Source: a bacterium (GTDB lineage Bacteria; UBA8248). From it: a stretch of 64,000 bases of DNA. Each line of letters begins with the position of its first letter. Position 1 is the first letter of the stretch. Shown piece after piece: positions 1 through 64,000 of this stretch. The position numbers and the translations under genes were made by a program. The stretch covers positions 2,624,001 through 2,688,000 of the forward strand of contig CBDBEV010000001.1 in NCBI GenBank assembly GCA_965204535.1, read 5' to 3'. The notes below the pieces were generated by a model. That model had not been told where the DNA came from. It searched no databases and worked only from the letters and a program-made list of their open reading frames with translations.

Positions 1-2
1 GG

Positions 3-296
3 GCCGGAAGAAAGAAAGTCGTCGACGGCGAAGAGGAAAAACGGCTGGAAGGGCTCCATCTGGTCCTGGAGACGACCGAGGACTTGTCGCGGGAGCGGGG
101 CGAGGAAGAGAAAGTCTGGGGATCGATGGTGAAACAGGCCCTGAAACGCCGCAAACCGGGATTCAGCGAATCCCATCACGGATACAAAACGTTCAAACAC
201 TTGCTCGAAGACGCGAAAGCCCGCGGGATGCTGGAACTGAAATACGACAGAAAATCCGGCGGATACATCGTGAAGAGCGTGCAACTCGATGAATAG
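3..296 (+). CDS. C-terminal part of a probable NYN-domain protein with OST-HTH/LOTUS domain (5' truncated by window)
   Basis: Frame open from window start. VWGSMVKQALKRRKPGFSESHHGYKTFKHLLEDA resembles the OST-HTH tail of NYN/LabA-family proteins. Confidence 0.7.
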   Translation, partial: AGRKKVVDGEEEKRLEGLHLVLETTEDLSRERGEEEKVWGSMVKQALKRRKPGFSESHHGYKTFKHLLEDAKARGMLELKYDRKSGGYIVKSVQLDE

Positions 297-361
297 GCGC
301 GCATAGACGCTCACGACGGAAGCTTGGCGGACGCGGGTTCGCATTCCCGCCGCCTCCACCA
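297..361 (+). ncRNA. ssrA: Displaced 3'-terminal fragment of tmRNA (att-like remnant, not a full gene)
   Basis: GGACGCGGG-TTCGCATT-CCCGC-CGCCTCC-A-CCA: GAC before the T-stem, a T-arm (8-nt loop, one extra base), an acceptor 3' strand with U70 (Ala identity) and an encoded CCA. No 5' half nearby. Confidence 0.75.
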
Positions 362-467
362 GTTTTGAATGAGGATGCAGCTCGTTTTCGAGCCGAGTAT
401 GATTCGTTGGCTTGCTCAGTCATTCCTTGTTATATTTTCTGAAGCTATTCTCAAAGAATAGGGAGTA

Positions 468-683
468 ATGATGAAACCGAGCGAAGTAATCTTCGAGGTT
501 ACCGAAGCCGTAGAAGGCGGCTATGATGCCCGGGCCTTGGGCTACAGCATCTTCACGCAAGGAAAGGACTGGGATGATCTGAAGTCGATGGCAAGAGATG
601 CGGTGCTTTGTCACTTCGGTGAAGAGGACGCGCCCGGAGTAGTCAGGCTGCATCTTGTCAAGGACGAAGTTATCGCAGTATGA
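468..683 (+). CDS. hicB: HicB-like antitoxin (short form without DNA-binding domain)
   Basis: IFEVTEAVEGGYDARALGYSIFTQGKDWDDLKSMARDAV is HicB-like; overlaps the hicA start (ATGA). Confidence 0.75.
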   Translation: MMKPSEVIFEVTEAVEGGYDARALGYSIFTQGKDWDDLKSMARDAVLCHFGEEDAPGVVRLHLVKDEVIAV

Positions 684-931
684 GGCTGCCTCGTGATCTG
701 TCCGGTGAAGATTTGGCCGGAAGATTACGACGCCATTTTGGCTATCGACTCGCTCGCCAGAAGGGCAGTCATATGACGCTGACCGCCGTTGCGCAGGGTT
801 CAGAGCATAGCCTGACTATACCAAAACATCGCTATATACGCGTTGGAACTTTGGGTGCGATAATATCTGATGTCGCTTTGCACTTTAGATTGACACAAAG
901 TGAAGTGAGTCGACGCTTATTTGGAAATTAA
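680..931 (+). CDS. hicA: HicA-family mRNA interferase toxin
   Basis: GY..RQKGSHM and TIPKH...GTLGAII motifs; 83 aa, basic. Confidence 0.85.
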   Translation: MRLPRDLSGEDLAGRLRRHFGYRLARQKGSHMTLTAVAQGSEHSLTIPKHRYIRVGTLGAIISDVALHFRLTQSEVSRRLFGN

Positions 932-1028
932 CCTAGAAACTTTTACCTGTATTTGTCGGTACAACTCATCACAAAAAACTGATTGCCCATTTCCTAAAGC
1001 TGGATGCCGTGATCTCCAGGACCGATAT

Positions 1029-2549
1029 TCACTCAGGCTCCTCGCCCCCATCCTCCTCGCTCTTCGTCTCCGGGAACCACTCCAGAAAACCTTCTTCGGT
1101 GGCGGGCGGGAAGGGCCACTGGTCGCCGCGCATGGCGGACAGCGTGCGGTCGGGGCCGGGCTGGAACCGCCGGGCCGGCTCGCCGACGAGCTTTCCGTCG
1201 TCCAGCCATTTCTCGTCGCTTCCGTACATCTGCCCCTCCAGCGTCTCGCTCAGCCGGGCGAGCACGTCGGCGTAGGCGGGGTCGGAGAAGAGGTCCACCA
1301 TTTCATGCGGGTCTTCCTCTAAATCGAAGAGCTGGAAGTAGTGCCCGACCGGGTAGTAGATGAGCTTGTGGCGTCCGTCGTGGATCATGCGCGAGGAATG
1401 CGCGTCCTCGCCCGCCTCGCCGAAGAGGAATTCCCGCCTGGCGTCGCCGACCATCGAGATGCCTTCCACCGTCTCGGGGATATCGATGCCGCACAGGTCG
1501 AGCAGGGTGGGCATCACGTCCTGCAGTCCCACGAGGCGGTCGTCGACGCGGCCGGAGCCGACGCGCGCGTCGTCCGGGAGGCCCACCAGTATCATCGGAA
1601 TACCGGCGGAATACTCGTAGAAGACGCGCTTGGCCCACATGCCGTGGTTGCCGAGCATGTCGCCGTGGTCCGAAGTGAAGCAGATGATGGTGTCGTTGGT
1701 GAGGCTTTCCTCGCGCAGGGTGCCGATGATGATGCGTATCTGGTGCTCGATGTGGGTGCACAGCGCGTAGAACGCCCGGCGCGCGTCGATAATCGCCCCC
1801 TCATTGTAAAGGTCTCCGCGCGACTGGGTGGCCTGCGCGTTGTAGGGGAGTTCGCCGCGCTCGCGCGCCCACTCGCCCACGAACGGCTCATCGATCGGAA
1901 TCTCGCGGTAGATGTCCAGATAGGCCTGCAGGGGCACGAGCGGCGGATGCGGGTGGCGGTAGGAGAGATACCAGAAGGCCGGCCGCCTCGGGTCGCGCCG
2001 CTTTATGGTTCGCGCCATCATGCGGGTGGTCCAGTTCGTGGGGTGCGTCGCCTCGGGCAGATGCCACGCCCGGTAGGTGTACTGGTTGTTCCCCATGCCG
2101 TGATCGAACTGCCGGCCCGTGTGGCCGATGTCGCCGAGATAAATGTCGTAATCGTCGGCGACGTTGTAGATCGAGCGGCCCTCGTCGTCGAGAATCACGT
2201 CGTCGAAACCGATGCGGTCGCGCTGGGGATAGACGTGGATCTTCCCGACCGCATAGGCCTGATAGCCCGCGTCGCGGAACGTCTGGGCCATCGTCGGCAG
2301 GTGGTCGGGCATCAGCATCGTCGGGCTGAACACGCGGTCGCCGTGGGCGCGGGCGCTGGCGCCGGTCATCAGCGTCCGCCGCGCCGGTATGCAGAACGGG
2401 TGTTCGGAATAGGCGTTCGTGAAGCGCACGCCGTTCTTGCAGAAGGTGTCGAGCGTCGGTGTCAGGATGCAGGGATGCCCCGCTGCCCCCAGAAGGGGCG
2501 CGGACCAATGGTCGGTATTGATCAAGAGGACGTTCGGTCTCGTTTGCAT
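1029..2549 (-). CDS. Cys-type sulfatase-like hydrolase
   Basis: PNVLLINTD, CIPARRTLMTG (CxPxR), GKIH, HPHPP, SDHGDMLG. Confidence 0.92.
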   Translation of the reverse strand: MQTRPNVLLINTDHWSAPLLGAAGHPCILTPTLDTFCKNGVRFTNAYSEHPFCIPARRTLMTGASARAHGDRVFSPTMLMPDHLPTMAQTFRDAGYQAYAVGKIHVYPQRDRIGFDDVILDDEGRSIYNVADDYDIYLGDIGHTGRQFDHGMGNNQYTYRAWHLPEATHPTNWTTRMMARTIKRRDPRRPAFWYLSYRHPHPPLVPLQAYLDIYREIPIDEPFVGEWARERGELPYNAQATQSRGDLYNEGAIIDARRAFYALCTHIEHQIRIIIGTLREESLTNDTIICFTSDHGDMLGNHGMWAKRVFYEYSAGIPMILVGLPDDARVGSGRVDDRLVGLQDVMPTLLDLCGIDIPETVEGISMVGDARREFLFGEAGEDAHSSRMIHDGRHKLIYYPVGHYFQLFDLEEDPHEMVDLFSDPAYADVLARLSETLEGQMYGSDEKWLDDGKLVGEPARRFQPGPDRTLSAMRGDQWPFPPATEEGFLEWFPETKSEEDGGEEPE

Positions 2550-2572
2550 GTATTATCACTCTCCATGAAGTT

Positions 2573-2710
2573 TCAAGCCGTGTTCGGGAAATGATCGAAG
2601 CTCGGCGACGCCTGGTTCGCGCGCAGGCACGCCTCGCGGCGGACCGCGTCCATCGCGCCCGTGGCCATGATGCCGAGCGTCTCGTCGTAGTCCGCATTGT
2701 AGGTGAAAAA
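2573..2710 (-). pseudogene. Possible 3' remnant of a lost gene upstream of the sulfatase
   Basis: FTYNADYDETLGIMATGAMDAVRREACLRANQ has host-like GC3-rich codons, but the upstream part becomes AT-rich and non-coding-like. Confidence 0.25.
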
Positions 2711-2957
2711 GCCCTTACTGCGTAGCGGTCTGCACCCGTAGAGATGCTCTCCACATTTAAGGGGAAGAAAATGCACACCAGTTACATACTCCCCTGAATC
2801 CTCCTCCTTATCTCCATTGCATTCCGTGATTCACACGGATTAGAATGCGCACGTCATCGAGGGGGCGTCGCCTGAGTATTTCCGGTTGTTTCGAATGGTC
2901 GGCTCGCGGCGCCGTGAGTCGATATGTCCCGTGAGGTTTCCATAGAGGACGCAGAGC

Positions 2958-5117
2958 ATGTCGCGCCTGGCTGAAGATGAATCCTCCACCATCACCGTCG
3001 AGCCGATACTCGATCCGCGTAGCCGCTACCTGAATCGCGAGCTCTCCTGGCTCTCCTTCAACTGGCGCGTGCTCGCCGAGGCGAGCAATCTCCGCCATCC
3101 CGTGCTGGAGCGGCTGCGCTTCCTCTCGATATCGGCGAGCAACCTCGATGAGTTCTTCATGGTGCGCCTGGCGGGCCTCAAGGGCCAGGTGGCCAACGGC
3201 GTGACCCAGAAGAGTCTCGATGGGCGCACGCCCGCCGAGCAGTTGCTCGAAGTCGCCCGGGAGAGCGCGCGCCTCATTAGCGAGCAGGAGGCCGTGTGGC
3301 GGCGCCTGCAGGTTGAACTCGCCGAGGCCGGCATCTCGGTGGTCACGAAGGAAGATTTGAACCCGGAGGAAGTCGACTGGCTCGGAAACTATTTCCTGAA
3401 ACAGGTCTTTCCCGTACTGACGCCCCTGGCCATCGACCCGGCGCATCCGTTTCCCTTCATCGCCAATCGGGGCTTCTGTCTCGCGCTGGAACTCGAAGCC
3501 GTCAAGGGCGGGCGGAAGATGCGGGCGCTGGTGCCGCTGCCCGACCAGGTGCACCGTTTCATCCGCATTCCGGGTGAGGAGATCCGCTTCATCGCGCTGG
3601 AGAATCTGGTGCGCCTGTTCATCGATCAGCTCTTCCCCGGCTACCGGATCGCCGGCAGCGGGGTGTTCCGGCTGATCCGCGACAGCGACATCGAATACGA
3701 AGAAGAGGCCGAAGACCTCGTCCTGTTGTTCGAAACCATGCTGCGCCGCCGGAGGCTCGGCGGCGTGGTGCGCCTGAACCTGAGCGCCGACATGCCGGAC
3801 TCGCTGCGGGACTTGGTGATTGAAGAGTTCGACGCCCAGCCCGAGGACATCGTGGAGTTGACCGGCACGATCGGCATGGCGCAACTCGGCGAACTGATTG
3901 ATTGCGGTCGGGAGGACCTGATATTCCCGGCCTATCGGGCGCGCTTTCCCGAGCGCATTCGCGAGTACGACAACGATTGCTTCGCAGCAATCCGCCACAA
4001 GGACATCGTCGTCCATCACCCCTACGAGAGTTTCGACGTGGTGGTGCAGTTTCTCGATCAGGCGGCGGCGGACCCGAACGTGCTGGCGATCAAGCAGACG
4101 CTCTACCGAACGACCGACGAGTCACCCATCGTCAAGGCGCTCATCGCGGCGGCGGAATCGGGCAAATCGGTCACCGCGCTGGTCGAGCTCAAGGCGCGCT
4201 TCGACGAGGAGACGAACCTCAAGCTCTCGCGTTCTTTAGAGCGCGCAGGCGTCCACGTGGTCTACGGCTTCATGAAGCTCAAGACCCACGCCAAGATCAC
4301 CTGCGTGGTGCGGCGCGAGGGCGAAGATCTGCGCAGCTACGTGCATTTCGGCACCGGCAACTATCACCCGATCACCGCGCGGATTTACACCGACCTCTCG
4401 TTTTTTACCTGCGACGAACGGCTCGCCCACGACGCCGCGCAGGTCTTCAACCTCACCACCGGCTATGCGCTGCCGAGCAGCTTCGAGCGCGTCGCCGTGG
4501 CGCCTTCAGGCCTTAGAAAATCCGTGCTGGCGATGATTGACGAGGAGATCGCCAACGCCGAGGCCGGAAGGCCGGCCGGGGTCTGGGCGAAGATGAACTC
4601 GCTCGTCGACGGGACGGTCATCGACAAGCTCTACCAGGCGAGCGCCGCGGGCGTGCAGGTCGACCTGGTGGTGCGCGGCATCTGCTGCCTGCGTCCGGGC
4701 GTGCCGGGTTTATCGGAGAACATCCGGGTCAAGAGCATCATCGGGCGTTTTCTCGAACACTCGCGCATCGTGTGTTTCGCCAACGGCCACCCGCTGCCCT
4801 CGCCTCATGCGAAGGTTTTCATTACCTCGGCCGACTGGATGCCGCGCAACTTCGATCGCCGCTGCGAGGTGCTGGTGCCGATTGAAAACGAGACCGTGCA
4901 CCGGCAGGTGCTCGATCAGATCATGGTGGCGAATTTCAAGGACGATGCCCAAAGCTGGAACATGGCCGGCGACGGCGGCTACGAGCGCGCGCCGCTCGGG
5001 GAAGAAGATTTCACGGCGCACACCTATTTCATGACGAATCCGAGTCTGTCTGGTCGCGGAAGCGCGCTCAGACGGGCCGGCGGCCCGGCGAGGTTGCGTA
5101 TTGCGGAAGACGGCTGA
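2958..5117 (+). CDS. ppk1: Polyphosphate kinase 1
   Basis: [60 protein letters not shown]. Confidence 0.98.
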
Positions 5118-6621
5118 ACAACCATGCCTCGCCGAAGGGGCGACCGGCTCTCAAGAACGTTATGGCGTAATCGACATTGGCTCCAACTCGATCCGTCTGG
5201 TCGTGTTCGAGGGATTGTCGCGCGCGCCGCTCCCCATGTTCAACGAAAGAATCCTGTGCGGCCTGGGCCGCGGTCTGCACGACACCGGACGGCTCGATCC
5301 GCAGGGGGTCGAGGGGGCGCTCCTGAACATCGAGCGGTTCGGCAACCTGTTGCGCGCGATGGGGGTGGCGCGCTTCGACGCCATCGCCACCGCGGCGGTG
5401 CGCGACGCCGGGGACGGGGCCGGGTTCGCCGCAGAAGTGGAGCGGCGTTGCGGTTTCCGGGTGCGCGTCCTCTCGGGCGCCGAAGAAGCCGAAATGGCGG
5501 CGCTCGGCGTGTTGAGCGGCATACCGGGGGCGGACGGCGTCGTGGGCGATTTGGGCGGCGGCAGCCTCGAACTGGTCCATCTGGTCGATGGGGTCATCGC
5601 CGAGCAGGCCACCCTGCCTCTGGGGCCGCTCAACCTCTTCGCCGCCTCGGGCGGCCAGCGCAAGCGCGCGCGGAAGATCATCGACGAGGCTCTGGCCGAG
5701 CTATCCTGGCTCGCGAAAATGCGGGGGCGCGCCTTCTACGCCGTCGGCGGCAACTGGCGCGCACTGGCGCACGCCCACATGGCGCATTCGGGCTATCCGC
5801 TCAACATCATCCACCATTACCGGCTGCGCCGGGGAGACCTCGCGAAAATCGCCGAGCTGGTCTCCCGCCAGAGCCGCGAGTCGCTCGCGGGCATTCGGGG
5901 CGTTTCGAGCAGGCGGCTCGATTTGCTGCCGCTCGCCGCACTGGTGATGGAGCGGTTGCTGGCCGCCGCCGCGCCGCGCGACGTTGTTTTCTCCGCGGAT
6001 GGGCTGCGCGAGGGGCTCGCCTATGCGCGCCTGGGGGAGCGGCGCGGGAATGAGGATCCACTGCTCAGCGCGGTGGGCGACATCCATGCCCGCACCGCCC
6101 GTTTTACCGAGCACGCCCCGGAACTGCTAGAGTGGACGGAGGACCTTTTTCCGGAAGAAAAGGCGTCCGAGCGGCGCCTGCGCCACGCCGTCTGCCTGCT
6201 CGGCGACGTCGGCTGGCGGGTGCACCCCGACTACCGGGCCGCCCAGGCCAGCGCGGAGGTGCTGCATGCGCGCACCCTGCACGTCAATCACCAGGAGCGG
6301 GTGTTTCTCGCCCTGGCCGTCTTCAGCCGTTATACGGGCCGCCAGACCGACGGGGAGTTGCGCACCGTCGAGAGGCTGCTGGACGAGGAAACCGCCGGTC
6401 GCGCGCGAATCATGGGCTCGGCCGTTCGCCTGGGCGAAACCTTGTGCGGCGGCGCGCCCGGGGTGCTGGGGCGCTTTTCGCTCAAGCCCTCCCTGCACCG
6501 GGGCGCGCTCAAGCTCAAGTGCCGCCGCCGCGACCAGAATATGCTGGGCGAGGTCGTCGTGCGCCGCTTCGAGGCCCTGGCCGCTCTGATGGGGCTGGAA
6601 CCCGAGGTGCGCTTTGTTTGA
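5101..6621 (+). CDS. ppx: Ppx/GppA exopolyphosphatase
   Basis: [39 protein letters not shown]; overlaps the end of ppk1. Confidence 0.95.
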
Positions 6622-6663
6622 TGAGGAAGACGCGTGATGATTAGGTAACGGATCGGGTGTTTT

Positions 6664-7647
6664 TCAGGATGGCCGGTCTGTCCGGTCTGTTGCCGCACCC
6701 TGGATGATCCCTAACTCCCGCAAGGCCCGCACCGCTCGAAGGACGGTCGTATCCCTTTCCTCGATGAGTTCTTCTCGCGACCGCCCTCCGTAGTCGCGCC
6801 ACCCCTTTCCGGTGGTGAGCCCCAGTTCGCCTCGCTCGATCTGCTTCAACAACAACGCGGAGGGCTTGAACTTGGGGTCGCCCTCGGCTTTGTAGAGGTT
6901 CTCGAAAACGTTCAGCGTGATGTCGGCGTCGTGGAGGAGGTCGTTCCATTCGAACGGCCCCTTGCAGGCCAGACGGATTCCGAAGCCGTGCCGGACGGCC
7001 TCGTCCACGTCCCCGGGCGTGGTGAGTCCGCGCTCCACCAGGCTGACGGCCTCGTTCAGCATGGCGTACTGGAGGCGGTTCACGATATAGCCTACGACGT
7101 CCCGGCAGGTGACGGGCGACTTGCCGATCTTCTTCAAAAACGCGAAGAGCGTGGCATGGACCTCCTCGCTCGTGGCGGGGCCGAGAACCACTTCCACGAG
7201 CGGGAGAATATGCGGGGGGTTCGCCCAGTGGGCGCCGAGCACGCGGCCGGGGTCGGAAACGGCATCGGCGATATCCGCCACGCGGAGCGATGAGGTGGTC
7301 GTGGCGAGCACGGCTTCGGGCGGTGCGTGCTCGTCCAGTTCCCGGAAGACGCCTTGTTTGACGCCCAGGTCTTCATATACCGCCTCGAAGACGAAGTCGG
7401 CCTGCGCCGCCGCTTCTTTCACACTCGCGACGAGAGATACGCGCCCGGCGAGCGGGGAGGGAATCTCCTCGGGCGCGAGGCCGTATTCGCGCAGGATGCG
7501 CAGGTCGCCCTCCATCCACTCCAGGGCGGATTCGAGCCGGGCCGGGTCCTTGTCCGTCAGGGCCACGCTCGCGCCGGTGATCGCGCAATGAAGCGCAATG
7601 CCGTGGCCCATCATGCCGGCCCCCACCACCGCTACCCGGGAATCCAC
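6664..7647 (-). CDS. 3-hydroxyacyl-CoA dehydrogenase family protein
   Basis: VVGAGMMGHGIA, EAVYEDLGVK, HWANPPHILPLVE, GYIVNRLQ. GTG start after an AAGGAGG RBS. Confidence 0.92.
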   Translation of the reverse strand: MDSRVAVVGAGMMGHGIALHCAITGASVALTDKDPARLESALEWMEGDLRILREYGLAPEEIPSPLAGRVSLVASVKEAAAQADFVFEAVYEDLGVKQGVFRELDEHAPPEAVLATTTSSLRVADIADAVSDPGRVLGAHWANPPHILPLVEVVLGPATSEEVHATLFAFLKKIGKSPVTCRDVVGYIVNRLQYAMLNEAVSLVERGLTTPGDVDEAVRHGFGIRLACKGPFEWNDLLHDADITLNVFENLYKAEGDPKFKPSALLLKQIERGELGLTTGKGWRDYGGRSREELIEERDTTVLRAVRALRELGIIQGAATDRTDRPS

Positions 7648-8037
7648 GAAGCGCCTCCTTTCGCCGGTTGTTCGTCGAGTCCGAAAGCCTAGCACCCCCA
7701 TGCCTGAGTGAAAACATGGGAGAGGTGTTAGAAGCTCACCCGAACAATGGGCCACTAAAGCGATGGCATCGGATTTGGCCGCGCGCTTGCGCGGGGAACT
7801 TCCCGTATCTTACTATGGGTTCATACATTCAACGTCATATTTGGTCCATCATTCTTTCCTCGTTGCAGCTTTGCTCGTTGTGGAGGGCTACCGATGGGCA
7901 CGGAATGCGCGTTGTTTTCATCTGCAATACGCCGTCTTCGCTTCCCTCGACCCCATTTCGCAGCGTTTCCTCCGGTCGAGCGGCGTCAAAATCCGCTTGC
8001 CGGTCGTTCTTTCCATCCCCAAAAGGAGGTACGGATC

Positions 8038-9039
8038 ATGCGTAACAGACTCCGGCGTCTCCTCCACGTACGTGGAGCCGCCCTGACAGGCCTGGTGACC
8101 ATGTCCCTCGCAAGCGTCCTTTTGAGTTCCGCGCCCGTAGAAGCCGCCAAGGTGTATCTCAACTTCGCGGGCAGCCGCCCCGGCGGCGGCTGGTTCTACA
8201 TGGCGGGCGGCCTCTCGCCCATCCTGACCCGCGGGATTAAAAATCTCAACGTGGTGGCGGAATCCACCCAGGGAGACGTGGAGAACGTACGCCGCATGGC
8301 CACGGGGGATCTGGACATGGCCATCGTCCACGCGCCGACCATGGCGGAGGCGTATCTCGGCGTGAGATCCTTCAAGGGAAAGAAACCGGCCAAGGACATC
8401 CGCGTGCTCATGAAATTCTACGACAGCCCCTTCGGGGTGCTCACGCTCCAGAAATCGGGCATCAAGACTTTTGATGATCTGAAGGGCAAGACCATCGCCG
8501 GCGGCCCGGCCGGCAGCGGGAGCATCAAGAACTTCAAGATGGCCTTACAGGCCTTCGGTCTGCTGGACACGGTGAAGATCAAGTATCTGACCTACGCCGA
8601 TGAGACCAACGCCATGATCGACGGCACGCTCGACGCCGCGGCCCAGAACGGGTTGCACTCGGCCTGGACCCTCTCGCTGGATGCGCAGCGGCCCCTCCGA
8701 CTCGTGCGCATGAGCGAGGCGCAGCGCAAGTTGTTCATCAAGACGTATGCGGGGTTCTGGCCCGGCACCTACGATCCGACGAAGGTGTTCAAGACCATCA
8801 AGGAGCCTTACCCCACGATCTGGAACACAGTCTTCTGGGTGGCGAACAAGCGCGTACCGGAGAAGATCGCCTACGACATCGTCAAGACGGTCTTCACCCC
8901 CAAGGTCAAGAAGGTGCTGCCCAAGATCCACAGGCTGATGCGCGGGATAGACGCCGGGGTGGAGGAGGCGAAAAAGTCCGGGTTGCCGATGCATCCGGGA
9001 GCGGCCCGGTATTGGCGTGAGAAGGGAATGAAGAAGTAA
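8038..9039 (+). CDS. TAXI-family TRAP substrate-binding protein
   Basis: Signal peptide, PGGGWF, STQGDVEN, GPAGSG, PMHPGAARYWRE; AAGGAGG RBS. Confidence 0.92.
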   Translation: MRNRLRRLLHVRGAALTGLVTMSLASVLLSSAPVEAAKVYLNFAGSRPGGGWFYMAGGLSPILTRGIKNLNVVAESTQGDVENVRRMATGDLDMAIVHAPTMAEAYLGVRSFKGKKPAKDIRVLMKFYDSPFGVLTLQKSGIKTFDDLKGKTIAGGPAGSGSIKNFKMALQAFGLLDTVKIKYLTYADETNAMIDGTLDAAAQNGLHSAWTLSLDAQRPLRLVRMSEAQRKLFIKTYAGFWPGTYDPTKVFKTIKEPYPTIWNTVFWVANKRVPEKIAYDIVKTVFTPKVKKVLPKIHRLMRGIDAGVEEAKKSGLPMHPGAARYWREKGMKK

Positions 9040-9061
9040 ACCGCAAAGCCGGGAGCTTGGT

Positions 9062-9100
9062 CCGGGTCCTGCGGCCTTATCCTTTCGCCGCAGGACCCGG
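9062..9100 (+). terminator. Intercistronic stem-loop after the binding-protein gene
   Basis: CCGGGTCCTGCGGC ... GCCGCAGGACCCGG, a 14-bp perfect stem with no U-tract. Confidence 0.6.
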
Positions 9101-9126
9101 CCTCCCCCTCGCCGAGGAGTGATTCG

Positions 9127-11001
9127 ATGGCTCGTCAACCAGGGCTGCCCCAGACGAGGCGGCTCGATGGAGCGATGCGTTACGTTATGGTGGCCGTCGC
9201 CGTCGTGTTCTCCCTTTTCTACATCTATACGGGAACTTTCGGGATTTTCTCGACGCACAGCCACCGGGGGTTCTACCTGATCTTCACCGGCATCCTCCTC
9301 TTCCTCCTCTACCCGGCGGGCGCCTCCTCTCCCCAGACCCGGCCCAGCGCCGTCGACTGGTTCCTTATCGCGCTCACGGTCTTCGCCGCCTATTACTGGA
9401 TCTGGGACACGCCCTACCGCGCGGAGCGCATGGGCGAGCCCACGGCGATGGACATGGTCATCGGCGGCATGCTGATCGTCGTCTCCCTCGAGATGGGCAG
9501 AAGGGTGCTGGGAAACGTGCTGCCGGTCCTGGCGCTGATCTTCATCGTGTACGCCTACGTGGGGCCCTGGCTTCCGGACACCGTCTTCGCCCACAAGGGA
9601 TTCTCCGCCCAGCGCATACTGGAGTTCATGGCTTCGGAGGTGGCGGTGTTCGGCGTCGTGATCAACGCATATGCGTCCTATGTATTCTTGTTCATCGCCT
9701 TCGCCGCCTTCCTCGAAGCGGCGGGCGGCGGAGAGTTCCTGGTTCAGTTCGCCAATGCCCTGGCCGGCAGAAGCCGGGGCGGGCCGGCCAAGGTGGCGGT
9801 CATCTCCAGCGGGTTCGTGGGTTCCATGATGGGCAGCGGCGTCGCCAACGTGGTGGCCACGGGGTCGTTCACCATCCCGCTGATGAAGCGCACGGGCTAC
9901 CGGCCCCACATCGCCGGCGCGGTGGAGGCGGCCGCCTCCACGGGGGGGCAGTTCATGCCGCCGATCATGGGAGCGGCGGCGTTCATTATCGCCGCCATCA
10001 CGGAGATTCCCTATGTGAACGTCATCGCGGTCGCCACAGTCCCCGCCGTGGTTTATTTCCTGTCGGTCCTTTTCTTCGTTCATATCGAGGCGGCCAAGGA
10101 GGGCATCCGCCTGGTTCCGGCGGACGAGGTGCCCTCACTCAAGAGCGTTCTCAAGAGCGGGGGCCACCTCCTCCTGCCCGCCTTCCTCATGGTGTTCGTG
10201 CTCATCCAGGGGCACTCTCCCAACCTGGCCGCCGTGGTGGCCATCTATTCCATCGTCGTGGTGAGTTTCCTTCGTCGCGAGACGCGCCTGACGCCCCAGC
10301 GTCTTCTGGACGCCCTTGTGCTGGGAGCGCGGAATTCACTGGTGGTGGGCGCCACGGCGGGCGTGGTGGGCCTGATGATCGGGGCCATCATGCTGACCGG
10401 GCTGGGGATCAAGTTCAGCGATTTCATCATCAACGCCACGGGCGGCTACCTGTTCCTCACCCTCACGCTCGTGGGCGTCGTCTGCTATATCTTGGGGATG
10501 GGCATGACGGTGGTGGCCGCCTACGTCGTGGTCTCCGTCATCGCCGTGCCCGCACTGCAGCAACTCGGCGTTCCGCTTCTGGCCTCCCACCTCGTCGTCT
10601 TCTGGTTCATCCTCACCTCGGGCGTCACCCCGCCCGTGGCGCTGGCCGCCTTCGCGGCGTCGGGCATCGCGCAATCGGACGTGAACCAGACGGCGTACGC
10701 GGCGCTGCGCATGTCGCTCGCGCTCCTCATCACGCCATTCCTTTTCGCCTACACGAACCTCCTGGAGGTGGGCAACTTTTGGCCCATGCTGCTGACGGCC
10801 GTCAGCGTCACGCTCGGTTTTCTGGCCATGGTCGGCGCCTTGCAGGGGTATCTGCTGGCGTCTGTCTCCACGGGACTCCGCGCCCTGCTGGGAGTGTCCG
10901 CCGTACTCCTCTTCATGCCTTCGCTGCTTCTGCGCGCGCTGGGATTCCTGGGTCTGGCGGGCGTACTGGTTTCCCAGAAATGGGCCGGAAGCCAGGATTG
11001 A
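9127..11001 (+). CDS. TRAP transporter fused permease (4TM/12TM)
   Basis: GGPAKVAV, GSGVANVVATGSFTIPLMK, EAAASTGGQFMPPIMGAAAF, TPPVALAAF. Confidence 0.95.
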   Translation: MARQPGLPQTRRLDGAMRYVMVAVAVVFSLFYIYTGTFGIFSTHSHRGFYLIFTGILLFLLYPAGASSPQTRPSAVDWFLIALTVFAAYYWIWDTPYRAERMGEPTAMDMVIGGMLIVVSLEMGRRVLGNVLPVLALIFIVYAYVGPWLPDTVFAHKGFSAQRILEFMASEVAVFGVVINAYASYVFLFIAFAAFLEAAGGGEFLVQFANALAGRSRGGPAKVAVISSGFVGSMMGSGVANVVATGSFTIPLMKRTGYRPHIAGAVEAAASTGGQFMPPIMGAAAFIIAAITEIPYVNVIAVATVPAVVYFLSVLFFVHIEAAKEGIRLVPADEVPSLKSVLKSGGHLLLPAFLMVFVLIQGHSPNLAAVVAIYSIVVVSFLRRETRLTPQRLLDALVLGARNSLVVGATAGVVGLMIGAIMLTGLGIKFSDFIINATGGYLFLTLTLVGVVCYILGMGMTVVAAYVVVSVIAVPALQQLGVPLLASHLVVFWFILTSGVTPPVALAAFAASGIAQSDVNQTAYAALRMSLALLITPFLFAYTNLLEVGNFWPMLLTAVSVTLGFLAMVGALQGYLLASVSTGLRALLGVSAVLLFMPSLLLRALGFLGLAGVLVSQKWAGSQD

Positions 11002-11173
11002 GACGAAAAATCCTTGCGGTAAGTGAGGTATTGCGCCCCCGATTGCATTTCATTTCCGCTCGGCTAAAATAGCCGGTTACCGATAGTTCGACAGATCAGC
11101 GCTCCGGCGCGGAAATCCCCGCTTACGAAGCCGCAGAACCCGGCGGCGGAAACGTCAAGAAGGAGAGCAAGAC

Positions 11174-12127
11174 ATGGTGGAACGCAGAAGTTATTCGGGA
11201 ATCTTGCCCGCGATGCAGGTTCCCATGCTGGACAACATGGATATCGATGAGGCCGAACTTCGCCGCTTCTCCGGGTGGCTGGCCGGATTCGAGGGAGTGA
11301 ACGGACTCGTGACCAACGGCCACACGGGCGAGGTATTCTCACTCACGGCGCGCGAGCGCGCCGAAGTGACGCGGATCGTCGTCGACGCCGTCGGCGGGAG
11401 CGTGCCGGTCATCTCGGGTCTCGCGTGCGAGGGCATCCGCGACGGCGTCGAGCACGCCGAGATGGCCAGGGAAGCCGGTGCCGACGGGCTGCTCGTGATG
11501 CCGTTTCACCACTGGCTGCGCTTCGGGCACCGTCCGCAGCACGTCATCGACTACTTCACGGCAGTCGGCGAGGCGTCCGGCCTGAACCTGGTGGTGCACG
11601 TCTATCCCGCGTGGACGAAGGCGAGCTACAGTTCCGAGCTTCTGGGCGAACTCGGCCGGATTCCCTGGGTGACCTGCTTCAAGGTCGGCACGCGCGAGAT
11701 GTCGCAATACGCTCGTGACATCGCCTCCATCCGTGAGAACGCGCCCGACACGACGATCCTCACCTGTCACGACGAATATCTCCTCGCCTCGATGGTGCAG
11801 GGCGTGGACGGCGCGCTCGTCGGGTTCGCCTCGTTCATCCCCGACCTCATCGTGGCGCTCTACGAGGCCGTCAAGGCGGGCGACCTGCGCCGCGCGCAGG
11901 AGATACAGGCGCGGATTCTGCCGCTCAAGGAAGTCGTCTATTCGAGCGGCGAGCCCTCAGGGGAGGCCCACGCGCGCATGAAGACGGCGATGGTGCTCGC
12001 CGGGCGCTTCAAGTCGGCGGTCGTGCGCCCCCCGAGCGAGGTTGCCAAGGGACGCACGTTCGAGGCGATCAAAAGCGCCGTGGAGGAATCGGGCCTGCTG
12101 GAACTCGAAGGCGCGACAACCGGATAG
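11174..12127 (+). CDS. DapA/N-acetylneuraminate-lyase family aldolase
   Basis: NGHTGEVFSLT, GADGLLVMP, Schiff-base Lys in CFKVG. Confidence 0.88.
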   Translation: MVERRSYSGILPAMQVPMLDNMDIDEAELRRFSGWLAGFEGVNGLVTNGHTGEVFSLTARERAEVTRIVVDAVGGSVPVISGLACEGIRDGVEHAEMAREAGADGLLVMPFHHWLRFGHRPQHVIDYFTAVGEASGLNLVVHVYPAWTKASYSSELLGELGRIPWVTCFKVGTREMSQYARDIASIRENAPDTTILTCHDEYLLASMVQGVDGALVGFASFIPDLIVALYEAVKAGDLRRAQEIQARILPLKEVVYSSGEPSGEAHARMKTAMVLAGRFKSAVVRPPSEVAKGRTFEAIKSAVEESGLLELEGATTG

Positions 12128-12169
12128 ACATTCATCTCTCAAGGAGAAACCAACGAGGGGAGGGAACCC

Positions 12170-13183
12170 ATGCTCAAGAATAGAATGCGCTTCAAGGGTC
12201 TGACGCTCGGCCTTTTGCTGGCCGCCCTGATAACGGGCGCAGGCCCTGCGGCATACGCCGCCGATTCGTTCAGCATCGGCGCGATGCGGCCCGGCTCTGC
12301 CTGGTACGTCTTCGGCGCCACGCTGGCGCAACTGCTCAAGCCCAGCCTGCCCAAGGGCAGCAACCCCGAGGTCATCGCGCGCGGCGGCGGCGTGAGCAAT
12401 CCCGCCGCCGTGGACAAGAAAAAGGCGACCATCGCGCTCTCGAACGTGGCCTCCGCGCTTTGGGCCTACAACGGACTCAAGGGCGTCTACAAGCAGAAGC
12501 ACGAGGGCATTCGCGCGCTCATCGGCGGGCTGAACAAGGTGCGCGTCACCGCCATGGTGACCGAGAGCTACATCAAGCGCACGGGCAACGACACGCTCGA
12601 GAAGGCGCTGCTCTCCAAGCCGCCCGCGCGCATCGTCATGAAGCCGGCGGGCAGCACCGTCCCCGTCGTCGCCGACATGCTGATGGACGCGCTTGGCACC
12701 AGCCGCAAGGACATGAAGGCGCGAGGGGGCAAGATCATCCAGGTGGCCGCGAACCAGATTCCGGCGATCATCAAGGACGGCCGCGCGGACCTCTACTTCG
12801 AGGTCGCCATCCCCAGGCACCCGACGGTGACGGAAGTCACGACCACCAACGCGATGCGCTTCCTGAGCTTTCCGCCCAAGGCGCTCAAGGCCCTCGCCGC
12901 CCATGGCTTGAGGACGGCGGCCGTGCCGGGCAAGTGGTTCAAGGGCATCAAGGGCAAGGTGCTGGCGGTCGACCTCGGCACCGTGCTCATCGCGCACAAG
13001 GACATGCCGGATTCGCTCGCCTACACCATCACGAAGACGCTGGCCGAGAACAAGAAGGCCATGGGCAAGGCCCACGCGGCCTGGAGATTCTTCAAGCCCG
13101 AGAACGGCGGCAAACCGGCCAGCGTCGGGGTGCCGCTGCATCCGGGCGCGGCGAAGTATTTCAAGGAAAAAGGCTGGCTGTAG
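12170..13183 (+). CDS. TAXI-family TRAP substrate-binding protein
   Basis: Signal peptide, PGSAWY, GGGVSN, VPLHPGAAKYFKE. Confidence 0.92.
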   Translation: MLKNRMRFKGLTLGLLLAALITGAGPAAYAADSFSIGAMRPGSAWYVFGATLAQLLKPSLPKGSNPEVIARGGGVSNPAAVDKKKATIALSNVASALWAYNGLKGVYKQKHEGIRALIGGLNKVRVTAMVTESYIKRTGNDTLEKALLSKPPARIVMKPAGSTVPVVADMLMDALGTSRKDMKARGGKIIQVAANQIPAIIKDGRADLYFEVAIPRHPTVTEVTTTNAMRFLSFPPKALKALAAHGLRTAAVPGKWFKGIKGKVLAVDLGTVLIAHKDMPDSLAYTITKTLAENKKAMGKAHAAWRFFKPENGGKPASVGVPLHPGAAKYFKEKGWL

Positions 13184-13193
13184 ACCGACCACG

Positions 13194-13234
13194 ACGGGGC
13201 GGAGGACAGAGAGTTTCGTCTTCCGCCCCGTTTT
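13194..13234 (+). terminator. Stem-loop with short T-tract between binding-protein and permease genes
   Basis: ACGGGGCGGAGGAC ... GTCTTCCGCCCCGT followed by TTT. Confidence 0.65.
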
Positions 13235-13257
13235 CTCGCATCGGGGTTTCATGAGCC

Positions 13258-15111
13258 ATGCGCATGGTCACGCTCGCTATCGGCGCCCTCTGGCTGGCGT
13301 TCCAGATGTGGATCGTCTTCTACCCCCAGGCCCCGCTGGTCGAGCGGCCCCTCCACCTGCTTCTGGCGCTGGCGCTCGTCCTGCTCTTTCATCCGCTGCG
13401 TAAAAGGGGCGCTCCGCTGCGGCGCGCCCGCCTGACGGACGCTTTGCTGCTGGCGGGAACGCTGGCCGTCTTTGCGTATTACGCTCTCGCCTCGACACGT
13501 CTCACCGAACGCATGGAGACCATCGACCCGGTGCTCGCCGTCGACGTGGCGGCCTTCGCGCTCATCATGATCCTGTTGTTCGAGGGCGTGCGCCGCACGG
13601 TGGGCTGGCCGCTCCTGGGCGTTCTGCTCGTTTTTTTCGCCTATGCGTTCATCGGCAAGATGCTGCCCGGCGCATTCGGCTTCCGGGGCTTCACGATCGA
13701 CGAAGTGGTCGAGATCATGACCATGACGACCAACGGCGTGCTGGGCATCACGACGGCGACCTCGCTTCAGTTCGTTTTCTACTTCGTGCTCTTCGGCGCG
13801 GTCTACTCAGGGATAGGCGGCGGGCAGTTGTTCATCGACCTGTCGCTCAGGGTGGCAGGCCGCTTCGCCGGAGGGGCGGCGAAGGCCGCCGTCGTGAGTT
13901 CGAGCCTGATGGGTTCGATCAGCGGAAGTGCGGTGGCGAACGTGGCGACGACGGGCGTCTTCACCATCCCGCTGATGCGGAAGACCGGCTACGGCCCGGC
14001 GCACGCGGGCGCCGTGGAGGCCATCGCTTCCACAGGCGGGCAACTCATGCCGCCCATCATGGGCATCGCCGCGTTCGTGATGGCGGAGTTGCTGCAGATA
14101 TCCTACGCGCGCATCGCCGCGGCCGGGCTCATCCCCGCGCTCGCGTTCTACGCCGCGATTTTCATCTTCATCGACCTGCGCGCGCGGGCCGAGGGCGCGC
14201 TCGCGCTCGGTGCGGGCGAACTGACGCCCGAAGACCCCATCGCGGGAAGGCTGTATCTGCTCCTGCCGCCGCTGGTGCTGATCGCCATGCTGGTAGCGGG
14301 CTTTTCGGCCACATACGCCGCCGTCATCGGCACGGCGTCTTGCGCCGTGGTCGCCTATTTTCGCCGCCGTAGCTGGCTGAGCATCTCCGATTGGTGCGAA
14401 GTGGTGCGCAGCGGCGCGCGCCAGGCCGCGGAAATCGCCGTGCCCATCGCCGCCATCGGGATCATCATCGCCGTCGCCATCCAGTCGAACCTGGCGCTCA
14501 AGTTCTCCTCGGGCCTCATCGGCGCATCGGGCGGCAAGCTGTTTTTCGCCATGTTCCTGATCATCATCGGGTGCCTCATCATGGGGATGGGACTGCCGAC
14601 GGTCGCCGCCTACATCATCGGGGCGATCCTTTTCGCGCCGGCGTTAAAGGACTTGGGCATCGCCGAGTTGCCCGCGCATTTCTTCGTCATGTACTACTGC
14701 GTGCTCTCGATGGTGACGCCGCCGGTGGCGCTGGCGTCGTTTACAGCGGCAGGAATCTCCGGCGCAGGCTCGATGGAGACGAGCCTCATCGCCTTTCGCC
14801 TGAGCCTCGTTTCGTTCCTGATACCCTTCGCCTTCGCGTTCGACCCGAGGCTGCTGGGGCAGGGCGATTTGGGGTGGGTCGCCCTGGCGTGCGTTTCGCT
14901 GTTCTGCGCGACGAGCGCCTGGGCGGTCGCGCTGAGCGGATACCTCAAAGGTCCCCTGCGCCTGCTCGAACGCGCGCTCTACGGGGCCGTCGCCGTGGCC
15001 GTCATTCTGTTCCCCACCGGCGGGGCCGCCTGGGCGCTCGCGTTTGCGGGGCTGCTCGCTCTGGCGGCGTGGGGGCTGTGGCTCGGCCCGCGCTTGCGCG
15101 CCGCAGGATGA
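13258..15111 (+). CDS. TRAP transporter fused permease (4TM/12TM)
   Basis: GSISGSAVANVATTG, EAIASTGGQLMPPIMG, GMGLPT, TPPVALAS. Confidence 0.95.
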   Translation: MRMVTLAIGALWLAFQMWIVFYPQAPLVERPLHLLLALALVLLFHPLRKRGAPLRRARLTDALLLAGTLAVFAYYALASTRLTERMETIDPVLAVDVAAFALIMILLFEGVRRTVGWPLLGVLLVFFAYAFIGKMLPGAFGFRGFTIDEVVEIMTMTTNGVLGITTATSLQFVFYFVLFGAVYSGIGGGQLFIDLSLRVAGRFAGGAAKAAVVSSSLMGSISGSAVANVATTGVFTIPLMRKTGYGPAHAGAVEAIASTGGQLMPPIMGIAAFVMAELLQISYARIAAAGLIPALAFYAAIFIFIDLRARAEGALALGAGELTPEDPIAGRLYLLLPPLVLIAMLVAGFSATYAAVIGTASCAVVAYFRRRSWLSISDWCEVVRSGARQAAEIAVPIAAIGIIIAVAIQSNLALKFSSGLIGASGGKLFFAMFLIIIGCLIMGMGLPTVAAYIIGAILFAPALKDLGIAELPAHFFVMYYCVLSMVTPPVALASFTAAGISGAGSMETSLIAFRLSLVSFLIPFAFAFDPRLLGQGDLGWVALACVSLFCATSAWAVALSGYLKGPLRLLERALYGAVAVAVILFPTGGAAWALAFAGLLALAAWGLWLGPRLRAAG

Positions 15112-15155
15112 GGGAAATCCATGGACAGCGAAGCCCTTAATGGAGAATCGACAAG

Positions 15156-15983
15156 ATGAGTTGGCGTCTGTTTCATCACAAAGTGCGTTGTGACGAGCCA
15201 TTCATGACGATGCGGGTTTGCTTCGCATCGGTTTGCTTTCTGCTGGCGGTCTCCGGTGTTTCGCTGAGCACGCAAGCCTGGGGGGCCGATGCGGCTCCAA
15301 TGGTCGTGCGCGCCGGATCCCCGAATCCTCCCGCAGTATCCGAGGCCGCCCTGCTGGCCGACCGGATCCTGGCGAGAGAGAGCGACGCATTGCTCCTCGA
15401 TGAGAAGCGTCGGCGCGAGCTCGCCCGTGAAATCGAGGGTGTACTCAAGCGGCTGAGATACGCACACCCCGAAATGGCAAAAATATCCGCCCGTGCCGCC
15501 CATCAGCCCGGCGTGCTTCTCCTGGGCGTAAAGCCTGGGTTGTTCCGGGCGGTCGCAGACCTCCTGGAAGACAAGAACGGACCCGTGGCGCTGCGCACCG
15601 GCAATGCGGCGTTCGACGCCTTGAACGCGAAGCTCGGGTTACAGGCCGTGCGGCCATACCGCCACACCGGCGTCCTCGTCATGCACGTGAGCGAGCGCGC
15701 AAACCTCGGGGCGGCGCGGCGGGCGTACATGAAGATAGCGGGAGTCGAATACGCGGAGCCCGATGCGTACCTGGGCGACGGCTCCGACATCGAGGCGGCG
15801 AAAACGGGCGGCGTCTGGCATATCGTCGTCCGCAAGGCATGGGGGGACTGCCCCTCCGGCTGTATGTACAAAAAGCTGTTTTTCTTCACCGTGAAGGAGG
15901 GGCAAGTCGAGCGGGTCGAACCGCCGCGCGCGGTGGATACCCTCGCGTTCCGGAAACTCCTCTGGATAAGAAGGTGGCGTTGA
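15156..15983 (+). CDS. Hypothetical exported protein (start may be 15204)
   Basis: Signal-peptide-like N-terminus, C-terminal WGDCPSGC motif, coding-like composition. Confidence 0.7.
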   Translation: MSWRLFHHKVRCDEPFMTMRVCFASVCFLLAVSGVSLSTQAWGADAAPMVVRAGSPNPPAVSEAALLADRILARESDALLLDEKRRRELAREIEGVLKRLRYAHPEMAKISARAAHQPGVLLLGVKPGLFRAVADLLEDKNGPVALRTGNAAFDALNAKLGLQAVRPYRHTGVLVMHVSERANLGAARRAYMKIAGVEYAEPDAYLGDGSDIEAAKTGGVWHIVVRKAWGDCPSGCMYKKLFFFTVKEGQVERVEPPRAVDTLAFRKLLWIRRWR

Positions 15984-16111
15984 CGCCGGATGCCTGAGGT
16001 GAGAGGCTCACACCCGCTTCCAAGTGAAAAATAAAGATTGATCGGGAAGAACAGGGGTAGCAGGGTCATTATCCACCAGTCGAGAGACGTACCCGAGGAG
16101 GAACCTGAACA

Positions 16112-16489
16112 ATGAACATCGCATACGTTTTCGCCACCGACATGTCGGCGACCTACAAGCTGGGCACCATGATCCTGCCGCAACTCGAATCCGGCAACCA
16201 CGGGGTGAACGTCGTCGGCATGTTCTTCTTCGACGACAACCTGTTCTGCCTGCGCGAGGGCGACGAGGTGGGCGAGCGACTGGCCAAAGTCGCCGCGGAG
16301 CAGAACATCCTCCTCATGGTCTGCGATCAGTGCGCCGTGCGGCGCAACCTCGCCGAGGGCACGTTCGAACAGTGCGGCTCCGGCGACGTAAAGGCGAAGG
16401 GCCTGGTGGCCGGCGTGGGCGCCGGCTGCTTCCCGCAGCTCTACGCCGCGCTCGCCCCCGCCGCGCCGGATCTGGTGATTACGCTGTAA
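16112..16489 (+). CDS. DsrE-related (SaoD-like) sulfur-relay-fold protein
   Basis: AYVF...MILPQLE..HG..VVGMFFFDDN, CDQCA, GCFPQLYAAL...VITL; GAGGAGG RBS. Confidence 0.8.
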   Translation: MNIAYVFATDMSATYKLGTMILPQLESGNHGVNVVGMFFFDDNLFCLREGDEVGERLAKVAAEQNILLMVCDQCAVRRNLAEGTFEQCGSGDVKAKGLVAGVGAGCFPQLYAALAPAAPDLVITL

Positions 16490-16521
16490 GGGTTTGGCGG
16501 TCGGTATTTTTTTGTGATTCG

Positions 16522-16549
16522 GCAGGGACAGGTCGCGACCTGTCCCTGC
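16522..16549. repeat. GTAG-type REP palindrome, family A (copy 1 of 6)
   Basis: GCAGGGACAGGTCGCGACCTGTCCCTGC, a perfect palindrome between convergent genes. Confidence 0.9.
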
Positions 16550-16607
16550 TTTTTCTCGTGTGGCCTGTTCCCCCGGGAGGGGCGGTTCGTGAACCGTCCG
16601 TAATGAC

Positions 16608-17429
16608 TCAGCAGGATTCGAGCACGCAGTAGGAGTGCAGCCCCGTCCACTCGGCGAGAGCCGGGGCGGATTCGGGCGCGCAGCGCATGCAGACGTCCAG
16701 CATGGCGCCTGAACGGATGATACGGAACCTGTTCCCCTTCTCGAAGGCGGAGAGGTCGTCGAAGCCCGTCACCCATTTCGCCCCGAAATTCGTTTCGAAA
16801 TAGTCCGAGGTCGCCGTCATCGTATCGTTCCCGGACGTGCGGTTGATGATTTTTTCGGAGAAATAATCGAAGGCGACGATGAAGCGGGGAACCTGCGCGC
16901 GCAGCCTCGCCAGAAAATCATGGATCAGATCAACCGGCAGATACATGGTGTTCCCCTCCCAGATGAACAGGGTGGGGGCCTCCAGGTCGAAGCCGGCCTC
17001 GACGAGTTCTTCCGGAAGGTCGAGTTCGAGGTAATTGCCGGCAATCGCGTGGCAGGGCGCGACGCCGCGGGCTTCCAGAGCCTTGTGCTTGAATTCGAGC
17101 ACCCCCGGCTGATCGACGTCGCAGAAGCTGACGCCATGGGTGCGAAACATGTGGGCGCGCATGTCGAAGCCCGCGCCCAGCGTGACGACTTGCTTCACGC
17201 CGTCAGCTATCGCGCTTTCTAAGGTTTCGTTCATGATGCGCACCCGGTAGCGCGCCGTCTCCCGCACCGCCGGAAAAGTATGGATGAGCTCGCGGTACTT
17301 CGCCGTCGCCTCCTCGTCGACGAACCATGCAGCAAAAGGGTCCTCGAACAGGGGGCGCGCCTCGTCTTTTTCCATCTGCCGAACGCATGAAGGGAAAAAC
17401 GCCGTGGAGCCGACCTCGTTGATTTCCAC
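16608..17429 (-). CDS. SAM-dependent methyltransferase, LCM/TIGR00027-like (paralogue 3)
   Basis: LFEDPFA, QVVTLGAGFDMRA, DVDQPGVL..K, WEGNTMYL; GTG start. Confidence 0.9.
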   Translation of the reverse strand: MEINEVGSTAFFPSCVRQMEKDEARPLFEDPFAAWFVDEEATAKYRELIHTFPAVRETARYRVRIMNETLESAIADGVKQVVTLGAGFDMRAHMFRTHGVSFCDVDQPGVLEFKHKALEARGVAPCHAIAGNYLELDLPEELVEAGFDLEAPTLFIWEGNTMYLPVDLIHDFLARLRAQVPRFIVAFDYFSEKIINRTSGNDTMTATSDYFETNFGAKWVTGFDDLSAFEKGNRFRIIRSGAMLDVCMRCAPESAPALAEWTGLHSYCVLESC

Positions 17430-17434
17430 GAAAT

Positions 17435-18277
17435 TCAGGACGCCTTGAGCACGCAGTAGGAATACAATTTCAGCAGGTCGGCCGCCTGGCCCATATACTC
17501 TTTGACGGCCGCCACGGACTGCGGCGCGCGGCGCTCGCCGAACTCCATGAGGCTTTCGGATTCGATGGCTTCGAGACGGTGTTTTTCCTGGAACACGGAA
17601 AGATCGTCGAAACCCGTCACCCATTTCACCCCGAAGCTGCTTTCGAACATATCCGTGATTTCGGTGATTCTCTCATCGCCGGACGTGCGGTTGATGATCT
17701 TTTCGGAGTAATAATCGAAGGCGATGGCCAGGCGCGGAATGCGCGCGCGCAATCGACCCAGGAAATCATGAATCAGGTCGAGCGGCAGGTACATGGTGTT
17801 GCCTTCCCATATGAACAGGATGGGCGCTTCGAGGTCGAAACCGGCTTGGCCGAGTTCCCGGGGCAGGTCGACTTCCAGGTAGTTGCACTTGATTCCGGGG
17901 CAGGGCGTGACGCCGTGGGTTTCGAGCACCTTGTTCTTGAATTCGATCACCGCCGGTTGATCGACGTCGCAGAACCTCACGCCTTCGGTCTGATAGATAT
18001 GGGCGCGCATGTCGAAGCCAGCACCCAAAGAGACGATCTGCTTCACGCCGTCCTCGATGCCGCGCTCGACGACCTCGCTCATGACGCGAACCCGGAAACG
18101 AACCAGTTCCACCGAGGGCGGAAAAACGCGTATCAGTTCCTGGACCTTCTCCTCTATCGCCTCGTTGACGAACCACGCCGCGTAGGGGTCGTCGAACAGC
18201 TTGTGCTCCTGGTCTTTTTCCATCGCCCGCATGCAGGAAATGACGAACGCGGTTGCGCCGATTTCGTTGATGTCCAT
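17435..18277 (-). CDS. SAM-dependent methyltransferase, LCM/TIGR00027-like (paralogue 2)
   Basis: Same motifs; clear paralogue of both neighbours. Confidence 0.92.
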   Translation of the reverse strand: MDINEIGATAFVISCMRAMEKDQEHKLFDDPYAAWFVNEAIEEKVQELIRVFPPSVELVRFRVRVMSEVVERGIEDGVKQIVSLGAGFDMRAHIYQTEGVRFCDVDQPAVIEFKNKVLETHGVTPCPGIKCNYLEVDLPRELGQAGFDLEAPILFIWEGNTMYLPLDLIHDFLGRLRARIPRLAIAFDYYSEKIINRTSGDERITEITDMFESSFGVKWVTGFDDLSVFQEKHRLEAIESESLMEFGERRAPQSVAAVKEYMGQAADLLKLYSYCVLKAS

Positions 18278-18282
18278 GGAAC

Positions 18283-19128
18283 TCAGGCCGCCTTGAGCAC
18301 GCAGTAAGAATAGAGTTTCAACAGGTCGGCCGTGACGTCCATAAACTCCTCAATGGCCGCTGCGGATTCCGGTGCGCGGCGCTCGCCGACTTCCAGGAGG
18401 CTTTCGGATTTCACTACTTCGAGGCCGTGTTTTTCCGTCAGAACAGAGAGGTCGTCGAAGCCCGTCACCCATTTCACCCCGAAGTTGCTTTCGAAAAGGT
18501 CCGTGAATTCGCTGATTCTCTCATCGCCGGAGGTGCGGTTGATCACCTTTTCGGAGAGATAATCGAAAGCGATGGTCATGTTGGGAACCTGCGTGCGCAT
18601 TTTATCGAGGAAGTCATGGATAAGTGTGAGCGGCAGGTACATGGTGTTGCCTTCCCATATGAACAGGATGGGCGCTTCGAGGTCGAAACCCGCCAGGCTG
18701 AGTTCCTGGGGCAGGTCGACTTCCAGGTAATTGCACTCGATCCCGGCGCAGGGCGTGACGCCGCCTGCTTCGAGGACCTTGCTCTTGAACTGCAGGACCG
18801 CAGGCTGGTCGACGTCACAGAACCTGACGCCCTCGGTCTGATAGATATGGGCGCGCATGTCGAAGCCCGCGCCGAGCGAGACGATCTGCTTCACGCCGTC
18901 CTCGATGGCGCGCTCGACGACCTCGCTCATGACGCAAACCCGAAAACGCACCAGCTCCCTCGCGGGCGGAAAAACTTCTATCTGCTCTTGCACCTTTCCC
19001 TCGATTTCCTCGTTCACGAACCACGCCGCGTAGGGATCGTCGAACAGCTTGTGTTCTTGCTCCTTCTCCATGGCGCGGATGGAGGATACGAAAAATGCGG
19101 TTGCGCCGACTTCGTTGATGATGTCCAC
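18283..19128 (-). CDS. SAM-dependent methyltransferase, LCM/TIGR00027-like (paralogue 1)
   Basis: Same motifs; GTG start after AGAGGAG. Confidence 0.92.
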   Translation of the reverse strand: MDIINEVGATAFFVSSIRAMEKEQEHKLFDDPYAAWFVNEEIEGKVQEQIEVFPPARELVRFRVCVMSEVVERAIEDGVKQIVSLGAGFDMRAHIYQTEGVRFCDVDQPAVLQFKSKVLEAGGVTPCAGIECNYLEVDLPQELSLAGFDLEAPILFIWEGNTMYLPLTLIHDFLDKMRTQVPNMTIAFDYLSEKVINRTSGDERISEFTDLFESNFGVKWVTGFDDLSVLTEKHGLEVVKSESLLEVGERRAPESAAAIEEFMDVTADLLKLYSYCVLKAA

Positions 19129-19316
19129 CGCCGTGGCTCCTCTGGGTTGGGTATGACGCTCCATTCCCCGGGGTGAAGGGTAGGTGCGCCTCGTGTCGTC
19201 CTCGTATGCCCTCGTTTGACCAGACGGGATGATAGCCGAGAGCGGCGGGAGCGGGCAATGAAAAAATAGCGATCACATGCTCCCGCAGCACCCCGGAAAA
19301 TGACCGAGGGTCCTCC

Positions 19317-19742
19317 TCAGTCCACGACCGCTATCGCGTTGACCTCCACCAGGCATCTGGGGTCGGTGGCGAGGCGTACGACCTGAAGCGTGGTGGAGGC
19401 GGTCCGGTGGTCGCCGAAATACTCTTTCCGGATGGCCCCCGCCTCTTCTGCGCCCTCCATCGTCGTCGAGAAGAACTGGAAGAAGACGATGTCGCTGAAC
19501 GCCCCGCCCACGGCTTCCAGGCTTTTCTTCAAGTTCTCAAGGGCCATGCGCGTCTGGGTGGGCAGATCGTCTGGCAGCGTGTCGAACTCCTCGGGCCGGT
19601 GGGGGTGGTGGTGATAGGGCGGCGCGGCCGTAACGCCCGCGAAATAAACGGTCGTCCCCTCGCTCGCCTTGATGGCCATCGAGTAGGGCGTCCAGACGTC
19701 GAGCCTGTCGGGCCAGTCCACACACTCAATCTGCTTCGGCAT
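19317..19742 (-). CDS. RidA/YjgF family protein
   Basis: PYSMAIK, QTRMALENLK..LEA.G, TASTTLQV..L, LVEVNAIA. Confidence 0.88.
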   Translation of the reverse strand: MPKQIECVDWPDRLDVWTPYSMAIKASEGTTVYFAGVTAAPPYHHHPHRPEEFDTLPDDLPTQTRMALENLKKSLEAVGGAFSDIVFFQFFSTTMEGAEEAGAIRKEYFGDHRTASTTLQVVRLATDPRCLVEVNAIAVVD

Positions 19743-19835
19743 TCTCGGTCTCCTTCAGAAAGAAAAAGTCGAAAAAATGGGTAATGCGCTGCAACCAGGG
19801 CCGGGGGAGGCGATCCTTCCCGGCGCCCCGCCCGG

Positions 19836-21029
19836 CTACTCGGCCGGCAGGCCGGTGATCCGCGAGCTGATTTTGATCCGGTAGATGTGGTTGTTGCCTG
19901 CGCCGTGGAGAAAGGAGATCACGTCGCGCAGGTATTTCTCGACCGGGCACTCGCGCATGTAGCCCAGCCCGCCGTGCACCTCGAGCGCCAGGCGGCAGAC
20001 CTCATATGCTGCCTCCGAGCAGACCACCTTGGTGAGCCACGACATTTTGGGGTCATACTCCTCGGCGTGATCCACCGCCCAGGAGGTCCGCCACAAGACG
20101 GAGCGTGCCGTCTCCAGCCTCGTGTACATCTCCCCGATCATCTGGGCGACGGACTGATGAGCGCCGATGGGTTTTCCGCCCTGCACCCTCTCCTGTGAAT
20201 AGCGCACGGCTTCCTCGAAGGCGGCCCGGCCCGCGCCCAGCACGGTCGCCCCGTAGCCGCCCCGTCCGCGCGCGATGCGGCTCGTGCGCAGTGCCTCGGC
20301 CTGCCCCTCTTGCTCCCCCAGCCGGTTGATTGCGGGGACTTCCGCGTTCTCGAAGACGAGCGTGGCGTTGCTGAGAAGCCTTCTGCCCATCTTGTCGTGG
20401 ACCCGGCCGACGCTCAGTCCCGGCGTGTCCGCGGGGACGAGAAACGGCGTCATGCCCTTCAAGCCCCCTTGTGTCCTGTCGGTGCGCGTGTAGACGATGT
20501 AGAGCCTGGCCGTCCCGCCGTTGCTGATGAAGCTCTTGACGCCGCTGAGGCGGTAGACGTCCCCTTTTCGCTCGGCGCGCATCTGAACGCCCGCGCCGGG
20601 TGCGTCGTAGGGCAGGACGTGATCGGTGCCGGCATCGGGTTCCGTCATGCACGTCGCCAGATGATAGCGGTGATCCGAGACGAACGCCGGGAGGAAGCGC
20701 TCTTTTTGCTCGTCGTTCGTCCAGTGTTCAAGGATGGGGGTGAACTTCCAGGTCTGATCGAAGGTGGCGGCCACGCCGAGGTCGCCGGCCCCGAGTTCCT
20801 CGCCCACGATGGAGAGGGTGAGCATGTCGGCCCCGCCGCCGTGCTCATCAGACAGCGCCAGCGTGCGGAGGCCGAGCCTGGACCCCTCCTCGACGACGTC
20901 GTAGGGGATGCAGTCGAGCGGGTCGGGGTTCCTGTCGTACTCCGCGGCGATGGGGCGCACGTGGCGTTCGACGTAATCACGCGCGAGTTTCTGGAGCACC
21001 TTTTGTTCGTCGGTCAGGGAAAAGTCCAT
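19836..21029 (-). CDS. Acyl-CoA dehydrogenase family protein
   Basis: MDFSLTDEQ, CMTEPDAGTD, GVKSFISNG, ERVQGGKPI, EVHGGLGY....VEKYLRD. Confidence 0.95.
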   Translation of the reverse strand: MDFSLTDEQKVLQKLARDYVERHVRPIAAEYDRNPDPLDCIPYDVVEEGSRLGLRTLALSDEHGGGADMLTLSIVGEELGAGDLGVAATFDQTWKFTPILEHWTNDEQKERFLPAFVSDHRYHLATCMTEPDAGTDHVLPYDAPGAGVQMRAERKGDVYRLSGVKSFISNGGTARLYIVYTRTDRTQGGLKGMTPFLVPADTPGLSVGRVHDKMGRRLLSNATLVFENAEVPAINRLGEQEGQAEALRTSRIARGRGGYGATVLGAGRAAFEEAVRYSQERVQGGKPIGAHQSVAQMIGEMYTRLETARSVLWRTSWAVDHAEEYDPKMSWLTKVVCSEAAYEVCRLALEVHGGLGYMRECPVEKYLRDVISFLHGAGNNHIYRIKISSRITGLPAE

Positions 21030-21038
21030 CGGGATTCC

Positions 21039-21812
21039 TCAACTATTTCCGGCAATGAGACCCTCGCGTACCTTGGGCATGGTGACCGCGAGGTCCAGAA
21101 TCGGCAGCCCGTGGGAGGGCGCGACCACGGCGACGCCCAGCTCTTCGAGCAGCTCTTCCAGGCGGTCCGAATAGATGTTCATGTCGGCGAAGCGCGTCCA
21201 GAACAGCGCCCGCTCCGCGAACACGCCCAGTACGTCCGCCAGATCGAGCGAGGTGGCTTCTTCCGCGACTTGCCCGCAGTGGCCGTCCCAGTGGTAGTGG
21301 CTGTAGGCGAAGCCGTCCCCCGGGAAGAGGGCGCGCGCGCCGGTGTCGAACCCCCAGAGCGAGGTTCTGAGATCGCGGATGACTGGCTCGACGGCGATGA
21401 ACCGCCTGTCGCCCAGGTCGATCTCGTCGCCGACCTCCATGTGCTTCATCCTGTGCGCATGCTCGGGGTAGGAGAGGTGGTAGTCGCTCACGTCGCAATG
21501 GACCGTCATCTCGGGGTATGCTTCGAGCAGCCTTCCGAGTCTGCCCGCGTGGGGCGTTTCCTGGTGCGAGAGAAAGAGGTATTTCAGTTCGGAGCCGCGC
21601 TCGGCCAGAATTTCGCGAACCTGGCGGGATACGACCGGGTAATCCCCCTGGTGGCCCGTTTCGACCAGCATCGAGCCTTCTTTGCCGATGAGGAGAAAGG
21701 CCGCGTTGTAGCTGTGATAGATCTTTCCCTTGTGGTGCTGTTCGTGGCAGATGCCGAGCCAGAAGATGCCGGGAGCGATTTCGCGCGGGAGGGGATTGTC
21801 CTTCGCGTCCAT
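21039..21812 (-). CDS. MBL-fold metalloprotein, FprA/ODP-like N-domain
   Basis: PREIAPGIFWLG, NAAFLL, SHQETPHAG, LFPGDGF, APSHG. Confidence 0.85.
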   Translation of the reverse strand: MDAKDNPLPREIAPGIFWLGICHEQHHKGKIYHSYNAAFLLIGKEGSMLVETGHQGDYPVVSRQVREILAERGSELKYLFLSHQETPHAGRLGRLLEAYPEMTVHCDVSDYHLSYPEHAHRMKHMEVGDEIDLGDRRFIAVEPVIRDLRTSLWGFDTGARALFPGDGFAYSHYHWDGHCGQVAEEATSLDLADVLGVFAERALFWTRFADMNIYSDRLEELLEELGVAVVAPSHGLPILDLAVTMPKVREGLIAGNS

Positions 21813-21814
21813 GA

Positions 21815-22705
21815 TTACCTTTCCATGTTGCGGGGGACGTAGCGCGGCGAGACGACGGAGCGGTCCAGATCGCGCAGAACCTCGTCGAGCACCGTGAACT
21901 GGCGTTCGACTTGTTCGCGCCCGAGGAGGATGGCTCCGTAACCGGGGGCGATGTTCTCGATGTCGTAGCTCTCGAAGACGTCGGCGATGCCCTTTCTCAT
22001 CGGTCCGGTTTCCACACCCTCGAGCCACCAGTAGCGCGTGTTCAGCAAAAACGAGCGCACGAATGCGGAGGTCGCCACCCCCTCGTCCTCCACCGCCCAG
22101 GGGCCTTCGGGGTCGTCCCCCCACACGTGGCTGAACATGTCCGATGAGAAGAGGGTGCGGGTGGCTTCGTCGTAGATCCACATGGTGGTGATGAGGCGGA
22201 TGGGCGCGTTGATGCCGTGGATGACGCGATTCTTGTTCCCGCCGACGCGGCATTCGAGCTCGTTTCCAAGGACGGTCGTGGGGAATATCTGATCCTCCTC
22301 GCTCTTGGGGCCGAACTCCTTCACGTCGAAATCGAGCCAGAAATCCATGTCGGGCCGCCGAGCGAAGCACTCCACGACGTTGAACTCCCTGGCGAGGGCC
22401 GCCGCGTTTCCGACGGACATGAACTCGTTCAGCCTGAGCGGGTAGATCGAAAGCGGGGTTTCGGGTGTGATGATCGAGCCTATCTGCTCGAAGAGGGAAT
22501 CCCTGTGCCCGCCATAGCCCGTGTCGAGGAGAATCGCGCCGTCTTCCTCGCAAAGCAGATAGCAGTTGGACGGAGCGAACCCCCTGGCGCTCAGAGGATA
22601 GGCGCTTATCCGCCCGTCGAGCTCGAATACGTTGTGCAGGGCGTAGGCCTTGCCGCCTCCCAAATCCGTGATGCAGCTATGGGACAACACACTGCTGTTG
22701 GTCAT
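21815..22705 (-). CDS. MBL-fold protein with degenerate metal-binding motif
   Basis: NCYLL....AILLDTG, WIYDEATRTLFSSDMF, IAPGYG; the HxExxH motif is replaced by RLNEFMS. Confidence 0.8.
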   Translation of the reverse strand: MTNSSVLSHSCITDLGGGKAYALHNVFELDGRISAYPLSARGFAPSNCYLLCEEDGAILLDTGYGGHRDSLFEQIGSIITPETPLSIYPLRLNEFMSVGNAAALAREFNVVECFARRPDMDFWLDFDVKEFGPKSEEDQIFPTTVLGNELECRVGGNKNRVIHGINAPIRLITTMWIYDEATRTLFSSDMFSHVWGDDPEGPWAVEDEGVATSAFVRSFLLNTRYWWLEGVETGPMRKGIADVFESYDIENIAPGYGAILLGREQVERQFTVLDEVLRDLDRSVVSPRYVPRNMER

Positions 22706-22908
22706 GAATGCATTTCTCCGTGTTGCCCTTTGGAAAATAGCCGCGATTCTCTCCCGATCTTCGGGTTCCCTCGCACATTGGGATTTTCAAGATGTTGACA
22801 TTAGACAGGAATTGAGGCGTTTTTGCACCTTCCTCAAGGCAATTGCAGGGCGAACGTCATGACCCCTCTACTGGACGCCATGCAAAGCGCCCCTCCGAAA
22901 ACGTCCAT

Positions 22909-22937
22909 TTGTAAATTTCACCGAGAAATGGTATCGT
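22909..22937 (+). promoter_or_regulatory. Candidate sigma70 promoter for the tct operon
   Basis: TTGTAA-17 bp-TATCGT in the AT-rich divergent intergenic region. Confidence 0.3.
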
Positions 22938-23012
22938 AAATCATACCTATCACCCACAGCAGTGGGGGTCCTACCTACCCCATCATACCCACCCCTCAGA
23001 AGGAGGAAGACC

Positions 23013-24005
23013 ATGTCGATCTCCAAACGCATTCTTGTTCTCGTAGCTGTTCTTGTTTTGTGGGCCGCTCCGGCTCTCGCCGCCAAGAAGTTCCCCTCCA
23101 AGCCGATGGAACTGGTGTGCACCACATCGCCCGGTTCGAGCGTGGCGGTCTGGTGCCAGCTTCTCGCCCAGGAGTTTCCAAAAGTGCTCGGCGTTCCCAT
23201 GCGGGTGACCTTCAAGAGCGGAGGCTCGCAGCACGAGCCGGTTCTCTACGTCTCGGGCAAGCCCGCCGACGGGCACATCATCATGCACATCAGCGCGAGT
23301 TTCTACGGGTATTTCCACCTGCCGCACTACAGGAGGTCGTACGACGACTTCCAGACGCTGGCCCAGGTGGAGAAGCACGTTTACGGCGTCGCGGTGAAGT
23401 GCAACAACAAGTACGGCATCAAGACGTTCGAGGATCTCGTCGCCTACGCCAAGAAGAATCCCGGCAAACTGTCGATGGGCTCCAACAAGAGAGGCTCCAC
23501 CCACCACCGCCATCAACTCGCTTTCCTGAAGGCCGCGGGCATCGGGGACAAGGTCCGCACGATCTTCTACCGGGGCGACGGCAACGTGGTGAAGGACGTA
23601 CTCGGCGGCCACCTCCCCAGCGGGCAGGCCTCGCCACGCACGTGGAGGCCGCATATCGAGGCGGGAACCATCTGCCCGCTCGTCTCGCAGACCCACAAGC
23701 GCCTCTCGCACGACCCGATCTGGAAGAACGTCCGGAGCGCGGTGGAAGTCGGCCTCAAATACGACCTCCCGCTCCACTGGCAGGGCCTCATGGTCAAGCG
23801 GGGCACGCCTCCGGAAGTCATGAAAATACTGGAAGACGCCGTGTACAAGGTGACCAGCTCGCCTGACTACAAGGACTATCTCGCCAAGGGGACGCACATC
23901 GTCCTGGACGTCAAGACGGGCTCGGAGTGGCTCAACAAGGACATGGCGAAGAACCAGGCGGTCGTGAAACAATTCATGATCGACCACAAGATCATCAAGA
24001 AGTAG
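23013..24005 (+). CDS. tctC: Tripartite tricarboxylate transporter binding protein (Bug/TctC)
   Basis: Signal peptide, FPSKPMELV, KPADGH, AKKNPGKL, DVLGGH; AGGAGG RBS. Confidence 0.92.
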   Translation: MSISKRILVLVAVLVLWAAPALAAKKFPSKPMELVCTTSPGSSVAVWCQLLAQEFPKVLGVPMRVTFKSGGSQHEPVLYVSGKPADGHIIMHISASFYGYFHLPHYRRSYDDFQTLAQVEKHVYGVAVKCNNKYGIKTFEDLVAYAKKNPGKLSMGSNKRGSTHHRHQLAFLKAAGIGDKVRTIFYRGDGNVVKDVLGGHLPSGQASPRTWRPHIEAGTICPLVSQTHKRLSHDPIWKNVRSAVEVGLKYDLPLHWQGLMVKRGTPPEVMKILEDAVYKVTSSPDYKDYLAKGTHIVLDVKTGSEWLNKDMAKNQAVVKQFMIDHKIIKK

Positions 24006-24019
24006 AGGGTTTTCGAGCG

Positions 24020-24041
24020 GACGGCGGAAGGTTCCGCCGTC
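24020..24041 (+). terminator. Intercistronic stem-loop after tctC
   Basis: GACGGCGGAA-GG-TTCCGCCGTC inverted repeat. Confidence 0.55.
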
Positions 24042-24055
24042 AATAAGGCGCGGAC

Positions 24056-24604
24056 ATGACGGAAGAAAAAGAAAACAGCGCGTCCTCTCCCTATGAGTTG
24101 AAGGTTCCGATGAGGGCGGCGGTGTTGACCACCACCGCCCTCATCCTGGGGGGACTCGCGTTTCTCTACTACGAAACCTTCAAGATGCAGCCTCCCTACG
24201 AGCCGGGGTATCCGGGCGACGCCTTTTTTCCCCGGCTGGCGCTCGGTTTCTCGATTATCTGGGCGGTGATCATCCTGGCGCGCGGGTTTTTCCTGCCCCA
24301 GGCGGCGCAGGCCGAGGGAGACGAGGAGCCATATCTACAGGGGCATTGGCTGGAGTTCGCCTCCATCGTCGCGTTCGTTTACCTCTACGCGCTTCTGCTC
24401 GAACCGATAGGGTTCGAGATCATGACCATCGTTCTCATGATGTGCCTGCTGGTCCCGCGCATGCGGGTGGAATCGGCGCCGCGCGGCGCGCTGCTGCTGG
24501 GGTTCGCGTTGTCTTTTGTGACGATGATCGTCCTGTATCTGGGGCTGGTGCCGATGCTCAATATCCCGTTGCCGCTCAAATTCCTGCCGATCTATATCCT
24601 CTAG
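24056..24604 (+). CDS. tctB: TctB family small membrane subunit
   Basis: PGDAFFPRL, LLEPIGF, IPLP; hydrophobic, between tctC and tctA. Confidence 0.88.
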   Translation: MTEEKENSASSPYELKVPMRAAVLTTTALILGGLAFLYYETFKMQPPYEPGYPGDAFFPRLALGFSIIWAVIILARGFFLPQAAQAEGDEEPYLQGHWLEFASIVAFVYLYALLLEPIGFEIMTIVLMMCLLVPRMRVESAPRGALLLGFALSFVTMIVLYLGLVPMLNIPLPLKFLPIYIL

Positions 24605-24633
24605 GGCCGCAATCGATGGAAGGGAAGTGATAG

Positions 24634-26163
24634 ATGGAAGGAACTCTCGGGCACATATTCGCAGCGACCGGCCAACTCGCCTCGCCCGCGATCCTCGCGA
24701 TCATGCTGGGGGGCGTCGCGGTCGGCGTCCTCATGGGCGCCATGCCGGGTTTCGGCAGTTCTCAGGCGCTGGCCCTTCTCTTTCCGCTGACCTTCAAGAT
24801 GCCGGTGGAATACGCGACCATGTTCTTCCTCGCCGTCTATTCCGGGGTCGAATACGGGAGCTCCATACCGGCCATCCTGATCCGCACGCCGGGGACGGGG
24901 GCGTCCGCCGTCACCGTTCTCGACGGCTACACCATGACCCGCAACGGACTCGCGCGAAAGGCGCTGCGCATCTCCCTCTACTCGGGCGTCATCGGCGGCG
25001 TCACCAGTACGCTCATCTTCATCATCGCCGGCACTTCGCTCGGCAACATCGCCCTGATGTTCGGGCCGGGCGAGTTGTTCGCGGTCGGCGTGTTCGGCCT
25101 GTCGATCGTGGCGAGCTTCTTCGGAAAAGACGCCGCGCGCGGTTTCCTCGCCACGGGCATCGGATTGTTGTTGGCCACGGTCGGGAGTTCGGGTTTCGGC
25201 GGGCTGCGGTTCACCTTCGACCAGGGATATCTGATGGACGGCATTCCGCTCGTCGTCGTCATCATCGCCTTCCTGGCGGGGCCGGAGGCGTTCAATCTCC
25301 TGGTGGAGCACAGGCGCACCATCGAGAGCAAGGAAACCGCAGCGCAAGGCGCCGCCGATGAGCGCAACCGGATTCTGCCGTCGGAAGTCAAAAGGCTCAT
25401 CCCCACCTGGATTCGCGCGAGCCTCATCGGAACGGGGGTTGGCGCCGTGCCGGGAGCGGGCGGTTCCATCGCCGGGATGCTGGCCTACAGCGAGGAGAGG
25501 CGGTGGTCGAAGCGCTCGGAGGAGTTCGGCACCGGCATCATCGAGGGCGTCGCCGCGCCCGAGTGCTCGAACAACGCCCTGGTCGCAGGCACGCTCGTGC
25601 CCTCGCTCTCGCTCGGCATTCCGGGTTCGGGCGGCGCGGCCATTCTTTTAGGCGTGCTGATCAGCAAGGGTCTGGTTCCCGGCCCGCTGCTCTTCCGGGA
25701 CAACGGGACCTTCGTGATGACGGTGTTCATCGGCCTTTTCGTGATCAACCTCATGCTCCTGTGCACGGGACTCGTCGGTACCCGCGCCTTCAGCTTAGTC
25801 GCCAAGGTGCCCCGCCGCATCCTGGGGCCGTTCGTCCTGATTCTCATCGTCGTCGGCAGCTACGTGTATGCGAACTACACGGCCCACGTCGTCATGGTGC
25901 TCATCCTGGGGGCGCTCGCCTACTTCTTCGAGAAGGTTAACATTCCCGTCGTGCCCATCGTGCTCGCGTTCATCATGGGGCCGATTATCGAGATCAACCT
26001 GAGCCGCGCGCTCACGATCTCGGGCGGAGATATGTGGGCGCTCCTCTCCAGCCCCATCACGGCGACGATACTCGTGCTCTCGCTCATCACGGCGGTCTAC
26101 AGCATGGCCGCGATGTTACGGGCGGCGCGGCTCGGGCTGACAGGGGGAACTCCCGCCGAATAG
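24634..26163 (+). CDS. tctA: TctA family permease
   Basis: GAMPG, YGSSIPAILIRTPGT, DGY, GVAAPECSNNA, LGIPGS, PGPLLF. Confidence 0.95.
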   Translation: MEGTLGHIFAATGQLASPAILAIMLGGVAVGVLMGAMPGFGSSQALALLFPLTFKMPVEYATMFFLAVYSGVEYGSSIPAILIRTPGTGASAVTVLDGYTMTRNGLARKALRISLYSGVIGGVTSTLIFIIAGTSLGNIALMFGPGELFAVGVFGLSIVASFFGKDAARGFLATGIGLLLATVGSSGFGGLRFTFDQGYLMDGIPLVVVIIAFLAGPEAFNLLVEHRRTIESKETAAQGAADERNRILPSEVKRLIPTWIRASLIGTGVGAVPGAGGSIAGMLAYSEERRWSKRSEEFGTGIIEGVAAPECSNNALVAGTLVPSLSLGIPGSGGAAILLGVLISKGLVPGPLLFRDNGTFVMTVFIGLFVINLMLLCTGLVGTRAFSLVAKVPRRILGPFVLILIVVGSYVYANYTAHVVMVLILGALAYFFEKVNIPVVPIVLAFIMGPIIEINLSRALTISGGDMWALLSSPITATILVLSLITAVYSMAAMLRAARLGLTGGTPAE

Positions 26164-26422
26164 GCGGGAAAGGTGGGGCGCTCGCCCGGTTGTGGTAGTC
26201 TCATCAACGATATGCCCGAGGCGTCAGGATCGCAGTAGTTGTAGTCGCCTGCACTGCCAGCCAGGTGGTTAGCGCCCGCATCACTTGCATACCGCCACCC
26301 GTGAACACGTGCTCGAGGTTCCAGGCAAGCGGATGGGGAATTGAATTCGTTCTCCAGTTATTTGCCGACGCGCCCTCGGTTGCCGCGGGAATTTCCGATA
26401 ATCGGAGGACACTGATTTTTTA

Positions 26423-27316
26423 ATGCAGGAGAAAATCATGGGTGAAAAGCTGGGAATGATCGGACTGGGAAAGATGGGACTCCCGCTCTCGCGGCAGATG
26501 ATGGCGGACGGCCACGAGATCGTCGGCTACGACATCGACCCCGCGCGGATGAAGATGCTGGAGGAGGAAGGCGGGCGCCCCGCCGCTTCGGCGCGGGAAG
26601 TGGCCGAGCAAAGCGACATCACTTTCAGCATTCTCTTGAAACCCGAGCACATTGAGGAAAACACGTTCGGCCCGAAAGGCATCGTCGCCGCCGGAAAGAA
26701 GGGTCTCATTCACGTCGAAATGAGCACCATGGAGCCCTCCTTTCAGGCTGATCTGGCTGCGCGGCTCGCCGCCGAGGGGGTCGAGATGCTGGATGCGCCG
26801 ATATCGGGTTCCCACAACCGGGTCGATACGCGAACCATTTCCTTCATGGTGGGCGGCAAAAAAGAAGTATTCGATCGGGTCAGGCCGATTCTTGATCCGC
26901 TGGCGGCGGATGCGGCCCACACGGGTCCGAGCGGAACCGGGGCCACCATGAAAGTCGTGACCAACCTTTTCGTCAACTCGTGCACGGCGCTGTTCGCCGA
27001 GTTGATCGTGGTGGGCGAGCGCGCGGGGCTCTCGCATGAGATCATGAAGCATTGCCTCTCGAAGGGTTCCGTGCAGGGTTCCATGCTTTCACAGACTGCT
27101 CCCAGAATGTTCGAGAGAGATTTCGCCCCGCGCGGGGCGGTGGAGATATTCGTGAAGGACATGGGCCTCGCGATCAAGCTTGCCGAGGAACACGGGGTCG
27201 AACTCGCCGTGGTTCCCGCGGCGCGCAAGATGTTCGAGCGGGCCGAGGCCGCCGGCTGGGGAAAGGACGACGCCAGCCGCGTCATTGAGGTGTACGAAGG
27301 GAAGGATATGCAATAG
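26423..27316 (+). CDS. NAD(P)-dependent beta-hydroxyacid dehydrogenase (3-hydroxyisobutyrate dehydrogenase family)
   Basis: GMIGLGKMG, EMST, LDAPISG, MKVVTN, KDMGLA. Confidence 0.92.
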   Translation: MQEKIMGEKLGMIGLGKMGLPLSRQMMADGHEIVGYDIDPARMKMLEEEGGRPAASAREVAEQSDITFSILLKPEHIEENTFGPKGIVAAGKKGLIHVEMSTMEPSFQADLAARLAAEGVEMLDAPISGSHNRVDTRTISFMVGGKKEVFDRVRPILDPLAADAAHTGPSGTGATMKVVTNLFVNSCTALFAELIVVGERAGLSHEIMKHCLSKGSVQGSMLSQTAPRMFERDFAPRGAVEIFVKDMGLAIKLAEEHGVELAVVPAARKMFERAEAAGWGKDDASRVIEVYEGKDMQ

Positions 27317-27530
27317 TCCTGCGGCGGTGGAAGCCGGCGCCCGAGGGCGGTCTCGTAGATTTTTTGCGTTCTCGGAAAATCGGCTATTCCATTGAAACCG
27401 ATGGGAAATACCATACGCCTCCTTTTTTCGTGCCTATCGTCCCCATTTGTTTTTTGGGACGAATCCATAATAGTCTTGAGCGGCATACTCGGACCATAAC
27501 AATTGAATTTCATACAGTGGCGGGGAGAAT

Positions 27531-28709
27531 ATGAGCGTTGTCGATATCCAGGTGGAAGGGGGTTGCCATAGCGATTTTTCGACCGTGGCAGAAACGTTCC
27601 GGGAGAACTTCGCGAGCCGGAGCGAGTTGGGGGCCGCCGTCTGCGTGTACAGGGACGGCGAGAAGGTCGTGGACCTCTGGGGAGGCCACCGCGACGACGC
27701 CCGCACGCAGCCCTGGACGGAAGACACCATCGTACTCATGAGTTCCATCGCCAAGAGCATGAGCGCGCTCGCGGTCCACATGCTCGTGGACCGGGGCCAG
27801 GTTTCGCTGGACGAACCGGTGGCGCGGTATTGGCCGGAATTCGCCCAAAGCGGCAAGGAAAACATACTGCTTCGGCACACCATCAGCCATCAATGCGGCG
27901 TCATCTTCTGTGACGCGGCGAAGCCCGGCGACTTTTTCGATTACCCGGCCCAGGTGGCCGCCATCGCAGCCCAGGAACCCGCATGGCCCGCGGGTTCGAA
28001 GGGCGCATACAATTCCATCAACTTCGGTTTCATTCACGGGGAGATCGTCCGCCGGGTGAGCGGCAAGCGGATCCGCGACTTCATCCGCGAGGAGATTACG
28101 GGCCCGCTCGGCGCGGACTACAACGTCGGTCTCAATGAGGAAGAACTCGCGCGCGTCGCGCCCATGCACCGGAATCCCGAGAACAAATTCTGGGAGATGG
28201 GGGAAAAGCCCGGCACGATGCTGCACAGGGCGTGGGGAAGCCGGCCGCTGGGCGTCGATCTGGTGAATTGCCGTGAGAACCGCGTGGGCGAGAACCCCTC
28301 CTCTGGCGGCCACGGAAACGCCCGCGCCATCGCGCGCGTGTACGCGATGCTGGCGGGTGGCGGCGAAATCGGCGGCGTCCGCCTGCTCCGGCCCGAAACG
28401 GTGGAGCGGCTCTCCAAGGTTCAGTGGGAGGGCGTCTGCGCGATGACCGGCGCGCCCCGGCGGATGGGCTTGGGCTTCATGCACAACTCCCCGCCCAACT
28501 CGCCGATGGGACCCAACATGAAGGCCTTCGGCCACGGCGGCTCCGGCGGGGCGTTTACGTTCTGTGACAGGGAGCGGAACATGGCCTTCGGCTACTGCAC
28601 CAACTACCAGCCCGAGGGGAATCCCCCGGGAATCCGCGCCCGCTCCCTGGTCGCGGCCGCTTTCGGCGAAGCACCGGACTGGGAACCCGGGGCGGAGGAA
28701 CCATTGTAG
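27531..28709 (+). CDS. Serine hydrolase, class C beta-lactamase/EstA family
   Basis: VVDLWGG, SIAK (SxxK), LDEPVARYWPEF, AFGHGGSGG. Confidence 0.93.
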   Translation: MSVVDIQVEGGCHSDFSTVAETFRENFASRSELGAAVCVYRDGEKVVDLWGGHRDDARTQPWTEDTIVLMSSIAKSMSALAVHMLVDRGQVSLDEPVARYWPEFAQSGKENILLRHTISHQCGVIFCDAAKPGDFFDYPAQVAAIAAQEPAWPAGSKGAYNSINFGFIHGEIVRRVSGKRIRDFIREEITGPLGADYNVGLNEEELARVAPMHRNPENKFWEMGEKPGTMLHRAWGSRPLGVDLVNCRENRVGENPSSGGHGNARAIARVYAMLAGGGEIGGVRLLRPETVERLSKVQWEGVCAMTGAPRRMGLGFMHNSPPNSPMGPNMKAFGHGGSGGAFTFCDRERNMAFGYCTNYQPEGNPPGIRARSLVAAAFGEAPDWEPGAEEPL

Positions 28710-28809
28710 TCGAGTGATTCTCCATTCGTGGGTGTGATTTCGACTAAACTGGTAGGGTTTAACCCCTCTTCTTCAAATTGAAGTGAATGGCGGAGGCGTT
28801 GTCGAACGC

Positions 28810-29199
28810 TCACTGCTCTTGCGTCGGCAACATCGAGAGCGTCATCTCCGCCTCTGCCGATACTTCGAGAACATGGTTGACTATGACGTCCATCGGGTCG
28901 CCGTGTTGGGACAGGAAAGCGATTGCGCCGCGAAGCAGCGCCTCCGAGCGTTCTCGGCCCACACTCGGCAAGATGACGAGGCCGGGATGCACGTCCCGTG
29001 CAGCGGCAAGGGCGCGGAAATCGCGCGCGTTGGCCGTCACGAGTACGAGGTCCTGCTCGATACATCTGGCCAATACGTTGTGATCCGACGCACCCAGCCC
29101 ACCGAAGTCGCGCGGATGCAGAGCAACATGATCCCCCTCGGCATTCAGGGTTTGGGCAACTCTGGGGGACAGACACTCATCAAGAAACATCCGCACCAC
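28810..29199 (-). CDS. DUF5615/VapC45-like PIN-domain toxin
   Basis: MFLDECLS, GASD..V, VLVTANARDF, HPGLVIL. Confidence 0.85.
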   Translation of the reverse strand: MVRMFLDECLSPRVAQTLNAEGDHVALHPRDFGGLGASDHNVLARCIEQDLVLVTANARDFRALAAARDVHPGLVILPSVGRERSEALLRGAIAFLSQHGDPMDVIVNHVLEVSAEAEMTLSMLPTQEQ

Positions 29200-29216
29200 T
29201 CGGCTGCAACCGCCGC

Positions 29217-29807
29217 TCAGGCCACGTTTCGCCAGGGTCTGCCGGACGGGCGTCCTCGGAGAGGATGGGTTTTGGCGTATATCTCGGCGGCCTCGAACGC
29301 TTCGCGCGGGATTTCCTGATAGTCCTCTACGAGATCGTCGACGCTGTCTCCGTCCTGCAGCCGCCCAAGAATCGCGTAAACCGTCAACCGTGTCCCGGCG
29401 ATAACCGGTGTGCCGCCGAGGATATTCTCATCTGATGTGATGTATCGATCTCGGGCTTTTCGGTATCGTTCGGCCTTACGCAGAGCGTCTGCCGCCAGGC
29501 GATCGAGATCGAGCATCGCGCCGGGTGTAAATTCGATTGTCTCGAGCTGCATGGGCTCGATCCGAATCATATTCGTCCAAATCGCCCGCTTATGGCGCAA
29601 AGGGAGGTCCGTAAGGTTGGCTGCCTTCAGGGCGTGGAAATAGACCACGGCGCGGATTGGGAGATAGCGCGTCGTGCCGCCACGAAGACGGGCCGGGCCG
29701 GCGAGGGGCCGCAAGACGCGGGCTTCCACGGTTTTTTCAATTGCCGTCCGGGGTACTCCCGAGAGGGCGGCGGTTTCTCGAATCGTCAAATCGGCCGTGA
29801 TAGGCAT
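29217..29807 (-). CDS. DUF433-domain antitoxin with N-terminal HTH-like extension
   Basis: ILGGTPVIAGTRLTV..IL..L..G.S..DL.EDY; directly upstream of the PIN gene. Confidence 0.88.
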   Translation of the reverse strand: MPITADLTIRETAALSGVPRTAIEKTVEARVLRPLAGPARLRGGTTRYLPIRAVVYFHALKAANLTDLPLRHKRAIWTNMIRIEPMQLETIEFTPGAMLDLDRLAADALRKAERYRKARDRYITSDENILGGTPVIAGTRLTVYAILGRLQDGDSVDDLVEDYQEIPREAFEAAEIYAKTHPLRGRPSGRPWRNVA

Positions 29808-29932
29808 AATTCATCCCCTTTTGGGAATGAATATAGGACAAGGCCGTATGGTTTGCAAGGCTTGCAAGGCCGGACCATTCGCGTTCCGGATGGTAAGCTG
29901 CGCCCGCGTTCAAGCAATGGCTTGCCGATCAT

Positions 29933-29952
29933 GGAGTTGTTGAAAAACTCCC
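29933..29952 (+). repeat. IS-terminus-like motif (related copies in opposite orientation at 34780, 37303 and 43468)
   Basis: GGAGTTGTTGAAAAACTCCC versus GGGGCTTTTTCAACAATCCC and GGGACTTTTTCAACAACCCC. Confidence 0.5.
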
Positions 29953-30047
29953 TCAAGGAGAGAGGGGGAATCCTTCCTTCCCTGTCGGGATTGATGAACA
30001 AGAAATTGTTTCGAGTTTCATCGCCCATGGGTTCCGGGGTCGTCGCT

Positions 30048-31280
30048 TCAGATCACGCCGTCTTCCTTGAGCCGGTCGATCTCTTCTTTCGCGAGGCCGA
30101 GCAGATCACCCAGAATCTCCTCGTTGTGCTGGCCGCTGAGCGGAGCGGGTTTGTCGTAGCCGCCGGGGGTTTTGTTGAATTTGAGCGGAAAGGCGGCCGT
30201 CTTGACGCCGCTCAAGGGACCCAGCGCGGGGTGGGGGAGGTCTTCGAGCATATTCCGCTCTTTCAGGTGCGGCCAGGCGAGGATGTCCCGGATGGTGTGG
30301 ACGGGTCCGCAGATGACGTCGAAGCGGCGAAGTGCGGAGAGCGCCTCCTCCACGGTGTGCTTTTCCGTCCACTCGGTGATGACGGCGTCCACCTCGTCGT
30401 TGTGTGTGATGCGGCCGCTTAAATCAGCGTAGCGTGGGTCGCCCACCAAGTCCTCGCGCCCCACGGCGCGCAGGATGTTGTTCCAGTGCTCATCGGTGCC
30501 CGAGCCGACCACCAGCCAGCCGTCGCTCGCCTCATATGCGTTGAAAGGGGATAGGCGCATGATGCGGTTTCCCAGTCGTTCGGGCAGCCCCAGCGCCTCG
30601 TAGCAGTCCATCGGTTCATCGAAAACGAGCGATAAGAGACAGTCCACCATGGAGACGTCCAGCCACTGCCCCTGGCCCGTGCGCTCGCGGTGTAAGAGCG
30701 CGGTGGTGATGGTGCCGAAGGCGAACGTGCCCCCGATGCTGTCCGCGATGGCGGAGCCCGCCTTGGTGGGGGGGCCGTCGGGGAAGCCGGTCAGGTTCAT
30801 GAGGCCCGAGACCGCCTGGGTGACGGCGTCGTAGCCCTTGAGCCGCGCGTCGGGGCCGCTTTGCCCGTAGCTGGTGATGGAGCAGTAGACGAGCCGGGGG
30901 TTGCGTTTTTCGAGCGTCTCGTAGTCGATTTTGAGCCTTTTCGTTACGCCCACCGAGAAGTTCTCGACGAGCACGTCGGCCTCATCCACCAGGCGGTAGA
31001 AAAGCTCCAGCCCGCGCGGCTCCTTGAGGTTCAAGGTCAGGGATTTCTTGTCCCGGGTCCGCTTCAGGTAGGCGATCCCCAAGTCGTCCTCGGTTTGCTT
31101 GTGGAAGGACACGCCCTCGGGGCCGGCGAAGGGAGGCCCCATGGCCACGACGTCGCCCGTGGCCGGGTGGTTCACCTTGATAACCTCTGCCCCCAGACCT
31201 GCCAACAGGAGCGTCGTCCAGGGCCCCGAGTAGAACTGGGTCAGGTCCAGCACCCGGAATCCTTCGAGTGGTTTCGGCAT
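30048..31280 (-). CDS. CaiB/BaiF class III CoA-transferase
   Basis: PLEGFRVLDLT, LGAEVIKV, ADVLVENF, NPRLVYCSITSYG, GYD, GQHNEEIL. Confidence 0.95.
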   Translation of the reverse strand: MPKPLEGFRVLDLTQFYSGPWTTLLLAGLGAEVIKVNHPATGDVVAMGPPFAGPEGVSFHKQTEDDLGIAYLKRTRDKKSLTLNLKEPRGLELFYRLVDEADVLVENFSVGVTKRLKIDYETLEKRNPRLVYCSITSYGQSGPDARLKGYDAVTQAVSGLMNLTGFPDGPPTKAGSAIADSIGGTFAFGTITTALLHRERTGQGQWLDVSMVDCLLSLVFDEPMDCYEALGLPERLGNRIMRLSPFNAYEASDGWLVVGSGTDEHWNNILRAVGREDLVGDPRYADLSGRITHNDEVDAVITEWTEKHTVEEALSALRRFDVICGPVHTIRDILAWPHLKERNMLEDLPHPALGPLSGVKTAAFPLKFNKTPGGYDKPAPLSGQHNEEILGDLLGLAKEEIDRLKEDGVI

Positions 31281-31314
31281 TAGTGGCTCCTTGGTCTGAT
31301 ATCGCCCCGCCGCC

Positions 31315-31393
31315 ATTCCGGCTTTCGGCGGAATGACGAACCAGGAAACGCATAGGTCGCCTTTGGCAGCGACAGGTCGCGACCTGTCCCTAC
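31315..31393. repeat. REP cluster: CGTC-type half element plus family A copy
   Basis: ATTCCGGCTTTCGGCGGAATGACG (31315-31338) and GCAGCGACAGGTCGCGACCTGTCCCTAC (31366-31393). Confidence 0.8.
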
Positions 31394-31440
31394 GGGTGAG
31401 GGATCAACTTACATGCGGCTCACCGTTGTTTTCCGTTTCG

Positions 31441-32310
31441 TTATGACACAACTGGAAGTGGTTGACCGTCCCCGCCGCCGTTCGCCTTCTCTTTCACGCG
31501 GCGCGCCTCGTCCATGGGGCACAGGGTGATGCAGGTCGCGCACATGTGCGGCGCGTTCTCGGTGAAGGCCATCATGCGTCCGGCGAGCTGGAGTTCGGGG
31601 TAGCCGTAGCGAGTCTTGAACACGTCGACGGCCTTCTCCGCCGAGACTTTTTGGGGGTACATCACCATGCACTTGTAGTGGTCCACCGCCCCGTCTCCGG
31701 GCAGCGCATGCGCCGGACAGGGCTTGATGCACTTGTAGCCGCACTGCACGCAGAATTCGGGCACCACGCCGTATCGTTTGGGCGGGTCGGCTTCGAGCGG
31801 GGCCGACGTGATGACGGCCCCCAGCCGTATGCGCGAGCCGTATTCGGCGGTGATGAGGTTGTTGTTCACGCCGATTTCGCCCATGCCTGCGTTCACCGCC
31901 GCGAGCCTCAAGTCAAAAGAACCCTGCATGAACACCTCGGGTTCCGCGCCTTCGCGCAGAATGCGGAGCGAGGGGATGTCCCGTCCGGCAGGCGTGGGCA
32001 GCGCCATGTGTCCCTCATCCTCGAGCCAGAGCGCCAAGCGGTATGAGAGCTTGTTGATCCAGGCTTCGTGCCCGTAATAGCCGAATTCGAGATAACCCAC
32101 CGAAGGCCGGGGCGTGGCGTTGCCGAAGGGCATCCGGCGCGCGAAGACGACGACGCTTCTGGCGCCCTTCACCAGGTCTTGGGGCTTGCAGCCGGGGAGC
32201 GCTTTCTCGTAGCCCTCGCACGAGGAAATGTTTACGAGGTCCGCGCCGAATTCACGGGCCTGCGCCTTGACGCCGCCTGAGGAAATCGCGGTGCTTGAGC
32301 CGTTTTCCAT
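31441..32310 (-). CDS. QueG/reductive-dehalogenase-like 2x[4Fe-4S] protein (paralogue 2)
   Basis: FGADLV, AAVNAGMGEIG.NNNLIT.EYGSRIRLGAVIT, CVQCGYKCIKPCP, CATCITLCP. Confidence 0.85.
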   Translation of the reverse strand: MENGSSTAISSGGVKAQAREFGADLVNISSCEGYEKALPGCKPQDLVKGARSVVVFARRMPFGNATPRPSVGYLEFGYYGHEAWINKLSYRLALWLEDEGHMALPTPAGRDIPSLRILREGAEPEVFMQGSFDLRLAAVNAGMGEIGVNNNLITAEYGSRIRLGAVITSAPLEADPPKRYGVVPEFCVQCGYKCIKPCPAHALPGDGAVDHYKCMVMYPQKVSAEKAVDVFKTRYGYPELQLAGRMMAFTENAPHMCATCITLCPMDEARRVKEKANGGGDGQPLPVVS

Positions 32311-32311
32311 C

Positions 32312-33214
32312 CTAGGGATTCTCCAGCAGGGCCGGGTCGATGACCTTGAGCGCGTCTTCATCGGTCCAGGATTCGCGGTGAAAGGGATTATCCGCGAAAT
32401 CGCGGCCCTGATCCATCGGGCAGAGCGCGATGCAGGTGCTGCATGGGTGCGGCGGGCTATCGGTGTAGGAGAGGCCCTTGGCCGCCATGATCATGGGCTT
32501 GCCCCGGAACAGTTCCTTGAAATGGGTGAGGGCCTTTTCCGGCGCGACCAGATCCGGCCGGATGACCATGCAGCGGTAGTGATCCACGGTGCCGTCGCCG
32601 GGCAGCGCGTTCGCGGGGCAGGCTTCCACGCAGCGAAAGCCGCATTCACGGCAGAACTCGGGTACCTCGCCGAACTGGTTGGGCGGGTCGGGCTCGAGCT
32701 TCGCCTCGGTGAACACCGCGCCCAGGCGGACGCGGGAGCCGTACTCCTGCGTAATGAGGCAGTTGTTGGCGCCGATTTCGCCGAGACCGGCCTTGACCGC
32801 CGCGAGACGCAAATCGAAGGAGCCGTGGAGGAAGACCCTGGGTTCGGCGCCTTCTTCTTCCACGCGGAAGTTCGTGATGTCGCGCCCGCACGGGGTGGCG
32901 CCCGAGAGCCAGCCCGCGTCTTCGAGATAAAGCGAGAGGCGATAGCAGGCTTCGTTCAGGAAATTCTCGGGGATGTATTCGCCGAATTCCATCGCGCCGA
33001 TGCTCGGGTACGGCGTGGCCGCGGCGAAGGGGACGCGCTTGGCCACCACGATCACGCTGTTCGCCATGTTGAAGAGGTCTCTGGGTCGGCGGCCCGGCTG
33101 CGCTTCCGCGAAATCCTCCGCCGATGCGACCCCCGCGAGGTCGGCGCCCAGCTCACGGGCGAGACGCTTTACCTCTTGCGTATCAATGGGTTTTCGGGCC
33201 TCGGTTCGGTCCAT
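32312..33214 (-). CDS. QueG/reductive-dehalogenase-like 2x[4Fe-4S] protein (paralogue 1)
   Basis: LGADLAGVA, AAVKAGLGEIG..NCLIT.EYGSRVRLGAVFT, CRECGFRCVEACP, CSTCIALCP. Confidence 0.85.
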   Translation of the reverse strand: MDRTEARKPIDTQEVKRLARELGADLAGVASAEDFAEAQPGRRPRDLFNMANSVIVVAKRVPFAAATPYPSIGAMEFGEYIPENFLNEACYRLSLYLEDAGWLSGATPCGRDITNFRVEEEGAEPRVFLHGSFDLRLAAVKAGLGEIGANNCLITQEYGSRVRLGAVFTEAKLEPDPPNQFGEVPEFCRECGFRCVEACPANALPGDGTVDHYRCMVIRPDLVAPEKALTHFKELFRGKPMIMAAKGLSYTDSPPHPCSTCIALCPMDQGRDFADNPFHRESWTDEDALKVIDPALLENP

Positions 33215-33482
33215 GGGAACCCTCGGGTTTCCGGTGTCGGCTCCGTTCTGTGACCTGGAACCGCTTGCCCTCTCGCGGCATTCGCTTAAGGCCAAAGTCT
33301 TCATGCGAGAGGATGGATTGAATCTATCACAGCGGCGCGATGAGGCAAAATCGCATCATGCGGGCCGTTCGATGAGCTTTTGTGCGGAATGCGCGCATCT
33401 CCCCGCATTTGCGGTAATAGAGAGACTCAAGGACCATGGCAGAATCCCCCTGCGCTTGGGTGTCCCGGGCGCCATATCCCCG

Positions 33483-33560
33483 GAAAATAATTTTCAGGAA
33501 TTTATCGAAAAACCTCGTGAATTTATCGATATTTATCGAATTTTTCAGGAATTATTATTT
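33483..33560. promoter_or_regulatory. AT-rich patch of direct repeats, probable operator/promoter of the divergent region
   Basis: TTTATCGA x3 (33501, 33522, 33532), TTTTCAGGAATT x2 (33491, 33542) and palindrome GAAAATAATTTTC. Confidence 0.5.
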
Positions 33561-33893
33561 GCATTTTGCGCCTTCCGCGTCTTGCCCGAGCGGCGGCCCG
33601 ATTTCTGCGGGCAGCACCCCTTCCGCCGCCTGAAAAACCGGAGGCCGACGGACGGGCCTCTCCAGCATACCCCGTCGACGCGAAAGACCCCCGGCGCCAA
33701 ATGCGGGGAATTGCAGGGGTCGCCTCTTCGTTCACCGGAGCCACTCTCTCGCCCGACACGGACGTCGCTCGTCAGGGTGCGCGTCCACTGACCCCGCATT
33801 GACACCGCACCCCCCGCGTGAAAGCATCGCGGAAAACATCACCAACCAAGCGGGCGCTCTTGCCGCCTCCCGCCTCTCGATAAGGAGAGAAAG

Positions 33894-34490
33894 ATGATTC
33901 GGCGTATCGCTCGGTGTGCGGCCGCGGCATGTCTCGCGGTTTTCGCGGCGCTCGCGTTCTTCTCGCATCATGCGCAAGGCATGGAAAAGCAAGTTGTCTT
34001 CATCAAGGCGTTTTATCCCCTGGATGAGCCGAGGTTTCACTGCATCGACATCCCCGGCCACCGCGACCGCGTGAGAACCACAGCCGCCCTCGTCGTGCAT
34101 ACCTGCAAGGAGGGCATCTGGAATCTCGATGGGCAGTTCGACCCCGCCGCTGTAAAGAAGGGCATGCTCCGGATGCCCGAATACGATCTGTGCGTCGCGG
34201 CGGCCTCCCCGACCGACGGCGCGAAGCTCGTGCTCAAAAAATGCGGCGGCGCGGCTCTCCAGAACTGGCGCTTCGAGAACTACCGCCTGAGCTTAAAGGC
34301 GCATCCCGACAAGTGCATCACCATCGGTCCCGAGCCGTCGCGCCTCACGCGGGGCGGGCGCAGGCTGCCGAGCCGGCACATGGCGCGCTCCCTCGCCCTC
34401 GGGACGTGCTCCGAAGAAGCGCTCGAGAGACAGCTCTGGCGGCTGGAGCGGCCCATGCGGCGCACCGGCTCCATCATGCCGTTCAAGTAG
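33894..34490 (+). CDS. Exported protein with ricin-B/beta-trefoil-like repeats
   Basis: Signal peptide; CIDIPG, LCVAA, LVLKKC....QNW, KCITI, C....QLW (QxW repeats). Confidence 0.7.
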   Translation: MIRRIARCAAAACLAVFAALAFFSHHAQGMEKQVVFIKAFYPLDEPRFHCIDIPGHRDRVRTTAALVVHTCKEGIWNLDGQFDPAAVKKGMLRMPEYDLCVAAASPTDGAKLVLKKCGGAALQNWRFENYRLSLKAHPDKCITIGPEPSRLTRGGRRLPSRHMARSLALGTCSEEALERQLWRLERPMRRTGSIMPFK

Positions 34491-34509
34491 GGCGAGGCGC
34501 GCCAATTCC

Positions 34510-34866
34510 TCATCCTGAGCAGGCGCGCAAGCGCCGTATCGAAGGATGGGGGGCGCATTTCTCCGGCGGGCGCGAATTTCGCCCTTCGACAGGCTCAGGA
34601 CAGGCCCCTTCGATACGCCGCCTTCGGCGGCTACTCAGGGTGAGGGGCGTCGGGCAACGGCGGAGCCTGTCCCGAGCGAAGTCGAGGGGCCGCTACTCAG
34701 GGTGAGGCGGAGAGGCAGGCCACGCAAAACGGGGGGAGGGTTCGAGGCCGAACCGAATCCTCCCGCATCATCTAAACATGGGTTTGCAACAACCCCGAAG
34801 AGGGAGGAATTGTTCCGAGCGGGGTGGATGATGATTTTGTAGGGACAGGTCGCGACCTGTCCCTAC
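34510..34866. repeat. REP-like mosaic cluster (CCTGAG...TCGAAGG family, IS-end-like motif, family A copy)
   Basis: CATCCTGAG..TCGAAGGATG, CCCTTCGACAGGCTCAGGAC, GCTACTCAGGGTGAGG x2, GTAGGGACAGGTCGCGACCTGTCCCTAC (34839-34866). Confidence 0.85.
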
Positions 34867-34929
34867 GATATGATGTGAAGCTCATCATTCGTTTGGTTTT
34901 GCGATGTTACGACGAGGAGGACTTACGCC

Positions 34930-37284
34930 ATGTTTTTCCGCAAGAACATGCCCATGAACAGACTATCCGTTTTCGCCCTGACGGCGCTCCTGGCGCTGGG
35001 GCCTGCGGGATGCGGCGGCGGTGGGGGCGGCGGCCCGACCGTGGGCGCCCCGCCCGCCAAAATGCCGGACCAGCCGCAATCCGGAGGGATCACACGGAGC
35101 CCGATCAACGTACTGCCCCACCCCAGAGGCGTCGGGAACGTCGCCTCGCTCCCTTGGGAGGACGTGCGTCTTCCCACGCGGCAGGGCGTGCGGCAGCGTC
35201 TTCTGCTCGCCAAGGCGGGGAATGCAGGGACCAAGGCCGTGATTCTCTTCATGGGCGGCGCGGGAACGCCGATTACGCGGGAGAGGGACCACAGACTCAG
35301 CGGCAATTTTCTGGTGAGAAGCTCAGCACTTTTCGCCGAGGCGCGCTTCGTCACGGCCATCATCGACGCTCCTTCGGACAGGAGCGAAGGCATAGAATTT
35401 TCATTCAGGTGGTCGAGTCAGCATCATGCGGATGTGCGTGCGGTGGTGGATTTTCTGGTGAGCGAGGGCGCGCGTGAGGTGTACCTAATCGGTACGAGCA
35501 ACGGCTCGATGTCCGTCGCATATCTGGCCTCTGTGATTACGCATCCGAGAGTCGCGGGCTATGTTCTGACCGCAAGCGGGAAGTCGATAGTGTCTTATGC
35601 AAGCGCAATCAGAGACCCCGTCCTGATGGTGCATCACACGGACGACTTGTGCCCCGGTACGCAGTTTTCGGATGCACAGACTACATTCAACGCGATCACG
35701 AACAGCCCGCGCAAGGAGTTCGTCTCCGTGAGCGGAGGGGATCCGCAGAGAAGCCCCAGTGTTTGCCAGGCGCAGACAGCGCACGGGTTCCTGGGCAAGG
35801 AGCGCGAGACGGTGGGGGCCATCGTCGAATGGATGAACACGGGAACGGTGACGAAGATGAACCTGCTCACGGCGGATGACGCGCCCGCGCCGCACAAGGC
35901 GTGGCTCGCGCGCTTCGGGCGGGCGGCGGCGGAGCACGTCACCGGGGCCATCGGCGACAGGATGCGCGGAGCGCCGAACGCTCGCCTGACGCTGGGTGGT
36001 CAGGATATCGATTTGGCAGGCTCCCCCCTCCCTCTGGCGGAGGCTGATGCCGGCGCGCGCCTCGCGGGGGATCTGCTTGAGGAACATAACGGAGACGCCC
36101 TCACGGGGCGCGAGATGTCGATGAGTGAGTTTCTGCTCGCGAGTTCCTTTCATCTGGCCTCTGCGGAGGGGAGTGATTCCGGCGGGGGCTGGTCGTTCTG
36201 GGGTGGCGCGGCGCGCTCGGGCTTCGACGCGAAAGAGGGCGCGCTCGCGCTGGACGGCGACGTCACGACCGCCACGCTGGGCTTCGACTTGGAACGCGAG
36301 CGGTGGCTGGCCGGCGTGGCGCTCTCGCGCAGCGCGGGAGAGGGTGAATTCCGCATCGGTGGAACCTGCGCTTCGGGCTGCGGCGGCGAACTCGAGAGTA
36401 CGCTCACCGGCGCCTATCCCTATGCGCGCTATCGCTTCAGCGAGCGCCTCTCGGCCTGGGGAATACTCGGCCACGGGCGCGGGGAGTTGACGCTCACCAC
36501 GGGGGGAGGGAGTCCCGCCGAGACCGACATCGAGATGAACATGGCGTCTTTAGGTGCGCGCGGCGTGCTGCTGCCCGCCGTGAGCAAGGGAGATTTCGAA
36601 CTTGCGCTTCGCTCGGACGCGCTGATGACGTGGACGAGTTCCGAAGCAACTCAAGACCTCGCCGAGGCCGATACGGAGACGAGCCGCCTTAGGCTCGCGC
36701 TCGAAGCTTCGCGTGAGTTCGGGCTCGCCTCGGGCGCGAGTCTCGCGCCCTCCATCGAGGTGGGCCTTCGCTACGACGGCGGCGACGCCGAGACGGGAGG
36801 CGGCGTCGAGGTCGGCGGCGGGCTTCGCTACGCGGGTTCGGGCTTCACGGTACAGGTGAGCGCCAGAGGACTGCTGGCGCATGCGGATAGCGATTATGAG
36901 GAATGGGGTGTGAGCGGCTCGGTGCGCCTCGCTCCGGGCGAGGGGGGACGCGGGTTGTCCATGCGGCTGGGTTCTTCCTGGGGCGCTCCGGCGGGCGGAG
37001 CGGAACAGCTCTGGGCCGGGCGGGGCGCGGCGGGTTTAATCGGAAACGGAGAATTCGAACCGGGCGCACGCCTGGACGCGGAGGTGGGCTACGGTCTGGA
37101 CGGCATGGGCGGCCTCCTCACCCCCTACGGCGGGGTGTCGCTCTCAGAAAGCGGACAGAACTACCGTGCGGGCGGGCGCTTCCGTCTCGGGGAGAGCCTG
37201 AGCATGAGTCTGGAGGGCGAGCGCCGCGAAGGTGCGAAAGACATCGAACACGGCTTGGCGCTTCGCGGCTCCCTGCGCTGGTAG
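34930..37284 (+). CDS. Autotransporter-like outer-membrane protein with lipoprotein-like signal and alpha/beta-hydrolase passenger
   Basis: ALGPAG-C followed by poly-Gly; GTSNG nucleophile elbow, DDLCP, HGF; AWLARFGR helix, beta-barrel, terminal LRGSLRW. Confidence 0.85.
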   Translation: MFFRKNMPMNRLSVFALTALLALGPAGCGGGGGGGPTVGAPPAKMPDQPQSGGITRSPINVLPHPRGVGNVASLPWEDVRLPTRQGVRQRLLLAKAGNAGTKAVILFMGGAGTPITRERDHRLSGNFLVRSSALFAEARFVTAIIDAPSDRSEGIEFSFRWSSQHHADVRAVVDFLVSEGAREVYLIGTSNGSMSVAYLASVITHPRVAGYVLTASGKSIVSYASAIRDPVLMVHHTDDLCPGTQFSDAQTTFNAITNSPRKEFVSVSGGDPQRSPSVCQAQTAHGFLGKERETVGAIVEWMNTGTVTKMNLLTADDAPAPHKAWLARFGRAAAEHVTGAIGDRMRGAPNARLTLGGQDIDLAGSPLPLAEADAGARLAGDLLEEHNGDALTGREMSMSEFLLASSFHLASAEGSDSGGGWSFWGGAARSGFDAKEGALALDGDVTTATLGFDLERERWLAGVALSRSAGEGEFRIGGTCASGCGGELESTLTGAYPYARYRFSERLSAWGILGHGRGELTLTTGGGSPAETDIEMNMASLGARGVLLPAVSKGDFELALRSDALMTWTSSEATQDLAEADTETSRLRLALEASREFGLASGASLAPSIEVGLRYDGGDAETGGGVEVGGGLRYAGSGFTVQVSARGLLAHADSDYEEWGVSGSVRLAPGEGGRGLSMRLGSSWGAPAGGAEQLWAGRGAAGLIGNGEFEPGARLDAEVGYGLDGMGGLLTPYGGVSLSESGQNYRAGGRFRLGESLSMSLEGERREGAKDIEHGLALRGSLRW

Positions 37285-37381
37285 GTCGATTCCGACTGGG
37301 CAGGGGCTTTTTCAACAATCCCATGCGGCCCTTACAGCGTAATGACGATCTGTAAACGGAATGCGTCCGTGAACGCCCTCC

Positions 37382-38206
37382 CTACCTCTTCTCCGCCGAG
37401 ATGAGCCTCGCCTGCATGGGCACCGCGATGGTTCCGTCGCTCTCGTACTCGCGCAGCATCCCGACCAGCGCTTCGCGTATCTTCTCTCTCGCTTCGGCCG
37501 TCTGGGAGGCGAGGCGAGAGGCCGTGCGCACGGTGGATTTCTCAAAGACCTCGATGATGCGGGCCGGCTCTTGCGCTTCCATGTACAGGGTGAATCCTGC
37601 GATCTCGGGCGCGGAGAAGCCCGCCGCCGTCATGACGCGCGCGCATTTTTCATCGTCTTCCAGGAAGGGATCGGGCGGGCCGGCCACGAGAGGCACGTCC
37701 GGGTCGCCGTGCTCTTTAATCGCCCGCGCCATCAAGGAGCGGTGGCCCGCGTCGTGCGTCCAGGCGGTGAAGGCGAGCTTTCCGCCCGATTTCAAGACGC
37801 GGGCCGTTTCGGCCAGCGCGACTTCCGGGTAGGGGAAGTGCAGGAAGCCGAAGTTGCTTGCCACGGCGTCGAAGCGTTCGTCTTCAAAGGGCATGTCCTC
37901 CGCGTCGCAGTGCCGGAACTCCGCCCCCGGCCAGCGGCGCGCGGCCTCGGCCAGCATGTCGTCGGCGAAATCCGCCCCCACCACCGTGCAGCCGCGCATG
38001 AGCGCCCCCGCGGAGACGACCCCCGTCCCGCAGGCGAGGTCGAGCAGGCGCGTCCCGAAGCGCGCGTCTACGGCGTCCAGCAGCGTGGGAACCGCCTGCG
38101 CCGTGATGACGCCGAAGAGATCGTTGTATTCCCCCGCCGCGCCGTTCCAGCCGGTGCGCTCGAACTCGCGGAAGGCTTCGGGGTCGTACCCGGATGTTTC
38201 ATTCAT
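37382..38206 (-). CDS. Class I SAM-dependent methyltransferase (UbiE-like)
   Basis: LLDLACGTG, DAEDMPFEDERFDAV, RVLKSGG. Confidence 0.92.
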   Translation of the reverse strand: MNETSGYDPEAFREFERTGWNGAAGEYNDLFGVITAQAVPTLLDAVDARFGTRLLDLACGTGVVSAGALMRGCTVVGADFADDMLAEAARRWPGAEFRHCDAEDMPFEDERFDAVASNFGFLHFPYPEVALAETARVLKSGGKLAFTAWTHDAGHRSLMARAIKEHGDPDVPLVAGPPDPFLEDDEKCARVMTAAGFSAPEIAGFTLYMEAQEPARIIEVFEKSTVRTASRLASQTAEAREKIREALVGMLREYESDGTIAVPMQARLISAEKR

Positions 38207-38229
38207 GCGATGTCTCCCAGATTCTCGCC

Positions 38230-39633
38230 TCACCGGTCGCCGCGCGCCACCAGGTCCACGCCGTCCGTACCGATGATCTCACACGCGATGATCTCCCCCG
38301 GCTCGGCCTCCGTCTCGTGCAGGAAAACCTCGCCGTCCACTTCCGGGGCCTGGAGCCGCGTCCGCCCGCGCAGGAGACCCTCTCCCGTCAGGCTCTCGAC
38401 GAGCACCTGCGTCTTCTGGCCGATGAGCGCTTCACTCTCCTCGGCCATGATGCGCTCCTGAAGCGCGAGCAGGCGCGCCATGCGCTCGCTCGCGAGTTCG
38501 GCGGGCACCTGATCGGGCAGCCGCGCCGCGATGGAGCGGTCCTCGGGCGAGAAGACGAAGCCGCCCAGCCGCGCGAAGCGCGTCTCCTCGACGAAGTCGA
38601 GCAGGCGTTCGAAATCCGCATCCGTCTCCCCCGGAAAGCCGACGAGCATGGTGGTCCTGAGCGCGCAGCCGGGCACTTTTTCCTTGATGCGCGATACGAG
38701 TTCGCGCGTTCCTTCTTCATCTATGCCCCGCCGCATGGCGTCGAGCACCGGCGTGGCGACGTGCTGGAGCGGCATGTCGATGTACTCGCACACCTTGGGC
38801 AATTCGCGGTAGGCGTCGAGCAGTTCGTCCGTCACCCCGCGCGGGTAGTTGTAGAGCACGCGGATCCACTCGAGGCCATCCACGTCGTTCAACTCCTCCA
38901 GCAGCCTTGCGAGGGAGAAGCCGAGTCCCAAGTCGACGCCGTAGCTCGTTATCTCCTGCGCGAGCAGGTTCACTTCCCGAACGCCCGCCTCGGCCAGCGC
39001 GCCCGCTTCCTCCACCACCAGTTCGAGCGGGCGCGAGCGGAACCTGCCGCGGAACCTGGGGATCACGCAGAAGGTGCAGGGGCGTGAGCAGCCCTCGGCG
39101 ACTTTGAGATACGCGCTCGGCCCCGGCTCCGCGAGGATGCGCGGCAGCCTCCTGCCGTAGTCCATCAGGGTGTCCGAGAACGCCTCGCGCGCGCCGCCGC
39201 GCTCCCCGCCCAGCAGCGCGGGCAACCGGTCGTACTCGCGCGTCCCGATGAACAGGTCCACCTCGGGCAGGCCCTGGGCGAGTTCCCCCCGGTAGCGCTC
39301 GGCCAGGCAGCCGGCCACGACGAGGGTTTCGAGACCGCCCGCAACTTTAAGCTGGGCGACTTCCAGAATCGTGTCGATGGATTCTCGCTTCGCGTCCTCG
39401 ATGAAGCCGCACGTGTTCACGATGGCGACCTGCGCGTCTTCTGCGTCGCTCACGAGCCTGTAGCCCGCGCCCGCGAGGGCGGCGAGCATGATCTCCGAAT
39501 CCACCGTGTTCTTGGCGCAGCCGAGCGATATGAGTGCGGCGCCGGGCGCTTCGGGCCCCAGGGGAACAGGCGCGTCGCGCCGCACGAGGGGCATCTCGGA
39601 GATGGGCTGGATTTGCAGGAGGTTTTCGCTCAT
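38230..39633 (-). CDS. rimO: Ribosomal protein S12 methylthiotransferase
   Basis: SLGCAKNTVDSE, VNTCGFIEDAKRESI, AYLKVAEGCSRPCTFC, YIDMPLQH, QAPEVDG (TRAM domain). Confidence 0.96.
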   Translation of the reverse strand: MSENLLQIQPISEMPLVRRDAPVPLGPEAPGAALISLGCAKNTVDSEIMLAALAGAGYRLVSDAEDAQVAIVNTCGFIEDAKRESIDTILEVAQLKVAGGLETLVVAGCLAERYRGELAQGLPEVDLFIGTREYDRLPALLGGERGGAREAFSDTLMDYGRRLPRILAEPGPSAYLKVAEGCSRPCTFCVIPRFRGRFRSRPLELVVEEAGALAEAGVREVNLLAQEITSYGVDLGLGFSLARLLEELNDVDGLEWIRVLYNYPRGVTDELLDAYRELPKVCEYIDMPLQHVATPVLDAMRRGIDEEGTRELVSRIKEKVPGCALRTTMLVGFPGETDADFERLLDFVEETRFARLGGFVFSPEDRSIAARLPDQVPAELASERMARLLALQERIMAEESEALIGQKTQVLVESLTGEGLLRGRTRLQAPEVDGEVFLHETEAEPGEIIACEIIGTDGVDLVARGDR

Positions 39634-40955
39634 CGAGCGGCCCCCGCCTTCGAACCTTTGGGATCGATGTGCCATTCCTCCCTGGGCCGGTTGAAATAGC
39701 GGATGGCCACGCCGGGCAGTTCCTCCCGGTAGACCTCCAGCATACGCGCCATGCCCATCGCCTCGCCCATATCGCCGACCTCGGGCAGGGTGTCGAGATA
39801 GAGCGCGGGGTCGATGCAGAGGTTTTTCATCTGGATCACGTGCAGGCCCGTTCGCGCCGCGAGCGCGAGGGTCGCCTCGACCTCGGCTTCCAGGTCCGTG
39901 ACGCCGGGGAAGACCAGGTAGTTGATCTGCGTGTAAAGCCCTGCGTCGACGGCGGCCTTCACGCAGTCCTCTAAGTCGGAGAAATCATACGTCTCGGGCC
40001 GGTAATAGGCGTGGTGCCACTCGGGCGTCGTGCTGTTCGTGCTGATTCGGATGCTCTCCAGGCCCGCATGGGCCAGGCGCTCCATCCATTCGGGCCGGCT
40101 GCCGTTCGTGTTGAGGTGGAGGGTGCCGCGCTCCGTCCGCTCGCGGATGATTCGGCAGGCGCGCTCGATGACGCCCGCCTGGAGAAGCGGCTCGCCTTCG
40201 CAGCCCTGGCCGAAACTCGCGACGGCCATTTCGGCGCCTTCGAGGTGGGGGAGGGCGATCTCGCAAAGCTCTTCCGGCGTCGGGACGATCTCGATGCGCC
40301 GGTGGCTCGCCGGGAAAAGGTCGTCCGTCTGGAGCGATATGCACCCCCGGCAGTCCGCGTTGCAGAGCGGGGCGATGGGCAGGCCCATCTCCCAGCGGCG
40401 GGCGAAGAAGTTTTTCGCGGCGAAGCAGTGGAACTCCCGCGCGCAGCGCGCGAGGTGGGGGATCATTCGGTTTTCGGGGTGGGCGTCGCGCATCCGCTCG
40501 ATCCGCCCCGATAATCCTGTGTCGTCGTATTCCTCGGGTTCCCAGCGCGGGCAGTCGTCCACGCGTAGGGCGGCGCAGACGAATTCTTCTGTCTCTTCAT
40601 CGAAGCCGAGAGCGGTGTAGGCCCAAAGGGGTAGCACCGCCGCGCCGGGGTCTCTCTCGGCGAAGGGGAGCAGGGTGCGCATCCAGCCGGGGGAGGGAAA
40701 TGTGCAGGCGGCCTGCAACGGGGTTGGCCCGTCGCCCCAGTCGGCTTCTTCCACACTCACGAGCGCGTCCTCTTCCGGGTCGCCGCCGACGGGAACGCTG
40801 TCCGGGATGGTGAAGAACTTGCTCCCCGCCGGCAGGGGGGAGAGTTCAGAGGGATCGGGCGCCACGGGTTCGCTCCCCTGTGCGCCCACCATCTCGAACT
40901 CGGGGTGTTCGAACAGGTTGCCCTCGGCGTCCGCGACCACCATCAATGGCGACAT
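39630..40955 (-). CDS. Uncharacterised radical SAM protein
   Basis: CNADCRGC (CxxxCxxC), SFGQGCEGEPL, LNTNGS, NYLVFPGVTD; 4-bp overlap with rimO. Confidence 0.9.
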   Translation of the reverse strand: MSPLMVVADAEGNLFEHPEFEMVGAQGSEPVAPDPSELSPLPAGSKFFTIPDSVPVGGDPEEDALVSVEEADWGDGPTPLQAACTFPSPGWMRTLLPFAERDPGAAVLPLWAYTALGFDEETEEFVCAALRVDDCPRWEPEEYDDTGLSGRIERMRDAHPENRMIPHLARCAREFHCFAAKNFFARRWEMGLPIAPLCNADCRGCISLQTDDLFPASHRRIEIVPTPEELCEIALPHLEGAEMAVASFGQGCEGEPLLQAGVIERACRIIRERTERGTLHLNTNGSRPEWMERLAHAGLESIRISTNSTTPEWHHAYYRPETYDFSDLEDCVKAAVDAGLYTQINYLVFPGVTDLEAEVEATLALAARTGLHVIQMKNLCIDPALYLDTLPEVGDMGEAMGMARMLEVYREELPGVAIRYFNRPREEWHIDPKGSKAGAAR

Positions 40956-41169
40956 GGGTTTCCGTCTCCTGAAAAGAGGAGGGCTTATGAGAGATTCCGC
41001 CTCCTCGCACCGAGGCCATAACCTAGCAGAACTCGCCCACCCCCCGCCAGCTTGCGGCCCTTGCCAGCGGCCCCTGGTTTCGCAATACTTGGAGCTTCTC
41101 TCCATTCATGGGATGGGGATTTCTTTTTCAAAGACGAACCGCGATCCCGCAAGACGGAGGTGCGCCCAC

Positions 41170-42000
41170 GTGAGTCCCGAAGAACAACTTTCCCGAGTCG
41201 CCCTGGTGAAATCGGAAACCGAGCGCCTCTCGGCCTACTGGCGCGGTTTTTCGGACGCGCGCTGGGAGATGGAGACGTTCTGCCCCGGCTGGCAGGCGCA
41301 GCACGCCGTCTCCCATCTGGCGACGGGGGCGGATTTTTACACGAACTCGATCCGCCGGGCGCTGGAGGGACTGCCGCCCGAACCGCCCTACGGCAGCAAC
41401 GTGAAGGAGTTCTTCGCCATCCGCGCCGCCAAGGGCGAGGAACTCATGGCTTTGCCCCGCGATGAGATGATGGATGCGTTCGACGCCTCGGCCGCCGGGG
41501 TGAACGATGCGCTTGCGGAGGTCACGGCGGAAGACATCGCCAAGCTCGGCTTTCACCCCCGGGGCCTGACGCGGCTGGACGCCTGGATCGGGCTGAGACT
41601 CGTCGAACTCGTGGCGCACGACTGGGACGTCCGCTACGGGGAAGACGCGGAAGCATGCGTCTCCGAAAACGCCCTGGAGGGCATCATGAGCTTCCTCCCC
41701 GCGAGCCAGAACCGCCTGTTCGGCGTCCGCGAGAACCCGCCCTTCGACGGGCGCTTTCTGTTCCGCTCGAAAACGCCGGACCGGGAGTGGACGATCACCG
41801 TCGCCGGTGAGAAGGCGGAGGAATCCGCCCACACGTCCGGTTCGCACGACGCCGTCATCACCGCGGACGGCGAGGCGCATTTTCTTTTGCTCTACGGGCG
41901 CGCGAAGCGCGGCGCCATGGAGGACGCGGGCCGCCTCGAAGTCGAGGGGAACGCGGAGCTGGCGAACGAACTTTTATGCGTTTTATATACGAATTATTGA
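41170..42000 (+). CDS. MDMPI/TIGR03083-like DinB-superfamily protein with SCP2-like C-terminus
   Basis: TFCPGW...AVSHL, ELVAHDWDV (metal-ligand His/Asp), GRLEVEGN. Confidence 0.85.
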   Translation: MSPEEQLSRVALVKSETERLSAYWRGFSDARWEMETFCPGWQAQHAVSHLATGADFYTNSIRRALEGLPPEPPYGSNVKEFFAIRAAKGEELMALPRDEMMDAFDASAAGVNDALAEVTAEDIAKLGFHPRGLTRLDAWIGLRLVELVAHDWDVRYGEDAEACVSENALEGIMSFLPASQNRLFGVRENPPFDGRFLFRSKTPDREWTITVAGEKAEESAHTSGSHDAVITADGEAHFLLLYGRAKRGAMEDAGRLEVEGNAELANELLCVLYTNY

Positions 42001-42021
42001 TCCCAAAGGAGCAAACCCTTC

Positions 42022-42915
42022 ATGTCACCGATCACGAAAGTAGACGGGTACGCCTATTATCCGGGCAGCAGGACGCGCATCGACGCCATGCGCTCCGCCG
42101 ATCCGGCCAAAACGCCGTGGACGCCGCTGCCGAAGCCGCTCTCGGAGTGCAAGGTCACGCTCGTCTCCACGGCGGGCATCTTCATGAAAGGTGACGTTTC
42201 CTTCGATTACGAGCGCGAGTGGCGCGAGCCGCACTGGGGGGACCCCACCCACCGCGAGATTCCCAGAACGGCCGCCCAGGATGACTGTGAATACTCGCAC
42301 CTGCACATCAACACCGAGTACCTGAAACAGGACAGGAACGTGTCGTTTCCGGTGGACATTTTTCTGGACTACGAGCGCGAGGGGAAGATCGGCGCGCTCG
42401 CCGACACGCTCTACTCCACCATGGGCTATACGCCCAACTTCCATCCCCTGCTGAAGAAGACGGCTCCCCTGATGGCCGAAAAGATGCACGCGGAGGGTGT
42501 GGACGCGGCGTTTCTCATCCCCGTCTGACCGCTCTGCATGCGGTCCGTGAGCCTGCTGCAGAGAAGACTGGAAGAGTTGGGAATCGCCACCGTCTCGATA
42601 TGCAACCAGCCGGACGTGTCCGAGAAGGTCTGTGTGCCGAGGGCGGTCTTCATCCAGTATCCCTTCGGGCGCATGCTGGGGGACGTGGGCGACAGAGCCG
42701 GCCAGCGCGCGGTGTGCGACGACGTGTGCGCGCATCTGGAAGCCGCAGATGGCCCGAACGCCTACCGCCACCTCACGCACGAGTGGCCCGAACCGCCCGA
42801 AGAGACCCAGTGGAAGCCCCTCACGCCCGCGCCCATGCACGTCCTGCGCAACAACGGCACGGCGCCCAAGGGCCTCGCGCACTACCAGGACGACGAGCGG
42901 CCCGATTTGACGTAA
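42022..42915 (+). CDS. PrdB/GrdB-like selenoprotein; Sec at TGA 42526-42528 (297 aa, joins two track ORFs)
   Basis: PWTPLPKPLSECKVTLVSTAG, DRNVSFP, EGVDAAFLIPV-U-PLC.RSVSL..R.LEE.GIATV, VPRAV...YPFG; the two ORFs are in the same frame. Confidence 0.9.
42532..42563 (+). promoter_or_regulatory. Candidate bacterial SECIS element
   Basis: CTCTGCA-TGCGGTC-CGT-GAGCCTGC-TGCAGAG hairpin directly after UGA; small G-containing apical loop about 17 nt from the UGA. Confidence 0.65.
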
Positions 42916-42948
42916 GCGCCTCGTCTCGGTTCCGGCGTGGGCGAAATT

Positions 42949-43556
42949 GTAGGGACAGGTCGCGACCTGTCCCTGCGGGAGGACAATCACGGGGGGATGT
43001 CCCTACGACGTTACAGGTCGACCGAGCCGGTGACCTGTAGGGGCCGCATACATGCGGCCCATTCTCTTAGGCCATCAAACCACGGGTCGTATATATGTGT
43101 GGGGCGGCCCCGAGGAGGGGCCGCCACCTACAAACGGGTTCACGATCAAAACAACATGCGGGCGGACACACGGGTCCGCCCTGCGGTAATCCTCCCTCCC
43201 CGGTTGGGGTTCACCCGTAGGGACAACCCCCCGTGGTTGTCCTTTGTCAGGGTGTCGGACAGGCACGGGGGCCTGTCCCTACGGGGCGGTGCCTCCTCGG
43301 TCGGTTGGATTGCCCTCTTACCTGCATGAAAAGCAACCCCCCCTACCCCCCCTTGACAGGGGGGTATAAAAAGGCGACGCCCGCCGCCGGGTTGAGAGGG
43401 GTTTTGCTTTTTCTTGCCCCCCTGACAAGGGGGGGTAGGGGGGGTTGGTTTTGTGCCCTGAGGAGGGGGGACTTTTTCAACAACCCCATATGCGACCCCA
43501 GCAAACGGGTTCACAATCAAAACGACACACGGGCGGACACACGGGTCCGCCCCTAC
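42949..43556. repeat. Large mosaic REP/BIME-like cluster (at least six families)
   Basis: Family A 42949; GTAGGGGCCGCATACATGCGGCCC 43037; GGGCGGACACACGGGTCCGCCC x2 (43160, 43531); GTAGGGACAACCCCCCGTGGTTGTCC 43217; C-rich/G-rich inverted pair 43337-43444. Confidence 0.9.
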
Positions 43557-43589
43557 GGCGAACTCTCCCTCTCCCCGGTCGAGTTCGAC

Positions 43590-43931
43590 CTAAAACAACC
43601 GCCCGCCCAACACCGCGCCCTTCTCATCCGGCGCGATGAGCACCACCTCGCCCCGCTCATCCGGCACGCCGAGGGTGAGGACTTCGGACATGAAGGGCCC
43701 TATCTGCCTCGGCGGGAAGTTGACCACGGCGAGAACGAGTTTTCCCTGGAGTTCTTCTTTGGAGTAAAGCGCTGTGAGCTGGGCGGATGATTTCCTGACC
43801 CCCAGTTCCTCGCCGAAATCGATCCAGAGCTTATAAGCCGGTTTTCTCGCCTCGGGGAAATCCGCCGCCTCGACCACGCGCCCCAGGCGGATGTCCAGCC
43901 TGTCGAAATCCTCCATCGTCGCCATTTTCAT
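43590..43931 (-). CDS. csaA: tRNA-binding protein / export chaperone CsaA
   Basis: DFDRLDIRLG, FPEARKPAYKL, SSAQLT, VVNFPPRQIG...SEVLTLG. Confidence 0.93.
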   Translation of the reverse strand: MKMATMEDFDRLDIRLGRVVEAADFPEARKPAYKLWIDFGEELGVRKSSAQLTALYSKEELQGKLVLAVVNFPPRQIGPFMSEVLTLGVPDERGEVVLIAPDEKGAVLGGRLF

Positions 43932-44016
43932 ACTTCTCCCGTTTCATGGGCCGTGCGCGTCCGGTGCGCCGCAGTCCTGACCGGTTTCCCGCCTCACCTG
44001 AACGGGGACGCGTGCC

Positions 44017-44898
44017 TCAGTCTATCGGCTCGCCCTGCGTTCTTTCCATCTCCAGGATATCGGCGCGCAGCCTTGTCGTTACCGGGCCGGGGGCGGGAAT
44101 GGAGCGCCCGTCCACCTCGGCCACGGCGTGCACTCGGCTGAAAGAAGAGGTGAGAAAGCACTCATCCGCCGTGTAGAGATCGTAGAGCGTAAGGTCGGCT
44201 TCTTCCGCCGGAATCCCCTCGCGCTCCGCGATTTGGAGCACGACCTTCCGCGTGATGCCGTCGAGCACGTTATGCGCTTTCGGTGTCTTGAGCGCGCCGT
44301 CCTTCACGACGAAGACGTTCTCCCCCGGCGCCTCCGCGACGAAGCCGCGAATGTCGAGCAGAATCGCCTCGTCGAAGCCCGATTCCACGGCTTCGATTCT
44401 CGCCATCACGTTGTTAAGATAGTTGAGCGATTTCACGCGCGCCTCGAACGATTCGGAAGGCACCTTGCGCACCCCCGCCGTCTTGAGCCGAAGGCCTGCG
44501 CCCTTCGCCTTGTAGCTCGAACCCGTCTCGGCGGGCGGGGCGGGGTCGTGCAGGAGCACGGCGAGCGTCGCTTTATCCGTCACTCTCGGGTCGAGCAGGG
44601 GATAGCCCGCGCCCCGTGATACCACGACGCGAAGATAGACGTCGTCCACGCCGGAGCGACGGACGCATTCCTTGACGACCTCGGCGATTCGCTCGCGCGA
44701 TTCGGGCAGTTCGAGCTTGAGCGCTCGCGCGGAGCGTTCCATGCGGTCGAGGTGTTCGGCGAACTTGAATATCCGCCGGTTCGTTACCGTCATGGACTCG
44801 AACAGGCCGTCCCCGTAGAGAAACCCGTGGTCGAAGGCGGAGACCCTGGCTTCTTCCGCTTTAACGTATTCGCCGTTCACATAGCAGGTATAGGACAC
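44017..44898 (-). CDS. ilvE: Class IV (branched-chain type) aminotransferase
   Basis: DHGFLYGDGLFE, HLDRM..SA, KSLNYLNN, EAPGENVF, LDGITR, ADECFL. Confidence 0.88.
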   Translation of the reverse strand: MSYTCYVNGEYVKAEEARVSAFDHGFLYGDGLFESMTVTNRRIFKFAEHLDRMERSARALKLELPESRERIAEVVKECVRRSGVDDVYLRVVVSRGAGYPLLDPRVTDKATLAVLLHDPAPPAETGSSYKAKGAGLRLKTAGVRKVPSESFEARVKSLNYLNNVMARIEAVESGFDEAILLDIRGFVAEAPGENVFVVKDGALKTPKAHNVLDGITRKVVLQIAEREGIPAEEADLTLYDLYTADECFLTSSFSRVHAVAEVDGRSIPAPGPVTTRLRADILEMERTQGEPID

Positions 44899-44901
44899 GC
44901 G

Positions 44902-45798
44902 CTATCCATCCCTTCTCAAGGTTTCCAGAATCGCGGCGGCGAAGGCTTCCGGCTTCTCGCGCTGCGCGAAGTGCCCGGCGCCTTCCACCAGAATCCTTTG
45001 ATAGCCGCCCGTGAAATGCCCCTCCTTGCCCTCGGAACTCTCGGGACGCGACGCCCCGTCCTCGGCGCCTTGCACGAGAACTGTCGGCACGGAGATGTCC
45101 GGCAGACCCGCCATGAAGCTCTCCGCGTCCTCATGTTTTGGGTCGGCCTCCTCATACCCCCACCGGTAGCGGTAGGAGTGCATGACGATATCCACGAAGT
45201 CGGGATTCTGAAATGAGCGCGCGGTGGCCTCGTATTCCGCGTCCGGGAAATCCCAGCCCGGCGACCACGTCCGCCAGAGTTCACGGCAGAAACCGGCGGC
45301 GTCTTCACTTAACGCATCGCGGCCTCTACTGGTGCAGAAGAACCACTGGTACCAGTACGCGCGCACCTGATCGACCGACATCCGCTGCTGGGGGCGTCCC
45401 GTCCCGTAGCCCGCGGGACTCACGACGAGCGCATTCAGCCGCGCAGGCCGCATGGCGGCTATGCAATAGGAAGCCCGCGCGCCCCAGTCGTGGCCCACCA
45501 GCGTGAAGCGCTCGAGTTCCAGCGCGTCGGCGAAGGCCGTGATGTCTGAAGCGATGGCCGTATATTGCGCGCTTCTGGGGGTTGCCGGATCGAGAAAGCG
45601 CGTCGGGCCGTAGCCGCGCACGTAGGGGCAAAGTGTCCTGAGATCTGCGTCGTTCAGGATGGGCGTGACGCGGTCCCACGTTCGCGCGTCGTCCGGGAAG
45701 CCGTGGACGAGAACCACGGGCGGCGCGGCTTCATCGCCCGCCTCCAGATAGCCGATTTCGAGCGCGGGGGTCTGAACCGATTTGAGCGCGCCTGGCAT
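44902..45798 (-). CDS. Alpha/beta hydrolase, epoxide-hydrolase-like
   Basis: HGFPD, VGHDWGA (Asp nucleophile), WYQWFF, GAGHF. Confidence 0.92.
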   Translation of the reverse strand: MPGALKSVQTPALEIGYLEAGDEAAPPVVLVHGFPDDARTWDRVTPILNDADLRTLCPYVRGYGPTRFLDPATPRSAQYTAIASDITAFADALELERFTLVGHDWGARASYCIAAMRPARLNALVVSPAGYGTGRPQQRMSVDQVRAYWYQWFFCTSRGRDALSEDAAGFCRELWRTWSPGWDFPDAEYEATARSFQNPDFVDIVMHSYRYRWGYEEADPKHEDAESFMAGLPDISVPTVLVQGAEDGASRPESSEGKEGHFTGGYQRILVEGAGHFAQREKPEAFAAAILETLRRDG

Positions 45799-45818
45799 GT
45801 CGGTCGTTCAGCCCGCGA

Positions 45819-46562
45819 TCAGATCGCGCACCAGCCGTCGTCGACGATGAGGTCTAAGCCGTGCACCGCGCTCGCGTCGTCTGACGCCAGGAACACCGCC
45901 GCGCCCGCCATCTCCGCCGTCGTGATGTAGGCCCGGCCCGTGGGCGTGTAGCTCGCCATGAGCTTCACGAACTCGGGGTCGTCTTGCAGGTGCTGGTTGA
46001 GCGGCGTGGCCGTGTTGCCCGGCGAGATGCAGTTCACGTTGATGCCGCACTTCGATATCTCCGCCGCCAGCGCGCGCGTGATCATGTAGACCCCGCCCTT
46101 GCTCGCGCAGTAGGGCACCGCGTTGGGAAAGGCGTGCGTGGCGGCGATGGAGGCCATGAAGATGATCTTCCCGTAGCTCTTCTCCTTCATGATGGGCACG
46201 ATGGCCTGCGAGAGCAGGAAGTTGCCCTTGAGATTAATGTCGATGATGTCGTCCCACTCCTGCTCGGAATAGGCCTCGAGTTCCTTGTTGATCATGATGC
46301 CGTGGTTGCCGACGAGGATGTCCACCGTGCCGAACGCGCTCACCACGTCGGCCACCATGGCGTCCACCGCCGACTTCTTCGATACGTCGCACGGAAACGC
46401 GCGGGCCGCATCGCCGATCTCGGCGGCGAGCGCCTCTCCCGTTTCCGCCGTGCGGTTCACGACCGCGACCTTCGCGCCCTCTTCCGCGAAGCGGCGGCAG
46501 ATGGCCTCCCCGATTCCCTGCGAGCCGCCCGTGACGATGGCGACCTTGTCTTGTAGCTTCAT
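45819..46562 (-). CDS. Short-chain dehydrogenase/reductase
   Basis: TGGSQGIG, YCASK, VNCISPG, VDDGW. Confidence 0.95.
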   Translation of the reverse strand: MKLQDKVAIVTGGSQGIGEAICRRFAEEGAKVAVVNRTAETGEALAAEIGDAARAFPCDVSKKSAVDAMVADVVSAFGTVDILVGNHGIMINKELEAYSEQEWDDIIDINLKGNFLLSQAIVPIMKEKSYGKIIFMASIAATHAFPNAVPYCASKGGVYMITRALAAEISKCGINVNCISPGNTATPLNQHLQDDPEFVKLMASYTPTGRAYITTAEMAGAAVFLASDDASAVHGLDLIVDDGWCAI

Positions 46563-46704
46563 GGGTGTTTCCTCCCTGCGGCGCTCCCGGGCGGCCCCGA
46601 AAGCGAAAAGTCCCCGGTAAAAGATTGCGTCTCGATTTTTGCGGGCATGATACCGCCCTTTGGTTCAAGGGGGAAGGGGAGGGGCATGGTTCCGGTGAGC
46701 GCCT

Positions 46705-46982
46705 GTAGGGGGCGCATATATGCGCCACGTGGTTTGGACGGCAAAAACGAAGGGACGCATGGTATGCGTGGGACGGCCCCGAGGAGGGGTTCGTCCCCTA
46801 CGGTGATATTGCAAGAATTCGTAGGGGCGGACCCGTGTGTCCGCCCGAATGATACGGGAAATCTTCTTGGATCGGTTGTAGGGAGAGGTCGCGACCTGTC
46901 CCTATGGGGCTGGAGGGATCAATCCTGCCCGTCATTCCGGTGTCAGACCCGACCAAGGCGGGAGGGTTTGACGGAATCCAGA
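46705..46982. repeat. Mosaic REP cluster left of the low-GC cassette
   Basis: GTAGGGGGCGCATATATGCGCC 46705; ...CCCCTAC 46770-46801; GTAGGGGCGGACCCGTGTGTCCGCCC 46821; family A 46878; CCGTCATTCCGG..CGGAATCCAG 46929-46981. Confidence 0.9.
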
Positions 46983-47254
46983 GCAGAGTGGGTGGGCGAA
47001 TGCGTGGTCTTGGCGTCCCATTTTGATTCCCGAAAATGTCCCCAAAGCGGCGAGTTAATGCTGACTTTGAGGGCTATCAAGTAGATTGTCCACTGAAACG
47101 ACCTTATTGGATACATTTATTGGCATTAAAACCATATAAAATCCCTAATAAAAGATATAATAACATCAATATAAGGGCTTAATAGCTCTGTTATATGGGT
47201 ATATATTGAATGTTAGAAGTAAGGACGCAACCATTTACAAATTAGGAGTTCATC

Positions 47255-48208
47255 ATGCGAATAAACCCGGAAACCTTAAAGAAGTTGCGAAAAAGCAAAG
47301 GATTCAGCCAACAGACGTTAGCGGACGAATCGGGCGTTACAAAAAAGACCATTGCGCGTATTGAAGGCGGAAAAGGAGGAGAAACGCGTGGTTCAACCAT
47401 GCGGGATCTCGCCAAAACCTTGCGTGTCAACCTCGAAGTTTTGACTCAGGAGCCTGATTCTGAAGCAGTACATGATGAAGAAGTCCGAAAAAAATATGGG
47501 TGGGGTGTTTTGAAACTTAGGCTACGCTTCGATGGCCATGATATAATTGCCTATGATCTTATTCAGGATCGCTACGGCGTTGGGATGTACGATCTGATCA
47601 AGGTTGCCCCCCTACTGTTCACAATTTTGTCTGAGCGGTCTCTCGCCGAACGCCGCCGCCGTCTTGAGCAAGCGGAAGCAGCATTAGAAAATTTTCCTGA
47701 ACATCTTATACCGCGCAGTTGGCTGGCGCTCGACGCAGAGAGAGCATCTATCGCCGAGAGAGATATTTTTGTGCGCTCCATAGACGAGCATGAGGTCAAC
47801 GATAGTTATTACGGGGACAACCGCAACCCATTTAACGACTTCTTGATCGAACAGGCGAAGAGTTTGGAGCCTGACAATGACGCAATCGATGCCGATGATA
47901 TCCATAATCTCGGCAATTTCGACGATTTGCCGAGTTTCAATCTTTTCGAGTCATACCGGAAAAAAATTACTGGTGGTTCTCGCCGCGCCGACTACGCTTT
48001 GTCTCGTGGCTATGTTCGCATTAGCGAAATTCCGGAAGAACTTCGCGGAGAGGATGAAAGTGTTACTGCCGAGCGCGTGAAGCGGTTGGAGTCGAAGGTC
48101 AAGGATGAGGAGTGGATCGAGTATGAAGAGCGGATGCGGCCACTAAGAGAAGCGGCCGCCAAAGTTATCGATAAATCGTTGAACGAAGGAGATACGGAAA
48201 ATGCCTAA
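47255..48208 (+). CDS. XRE-family HTH protein with large unknown C-terminal domain
   Basis: LKKLRKSKGFSQQTLADESGVTKKTIARIEGG; AGGAG RBS; lower GC than the host genes. Confidence 0.85.
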   Translation: MRINPETLKKLRKSKGFSQQTLADESGVTKKTIARIEGGKGGETRGSTMRDLAKTLRVNLEVLTQEPDSEAVHDEEVRKKYGWGVLKLRLRFDGHDIIAYDLIQDRYGVGMYDLIKVAPLLFTILSERSLAERRRRLEQAEAALENFPEHLIPRSWLALDAERASIAERDIFVRSIDEHEVNDSYYGDNRNPFNDFLIEQAKSLEPDNDAIDADDIHNLGNFDDLPSFNLFESYRKKITGGSRRADYALSRGYVRISEIPEELRGEDESVTAERVKRLESKVKDEEWIEYEERMRPLREAAAKVIDKSLNEGDTENA

Positions 48209-48560
48209 TTACAAAATCACACCTCACGCCGAGGTGCGCATGAGTCAGCGAGGAGTTCGGTACGAAGACGCAGTAGAGGTGCTGACATGCGGGACGCAGA
48301 GCGGCCCCGTCGAGTGGTTTATGCGAGATTCAGATGTGAAACGTGAGGTGGAAAATCTGAAACGCACGACCCGATGGATTGAGCGTACAGTGAAGGGCGG
48401 GAAGCAACGGCTCGAACGCGCTATTAAGCGAAGGATCCAGTGGCTGGAACGGCTGAGGGGTCTCAAGGTCGTGGTTGATGGCGACACGGTGATTACCAGC
48501 TATTGGCCGAGTGTGGCGCGTCAGCGGCGGGCGCGCCGTAGAACCAGGCCCAGGCGATGA
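48201..48560 (+). CDS. DUF4258-like small basic protein (candidate toxin)
   Basis: TPHAEVRMSQRGV...V...G and KVVVDGDTVITSY; 8-bp overlap with the upstream gene. Confidence 0.7.
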   Translation: MPNYKITPHAEVRMSQRGVRYEDAVEVLTCGTQSGPVEWFMRDSDVKREVENLKRTTRWIERTVKGGKQRLERAIKRRIQWLERLRGLKVVVDGDTVITSYWPSVARQRRARRRTRPRR

Positions 48561-48567
48561 AATTTGC

Positions 48568-48854
48568 CGTCATTCCGGCGCACGCCGGAATCCAGGGCGG
48601 ACGGGAATGGAGGAAAAATGTGGATGCGGCGATCCGGTGCGGGTGGCGGGATACCCAAAATCCTAGGTTCTCTTATCGGTTCTGGATTCCGGCCTTCGCC
48701 GGAATGACGAACACGCACGAAAAGCGGGCGGACACACGGGTCCGCCCCTACGGAAACCCTGAGAACCGAACGAACCCGTAGCAGGACAACCCTTTGTGGT
48801 TGTCCTGCCCTCCGTGGTTGTCCTTTTTCAGGACAGGTCGCGACCTGTCCCTAC
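48568..48854. repeat. Mosaic REP cluster right of the low-GC cassette
   Basis: Inverted pair CGTCATTCCGGCGCACGCCGGAATCCAG (48568) / CTGGATTCCGGCCTTCGCCGGAATGACG (48682-48709); family B 48726; family C-like 48781; family A 48830-48854. Confidence 0.9.
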
Positions 48855-50653
48855 TTCTTGCTCAACCGCTTCCGTCTCCGCCTGGTCTTCGCCGTATCCA
48901 CCTCGCCCGCGTCGTCGACCGCGACGCCGTAGACCTTCCAGGCGCGCTCCTTGGTGATCCACTTCTCCTCCACGTCCTCGCGCACCTTCTCGACGGGCCG
49001 CTCGTGCGGCGGGCCGTAGCCGCCCCCGCCCGTGCAGTAGGAAGCCACGTTCTCGCCGGGTTTGAGAATGATGTCCGCGCAGGCGGGGAGATCCTCCAGA
49101 GAGCCGTCCTCGCGCATGAGGAAATTCTTGCACGCCGCTCCGTTCAGCCCTCCGAGCGTTCCCTTCGAGGCGTTTATCGCGCCGTCGGAGACGTAGACGA
49201 CCTCCAGGTCGCCGCCGCCCACGGGGCCGTATTCGCAATAGCCAGAAGGCGCGCCTATCGTCCGGCCTGCGCCCTCGGTGTCGGGCATGAGCCTGCGCGT
49301 CTTGATGTAGATGGGGAAGTGGAGCTCGTCCAGTTCGATGCTGTCCACGAAGCACATGCCGGCGTTGCCCGCGTGTAAAATCGTGAGCCAGGCGTCGGTC
49401 TTGCCCGCGCCCGCCCCGCCCGTGACCATCAGGAACAGGTGGTTCACGAAGGGTTCGTTGTCGTTCCTGGGGTCGAAGCCGGAGATGACGCCCATCGACG
49501 CCGGGAAAATCGGCCCGCATTCCGCCAGGCCGATGCCGTCCTGAATCTTCGAGAACGCGCGCTGCACGGGATTCGTCACGCGGTCGGCGAGGTTGGTGGT
49601 GGCGACGGACATCGAAGTGGGATGCTTGCCCCCGCCCGCGACCGAGCCGTCTCGGATGAGCACGTTGACCCGGCGGAAGCTGCCCGCGTTCGTGGGCACG
49701 ATGTCGTCGATGCTGTTGAACACGCCTATCATGGCGCCCGTGCGCGCGCAGGCCTCGCTCAGGTTCAGGCCGCAGGGCATGGCGTCGGGGTTGTCCCTCA
49801 AATCCACCTCGATGGTGGCCTTTTTATTGTCGATCCGCACGTGCGCGGTGATGGGGATGCCTTCCTCCGGCGTGCCGGGCACGGGGTCGTGCGTACTGTG
49901 GGCCGTGGCCTCGCCCGTGGGGAGTTTCTGGATGGCGGAGACCATGAGCTTCTCGCTGTAGTCGAACCACTCCTTCGAGAAGTCGTGCAGCGTCTCCCAG
50001 CCGTACTCGTCGCCCATGGCGAGCACCTCGCGCTCGCCGATTCTGGCCGCGCCGATCATCGCGAGATAGTCGCCGTACCACTGCTCGGGCACGCGGATGC
50101 GCATCCGGCAAAAGTTGATGAAGTCCTCGTTGTCCTCGTAGTTTGTCTGCACCTTGGTGGGCGGGAAGATGAGCGCGCCTTCTTCATAGACGTCGCGCGC
50201 GTGGCCCATGTAGGTGGTGGGCTGGCTGCAACCGCAGTCCGCCTGGTGGGCTTTCACCCACACGGTGAACTGGTGCTCGCCCCGCTTGTCGATGACGGGC
50301 ACGAGGATGGTGTGGTCCGCCGGGTGCGAGCAGCCGTGGTAGGGCGAGTTGTGCAGATAGGCGTCGCCGCGCTTGAGGTCGGGGTGTAAGTCCATCATCG
50401 AGCGGGCCATCAGGTCCGCCCCGCTCAGGTGGTGGATGGGGAGCGATTCCGCGCCCGTTAAGAGTTCGCACTCGCGCGTTACGACGGAGGTCGAGAAATC
50501 GCGCGCCAGGTTCAGCACGCCCGAGCGGCCCGTGCGCAACAGCGTGTTCGCCATCTTGGTCGTCACGGCGTCGAAGCGCTTGTGCAGCACGGCCAGGGTG
50601 ATGGGGTCGAGTTTCGTCTTTCGCTTCGCGCGTCTGGTTGTTGCTCTCGCCAT
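48851..50653 (-). CDS. Hydantoinase B / oxoprolinase family subunit
   Basis: LDPITLAV, ARDFS, HNSPYHGCSHPAD, KAHQAD, EGAGR..G, TGGGGYGPP. Confidence 0.95.
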   Translation of the reverse strand: MARATTRRAKRKTKLDPITLAVLHKRFDAVTTKMANTLLRTGRSGVLNLARDFSTSVVTRECELLTGAESLPIHHLSGADLMARSMMDLHPDLKRGDAYLHNSPYHGCSHPADHTILVPVIDKRGEHQFTVWVKAHQADCGCSQPTTYMGHARDVYEEGALIFPPTKVQTNYEDNEDFINFCRMRIRVPEQWYGDYLAMIGAARIGEREVLAMGDEYGWETLHDFSKEWFDYSEKLMVSAIQKLPTGEATAHSTHDPVPGTPEEGIPITAHVRIDNKKATIEVDLRDNPDAMPCGLNLSEACARTGAMIGVFNSIDDIVPTNAGSFRRVNVLIRDGSVAGGGKHPTSMSVATTNLADRVTNPVQRAFSKIQDGIGLAECGPIFPASMGVISGFDPRNDNEPFVNHLFLMVTGGAGAGKTDAWLTILHAGNAGMCFVDSIELDELHFPIYIKTRRLMPDTEGAGRTIGAPSGYCEYGPVGGGDLEVVYVSDGAINASKGTLGGLNGAACKNFLMREDGSLEDLPACADIILKPGENVASYCTGGGGYGPPHERPVEKVREDVEEKWITKERAWKVYGVAVDDAGEVDTAKTRRRRKRLSKK

Positions 50654-50657
50654 ATCC

Positions 50658-52730
50658 TTACTCCTGGAGCGTGATGAAGAGGCTTCCGCTTCTCGTGCGC
50701 TCGGCCCTGGCGCCGGGGTCGATGACCACCGTCGTGAACGGCGACTCGATGATGGCGGGACCTCGCATCGCCTCACCCGGCTTCATGGAATCGAACGCCG
50801 CCACGCGGGCGTTCACGAGTCCCTTACCCGCGAAGTAGGCTTCGCGCCGCTTGGGGAGCGTCGTCTCGTGGATCGCCTCGCGCACGAGCCTGCCGAAGCG
50901 GCCCTTTCTCAGCTTGCACCGCGCCACGGCGCGCCAGCCGACGAACTCGACCTCGGAGGACGGATCGCGGAAGGCGAACACCTCTTCGTGCACCTCGTCG
51001 AACGCCGCCCGCGTGCGCGCCACGTCTTTTTTCGAGCGGAAGCGGTTCATGGGCAGCCCCAGATCGATCTCCCATATCTGGTGCTTGTAGCGCGCCTCGA
51101 CGTAGAACTCCGTCGCGCTCTCGACCGCCCCCTTGCCGGGACCCCTGATGAACGCGCGGCACCTGTCGCCGAGCGATTTCAGCGTCGCGTTCGCCCCCTT
51201 GAAGTCGAAGCGGTCCGTGATGGTGAAGAACATCGAGCGGTAATCGGCGTGCAAGTCGCTCATCATCGCGCCCGCGGCGGAGAGCGCCGCGCCGACTTCG
51301 GGGATCACGAGTCCCTGGCAGCCCAGCCGCTTGGCGATGGCGACCGAGTTCAAGCCCGCCGCGCCGCCTCCGCCTATCAAGACCGCGCCCCTGGGGTCGA
51401 TGCCCTGGTGGATGGTGATCTCCTCGATCGCGCCCACCATGTTCTCCGTCGCGAGGCGCAGGATGGCCGAGGCCGCCTCCTGGAGAGAAAGCCCCAGCGG
51501 TTCGGCCACGTCTTTCGAGATGGCCTTCTCGGCTTCGGAAGTGTTGAGCGTCATCGCGCCGCCGAGGAAATAGTCCGGGTCGATGTGGCCGAGGACCAAA
51601 GATGCGTCCGTGAGCGTGGGGCGCGTTCCGCCCCGGCCGTAGCAGGCGGGTCCGGGTTCCGCGCCCGCGCTCTGGGGGCCGACGTGTAAGAGTCCGCCCT
51701 CGTCCACCCAGGCGATGCTCCCCCCGCCCGCGCCGATGCTCTTCACGTCCACCGAGGGGAAGCCCAGTATGTGGCCCCGGTAGCGCTGGCCGAGCCAGGT
51801 TTCGGGCGACATGGGTATCTCGCCCCGGCGCACGAGGCTCACGTCGTAGGTGGTGCCGCCGGTGTCGGCCACGATCGCCGTCGCGGCCTTCGCGTCGGCG
51901 CGCGAGAAGTGCCTGCCCGCGATGGGCGCCATTGAAGGCCCCGAACCCACCGAGTGGATTGGCGCATCAGCCAGTTCGCCCGCGTCCATCACGCCGCCCT
52001 TCGAGGTGAGCATCAGGAGCCGCCCGGCGAAGCCTGCCGCCTTGAGGCGCTCCTGCAGCCCGCCGATGTAGCGCGACATGAGGGGTTTGAGAGACGCGTC
52101 GATGCAGGTGGAAGACGCCCGGCGGTATTCACGGAGAATCGGGTTGAGGACGTGGGAGAGGGTGTAAGGCACGCCCTTCAAGTGTTTTTTAAGGAGCTTG
52201 CCCACGCCGATCTCATGTTCCGGGTTCACGGTGGACCACAAGAGGGAGACGGCCACCGCCTCCACCCCTTTTTCTTTCAACTCCTCGATGATGGCGACCA
52301 CGCCCGCCTCGTCGAGCGGCTCGTACACGCTGCCGTCGGCGCCGATGCGCTCGGGCACCTCGTAGGTGAGCGCGCGCGGGATGTAGGGCTTGGGAAACGG
52401 CACCAGGAAGTTGAACGGCTCCATGCGCCCCCCCTCGCGCAGCACGAGGATGTCGGGGTGGCCCTTCGTGGTGAGGAAGGCGGTCTTCGCGGTGTTTCCC
52501 GTCACGATGGCGTTGGTGGCATGGGTGGTGCCGTGGATGAAGAGTTCGCCCTGGGCGAGGAGTTCTTCGGTGCTGGTCGAGAGCGCAACGGCTGCAGACT
52601 CGATGGCCGCGAGAATGCCCTCCACCGGGTCCTGGGGCGTCGTGGGGGCCTTGAACATGTGGAGGCGGCCCCGGTTGTCTTCCAGCACCAGGTCGGTGAA
52701 GGTCCCGCCCGTATCGACCGCGAATCGCAT
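50658..52730 (-). CDS. Hydantoinase A / oxoprolinase family subunit
   Basis: VDTGGTFTD, HGTTHATNA, SGPS, DTGGTTYDV, IGAGGGSIA, GPQSAGAEPGPACY. Confidence 0.96.
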   Translation of the reverse strand: MRFAVDTGGTFTDLVLEDNRGRLHMFKAPTTPQDPVEGILAAIESAAVALSTSTEELLAQGELFIHGTTHATNAIVTGNTAKTAFLTTKGHPDILVLREGGRMEPFNFLVPFPKPYIPRALTYEVPERIGADGSVYEPLDEAGVVAIIEELKEKGVEAVAVSLLWSTVNPEHEIGVGKLLKKHLKGVPYTLSHVLNPILREYRRASSTCIDASLKPLMSRYIGGLQERLKAAGFAGRLLMLTSKGGVMDAGELADAPIHSVGSGPSMAPIAGRHFSRADAKAATAIVADTGGTTYDVSLVRRGEIPMSPETWLGQRYRGHILGFPSVDVKSIGAGGGSIAWVDEGGLLHVGPQSAGAEPGPACYGRGGTRPTLTDASLVLGHIDPDYFLGGAMTLNTSEAEKAISKDVAEPLGLSLQEAASAILRLATENMVGAIEEITIHQGIDPRGAVLIGGGGAAGLNSVAIAKRLGCQGLVIPEVGAALSAAGAMMSDLHADYRSMFFTITDRFDFKGANATLKSLGDRCRAFIRGPGKGAVESATEFYVEARYKHQIWEIDLGLPMNRFRSKKDVARTRAAFDEVHEEVFAFRDPSSEVEFVGWRAVARCKLRKGRFGRLVREAIHETTLPKRREAYFAGKGLVNARVAAFDSMKPGEAMRGPAIIESPFTTVVIDPGARAERTRSGSLFITLQE

Positions 52731-52873
52731 TTCCCGCCTCCCGCGCTCATCCGCGCTCTGACCCTTGCGGATGAGGTTGAACTATCGCTATCTGCGAATG
52801 GATGATGAATTCAGGCGCAATATATCATTCCCTGGGCGGTGGGATGCAAGGAGGCCGCAGGTGAAAATTCGCG

Positions 52874-53554
52874 TCACGCGTCGCGCACGTGCGCGTAGTA
52901 CCGGGCGAGGCGTTCGGCGGAGACGCCCAGGGCGAAGAGGATGCTCAGCCCCCACCAGATGACGAGGCACTTGGGTTTGCCCCATACGTCGATGCGCCGC
53001 CCGCTGGTGACTACGGGCGTCTCGATGACGGCCACCCGACCGAAAGCTCGCATTCTGCGGCTCAGGTCCCAGTCTTCGAACAGGGGCATGTCGGCGTAGC
53101 CGCCCATGCGCTCGAAGGCCTCGCGCCGGATGAAGATGCACTGGTCGCCGAGGAAGCGTTTCGCGATTTTCGCGCGCATGTTGGCGCTGAAGCTGATAAA
53201 GCGGCTGAAGCTATCCTCGCGATCGAAGCTGTGGAGAAAGCCCCCGCCCGCCACGTCGCCTGCACACATGACGTCCTCGATTTCCCGCAACGCCCCCGGC
53301 GGCAGCTTGGTGTCGCAGTGAAGAAACAGGATCGTCTCGCCTTGGGTGTGAGTGGCGCCCGCGTTCATCTGGCGCGCGCGTCCCGGTTCCGATTCGACGA
53401 TCAGGGCGCGCCCGTCCGCCGCGGCGCGCGTGTCGTCCGCGCTGCCCCCATCGGCGAGGATGATCTGCTTTTCCCCCGGCTGGGCGTCGAGCATGTCGAA
53501 CATGGCGGACAGCCTGGGCGCTTCGTTCAGCACGGGCACGACGATGGAGATCAT
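52874..53554 (-). CDS. GT2 glycosyltransferase, TIGR04283-like
   Basis: SIVVPVLNEA, DGGSAD, GRARQMNAGA, LFLHCD, GDQCIF, LFEDW, TSGRR. Confidence 0.88.
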   Translation of the reverse strand: MISIVVPVLNEAPRLSAMFDMLDAQPGEKQIILADGGSADDTRAAADGRALIVESEPGRARQMNAGATHTQGETILFLHCDTKLPPGALREIEDVMCAGDVAGGGFLHSFDREDSFSRFISFSANMRAKIAKRFLGDQCIFIRREAFERMGGYADMPLFEDWDLSRRMRAFGRVAVIETPVVTSGRRIDVWGKPKCLVIWWGLSILFALGVSAERLARYYAHVRDA

Positions 53555-53675
53555 CGCAGAATCCCTCTCTGGAACCGGCATGACTCTAAAAAGTCCCGGG
53601 GCGATACATTCCCCGGGCTGTGCTATGATGCCCCATGCGAAGCCATCCGATGAACCCTAACCATTGGAACGGCCC

Positions 53676-55253
53676 ATGTCGATAAGGCGCATCCGTATTT
53701 TCCGTCTTCTCCGCTCGCGCGCACCGGGCGTACGGCGCGCGAAGCATCTCACGATATGTCTCACTCTATTGGCTGCGGTGCTCTCCGCGAGCCTCGTCTT
53801 TTCGCTCTCAAGCGATCAGGAAGAGGCCATCGCCCTCCTGTATGAGGTCATGGAGAAAGTGGATCATAGCTACGCGCGCACCCCCGATTTCCGGAAAATG
53901 TACGTCGCGGGCCTGGAGGGCCTCAAGAAAAGCGCGGGCGAGGAGCGCTTCGATTTCGAGGAGAAGGCGGGAGACGAGGTTCTCCTCAAGGCGGGGGAGA
54001 GGGAGTTGCTCGTTCGCCTCCGGGGAGACACCGTCGGCGGGCTGGGCGGGTTCGAGCGCGCCTACCGGTTCGCGGTGGCGAACGCCGGGGATTCGGAGAA
54101 GAAAAAAGGCGGGCTGAGCGTCATGTACGCCGCGCTCACTTCCATGCTGCGTTCTCTCGACCCTTTCAGCACGTTCGTCACGCCCGAGTCCTACAGGCAG
54201 ATGCGGGTGGAGCATACGGGCCGCTACGGCGGGGTGGGCGTCATCATCACGGTGCGGGAGAAGAAGCTCACCATCGTATCGCCCATCGATGACACGCCCG
54301 CGCACCGGGCGGGCCTCAAATCCGAGGACGTGATTCTGGAAATCGACGGCGCCTCCACGGCGGACATGCCGCTCTCAGAGGTCGTGCGCCGCATGAGAGG
54401 GCCCGCGGGCAAGACGGTGGATTTGCTGATTTCGCGCGTGGATTGGCCCGAGCCCCGCAACGTGCCGCTTCGCCGCGCGATCATCAGCATCAAGAGCGTG
54501 AAAACGGAGGTGAAAGAGGGCGGGATCGGCTATCTGCGGGTCACGGCCTTTCATGGCCGCACGACGCGGGAACTGGACGTAGCGCTCAACGATTTGATTC
54601 AAAAGAAAGTGCGGGGGATCGTGCTGGACCTGCGCGACAATCCCGGTGGTTTTCTCCGCCAGTCCGTCCAGGTATCCGAACGGTTTCTGCCAGACGGCAG
54701 CATGGTCGTCTTCACACGTGGGCGGAGGCGCAGCGAGACGGCCTATTTCCGCTCTCGCGGCACCGGCGTTTGGGTGGGGAAGCCTCTGGTCGTGCTGATC
54801 AACAAGGGCAGCGCGAGCGCGTCCGAAATCGTGGCCGGCGCCCTGCAGGATCTGGATCGCGCCCTCATCATCGGCAGGACCAGCTTCGGCAAAGGGTCCG
54901 TTCAGGCCATCATCCCCACGAGGGGCGAGGCGGCGGTCCGGCTGACGACGTCGAAATACTACACCCCGCTCGGCCGCCTGATTCACGAGAAAGGCATTCA
55001 GCCCGACGTCGAGGCGGGGCCTCAGCCGCTCACAAAAAAAGAGATCAGGGAGAGAAGAAGGGAGATGAGGACTTCGCTCTACAAGAAAGAGGAAAAGACG
55101 GAGGAGAAGAAAAAAGACACTGTCCTCGAACTGGCGTTGTCCGTCTTGAGGGACGCCAAGAGCGCGAACGTGGAAGCGCTTCGCCGGGCGGCGCTTGATG
55201 CGCAGCGCCTGATGCGAAGCGTCGAAGCGGTATCCCCCGCGGCTTCTCCCTGA
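53676..55253 (+). CDS. ctpA: S41 carboxyl-terminal processing peptidase
   Basis: LDPFS, PDZ domain (GVGV..SPIDDTPA), LDLRDNPGG, SASASEIVAGALQD, SFGKGSVQ. Confidence 0.95.
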   Translation: MSIRRIRIFRLLRSRAPGVRRAKHLTICLTLLAAVLSASLVFSLSSDQEEAIALLYEVMEKVDHSYARTPDFRKMYVAGLEGLKKSAGEERFDFEEKAGDEVLLKAGERELLVRLRGDTVGGLGGFERAYRFAVANAGDSEKKKGGLSVMYAALTSMLRSLDPFSTFVTPESYRQMRVEHTGRYGGVGVIITVREKKLTIVSPIDDTPAHRAGLKSEDVILEIDGASTADMPLSEVVRRMRGPAGKTVDLLISRVDWPEPRNVPLRRAIISIKSVKTEVKEGGIGYLRVTAFHGRTTRELDVALNDLIQKKVRGIVLDLRDNPGGFLRQSVQVSERFLPDGSMVVFTRGRRRSETAYFRSRGTGVWVGKPLVVLINKGSASASEIVAGALQDLDRALIIGRTSFGKGSVQAIIPTRGEAAVRLTTSKYYTPLGRLIHEKGIQPDVEAGPQPLTKKEIRERRREMRTSLYKKEEKTEEKKKDTVLELALSVLRDAKSANVEALRRAALDAQRLMRSVEAVSPAASP

Positions 55254-55305
55254 ACTCCCTCGCATCCCCCGCCGGAATAAATAAAGGAATCGTCGGTTTT
55301 TCGCG

Positions 55306-56154
55306 TTATTGTATGAACGCGACGATGGTACCCACCGCGGCGGCCAGCCCCAGAAGCTTTCTCGCAGTCATCTTTTCGGACAGCCGCCAGGTGGCCAGGA
55401 TTGTGGTCACGATGAAGCTCAACTGCACGATCGGCGAGACGATGGTGGCCTCACCCTCCCTGAATGCGGCCAGCAGCGAGGTGTTCCCGAATATGAAGCA
55501 GACGGCGGTCGCGAGTCCGTGCGCCCAGCCTTTTTTCGAGAATTTCGGCCCCCCCTGCACGGCGAACGAGTAGATGTACGCGGTGGTGATGAAGAAAACC
55601 GCCTGGCTGTGCAGAAACATGATCGGCGCCACCCCGCCCGAGACGCCGAGCTTGTAGATGAAGTTCACGAGGCCGACGGCCACCATCGCCACGACGGCCC
55701 ACAGGACGGAGGCGAGCTTGTCGGCGGAGAAACTCCCCCGGTGAAAATCCGAGAACAGGAAAATGGCGCAGCCGGTGAGGATGAGGCCTGCGATTTTCGG
55801 GAGCGTGATGGATTCACTCAGAAACCAGACGGCGAGCATGGCGGTGACGACGAAACTCATCCGGTAGATGGGCGTGCTGGCGCTCGTCTCTCCGAGCTCC
55901 ACGCTTCTCATGAAGCTCCAAAAGCCGATGAATGTAAAAAAAGCGGCGCCGATGCCCAGAAAGGCGGGAGGCGTCCAGACGTAGCTGCCCTCGTAATACG
56001 CCCAGATCCACGTGACGGGAACGACGATGCTCGACTGCGAGGCCGTGATCGTGCCCGGCAAAATCCTGTTCCTGACAGCGCGTCCATATACGTAGTCCGC
56101 CACCCCGATGAGGAACAACGCAAAAAGCGCGAATAGAATGAACCTTGGAAGCAA
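55306..56154 (-). CDS. DMT/EamA family transporter (start uncertain)
   Basis: Two hydrophobic repeats with LAVWFLSESIT and WRLSEKMT...LG motifs. Confidence 0.85.
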   Translation of the reverse strand: MLPRFILFALFALFLIGVADYVYGRAVRNRILPGTITASQSSIVVPVTWIWAYYEGSYVWTPPAFLGIGAAFFTFIGFWSFMRSVELGETSASTPIYRMSFVVTAMLAVWFLSESITLPKIAGLILTGCAIFLFSDFHRGSFSADKLASVLWAVVAMVAVGLVNFIYKLGVSGGVAPIMFLHSQAVFFITTAYIYSFAVQGGPKFSKKGWAHGLATAVCFIFGNTSLLAAFREGEATIVSPIVQLSFIVTTILATWRLSEKMTARKLLGLAAAVGTIVAFIQ

Positions 56155-56375
56155 CTCGAATTTCTCCCTGGCAAATGCTTCTGGCCGGAATCCGTTTCGG
56201 GCGTCATACCCGTTTTCGGCGGGCGCGTTTCGTCGGTTCAGGAAGATTACGCCGAAACGACCCTCCATTCATAGCGCTGCACCCGCTCGTTTCGCCTGCT
56301 CGCGCATCCTCGCCCGGACCCGCCGTGTGGAGGACAAGGCGCACCGAGCGTGCCCGGGCCTCGTTTTTTTGCTTG

Positions 56376-56404
56376 TTGTGCAGGCAGGGGGCATCCTGTA
56401 TATT
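56376..56404 (+). promoter_or_regulatory. Candidate sigma70 promoter for the ABC operon
   Basis: TTGTGC-17 bp-TATATT. Confidence 0.3.
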
Positions 56405-56558
56405 GCGGCTATATATCTCGCCATGTTGCTTACGTGAACCGCACCGGAATCAATCCGGGGGAAGGTTCAATCTTTCTTCTCTTGTACGTGCGGAAACGGG
56501 TAGGTCCCTGCGTCCGCACTCTGAGTCCACGGAATCGGAAGCCAGGGAGGATCATGTA

Positions 56559-57815
56559 ATGGCAACGAGATCGACGGATACCCGAAAGCGATGGTTCAGC
56601 GTTTCTCGTCCGGCGGTGATAATGACGGTGACGGTTTTCGCCCTGATCGCCGCCTTCAGTTCCCCCGCCTTCGCCGCGAAGAAAGACCCCATCAAAATCG
56701 GGGTGCTGTCGTTTCTGAGCGGAAAGCTCAAGCCAATCGGCGATGAGATCACCACGGGCATCCAGACGGCCGTGAAGATGCACGGACCCGTCCTGGGCCG
56801 CTCCATCGAGTTGATCCTCGAGGACAGCCTGGTGAACGCGCAGGTGGCGGTCACCAAGGCGACCAAGCTCGTCCAGAAAAACCAGGTGACGGCGATTCTG
56901 GGAACGAGCACGCTGGAGGCGCTCGCGCTGCTGCCCGTGGCGAATCGCCTGCGCGTGCCCATCATCACCTCGAACAGCGGCTCGGCCGTCATCACGGGCA
57001 GCAAGTGCAACTACTGGGTGTTCCAGACGAACCCCACCCCCCAGATGGCCGTCGTGGCGATGGACTCGCTCATCAACGACACCCCGAAGTTCAAGGCCGC
57101 GAAGTGGTTCACGATGGGCCACGACTACCCCTGGAGCCGCCGCGTGGCGCGCTCGGTCAAGATCGTCAAGGGCGTGAATTACGTCGGTGAGGCGTATGCG
57201 CCGCTCGACACCACGGACTGGGCGCCGTTCATCGCGAAGGTCCGCGCGTCCGGCGCGACCGCGGTGGTCATTCCCGTCACCCTGGGCACGCCGCTCGTGC
57301 AGTTCATCCAGCAGGCCAACGAGTTCGGCCTGACCAAGCAGGCGACCCTGGTGGCGCCCATCGGACTGCCGGACTGGCTCATCGCGAAGCTGGGCGAGTT
57401 GTCGACCCATATCGTCTCGGCGGGCGCGTGGAGCGCGTGGCGTCTTGAGGACACGATACCCGCGACCAAAAAGTTCAACGAACTCTACTACAAGATGCAC
57501 GGCCGCGTAGCCGGGATGCAGGCCATCCAGGCGGGTACGGCGGCCCAGCTTCTGTTCAACGCCATCACGAAAGCGGGCTCGACGGACGGCAAGGCCATCG
57601 TCGCGGCGCTCGAGAAGCTCGACGTGGAGGCTCCCGCGGGTAGGATGCGCTTCCAGAAGGACGGACGCATGGCGGAGGTTGCGCTGATACTCGGACGGAT
57701 CGAGAAGCTCAAGAAGCCGAAGTACGGCGCCATGTATGCGCAGTCGGTCAATGCGCTTCCCGCGTCCAAGACGCTCGAGCCGGCGAAGAAGCTCGGCTGT
57801 AATTTGAAGAAATAG
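56559..57815 (+). CDS. Branched-chain amino-acid-type ABC substrate-binding protein
   Basis: Signal peptide, PIKIGVL..LSG, GRSIELILED, DYPW, AITKAGSTD. Confidence 0.92.
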   Translation: MATRSTDTRKRWFSVSRPAVIMTVTVFALIAAFSSPAFAAKKDPIKIGVLSFLSGKLKPIGDEITTGIQTAVKMHGPVLGRSIELILEDSLVNAQVAVTKATKLVQKNQVTAILGTSTLEALALLPVANRLRVPIITSNSGSAVITGSKCNYWVFQTNPTPQMAVVAMDSLINDTPKFKAAKWFTMGHDYPWSRRVARSVKIVKGVNYVGEAYAPLDTTDWAPFIAKVRASGATAVVIPVTLGTPLVQFIQQANEFGLTKQATLVAPIGLPDWLIAKLGELSTHIVSAGAWSAWRLEDTIPATKKFNELYYKMHGRVAGMQAIQAGTAAQLLFNAITKAGSTDGKAIVAALEKLDVEAPAGRMRFQKDGRMAEVALILGRIEKLKKPKYGAMYAQSVNALPASKTLEPAKKLGCNLKK

Positions 57816-57823
57816 CGGTTGGA

Positions 57824-58690
57824 ATGGATTGGAATTTCTTGTTCGTCAATTCGCTGAACGGGATCATCTACGGATCGTTCCTGGCGCTGACGAGTCTCGG
57901 CCTGAGCCTGGTGTTCGGCTTGGGCCGAGTCGTCAACTTCGCGCACGGGGTGCTGTACGCCCTGGGGGGATATTTCTTCATCATCCTCCTGCCCTCGCTG
58001 GGCTGGGGGGCGATGGTGTTCGCCCCGCTGGTGGTGGTGCCCCTCGCCATCGCGATGGAATGGCTGACGATCGCCCCCATCCGGAACCGGGATGAAATCT
58101 ACACCCTGCTCGTGACTTTTGGCCTTTCCTTCATGATCACGGGCGCGATTGAATATCTCTGGGGCACCGAGACGACCCTGATCAAGCCGCCCGTCATTTT
58201 CCAGGGGACGGTGGACATCCTCGGCAATCAGTTCCCCATCTACAGGCTCTTCGCGTCGACGCTATCCTTGTTGGTGACGGGGCTGGTCTTCGTCTTCATC
58301 CAGTTCACGCCGGTGGGCCTCAAGATTCGCGCCATCACCGATGACAACGAAATGGCCGAAGCGCTCGGCATCAACACGCGGTGGCTGCTCACGAGCATCT
58401 TCGGGGGCGCGGCCGGGTTCGCGGCGTTCGCCGGCGCGCTGGGCGCTCCCATCTTTTCCGTCGAACCGGAGATGGGAATGGGCATCATCATCGACTCGTT
58501 CCTGGCGGTGATCCTGGGCGGTCTCGGCCATCTGCCGGGGACGGCCGTGGGGGCGTTCATCGTGGCGCTCGCGAAATCCATCGGCGGGGGCTACATCGCG
58601 GAATGGGCCATCGCGGTCTTGTTCCTGGTCGTGGCCGCGATCATGGTGCTTCGGCCCAGAGGAGTTTTCGGTCGTGGCCGCATCGCCTGA
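57824..58690 (+). CDS. livH: Liv-type ABC permease
   Basis: GLSLVFGLGRVVNFAHG, GLKIRA...MAEALGIN, VILGGLG, RPRG. Confidence 0.92.
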   Translation: MDWNFLFVNSLNGIIYGSFLALTSLGLSLVFGLGRVVNFAHGVLYALGGYFFIILLPSLGWGAMVFAPLVVVPLAIAMEWLTIAPIRNRDEIYTLLVTFGLSFMITGAIEYLWGTETTLIKPPVIFQGTVDILGNQFPIYRLFASTLSLLVTGLVFVFIQFTPVGLKIRAITDDNEMAEALGINTRWLLTSIFGGAAGFAAFAGALGAPIFSVEPEMGMGIIIDSFLAVILGGLGHLPGTAVGAFIVALAKSIGGGYIAEWAIAVLFLVVAAIMVLRPRGVFGRGRIA

Positions 58691-58691
58691 G

Positions 58692-59678
58692 GTGGAAAAC
58701 CTGGTGGAAGACGCCTCCAGGCTCCGTTCGCGGGAAGTGGCGACGCGGGTGCTGCTCGCCGGCTCCGCGATCCTGGTGCTGGCGGTTCCGTTTCTGGGCG
58801 CGAGTCCGTTTTTCATCACCCTGCTCACCGAGGCCCTGATCTTCGGCATCTGGGCGATGAGCCTCGATTTGCTGGTGGGCTACACGGGTCTCGTCTCGTT
58901 CGGCCACGCCGCGAGTTTCGGCTTCGCGACCTATGCCGCGGGCATATTCGCCATGAACATATCCGCGGATTTTTTCCTCTCGACCATCATGGCCATCGTC
59001 GCCGCCGCCGCGGTGGCGTTTCTGACCGGCCTGGTGGTGACGCGCCTCTCGGGAATCGCCTTCGCCATTCTCACGCTCTGCATCTGCCAGGTCCTGTTTC
59101 AGGTATCCGTCGTGTGGCGCTCGTTCACCGGCGGGCTGGACGGCTTGATCGGCGTTCCGCTGCCCACGCTCTTCGGCCGGGAGGTGGAGCCCGGCGAGGA
59201 GTTCTACCTCCTCACCGCGGTTACGCTCATCGTCTGCTATCTTCTGCTGAGGAGGGTGGTGGAGTCTCCCTTCGGGAAAACCCTGCTGGCGATTCGCGCG
59301 AACGAGGACAGGGCGGCGGCCATCGGCATCGACGTGAGACGGCACAAGCTGGTGATTCTCATCCTCTCCTGGATGACGGGCGGCGTAGCGGGAACGCTCT
59401 TCGTCTTCCTGAAAGCGGGCGCGAACCCGATGACGCTCTACTGGATCGAATCGGGCAACATACTGGCTATCACGATTCTAGGCGGCATCGGAACGCTTTT
59501 CGGCCCGATCATCGGGGCGATCGGCTTCATATTCATCCGCGATCAGGTGACGACGATGTACCGGGCGTGGCAGTTTTCCTTCGGGCTCGCCTTCGTGCTC
59601 GCCGTCTTGTTCATGCCCTCGGGAATCGCGGGCATCGCCGAGAGAATCTGGAGACGACTGTGGCCGGCGCGTTCGTAG
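58692..59678 (+). CDS. livM: Liv-type ABC permease
   Basis: LLVGYTGLVSFGHA, TGGLDG, SPFGKTLLAIRANE, ILGGIGTLFGP. Confidence 0.92.
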   Translation: MENLVEDASRLRSREVATRVLLAGSAILVLAVPFLGASPFFITLLTEALIFGIWAMSLDLLVGYTGLVSFGHAASFGFATYAAGIFAMNISADFFLSTIMAIVAAAAVAFLTGLVVTRLSGIAFAILTLCICQVLFQVSVVWRSFTGGLDGLIGVPLPTLFGREVEPGEEFYLLTAVTLIVCYLLLRRVVESPFGKTLLAIRANEDRAAAIGIDVRRHKLVILILSWMTGGVAGTLFVFLKAGANPMTLYWIESGNILAITILGGIGTLFGPIIGAIGFIFIRDQVTTMYRAWQFSFGLAFVLAVLFMPSGIAGIAERIWRRLWPARS

Positions 59679-60418
59679 TAGAAGGCCTCCACAAGTCCTT
59701 CGGTGCTCTGCACGCCGTGAACGACGTTTCCCTGGATATCGAAGCCGGGCAGGTCCACGCGCTTATCGGCCCGAACGGCGCGGGCAAGACGACGCTGTTC
59801 AACTGCATCACCGGATTTCTTCGTCCCGACGCCGGCAAGGTGTTGTTGAACGGGAGCGACGTTACCCATCTGCCTTCCCACAAGCTGGTGAAGACGGGAA
59901 TCGTCCGCACGTTCCAGATCACCCAGGTCTTCGGCGAATTGAGCGCGCGCGAGAACGTCGAGCTTGCGGCGCGCTCCCGCGAGGGGCTGAATTTCGATTT
60001 CTTCCGAAAGGCGAGCACCTGCCGCGAGGCCCGCGAGGACGCGGAGGAATCGCTGGAGGTGGTCGGGCTGATCGAGAAGGCGCATCTGCGGCCCGAAGAG
60101 CTGGGACACGGGGACAAGCGCGTGCTCGAGGTGGCTATTGGACTTGCGCTCAACCCCGAAGTCTTGTTGCTCGATGAACCGACGGCGGGCATGTCCCGAA
60201 CGGAGACCGAGCGCATCGCCCGCCTGGTGCGGCAAATCGCGGAGCGCACGAGCGTCCTTCTGGTCGAGCACGACACGGAAGTGGTTCTCTCGATCTCGGA
60301 TAAAATCACCGTGATGACGCAGGGCCGGGTGATCGCCCAGGGACCGCCCGAGCAGATCAGCAAGGACCCCCAGGTGCAGGACGCTTACCTGGGCGCCGTC
60401 GAAGTGGAGGAGGATTGA
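59660..60418 (+). CDS. livG: Liv-type ABC ATP-binding protein
   Basis: GPNGAGKTT, RTFQ, LLLDEPTAG, VEHD, VQDAYLG. Confidence 0.93.
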   Translation: MAGAFVVEGLHKSFGALHAVNDVSLDIEAGQVHALIGPNGAGKTTLFNCITGFLRPDAGKVLLNGSDVTHLPSHKLVKTGIVRTFQITQVFGELSARENVELAARSREGLNFDFFRKASTCREAREDAEESLEVVGLIEKAHLRPEELGHGDKRVLEVAIGLALNPEVLLLDEPTAGMSRTETERIARLVRQIAERTSVLLVEHDTEVVLSISDKITVMTQGRVIAQGPPEQISKDPQVQDAYLGAVEVEED

Positions 60419-61149
60419 TGCTCAAAGTCTCCTCACTACACGTTCATTACGGGAGCGCCCACGTTCTCCACGGCGTGGATCTTGAGGTGGGCGCAGGCAA
60501 AATCGTCTGTCTCATCGGGCGCAACGGCGCGGGCAAGAGCACGACGCTCAAGTCCATCATGGGTCTCGTGCCCGCCACTTCAGGCGAAATCCTCTTCGAG
60601 GAGCAGCGCATCGAAGCGATGGCGGCCCACCAGGTCGCTCGCATGGGAGTCGCCTACGTGCCCGAGGACAGGCGGCCCTTTGGTTCCTTGAGCGTGGAGG
60701 AGAACATCCGCGTGGCGGCGCAGGCCAGCCCGAACTCCGACGCAAACGGCGTCAGCGAGGCGCTGGCGTTTTTCCCTGTCCTGGAAGAGCGCGCCAGACA
60801 ACTGGCGGGGAGCCTGAGCGGCGGTGAGCAGCAGATGCTCGTGATCGCGCGCGCCCTAGTGGCGCGTCCAAGGCTGATTCTGCTCGATGAGCCGACCGAA
60901 GGGCTCGCGCCCAGCCTCGTCCGCTCCATCAGGGACGGAATCATGAAGACCCGCACGCATGGCCTCTCCATCCTCCTCGTGGAGCAGAACCTCTCCCTGG
61001 CGCTGGAGGTGGGCGATTATTTCTACGTGCTGAGCCGCGGTTTCGTCGCCTTCGAGGGAACGAGCGAAGAGCTCCTTGCGCGGGAGGACGTAATCGCCGA
61101 ACATCTGGGAGTCGGCCGCGTGAAGGAGGCCTTGAGAGCGCGCGAATAA
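60418..61149 (+). CDS. livF: Liv-type ABC ATP-binding protein
   Basis: GRNGAGKST, LSGGEQQML, LLDEPTEGLAP, VEQN. Confidence 0.93.
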   Translation: MLKVSSLHVHYGSAHVLHGVDLEVGAGKIVCLIGRNGAGKSTTLKSIMGLVPATSGEILFEEQRIEAMAAHQVARMGVAYVPEDRRPFGSLSVEENIRVAAQASPNSDANGVSEALAFFPVLEERARQLAGSLSGGEQQMLVIARALVARPRLILLDEPTEGLAPSLVRSIRDGIMKTRTHGLSILLVEQNLSLALEVGDYFYVLSRGFVAFEGTSEELLAREDVIAEHLGVGRVKEALRARE

Positions 61150-61220
61150 ATTGCTGCGCCGCGCCGAGAAAATCCCGAACCGCTCCGAGCCGCCCTGAAC
61201 CCCGTAAAAGAGATCACCCG

Positions 61221-62183
61221 TTGCTTGCCTACGTGCTGGAGGAGAACGGCCCCTCTTTGAAAGAGGTGGCACGCCCCGAGCCCCTCGCGGATGAAGCCCT
61301 CATCCGGGTGAGTCTTGCAGGCATTTGCGCCACGGACCTGGAACTCATTCGCGGGTACATGAATTTCCGGGGCGTGCTGGGCCATGAGTTCGTCGGCGTG
61401 GTGGCGGGGCCGGAGGCGCACCCGCTTTTGGGGCGCAGGGTGGTGGGCGAGATTAACTGCGGATGCGGGGATTGCCCCTGGTGTGCCCGCGGTATGGAAC
61501 GACATTGTCCCGAGAGAAGCGTCCTGGGCATTCTCGATCGCCCCGGCGTTTTTGCGGAATACACCTGCCTGCCGAGTCGGAACCTGCACGTTCTTCCCGA
61601 CGCCGTGGAAGATGAGGCGGCCGTTTTCTGTGAGCCTCTGGCCGCCTGTTTCGAGGTGATCGAGCAGTTTCCCGAGATCGTGGAGCGCGAGGTCCTGGTG
61701 ATCGGGGACGGGAGGCTCGGTCTCTTGCTGACCCAGGTGTTGCACGCCGAAGGATCGAGGGTGGGTCTGCTTGGCCGCCACCCGGAAAAAATGGCGCTGC
61801 TCGCTTCACATAAGATTCCCGTTTGGAGCGATCCTGCGCAGGCCGTCTGCTCCGAAGGGGAGAAATGGCCCGTCGTGGTCGAGGCCACAGGCGCTGCGGA
61901 GGGCTTCTCCCTCGCCGTCTCGAAAACGAAGCCCCGAGGCGTGCTGGTGCTCAAGAGCACGGTGGCGTCCGAGGCTCGCCTGAATCTCTCCGCCGTCGTG
62001 GTGGATGAAATCACGGTACTGGGTTCGCGCTGCGGCCTTTTCTCGCCCGCGATTCGAGCGCTCGAGACGGGCGCGGTTCGCACGTCCTCGATGATTCATG
62101 GCCGTTTCTCCCTGCGAAACGCGCCCGAAGCATTTGAAAAAGCGCGCGAAAAGGGCATAATCAAGGTGTTGCTCCGACCCTAG
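61221..62183 (+). CDS. Zn-dependent MDR alcohol dehydrogenase-like protein
   Basis: GICATD, GHEFVG, CGCGDCPWC..HC, GDGRLG, GSRCG. Confidence 0.92.
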   Translation: MLAYVLEENGPSLKEVARPEPLADEALIRVSLAGICATDLELIRGYMNFRGVLGHEFVGVVAGPEAHPLLGRRVVGEINCGCGDCPWCARGMERHCPERSVLGILDRPGVFAEYTCLPSRNLHVLPDAVEDEAAVFCEPLAACFEVIEQFPEIVEREVLVIGDGRLGLLLTQVLHAEGSRVGLLGRHPEKMALLASHKIPVWSDPAQAVCSEGEKWPVVVEATGAAEGFSLAVSKTKPRGVLVLKSTVASEARLNLSAVVVDEITVLGSRCGLFSPAIRALETGAVRTSSMIHGRFSLRNAPEAFEKAREKGIIKVLLRP

Positions 62184-62257
62184 GTATTATTTGTATTTTA
62201 GTGTAGAATGGTAAGTCGATATTGCTACATAGGGTGTTGCTCGTTAAGGAGCATGCG

Positions 62258-63154
62258 ATGAGAGGCCTCATGGGGATGGCCTTGATGGTATGGCTCCTTG
62301 CTTCGGCTTGGAGCATGGAGGCGTTTGCGGCCGCGCCGGAGACCCCCGAGGCGATAGAGCAAAGACGCATTTCCCGCCTCGTCTCCCATCTCAGGCGACT
62401 GGAAAAGCCTAAAGATTGGCTGCTGGTCCGCAAACTCTTCTCCTCGGATTCGAACGTCCAGCTCAACGCCCTGTCGAACTGTCCGCTGCCGGAAAATGAA
62501 TGGCCCTGGTATCTATCCTCCGATCATCTGAAGAATTACGCTTTTTCAGTGGATTTCATCCCGCTCAACATGGATGCGGACAAGCGCCTCGAAACCCTCA
62601 TGGTCATCCAGTCGGATCACGCCAAGGACCACTACATCACCTTTTGCCTGATGGATGACGACAAGAGCGCCCGCAAGCCGCTCGCCTCCTACAGCGACAT
62701 GAGCCGTGGCCGGGAGATCACCTACCAGGTAGCCGATCTGACGGCGGACGGGTCGTATGAGTTGATCGTCAATACCCGCGAGGGTTCGGACGGCCGCTAT
62801 TCCGACGCCGTGCGTGTCATCAAGCCGACTTCGAAGAACCGCTTCGATCTCATGTGGTTCGCACGCCTGCAAGATGAGTTGAAGTGGCCGAAAACGTACG
62901 TGGACGACGCGAGAAGCCGGGCTGTCCAACGGCGTGAAGATCTGCGGGCCAAGGTTCGTTTTCGCTTTAACGGACCGGGAAACCCCGTCACCCTCATTCT
63001 CAAGGGGGAGAGGAAATACGAGGAGCAGATTTCCAGCCTCAAGGGTGGAAAAGATAAAAACAAAATACTAATCGAACGTTTTCCCATCGAGGAATTCTGG
63101 CGGTGGGATAAAGCGAAGCTGCGATTCGTCCGTGTTTTCGACTCCAGACAATAG
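62258..63154 (+). CDS. Hypothetical exported protein with DxDxDG-like motifs
   Basis: Signal peptide (AFA-A); NMDADKRLE and DLTADGSYELIV. Confidence 0.75.
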   Translation: MRGLMGMALMVWLLASAWSMEAFAAAPETPEAIEQRRISRLVSHLRRLEKPKDWLLVRKLFSSDSNVQLNALSNCPLPENEWPWYLSSDHLKNYAFSVDFIPLNMDADKRLETLMVIQSDHAKDHYITFCLMDDDKSARKPLASYSDMSRGREITYQVADLTADGSYELIVNTREGSDGRYSDAVRVIKPTSKNRFDLMWFARLQDELKWPKTYVDDARSRAVQRREDLRAKVRFRFNGPGNPVTLILKGERKYEEQISSLKGGKDKNKILIERFPIEEFWRWDKAKLRFVRVFDSRQ

Positions 63155-63186
63155 AAAAAGTATATCCGCTTTTCCGGAAAGGTCGT

Positions 63187-64000
63187 GTGAAGCCGTTGAA
63201 CTACCCTCGCCCCGTCATGCTCATCGTTCTGGACGGATGGGGATTATCCGATGAGCGCACGCACAACGCCGTCGCATTGGCCGATACCCCGACCATGGAT
63301 GCCCTGCTCGCGAGCCGTCCCCACACCCGCCTGGTCACTTCGGGACGCGCCGTGGGGCTTCCCGACGGCCAAATGGGCAATTCCGAGGTGGGTCATCTGA
63401 ACTTAGGCGCGGGCCGTGTGGTGGATCAGGACATCGTTCGCATCGACCGCTCCATCAAGAGCGGTGATTTTTTTGAACTCCCCCCGCTCGTCGATTGCGT
63501 TCAAAAGGCCAAAGAGGGAGGCGGCGCCCTGCACATCGTCGGCCTCGTATCGGACGGCGGCGTGCACAGCCTCCAGGATCACGGGGTGGCGCTGGCGCGG
63601 CTGGGGAGAAAAACCGGCGTCGAGCGCATCTTCGCGCATGCCTTCACCGACGGGAGGGATACGCCGCCGCGCTCGGGACTGGAATTCGTGGGTCGTTACG
63701 AGGAGAGCCTGAGCCGGGAAGCAGGGGCCCGACTCGCCACCGTCATCGGGCGTTACTACGCGATGGACCGGGACAGGCGGTGGGAGAGAAACGAGCGCGC
63801 CTACCGGGCGATGGCCGCAGGAGAAGGCATTCATGCCCCGAGTGCCGCCGAGGCGATAGAGGCTTCCTATGCGCGAGGCGTGACGGATGAGTTCATCGAA
63901 CCGGTGGTGCTCACCGACAGCGGGCGTCCGGTGGGCTTGATTCGAGACGGCGACGCCGTGATCTGCATGAACTTCCGCGCGGACAGGGTGCGGCAAATCA
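63187..64000 (+). CDS. gpmI: 2,3-bisphosphoglycerate-independent phosphoglycerate mutase (3' truncated; absent from ORF track)
   Basis: PVMLIVLDGWG, VGLPDGQMGNSEVGHLNLGAGR, GLVSDGGVHS, FTDGRDT, GRYYAMDRD, NFRADR. Confidence 0.97.
   Translation, partial: MKPLNYPRPVMLIVLDGWGLSDERTHNAVALADTPTMDALLASRPHTRLVTSGRAVGLPDGQMGNSEVGHLNLGAGRVVDQDIVRIDRSIKSGDFFELPPLVDCVQKAKEGGGALHIVGLVSDGGVHSLQDHGVALARLGRKTGVERIFAHAFTDGRDTPPRSGLEFVGRYEESLSREAGARLATVIGRYYAMDRDRRWERNERAYRAMAAGEGIHAPSAAEAIEASYARGVTDEFIEPVVLTDSGRPVGLIRDGDAVICMNFRADRVRQI

Follow-up and report, generated by a model that had tools for sequence, protein, structure and literature searches.

A partnerless PrdB-like selenoprotein gene in a UBA8248 bacterium and its syntenic MDMPI-like neighbour

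In D-proline reductase, PrdB's selenocysteine attacks proline at its alpha carbon while the pyruvoyl group of PrdA holds this substrate, and a U151C variant of PrdB is inactive (PMC11229817). Cleavage of the selenoether by a thiolate leaves a Se-S bond, in steps that a review calls chemically unusual (PMC10298544). The betaine and fluoroacetate systems GrdH/GrdI and FarB/FarE are described as employing partner variants without a pyruvoyl group; an alpha partner, even if a non-pyruvoyl one, always accompanies the B subunit of the known reductases (PMC10838667). Selenoproteins named 'PrdB' were catalogued outside the clostridia between 2005 and 2007 (PMC1088965, PMC1794560, PMC1976440). The Sargasso Sea set contains 42 such genes, and 'PrdB' ranks third in abundance there among the selenoprotein families that were already known (PMC1088965); five were described in the Olavius delta-1 symbiont (PMC1976440) and single genes in Anaeromyxobacter and Geobacter (PMC1794560). 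A 2026 review lists D-proline reductase with a UxxC motif (PMC13188914). Neither missing partners nor a substrate is discussed in the consulted text of the non-clostridial surveys.

Here, we analysed a window of 64,000 nucleotides (assembly GCA_965204535.1, contig CBDBEV010000001.1, positions 2,624,001 to 2,688,000), in which a PrdB-like gene follows an MDMPI-like gene on the same strand. The features of this locus are:

41061..41089, + strand: weak sigma-70-like match (9/12) 5' of the MDMPI-like gene, a consensus match only
41170..42000, + strand: MDMPI-like gene of the DinB superfamily (TIGR03083), assigned by HMM scores and a fold match to 2NSF
42006..42011, + strand: AAGGAG, a ribosome-binding-like site 5' of the selenoprotein ATG, read from the sequence
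42022..42915, + strand: PrdB-like selenoprotein gene, 297 aa with U169-x-x-C172, assigned by PF07355 and TIGR04483 scores and locus comparison
42526..42528, + strand: in-frame TGA, putative selenocysteine codon (codon 169), from the TGA/Cys column and the sel genes
42532..42563, + strand: SECIS-like hairpin within the coding sequence, from fold, covariation and silent-site conservation

The open reading frames at 42022-42528 and 42538-42915 form a single frame of 297 codons that is split by TGA alone and reads IPV-U169-PLC172, as the preliminary description of this DNA had proposed. It had also expected Cys or Sec at residue 169 of homologues. Among 80 related loci of our genome collection, which overlap with a 30-genome set, this column contained TGA in 75 loci spanning several phyla, Cys in four (reading PGCPLC or PACPLC) and a frameshift before the column in one, while TAA or TAG were never seen. 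Taking the best locus of each genome, including the source genome, TGA was found in 30/30. A contig from run X4, which may be the source sample, spans 41000-42975 with 0 differences; given this identity and the 30 retained TGA codons, an assembly error does not account for the TGA. For 150 family representatives drawn from a 50%-cluster library, the protein stops at the Sec column in 52 (judged from protein records only, not from the DNA behind them) and continues across it in 90, with CxxC in 54 of these; 8 were not classed. The source genome, which is 95.7% complete, encodes tRNA-Sec (selC), selA, selB and selD, all above cut-off, and its selD itself carries an in-frame TGA. Judged from these sequence comparisons, UGA at codon 169 almost certainly encodes selenocysteine.

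We then examined the hairpin that follows the TGA. The stem CTCTGCA/TGCAGAG is indeed the predicted fold; its folding energy lies within chance (z -0.90; 34/200 shuffles were equally stable), so that support for the hairpin is comparative, coming from covariation and silent sites. Pair +9/+36 is standard in 21/23 orthologues (8 C-G, 11 U-A, 2 U-G), and its mutual information ranks 8th among 3240 variable third-position pairs of 22 congeneric orthologues. The switch between C-G (8) and U-A (11) requires a minimum of three label changes along the tree. In 22 orthologues, conservation at silent sites is maximal at codons 167-178, where 8/9 invariant-residue codons are identical compared to 33/182 overall. 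The apical helix (+16-21/+25-30) is 89% paired over 41 family-wide sequences and includes two compensated cells, while two of its six pairs are broken in the window gene. Judged by its sequence, the hairpin of the window gene depends on its lower stem; this stem is clade-specific, as only 63% of it is paired over the same 41 family-wide sequences. Thus, the stem of the earlier claim stood, while its G-containing apical loop needs qualification: the loop reads CCGUGA, with its G outside the first two places.

The selenoprotein belongs to the PrdB/GrdB family as originally assigned, with a PF07355 score of 42.8 bits against a cut-off of 22; across about 220 residues it is 31% identical to an annotated PrdB whose gene is linked to prdA. 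U/CxxC falls after the Pfam domain. Protein and PrdB have the same core, with UxxC in the same column and G73, D74, H93, D104, N106, P110, G135, U/C169, C172, P206, R207 and G220 in common; D74, R78, D104, N106 and R207 are 88-99% conserved among the 150 representatives. In contrast to PrdB, the window protein reaches only 114.7 bits with the equivalog model TIGR04483 (cut-off 300), carries an ERE(W/R)RE insert as well as a C-terminal tail of 40 residues, and is one of three paralogues per genome. Its likeness to GrdB, GrdF, GrdH and FarB is confined to a homologous C-terminal catalytic half with a Sec nucleophile. Those proteins are of ~435 aa, are encoded with an alpha subunit and contain an N-terminal domain that is absent here, where the N-terminal ~210 positions of PF07355 are lacking. 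The GrdB, GrdF and GrdH models gave 49-55 bits, all below their cut-offs of 65-800; for TIGR01918 the score was 52.6 bits against 65.45, the match being limited to profile positions 220-396.

A predicted model of the selenoprotein (pLDDT 85.7) displays an alpha/beta Rossmann-like fold in which U169 is placed between strand 162-166 and the start of helix 172-185. A PDB sequence search returned no real match for this protein or its MDMPI-like neighbour, and Foldseek retrieved nothing at E <= 0.001 for the selenoprotein model. A wide structural search yielded common alpha/beta Rossmann folds of LacI and SDR type with middling Z-scores of up to 8.7, and no thioredoxin-fold protein was among the 50 matches listed. 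Fused forms of 532-2000 aa were absent among 7991 scored candidates, which is weak evidence. About 15 representatives of 380-420 aa (P0092, P0115, P0119, P0131, P0142-P0144, P0148, P0152, P0167, P0170, P0171, P0176, P0194 and P0195) have in common a C-terminal extension of ~150 aa with a D-x3-YY-x-EAA-like motif and no Pfam match there. Two other representatives have long N-terminal extensions, that of P0081 being a helix-turn-helix domain.

The two further paralogues in the source genome are 65% and 38% identical to the window protein, and both carry U-x-x-C. They adjoin MFS transporters and, from a reading of the sequence without a family match, a putative cupin-like gene. All three are kept across the genus, which suggests that they are substrate variants. 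At locus L009 (G000:C2:2196737-2203420), two MFS transporter genes precede the second paralogue, and genes resembling nitrile-hydratase alpha and, in part, beta are found nearby. This paralogue is frameshifted in G004, G008 and G022 (L101, L104 and L100), reflecting real decay or assembly error. In G032, the intact PrdB-like gene has a degraded second copy immediately upstream (L098:4700-6873).

Database records of the family are largely truncated: the 75 matches are mostly the N-terminal half only, of 166-169 aa. The closest named records come from MAGs labelled Nitrospinota. BSepDB files one of the closest records under GTDB UBA8248, includes three UBA8248 genomes with 48-54 genes among its ten most selenoprotein-rich organisms, and may already list these genes (PMC13326102). 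The gene had been called hidden and easily missed, which is accurate for gene callers, given the half-length records, and not for the field, where 'PrdB' has been listed since 2005 (PMC1088965). The survey genes resemble ours as Sec-containing UxxC homologues of PrdB, often in several copies; likening them by description and not by sequence, we infer that they fall into the same subfamily as the window gene. The latter is thus an ordinary, mis-annotated member of a long-catalogued family and not a new two-gene system.

With the family established, we asked for a pyruvoyl partner. Neither prdA nor prdH lies beside the window gene, and the best PrdA (TIGR04480) hit in the 95.7% complete genome reached 26 bits against a cut-off of 700, on a grdE gene. 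This is the sole PF09338 gene (grdE-type) of the genome, located at C2:73129-74289 and 2.6 Mb away from the window gene. It is part of a cluster (C2:69891-76211) that comprises grdA(U), grdE, its own grdB(U) and, from a sequence reading, a grdC-like gene; the full-length GrdB encoded there scores 412 bits with TIGR01918 at a cut-off of 65.45 bits. A PF09338 match is absent in 10/41 other family genomes, and all ten carry the PrdB-like gene, including the single-contig genomes G001 (99% complete), G007 (100%) and G048 (98%). The gene is therefore retained independently of a pyruvoyl proprotein. The absence of a cognate partner, asserted for the window before, thus extends to the genome: the only candidate elsewhere is grouped with a grdB and a grdA of its own, and the gene persists in relatives devoid of grdE.

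The distant cluster (L004, L005, L125) is glycine/sarcosine-reductase-like, and no equivalog cut-off is reached. Its GrdB reads U-G-T-G-T-R-S and thereby lacks both cysteines of the usual UxxCxxC, a loss as reported for fluoroacetate FarB. From the sequence, grdE and grdB are separated by a low-GC insert of ~1.8 kb with a putative PIN-like gene.

Turning to the neighbour, the MDMPI-like gene ends 21 bp before the selenoprotein ATG, and its family assignment agrees with the earlier one. The protein scores above the cut-offs of PF11716 (MDMPI_N), PF12867 (DinB_2), PF02036 (SCP2) and TIGR03083 (71.7 bits, cut-off 50). Its model matches PDB entry 2NSF, a mycothiol-dependent maleylpyruvate isomerase, as a whole protein over both domains (TM 0.63/0.71, E 5e-8). 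The SCP2-like tail described previously is hence present by its SCP2 match but is nothing special, since this match over both domains identifies it as the usual MDMPI C-terminal domain. H49, E146 and H150, which we take to be the metal ligands, are invariant in 6 orthologues. Likeness to the isomerase thus covers the two-domain fold and these residues, while identity to 2NSF is only 15% and the genome contains no thiol-pathway gene above cut-off among the three searched (mshC 285.8 bits versus 485, gshB 82 versus 299, bshC no match). Two more MDMPI-like paralogues are found elsewhere in the source genome.

Judging from the 21 bp gap and the weak promoter match, co-transcription of the two genes is plausible in this genus. 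RNA runs X1-X3 contain the stretch only at small shares (0.05-0.07), and contigs of relatives cover the selenoprotein gene at 42150-42764 across the TGA (X3), 42593-42887 (X1) and 42787-42957 (X2); none lies over the MDMPI gene or the junction, and such contigs cannot show transcript limits. An unassigned radical SAM gene (39630-41105, - strand) and rimO (38230-39675, - strand) diverge from the MDMPI gene, and this block is kept in 5/6 genera. The spacer after the selenoprotein gene (42937-43560) is a mosaic of palindromic repeats with up to ~330 genome copies, and its length varies widely among congeners. Further away (31441-33304, - strand), a tandem pair of paralogous 4Fe-4S proteins is encoded next to a CoA-transferase III gene; their matches to reductive dehalogenase (TIGR02486, 56-61 bits versus 160) and QueG are weak.

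Next, we compared the linkage of the two genes across genomes. The pair is adjacent in 22/23 genomes of the genus, source included, the remaining one being at a contig edge. Adjacency persists in four other genera (g17, 3/4 genomes; g20, 2/2; g21, 1/1; g22, 2/4) down to an MDMPI identity of 42%, and in three genera the genes are co-oriented at 10-45 bp. Thus, the MDMPI gene precedes the selenoprotein gene in 4/5 of the other genera that have both. In g2 the pair is unlinked in 5/5 genomes, and in the four of these whose flanks are long enough, a Lon-like gene is found next to the selenoprotein gene or one gene away; g18 has the selenoprotein and no MDMPI orthologue. Three loci are interrupted, by an opposite-strand gene (L066) or by gaps of 0.9-1.6 kb (0.9 kb in L061/L062). 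Two g22 genomes (G051 and G053) miss both genes and keep selA. As a control for synteny, 40 regions were taken from g22, g20, g17 and g2, with one genome representing each genus, and inspected for neighbours whose homologues both occur in G000, using best and not reciprocal hits. Same-strand neighbours stayed within 1.8 kb in 53/69, 47/51, 33/40 and 50/63 cases, respectively (183/223 or 82% in total), and opposite-strand neighbours in 41/59. The MDMPI linkage is therefore not above background, as 4/5 genera equals the rate of ordinary same-strand neighbours.

The 11 proteins with an upstream MDMPI gene group in a single clade (support 90/86) of a 47-protein tree, and the pairing is therefore one event. 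It is absent from the two paralogues in the source genome and from distant homologues; no MDMPI match was seen near 54 other loci examined, some with short flanks, and 21/22 long homologues scanned have no DinB domain. Neighbours at 33 loci (115 ORFs from crude ORF calls, grouped at clade level only and not scanned against Pfam) differ by clade, among them MDMPI, MFS transporters, an SDR pair and others, and none is common across clades. A literature search, with supplements and most subscription papers outside its scope, brought up no article that describes a PrdB-DinB/MDMPI pairing or names a substrate for partnerless PrdB homologues, and the words 'DinB' and 'MDMPI' do not occur in the consulted text of the 2026 review (PMC13188914).

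Taken together, we favour a PrdB-like Sec/Cys reductase that probably acts on a small, already-activated substrate and employs neither a pyruvoyl partner nor the MDMPI protein. That it is a stand-alone Sec/Cys reductase is likely; a carbon-leaving-group chemistry, drawn by analogy to its relatives, is a more tentative proposal. A substrate that needs no activation is the simplest assumption for a B-type protein without an alpha partner. Under such a mechanism, the selenolate of Sec169 would attack a carbon with a good leaving group, namely a halide or an onium (ammonium or sulfonium) centre, as has been proposed for GrdH/GrdI and FarB/FarE with their non-pyruvoyl partners. Attack of Cys172 on the selenium would then set the reduced product free, and the remaining Se-S bond would be re-reduced by a dithiol of thioredoxin type. 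The three paralogues would be variants for different substrates. As known B subunits always have an alpha partner, a different, unlinked one may by analogy also serve the window protein. Also counting against our favoured explanation are the partly broken apical SECIS helix and the MDMPI gene, with its short co-oriented spacing in three genera and the joint absence of both genes from G051 and G053.

Among the alternatives, a general thiol-redox enzyme, whose UxxC would reduce disulfides, mixed disulfides, sulfoxides or peroxides in stress defence or protein repair, deserves most weight, although we consider it unlikely. A U/CxxC motif where a helix begins suits simple reduction of disulfides or sulfoxides just as well, the Sargasso survey places PrdB among UxxC thiol-redox selenoproteins (PMC1088965), and no catabolic neighbour is conserved. 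However, the best, if middling, structural matches are of Rossmann/LacI type without a thioredoxin fold among those 50 listed, D74, H93, D104, N106 and R207 in common with PrdB suggest a retained small-molecule pocket, and the upkeep of three paralogues across the genus suggests substrate variants. The preliminary description had instead envisaged a two-gene selenol/thiol module for reductive cleavage or detoxification. In such a module, the MDMPI-like metalloenzyme and the selenoprotein would act in sequence on one substrate, for instance by thiol conjugation and then reductive cleavage. The close same-strand arrangement, its persistence in the genus and four others, and the two g22 genomes without either gene speak for such a module, which we nevertheless judge improbable: adjacency is at background rate and of single origin, the pair is broken in g2 and in L066, the two paralogues lack this neighbour, nearly all long family members scanned lack a DinB domain, the divergent radical SAM neighbour is kept equally often (5/6 genera), and co-loss of neighbours is possible by one deletion. 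Thus, the MDMPI gene is a syntenic neighbour with no sign of a dedicated partnership, and the module is not supported.

Of slightly lower probability still is a bolder reading, in which partnerless PrdB-like proteins would form a distinct widespread class that cleaves carbon-onium or carbon-halogen bonds without a pyruvoyl subunit (e.g. in betaines, sulfonium compounds or halogenated acids), with the MDMPI-like neighbour handling the product or a thiol adduct in this lineage. It is very unlikely that the window protein is a true B subunit served in trans by the distant grdE/grdA/grdC cluster or by a prdA. Such a cluster exists, but a full-length B subunit of its own is encoded there, the N-terminal part of PF07355 is missing from the window protein, ten family genomes hold the gene without a PF09338 match, and PrdA stays below cut-off. 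The chance that the TGA is a genuine stop in a split gene or pseudogene is negligible: a hairpin no more stable than shuffles and an ATG 9 bp past the TGA agree with it, but are outweighed by TGA and never TAA/TAG at this column across phyla with occasional Cys, by silent-site conservation and covariation directly 3' of the TGA, and by the complete Sec machinery.

Returning to the partnerless Sec/Cys reductase that we favour, near-complete genomes that have no pyruvoyl partner retain the gene, and its branch therefore cannot be ordinary proline reductase. As the gene is routinely truncated in databases, its correction matters for annotation. The MDMPI pairing is no reliable clue to the substrate, and the PrdB-like gene offers a clean test case for the function of the partnerless PrdB branch. 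Its substrate, once found, would give a function to a common marine selenoenzyme.

Follow-up and report, generated by a model that had tools for sequence, protein, structure and literature searches.

The window analysed here, a stretch of 64,000 nucleotides of a bacterial genome, contains a two-gene cassette set between two conserved genes. To its left lies an SDR oxidoreductase gene (45819..46562, minus strand; Pfam adh_short_C2, E 6e-63), syntenic in the genus and in family f4, and to its right a hydantoinase B/oxoprolinase gene (48851..50653, minus strand; Pfam E 5e-109), whose nucleotide identity is 86-95% among the genus carriers of the site. The interval between them opens with a cluster of GTAG-type palindromic repeats (46703..46904; GTAGG/CCTAC at 46705, 46796, 46821 and 46878; repeats D2, I1 and I3) and a truncated CGTC doublet (46929..47034, plus strand), made up of a long-loop arm (46929-46981) and a spacer that is cut off after about 55 nt. 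There follow the upstream control region (47035..47254, plus strand), two plus-strand open reading frames of 317 aa (47255..48208, the large gene) and 119 aa (48201..48560, the small gene) that overlap by 8 nt, an intact CGTC doublet (48567..48709, plus strand; two inverted 28-nt arms, an 86-nt spacer, folding z -4.9) and a second GTAG-type cluster (48725..48854). The control region has an AT-rich core and a TGTC(C/T) motif and is likely to hold a promoter and operator; a promoter scan of it returned one 9/12 sigma-70-like match (47179-47207), not above shuffled sequences. A 145-aa open reading frame at 46647-47084 was rejected as read-through of the repeats. An earlier note on this DNA had described an AT-rich unit of two overlapping genes, free of integrase and transposase, and in both respects it was right: GC is 49% between the two copies of CCGTCATTCCGG, compared with 63% for the whole window, and 30% at 47090-47250, and no integrase or transposase was found among the open reading frames between the SDR and hydantoinase B genes. 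The two best sequencing runs, which may be those of the source sample, yield contigs that span 46000-48595 with zero differences, which excludes a misassembly of the cassette.

The cassette had also been taken to lie between two copies of one REP element. CCGTCATTCCGG does start at both 46929 and 48567 in the same orientation, but the units that contain it differ, the left one being a truncated long-loop doublet and the right one an intact doublet, whose second arm falls outside 46929..48596, the extent originally given to the feature. At the place where the right arm has 8 nt, the left, long-loop arm has 32; the right arm fits CGTC-1 exactly (CGTC tag, 8-bp stem, 4-nt loop and CCA tail), and the left arm is a long-loop variant. 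In tag, stem, loop and tail, as in the inverted dimers and the GTAG repeats alongside, these elements resemble the CGTC-tagged REPs described previously (PMC3733652, PMC3898611). CGTC-1 corresponds to Neisseria dRS3, and according to the same paper no transposase is linked to CGTC repeats (PMC3733652). In Neisseria, dRS3 is a phage target and a possible site of gene gain and loss (PMC3898611), and dRS3/NIME arrays have been proposed to promote such changes, as for pilC1 (PMC3733652, PMC3898611); here, by contrast, no integrase or phage is tied to the unit and the repeat is missing from many carriers.

The genome (4.56 Mb, 2 contigs) holds 294 CGTC units in 206 clusters, with intact doublets numbering dozens. 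The doublets fall into several spacer subfamilies, and the long-loop arm variant is common to the genus. The genome is very repeat-rich altogether, with several families of GTAG-type and C-run palindromes at 100-250 copies each, and the one transposase found in it is a partial Y1, away from the cassette. Within the window, a further intergenic repeat cluster (42915-43590) lies between two core-like genes without low-GC cargo. Of the neighbouring CGTC cluster pairs 0.5-5 kb apart (n = 50), three enclose DNA of less than 55% GC, against 7.05 expected from random segments, and the 46929/48567 bracket encloses the lowest GC of all 50 (0.484). In a coarse border test, with random rather than matched intergenic positions as controls, low-GC islands with CGTC at both borders numbered 2/263, 4/377 and 2/281 under three settings (1.05, 1.58 and 1.67 expected; p 0.28, 0.08 and 0.51), and CGTC stood at either border in 22, 41 and 20 (25.4, 37.5 and 26.2 expected). 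Narrower border windows, used first, had given 0/201 both-bordered islands and missed the studied cassette itself; they were then widened, and one of the three widened settings still misses its left border. GTAG repeats were not enriched at low-GC island borders either. The survey that the earlier note had proposed, for low-GC genes between direct repeat copies, thus returned no CGTC enrichment at low-GC borders, an outcome that the note itself had named as refuting its reading. Coarse as it is, the test does not point to a landing pad that operates genome-wide.

The small protein matches DUF4258 over residues 6-32 only, at 20.2 bits against a cut-off of 25, so we call it DUF4258-like and do not file it as a member of PF14076. 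Its profile gathers 768 clusters at 50% identity; 69 of 100 aligned relatives match DUF4258 at E<=0.01 (best 4.5e-8), and in the Atlas a cluster with 14% DUF4258 scores 0.86 for it. His9 and Arg17 never vary among these 100 diverse relatives, and Arg13, Gln16 and Thr99 hardly do, an enzyme-like pattern. The model (pLDDT 81.7) runs helix, helix, two short strands, helical hairpin, two strands, helix. A helical insert had been suspected before, and it is borne out: the hairpin (43-84) is modelled as helices 43-63 and 68-84, many relatives align in two stretches, and shorter family members lack about 22 residues of it. A wide fold search placed five RNase or toxin-antitoxin chains in the top 31, covering the whole model, with a Salmonella toxin-antitoxin chain first. 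Fold matches were 7vd7_A (Z 4.8, rmsd 3.7), colicin D tRNase (Z 4.4, rmsd 2.8), BrnT (Z 4.4, rmsd 2.7), the sequence-specific RNase 3ao9 (Z 4.3, rmsd 2.9) and a CdiA toxin (Z 4.1, rmsd 2.5), all with Z below 5 and level with unrelated helical hairpins. We regard these matches as a weak but coherent indication of a BECR RNase fold. Foldseek searches of the PDB with the small and large models returned nothing at E<=0.001, and profiles of the two families reached no relative with a solved structure.

With the DUF4258 (PF14076)/Ntox49-like BECR toxins the small gene shares an N-terminal HAxxRMxQRG and the antitoxin-first order (PMC11980606; bioRxiv 10.64898/2026.08.28.747851), and its model seems to agree with them in colicin-like topology and in the His on the first helix, the position it has in DUF4258, which has been placed in a colicin-like branch (bioRxiv 10.64898/2026.08.28.747851). 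In its passages on DUF4258, PMC11980606 likewise gives antitoxin-first order, describes the toxins as uncharacterised and lists the target as not known. What sets the present pair apart is the 40-residue inserted hairpin, the score below the Pfam cut-off and a partner of 300-370 aa with an unclassified domain in place of a small antitoxin or MqsA.

That partner is predicted to act as repressor and antitoxin. The pair had been characterised as XRE-HTH plus DUF4258-like, and the first half of this label stands firmly, with an XRE HTH at residues 8-63 (HTH_3, E 6e-11; domain 1-65), whereas the second applies below the cut-off and to residues 6-32. The HTH matches CapH, RmrA and restriction-modification controller proteins (PADLOC E 4e-9 to 7e-7; fold Z 9.5-10.1). 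As in these repressors of defence loci, an N-terminal XRE HTH stands ahead of likely conflict genes, but the likeness ends there: PADLOC found nothing beyond the HTH, and the C-terminal 230 residues or so match none of these regulators and have no Pfam or PDB sequence match. This part defines 103 clusters, nearly all of which have the HTH. Residues 85-130 follow a strand-helix-helix pattern in alignments that is ribbon-helix-helix-like (Atlas lead scores 0.76); no ribbon-helix-helix family is in the top 25 Pfam families for 60 relatives, and we treat this resemblance as a lead only. The hits that the large protein drew in the wide structure search were taken up by its HTH, the part to which the result applies, and Foldseek against viral structures returned nothing for the large model at E<=0.001. 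A complex prediction of two copies of large-protein residues 70-317 with the small protein (score 0.15, mark 0.32) weighs neither way. No description of the large partner was found among the papers listed for DUF4258, XRE plus ribbon-helix-helix antitoxins and Ntox49; the supplementary neighbour tables of the BECR preprint or the mBio paper could list it.

The two genes are kept together far beyond this genome, across phyla. In 16 of 17 loci the large gene lies directly upstream of the small gene, the 17th being a 28-residue match inside a 762-aa open reading frame; seven of the 17 are genus genomes that also enter the site count below, and in one locus (L013) the small gene is split. According to the record titles, these loci span Alphaproteobacteria, Arenicellales, Binatia and Syntrophobacterales. 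A separate clade of large genes stands on its own, the small gene being absent from 7/7 loci examined; among confirmed small genes with enough upstream DNA, none lacks the large gene. A partner that occurs solo and a small gene never seen solo form the asymmetry expected of antitoxin and toxin. Our own genome has two further full pairs (C2:1697064 and C1:871375), with no CGTC unit near their ends, and a solo large gene (C1:1182094). Both dispersed pairs adjoin the same set of GC-rich open reading frames, which may be a shared mobile element and includes one frame whose C-terminus has a CxxC-rich motif, and the pair at C2:1697064 is followed by a homolog of the cargo gene of G013. A 142-146-aa cargo protein without a Pfam or PADLOC match stands behind the pair in two unrelated taxa (L007:6291-6716, L012:3104-3541). 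The solo paralog (G000:C1:1181186-1182094; L091-L096) is GC-ameliorated, evolves with its host and occupies one other variable site, where various low-GC genes lie around it.

With one genome taken per species, 9/23 genus genomes encode the small gene (G000, which is our own genome, and G003, G007, G009, G010, G013, G014, G031 and G034), and in all nine the SDR and hydantoinase B genes flank the pair. Two metagenome records, L099 and L100, carry it at the same place, giving 11 same-site carriers. A readable site without the pair was found in ten genus genomes, the count leaving out G005, G015, G017 and G033, which give no reading across the site: six contain nothing but repeats or a short spacer (G001, G004, G008, G011, G012 and G032), three have parDE or parD instead (G002, G016 and G018) and one has a different low-GC open reading frame (G006). 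In four genomes of family f4 the two flanking genes are 75-260 bp apart. Carriers are dispersed over the hydantoinase B tree, the deepest genus branches included, and their monophyly is rejected on it (p 1.5e-71); the distribution takes 7 changes, a count by which gain and loss are indistinguishable. The cargo behind the pair also varies, comprising RAMA-like, DUF7557-like, TPR and parDE genes and others without identity, and our own cassette has none. The content of the site is thus variable between conserved flanks and mobility genes are absent from it, as in MGE-free hotspots, whose turnover by recombination at the flanking genes is established, and in minimal mobile elements (PMC5635113; PMC3787668, citing Snyder 2007). 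The variable cargo, the conserved flanks, the lack of an integrase and the scatter of carriers on the host tree are common to both (PMC5635113; PMC3787668). The present site, which we assign to this class from gene content, differs in that a single resident pair makes up its main cargo and that the two genes of this pair appear to be replaced separately.

Several further features of the site were seen. In the loci concerned (L070, L071, L076, L084 and L088), parDE occurs on the opposite strand at the same spot in G002, G018 and G034, in the last beside the pair, and only parD is retained in G016 and G005. G009 (L082:2829-3266 and L081) has three tandem copies of the small gene, one of which is fused, with its first 51 residues, to a RAMA-like domain; the region lies on two contigs. 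In G007 (L079), six tandem 20-bp repeats, each with GGACAT, precede the large gene in the control region, possibly an expanded operator array.

How the pair came to lie among the repeats can be read in more than one way. The earlier note proposed that recombination had brought it into a REP landing pad; the cassette would have recombined into a CGTC repeat and duplicated it, as Neisseria filamentous phage do at dRS3, to which the CGTC-1 repeats correspond. The order of arm, part spacer, cassette and full doublet in our window is indeed that of a single crossover, direct CGTC copies lie on both sides of the pair in 4/11 same-site carriers (G000, G007, G014 and G034; L099 is a fifth if one mismatch is allowed), and a 43-bp direct repeat, which includes the end of the small gene, flanks the copy of G034. 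Empty sites with merged repeats, which were predicted, exist as well: G008 holds a single full doublet, which has an arm of the same long-loop type, G012 brings together sequence that matches the two clusters of the window, and in G032 the left and right flanks of L099 are joined over a 36-nt overlap within repeats. The same empty allele arises, however, by deletion between direct repeats, and merged repeats alone fit gain and loss equally. Against delivery, the surroundings of the pair are free of CGTC units in 3/11 same-site carriers (G009, G010 and G031), and G003, G013 and L100 have one on a single side; a direct bracket occurs at 0/11 copies elsewhere, although the upstream DNA of two of these is limited (L015, 146 bp; L009, 511 bp); and no relatives of the unit, itself without an integrase, were found in viral contigs or in phage and plasmid collections. 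The left junction is identical in G000, G013, G014 and L099, which points to one old event. The TGTC(C/T) motif, which lies at this junction, is kept at -219/-220 in 7/11 same-site carriers, including the repeat-free G031, and so belongs to the cassette. Moreover, two pair-less genomes bear scars of the small gene: G006 has its last 37 nt (profile E 2e-5), with 92% identity to G034 over 66 nt, and G018 matches L099 from its final codons onward. A repeat leader does not account for such a scar, as TGATGA occurs within 25 nt in 0/308 repeat upstream stretches of our own genome. Scar-like sequences in G002, G005 and G016 were not significant in the profile search (G005, E 3.4; G002 and G016 were unscored there) and are not counted, and cassette-skipping joints in four sequencing runs were rejected as signs of excision because their sides are short and fit other repeat copies. 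Scars and repeat-free carriers together favour loss over insertion, while the 43-bp repeat of G034 fits regain or duplication through repeats and speaks against a loss-only view. It is therefore more likely that the hairpin repeats around the pair aided its deletion than that they served as its landing pad, and they probably help turnover by ordinary homology. With the missing border enrichment added, delivery into a landing pad is largely refuted as a general route, and we consider it very improbable as the explanation of the site.

A second question is whether alleles have been exchanged at all. Among nine same-site carriers (36 pairs), dS of the large gene ranges from 1.17 to saturated, at 42-68% identity, against 0.25-0.79 for hydantoinase B in the same pairs; part of this gap may be inflated by the lower GC3 and the codon bias (GC3 0.50-0.69 versus 0.79-0.93 in the comparison). 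One ancestral, fast-evolving cassette with several losses and no exchange could account for the kept motif spacing, and, for the large gene, the host clade G013+L099+L100 escapes rejection (p 0.33). The solo paralog of the large gene nevertheless tracks the host clock (dS 0.16-0.78), and the copy of G026, from another family, is as close as the same-site alleles are to one another. The trees of the two genes also conflict, in approximately unbiased (AU) tests of groups that were named from other trees after viewing and in trees most of whose branches are not resolved, which leaves vertical descent some room. G003 and G014 pair as sisters in the trees of the host and of the small gene, a grouping that the large gene rejects (AU p 0.009); their identity is 87% in the small gene and 53% in the large one. 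The small gene of G013 groups with that of G010, outside its own host clade, which the small gene rejects (p 1e-5), and this G013+G010 grouping is in turn rejected for the large gene (AU p 0.0015); the small gene, for its part, rejects two groups of the large-gene tree (AU p 0.001 and 7e-6). With same-site alleles far more diverged than their flanks and with trees in conflict, each gene appears to have been swapped on its own, and purely vertical descent is distinctly improbable. Independent swapping would, on the other hand, suit a pair without toxicity, in which the XRE protein represses an operon of variable cargo and the small protein, its nuclease fold relaxed, serves as co-regulator or anti-repressor. 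The differing cargo, the HTH matches to the defence-locus regulators CapH and RmrA and the weak fold evidence for the small protein agree with this; the enzyme-like conservation around His9 and Arg17, the absence of cargo downstream in our own window and the constant company of the large gene do not, and we regard such a regulatory pair as unlikely.

We favour instead, with a probability of about 0.6, a toxin-antitoxin-like operon that is resident in an MGE-free hotspot and is lost, regained and allele-swapped by ordinary homologous recombination. As in type II systems, adjacent and coupled genes are kept together and the partner has a DNA-binding domain, which would bind an operator. The atypical toxin-antitoxin or defence module suggested earlier, a predicted function, thus gains from the gene order, the overlap, the 16/17 pairing, the DUF4258 affinity and the weak BECR-RNase folds, and the unusual size of the HTH partner is confirmed at 317 aa. 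Against a toxin-antitoxin reading stand the DUF4258 score below the cut-off and the low fold Z values; moreover, an antitoxin of 317 aa is far larger than usual, and free partner swapping is not expected of tightly specific pairs. Mechanistically, the 119-aa protein would cut RNA with His9 and nearby arginines, as colicin-type BECR nucleases do, and the 317-aa protein would use its XRE domain to bind the TGTCC/GGACA motifs upstream, dimerise through its ribbon-helix-helix-like part and restrain the toxin. The pair may have arrived at the site around the base of the genus, and the repeats may have settled around it later, giving direct homology for deletion; this order, pair before repeats, is the parsimonious one on a single flank tree that is itself open to recombination. 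Flanking genes, repeats and the partner gene could then serve as anchors for allele replacement. A bolder version makes the large XRE protein both hypervariable sensor and antitoxin, any allele of which restrains many toxin alleles, and the pair an undescribed toxin-antitoxin-like defence family whose fixed platform captures further defence cargo behind the toxin gene; in our view it is rather unlikely.

In conclusion, the pair is a plausible new variant of the toxin-antitoxin theme whose delivery mechanism is ordinary. To the DUF4258 branch it adds a large partner whose C-terminal part, found in more than 100 clusters, has no Pfam or PDB match. In a genome rich in repeats, direct REP copies on either side of a foreign cassette can have arrived late and be a record of loss, and the natural pairs in which one gene has been swapped offer a ready test of neutralisation specificity. 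Were the sensor-antitoxin reading true, sensor and RNase alleles would combine in changing pairs on one fixed platform of the chromosome.
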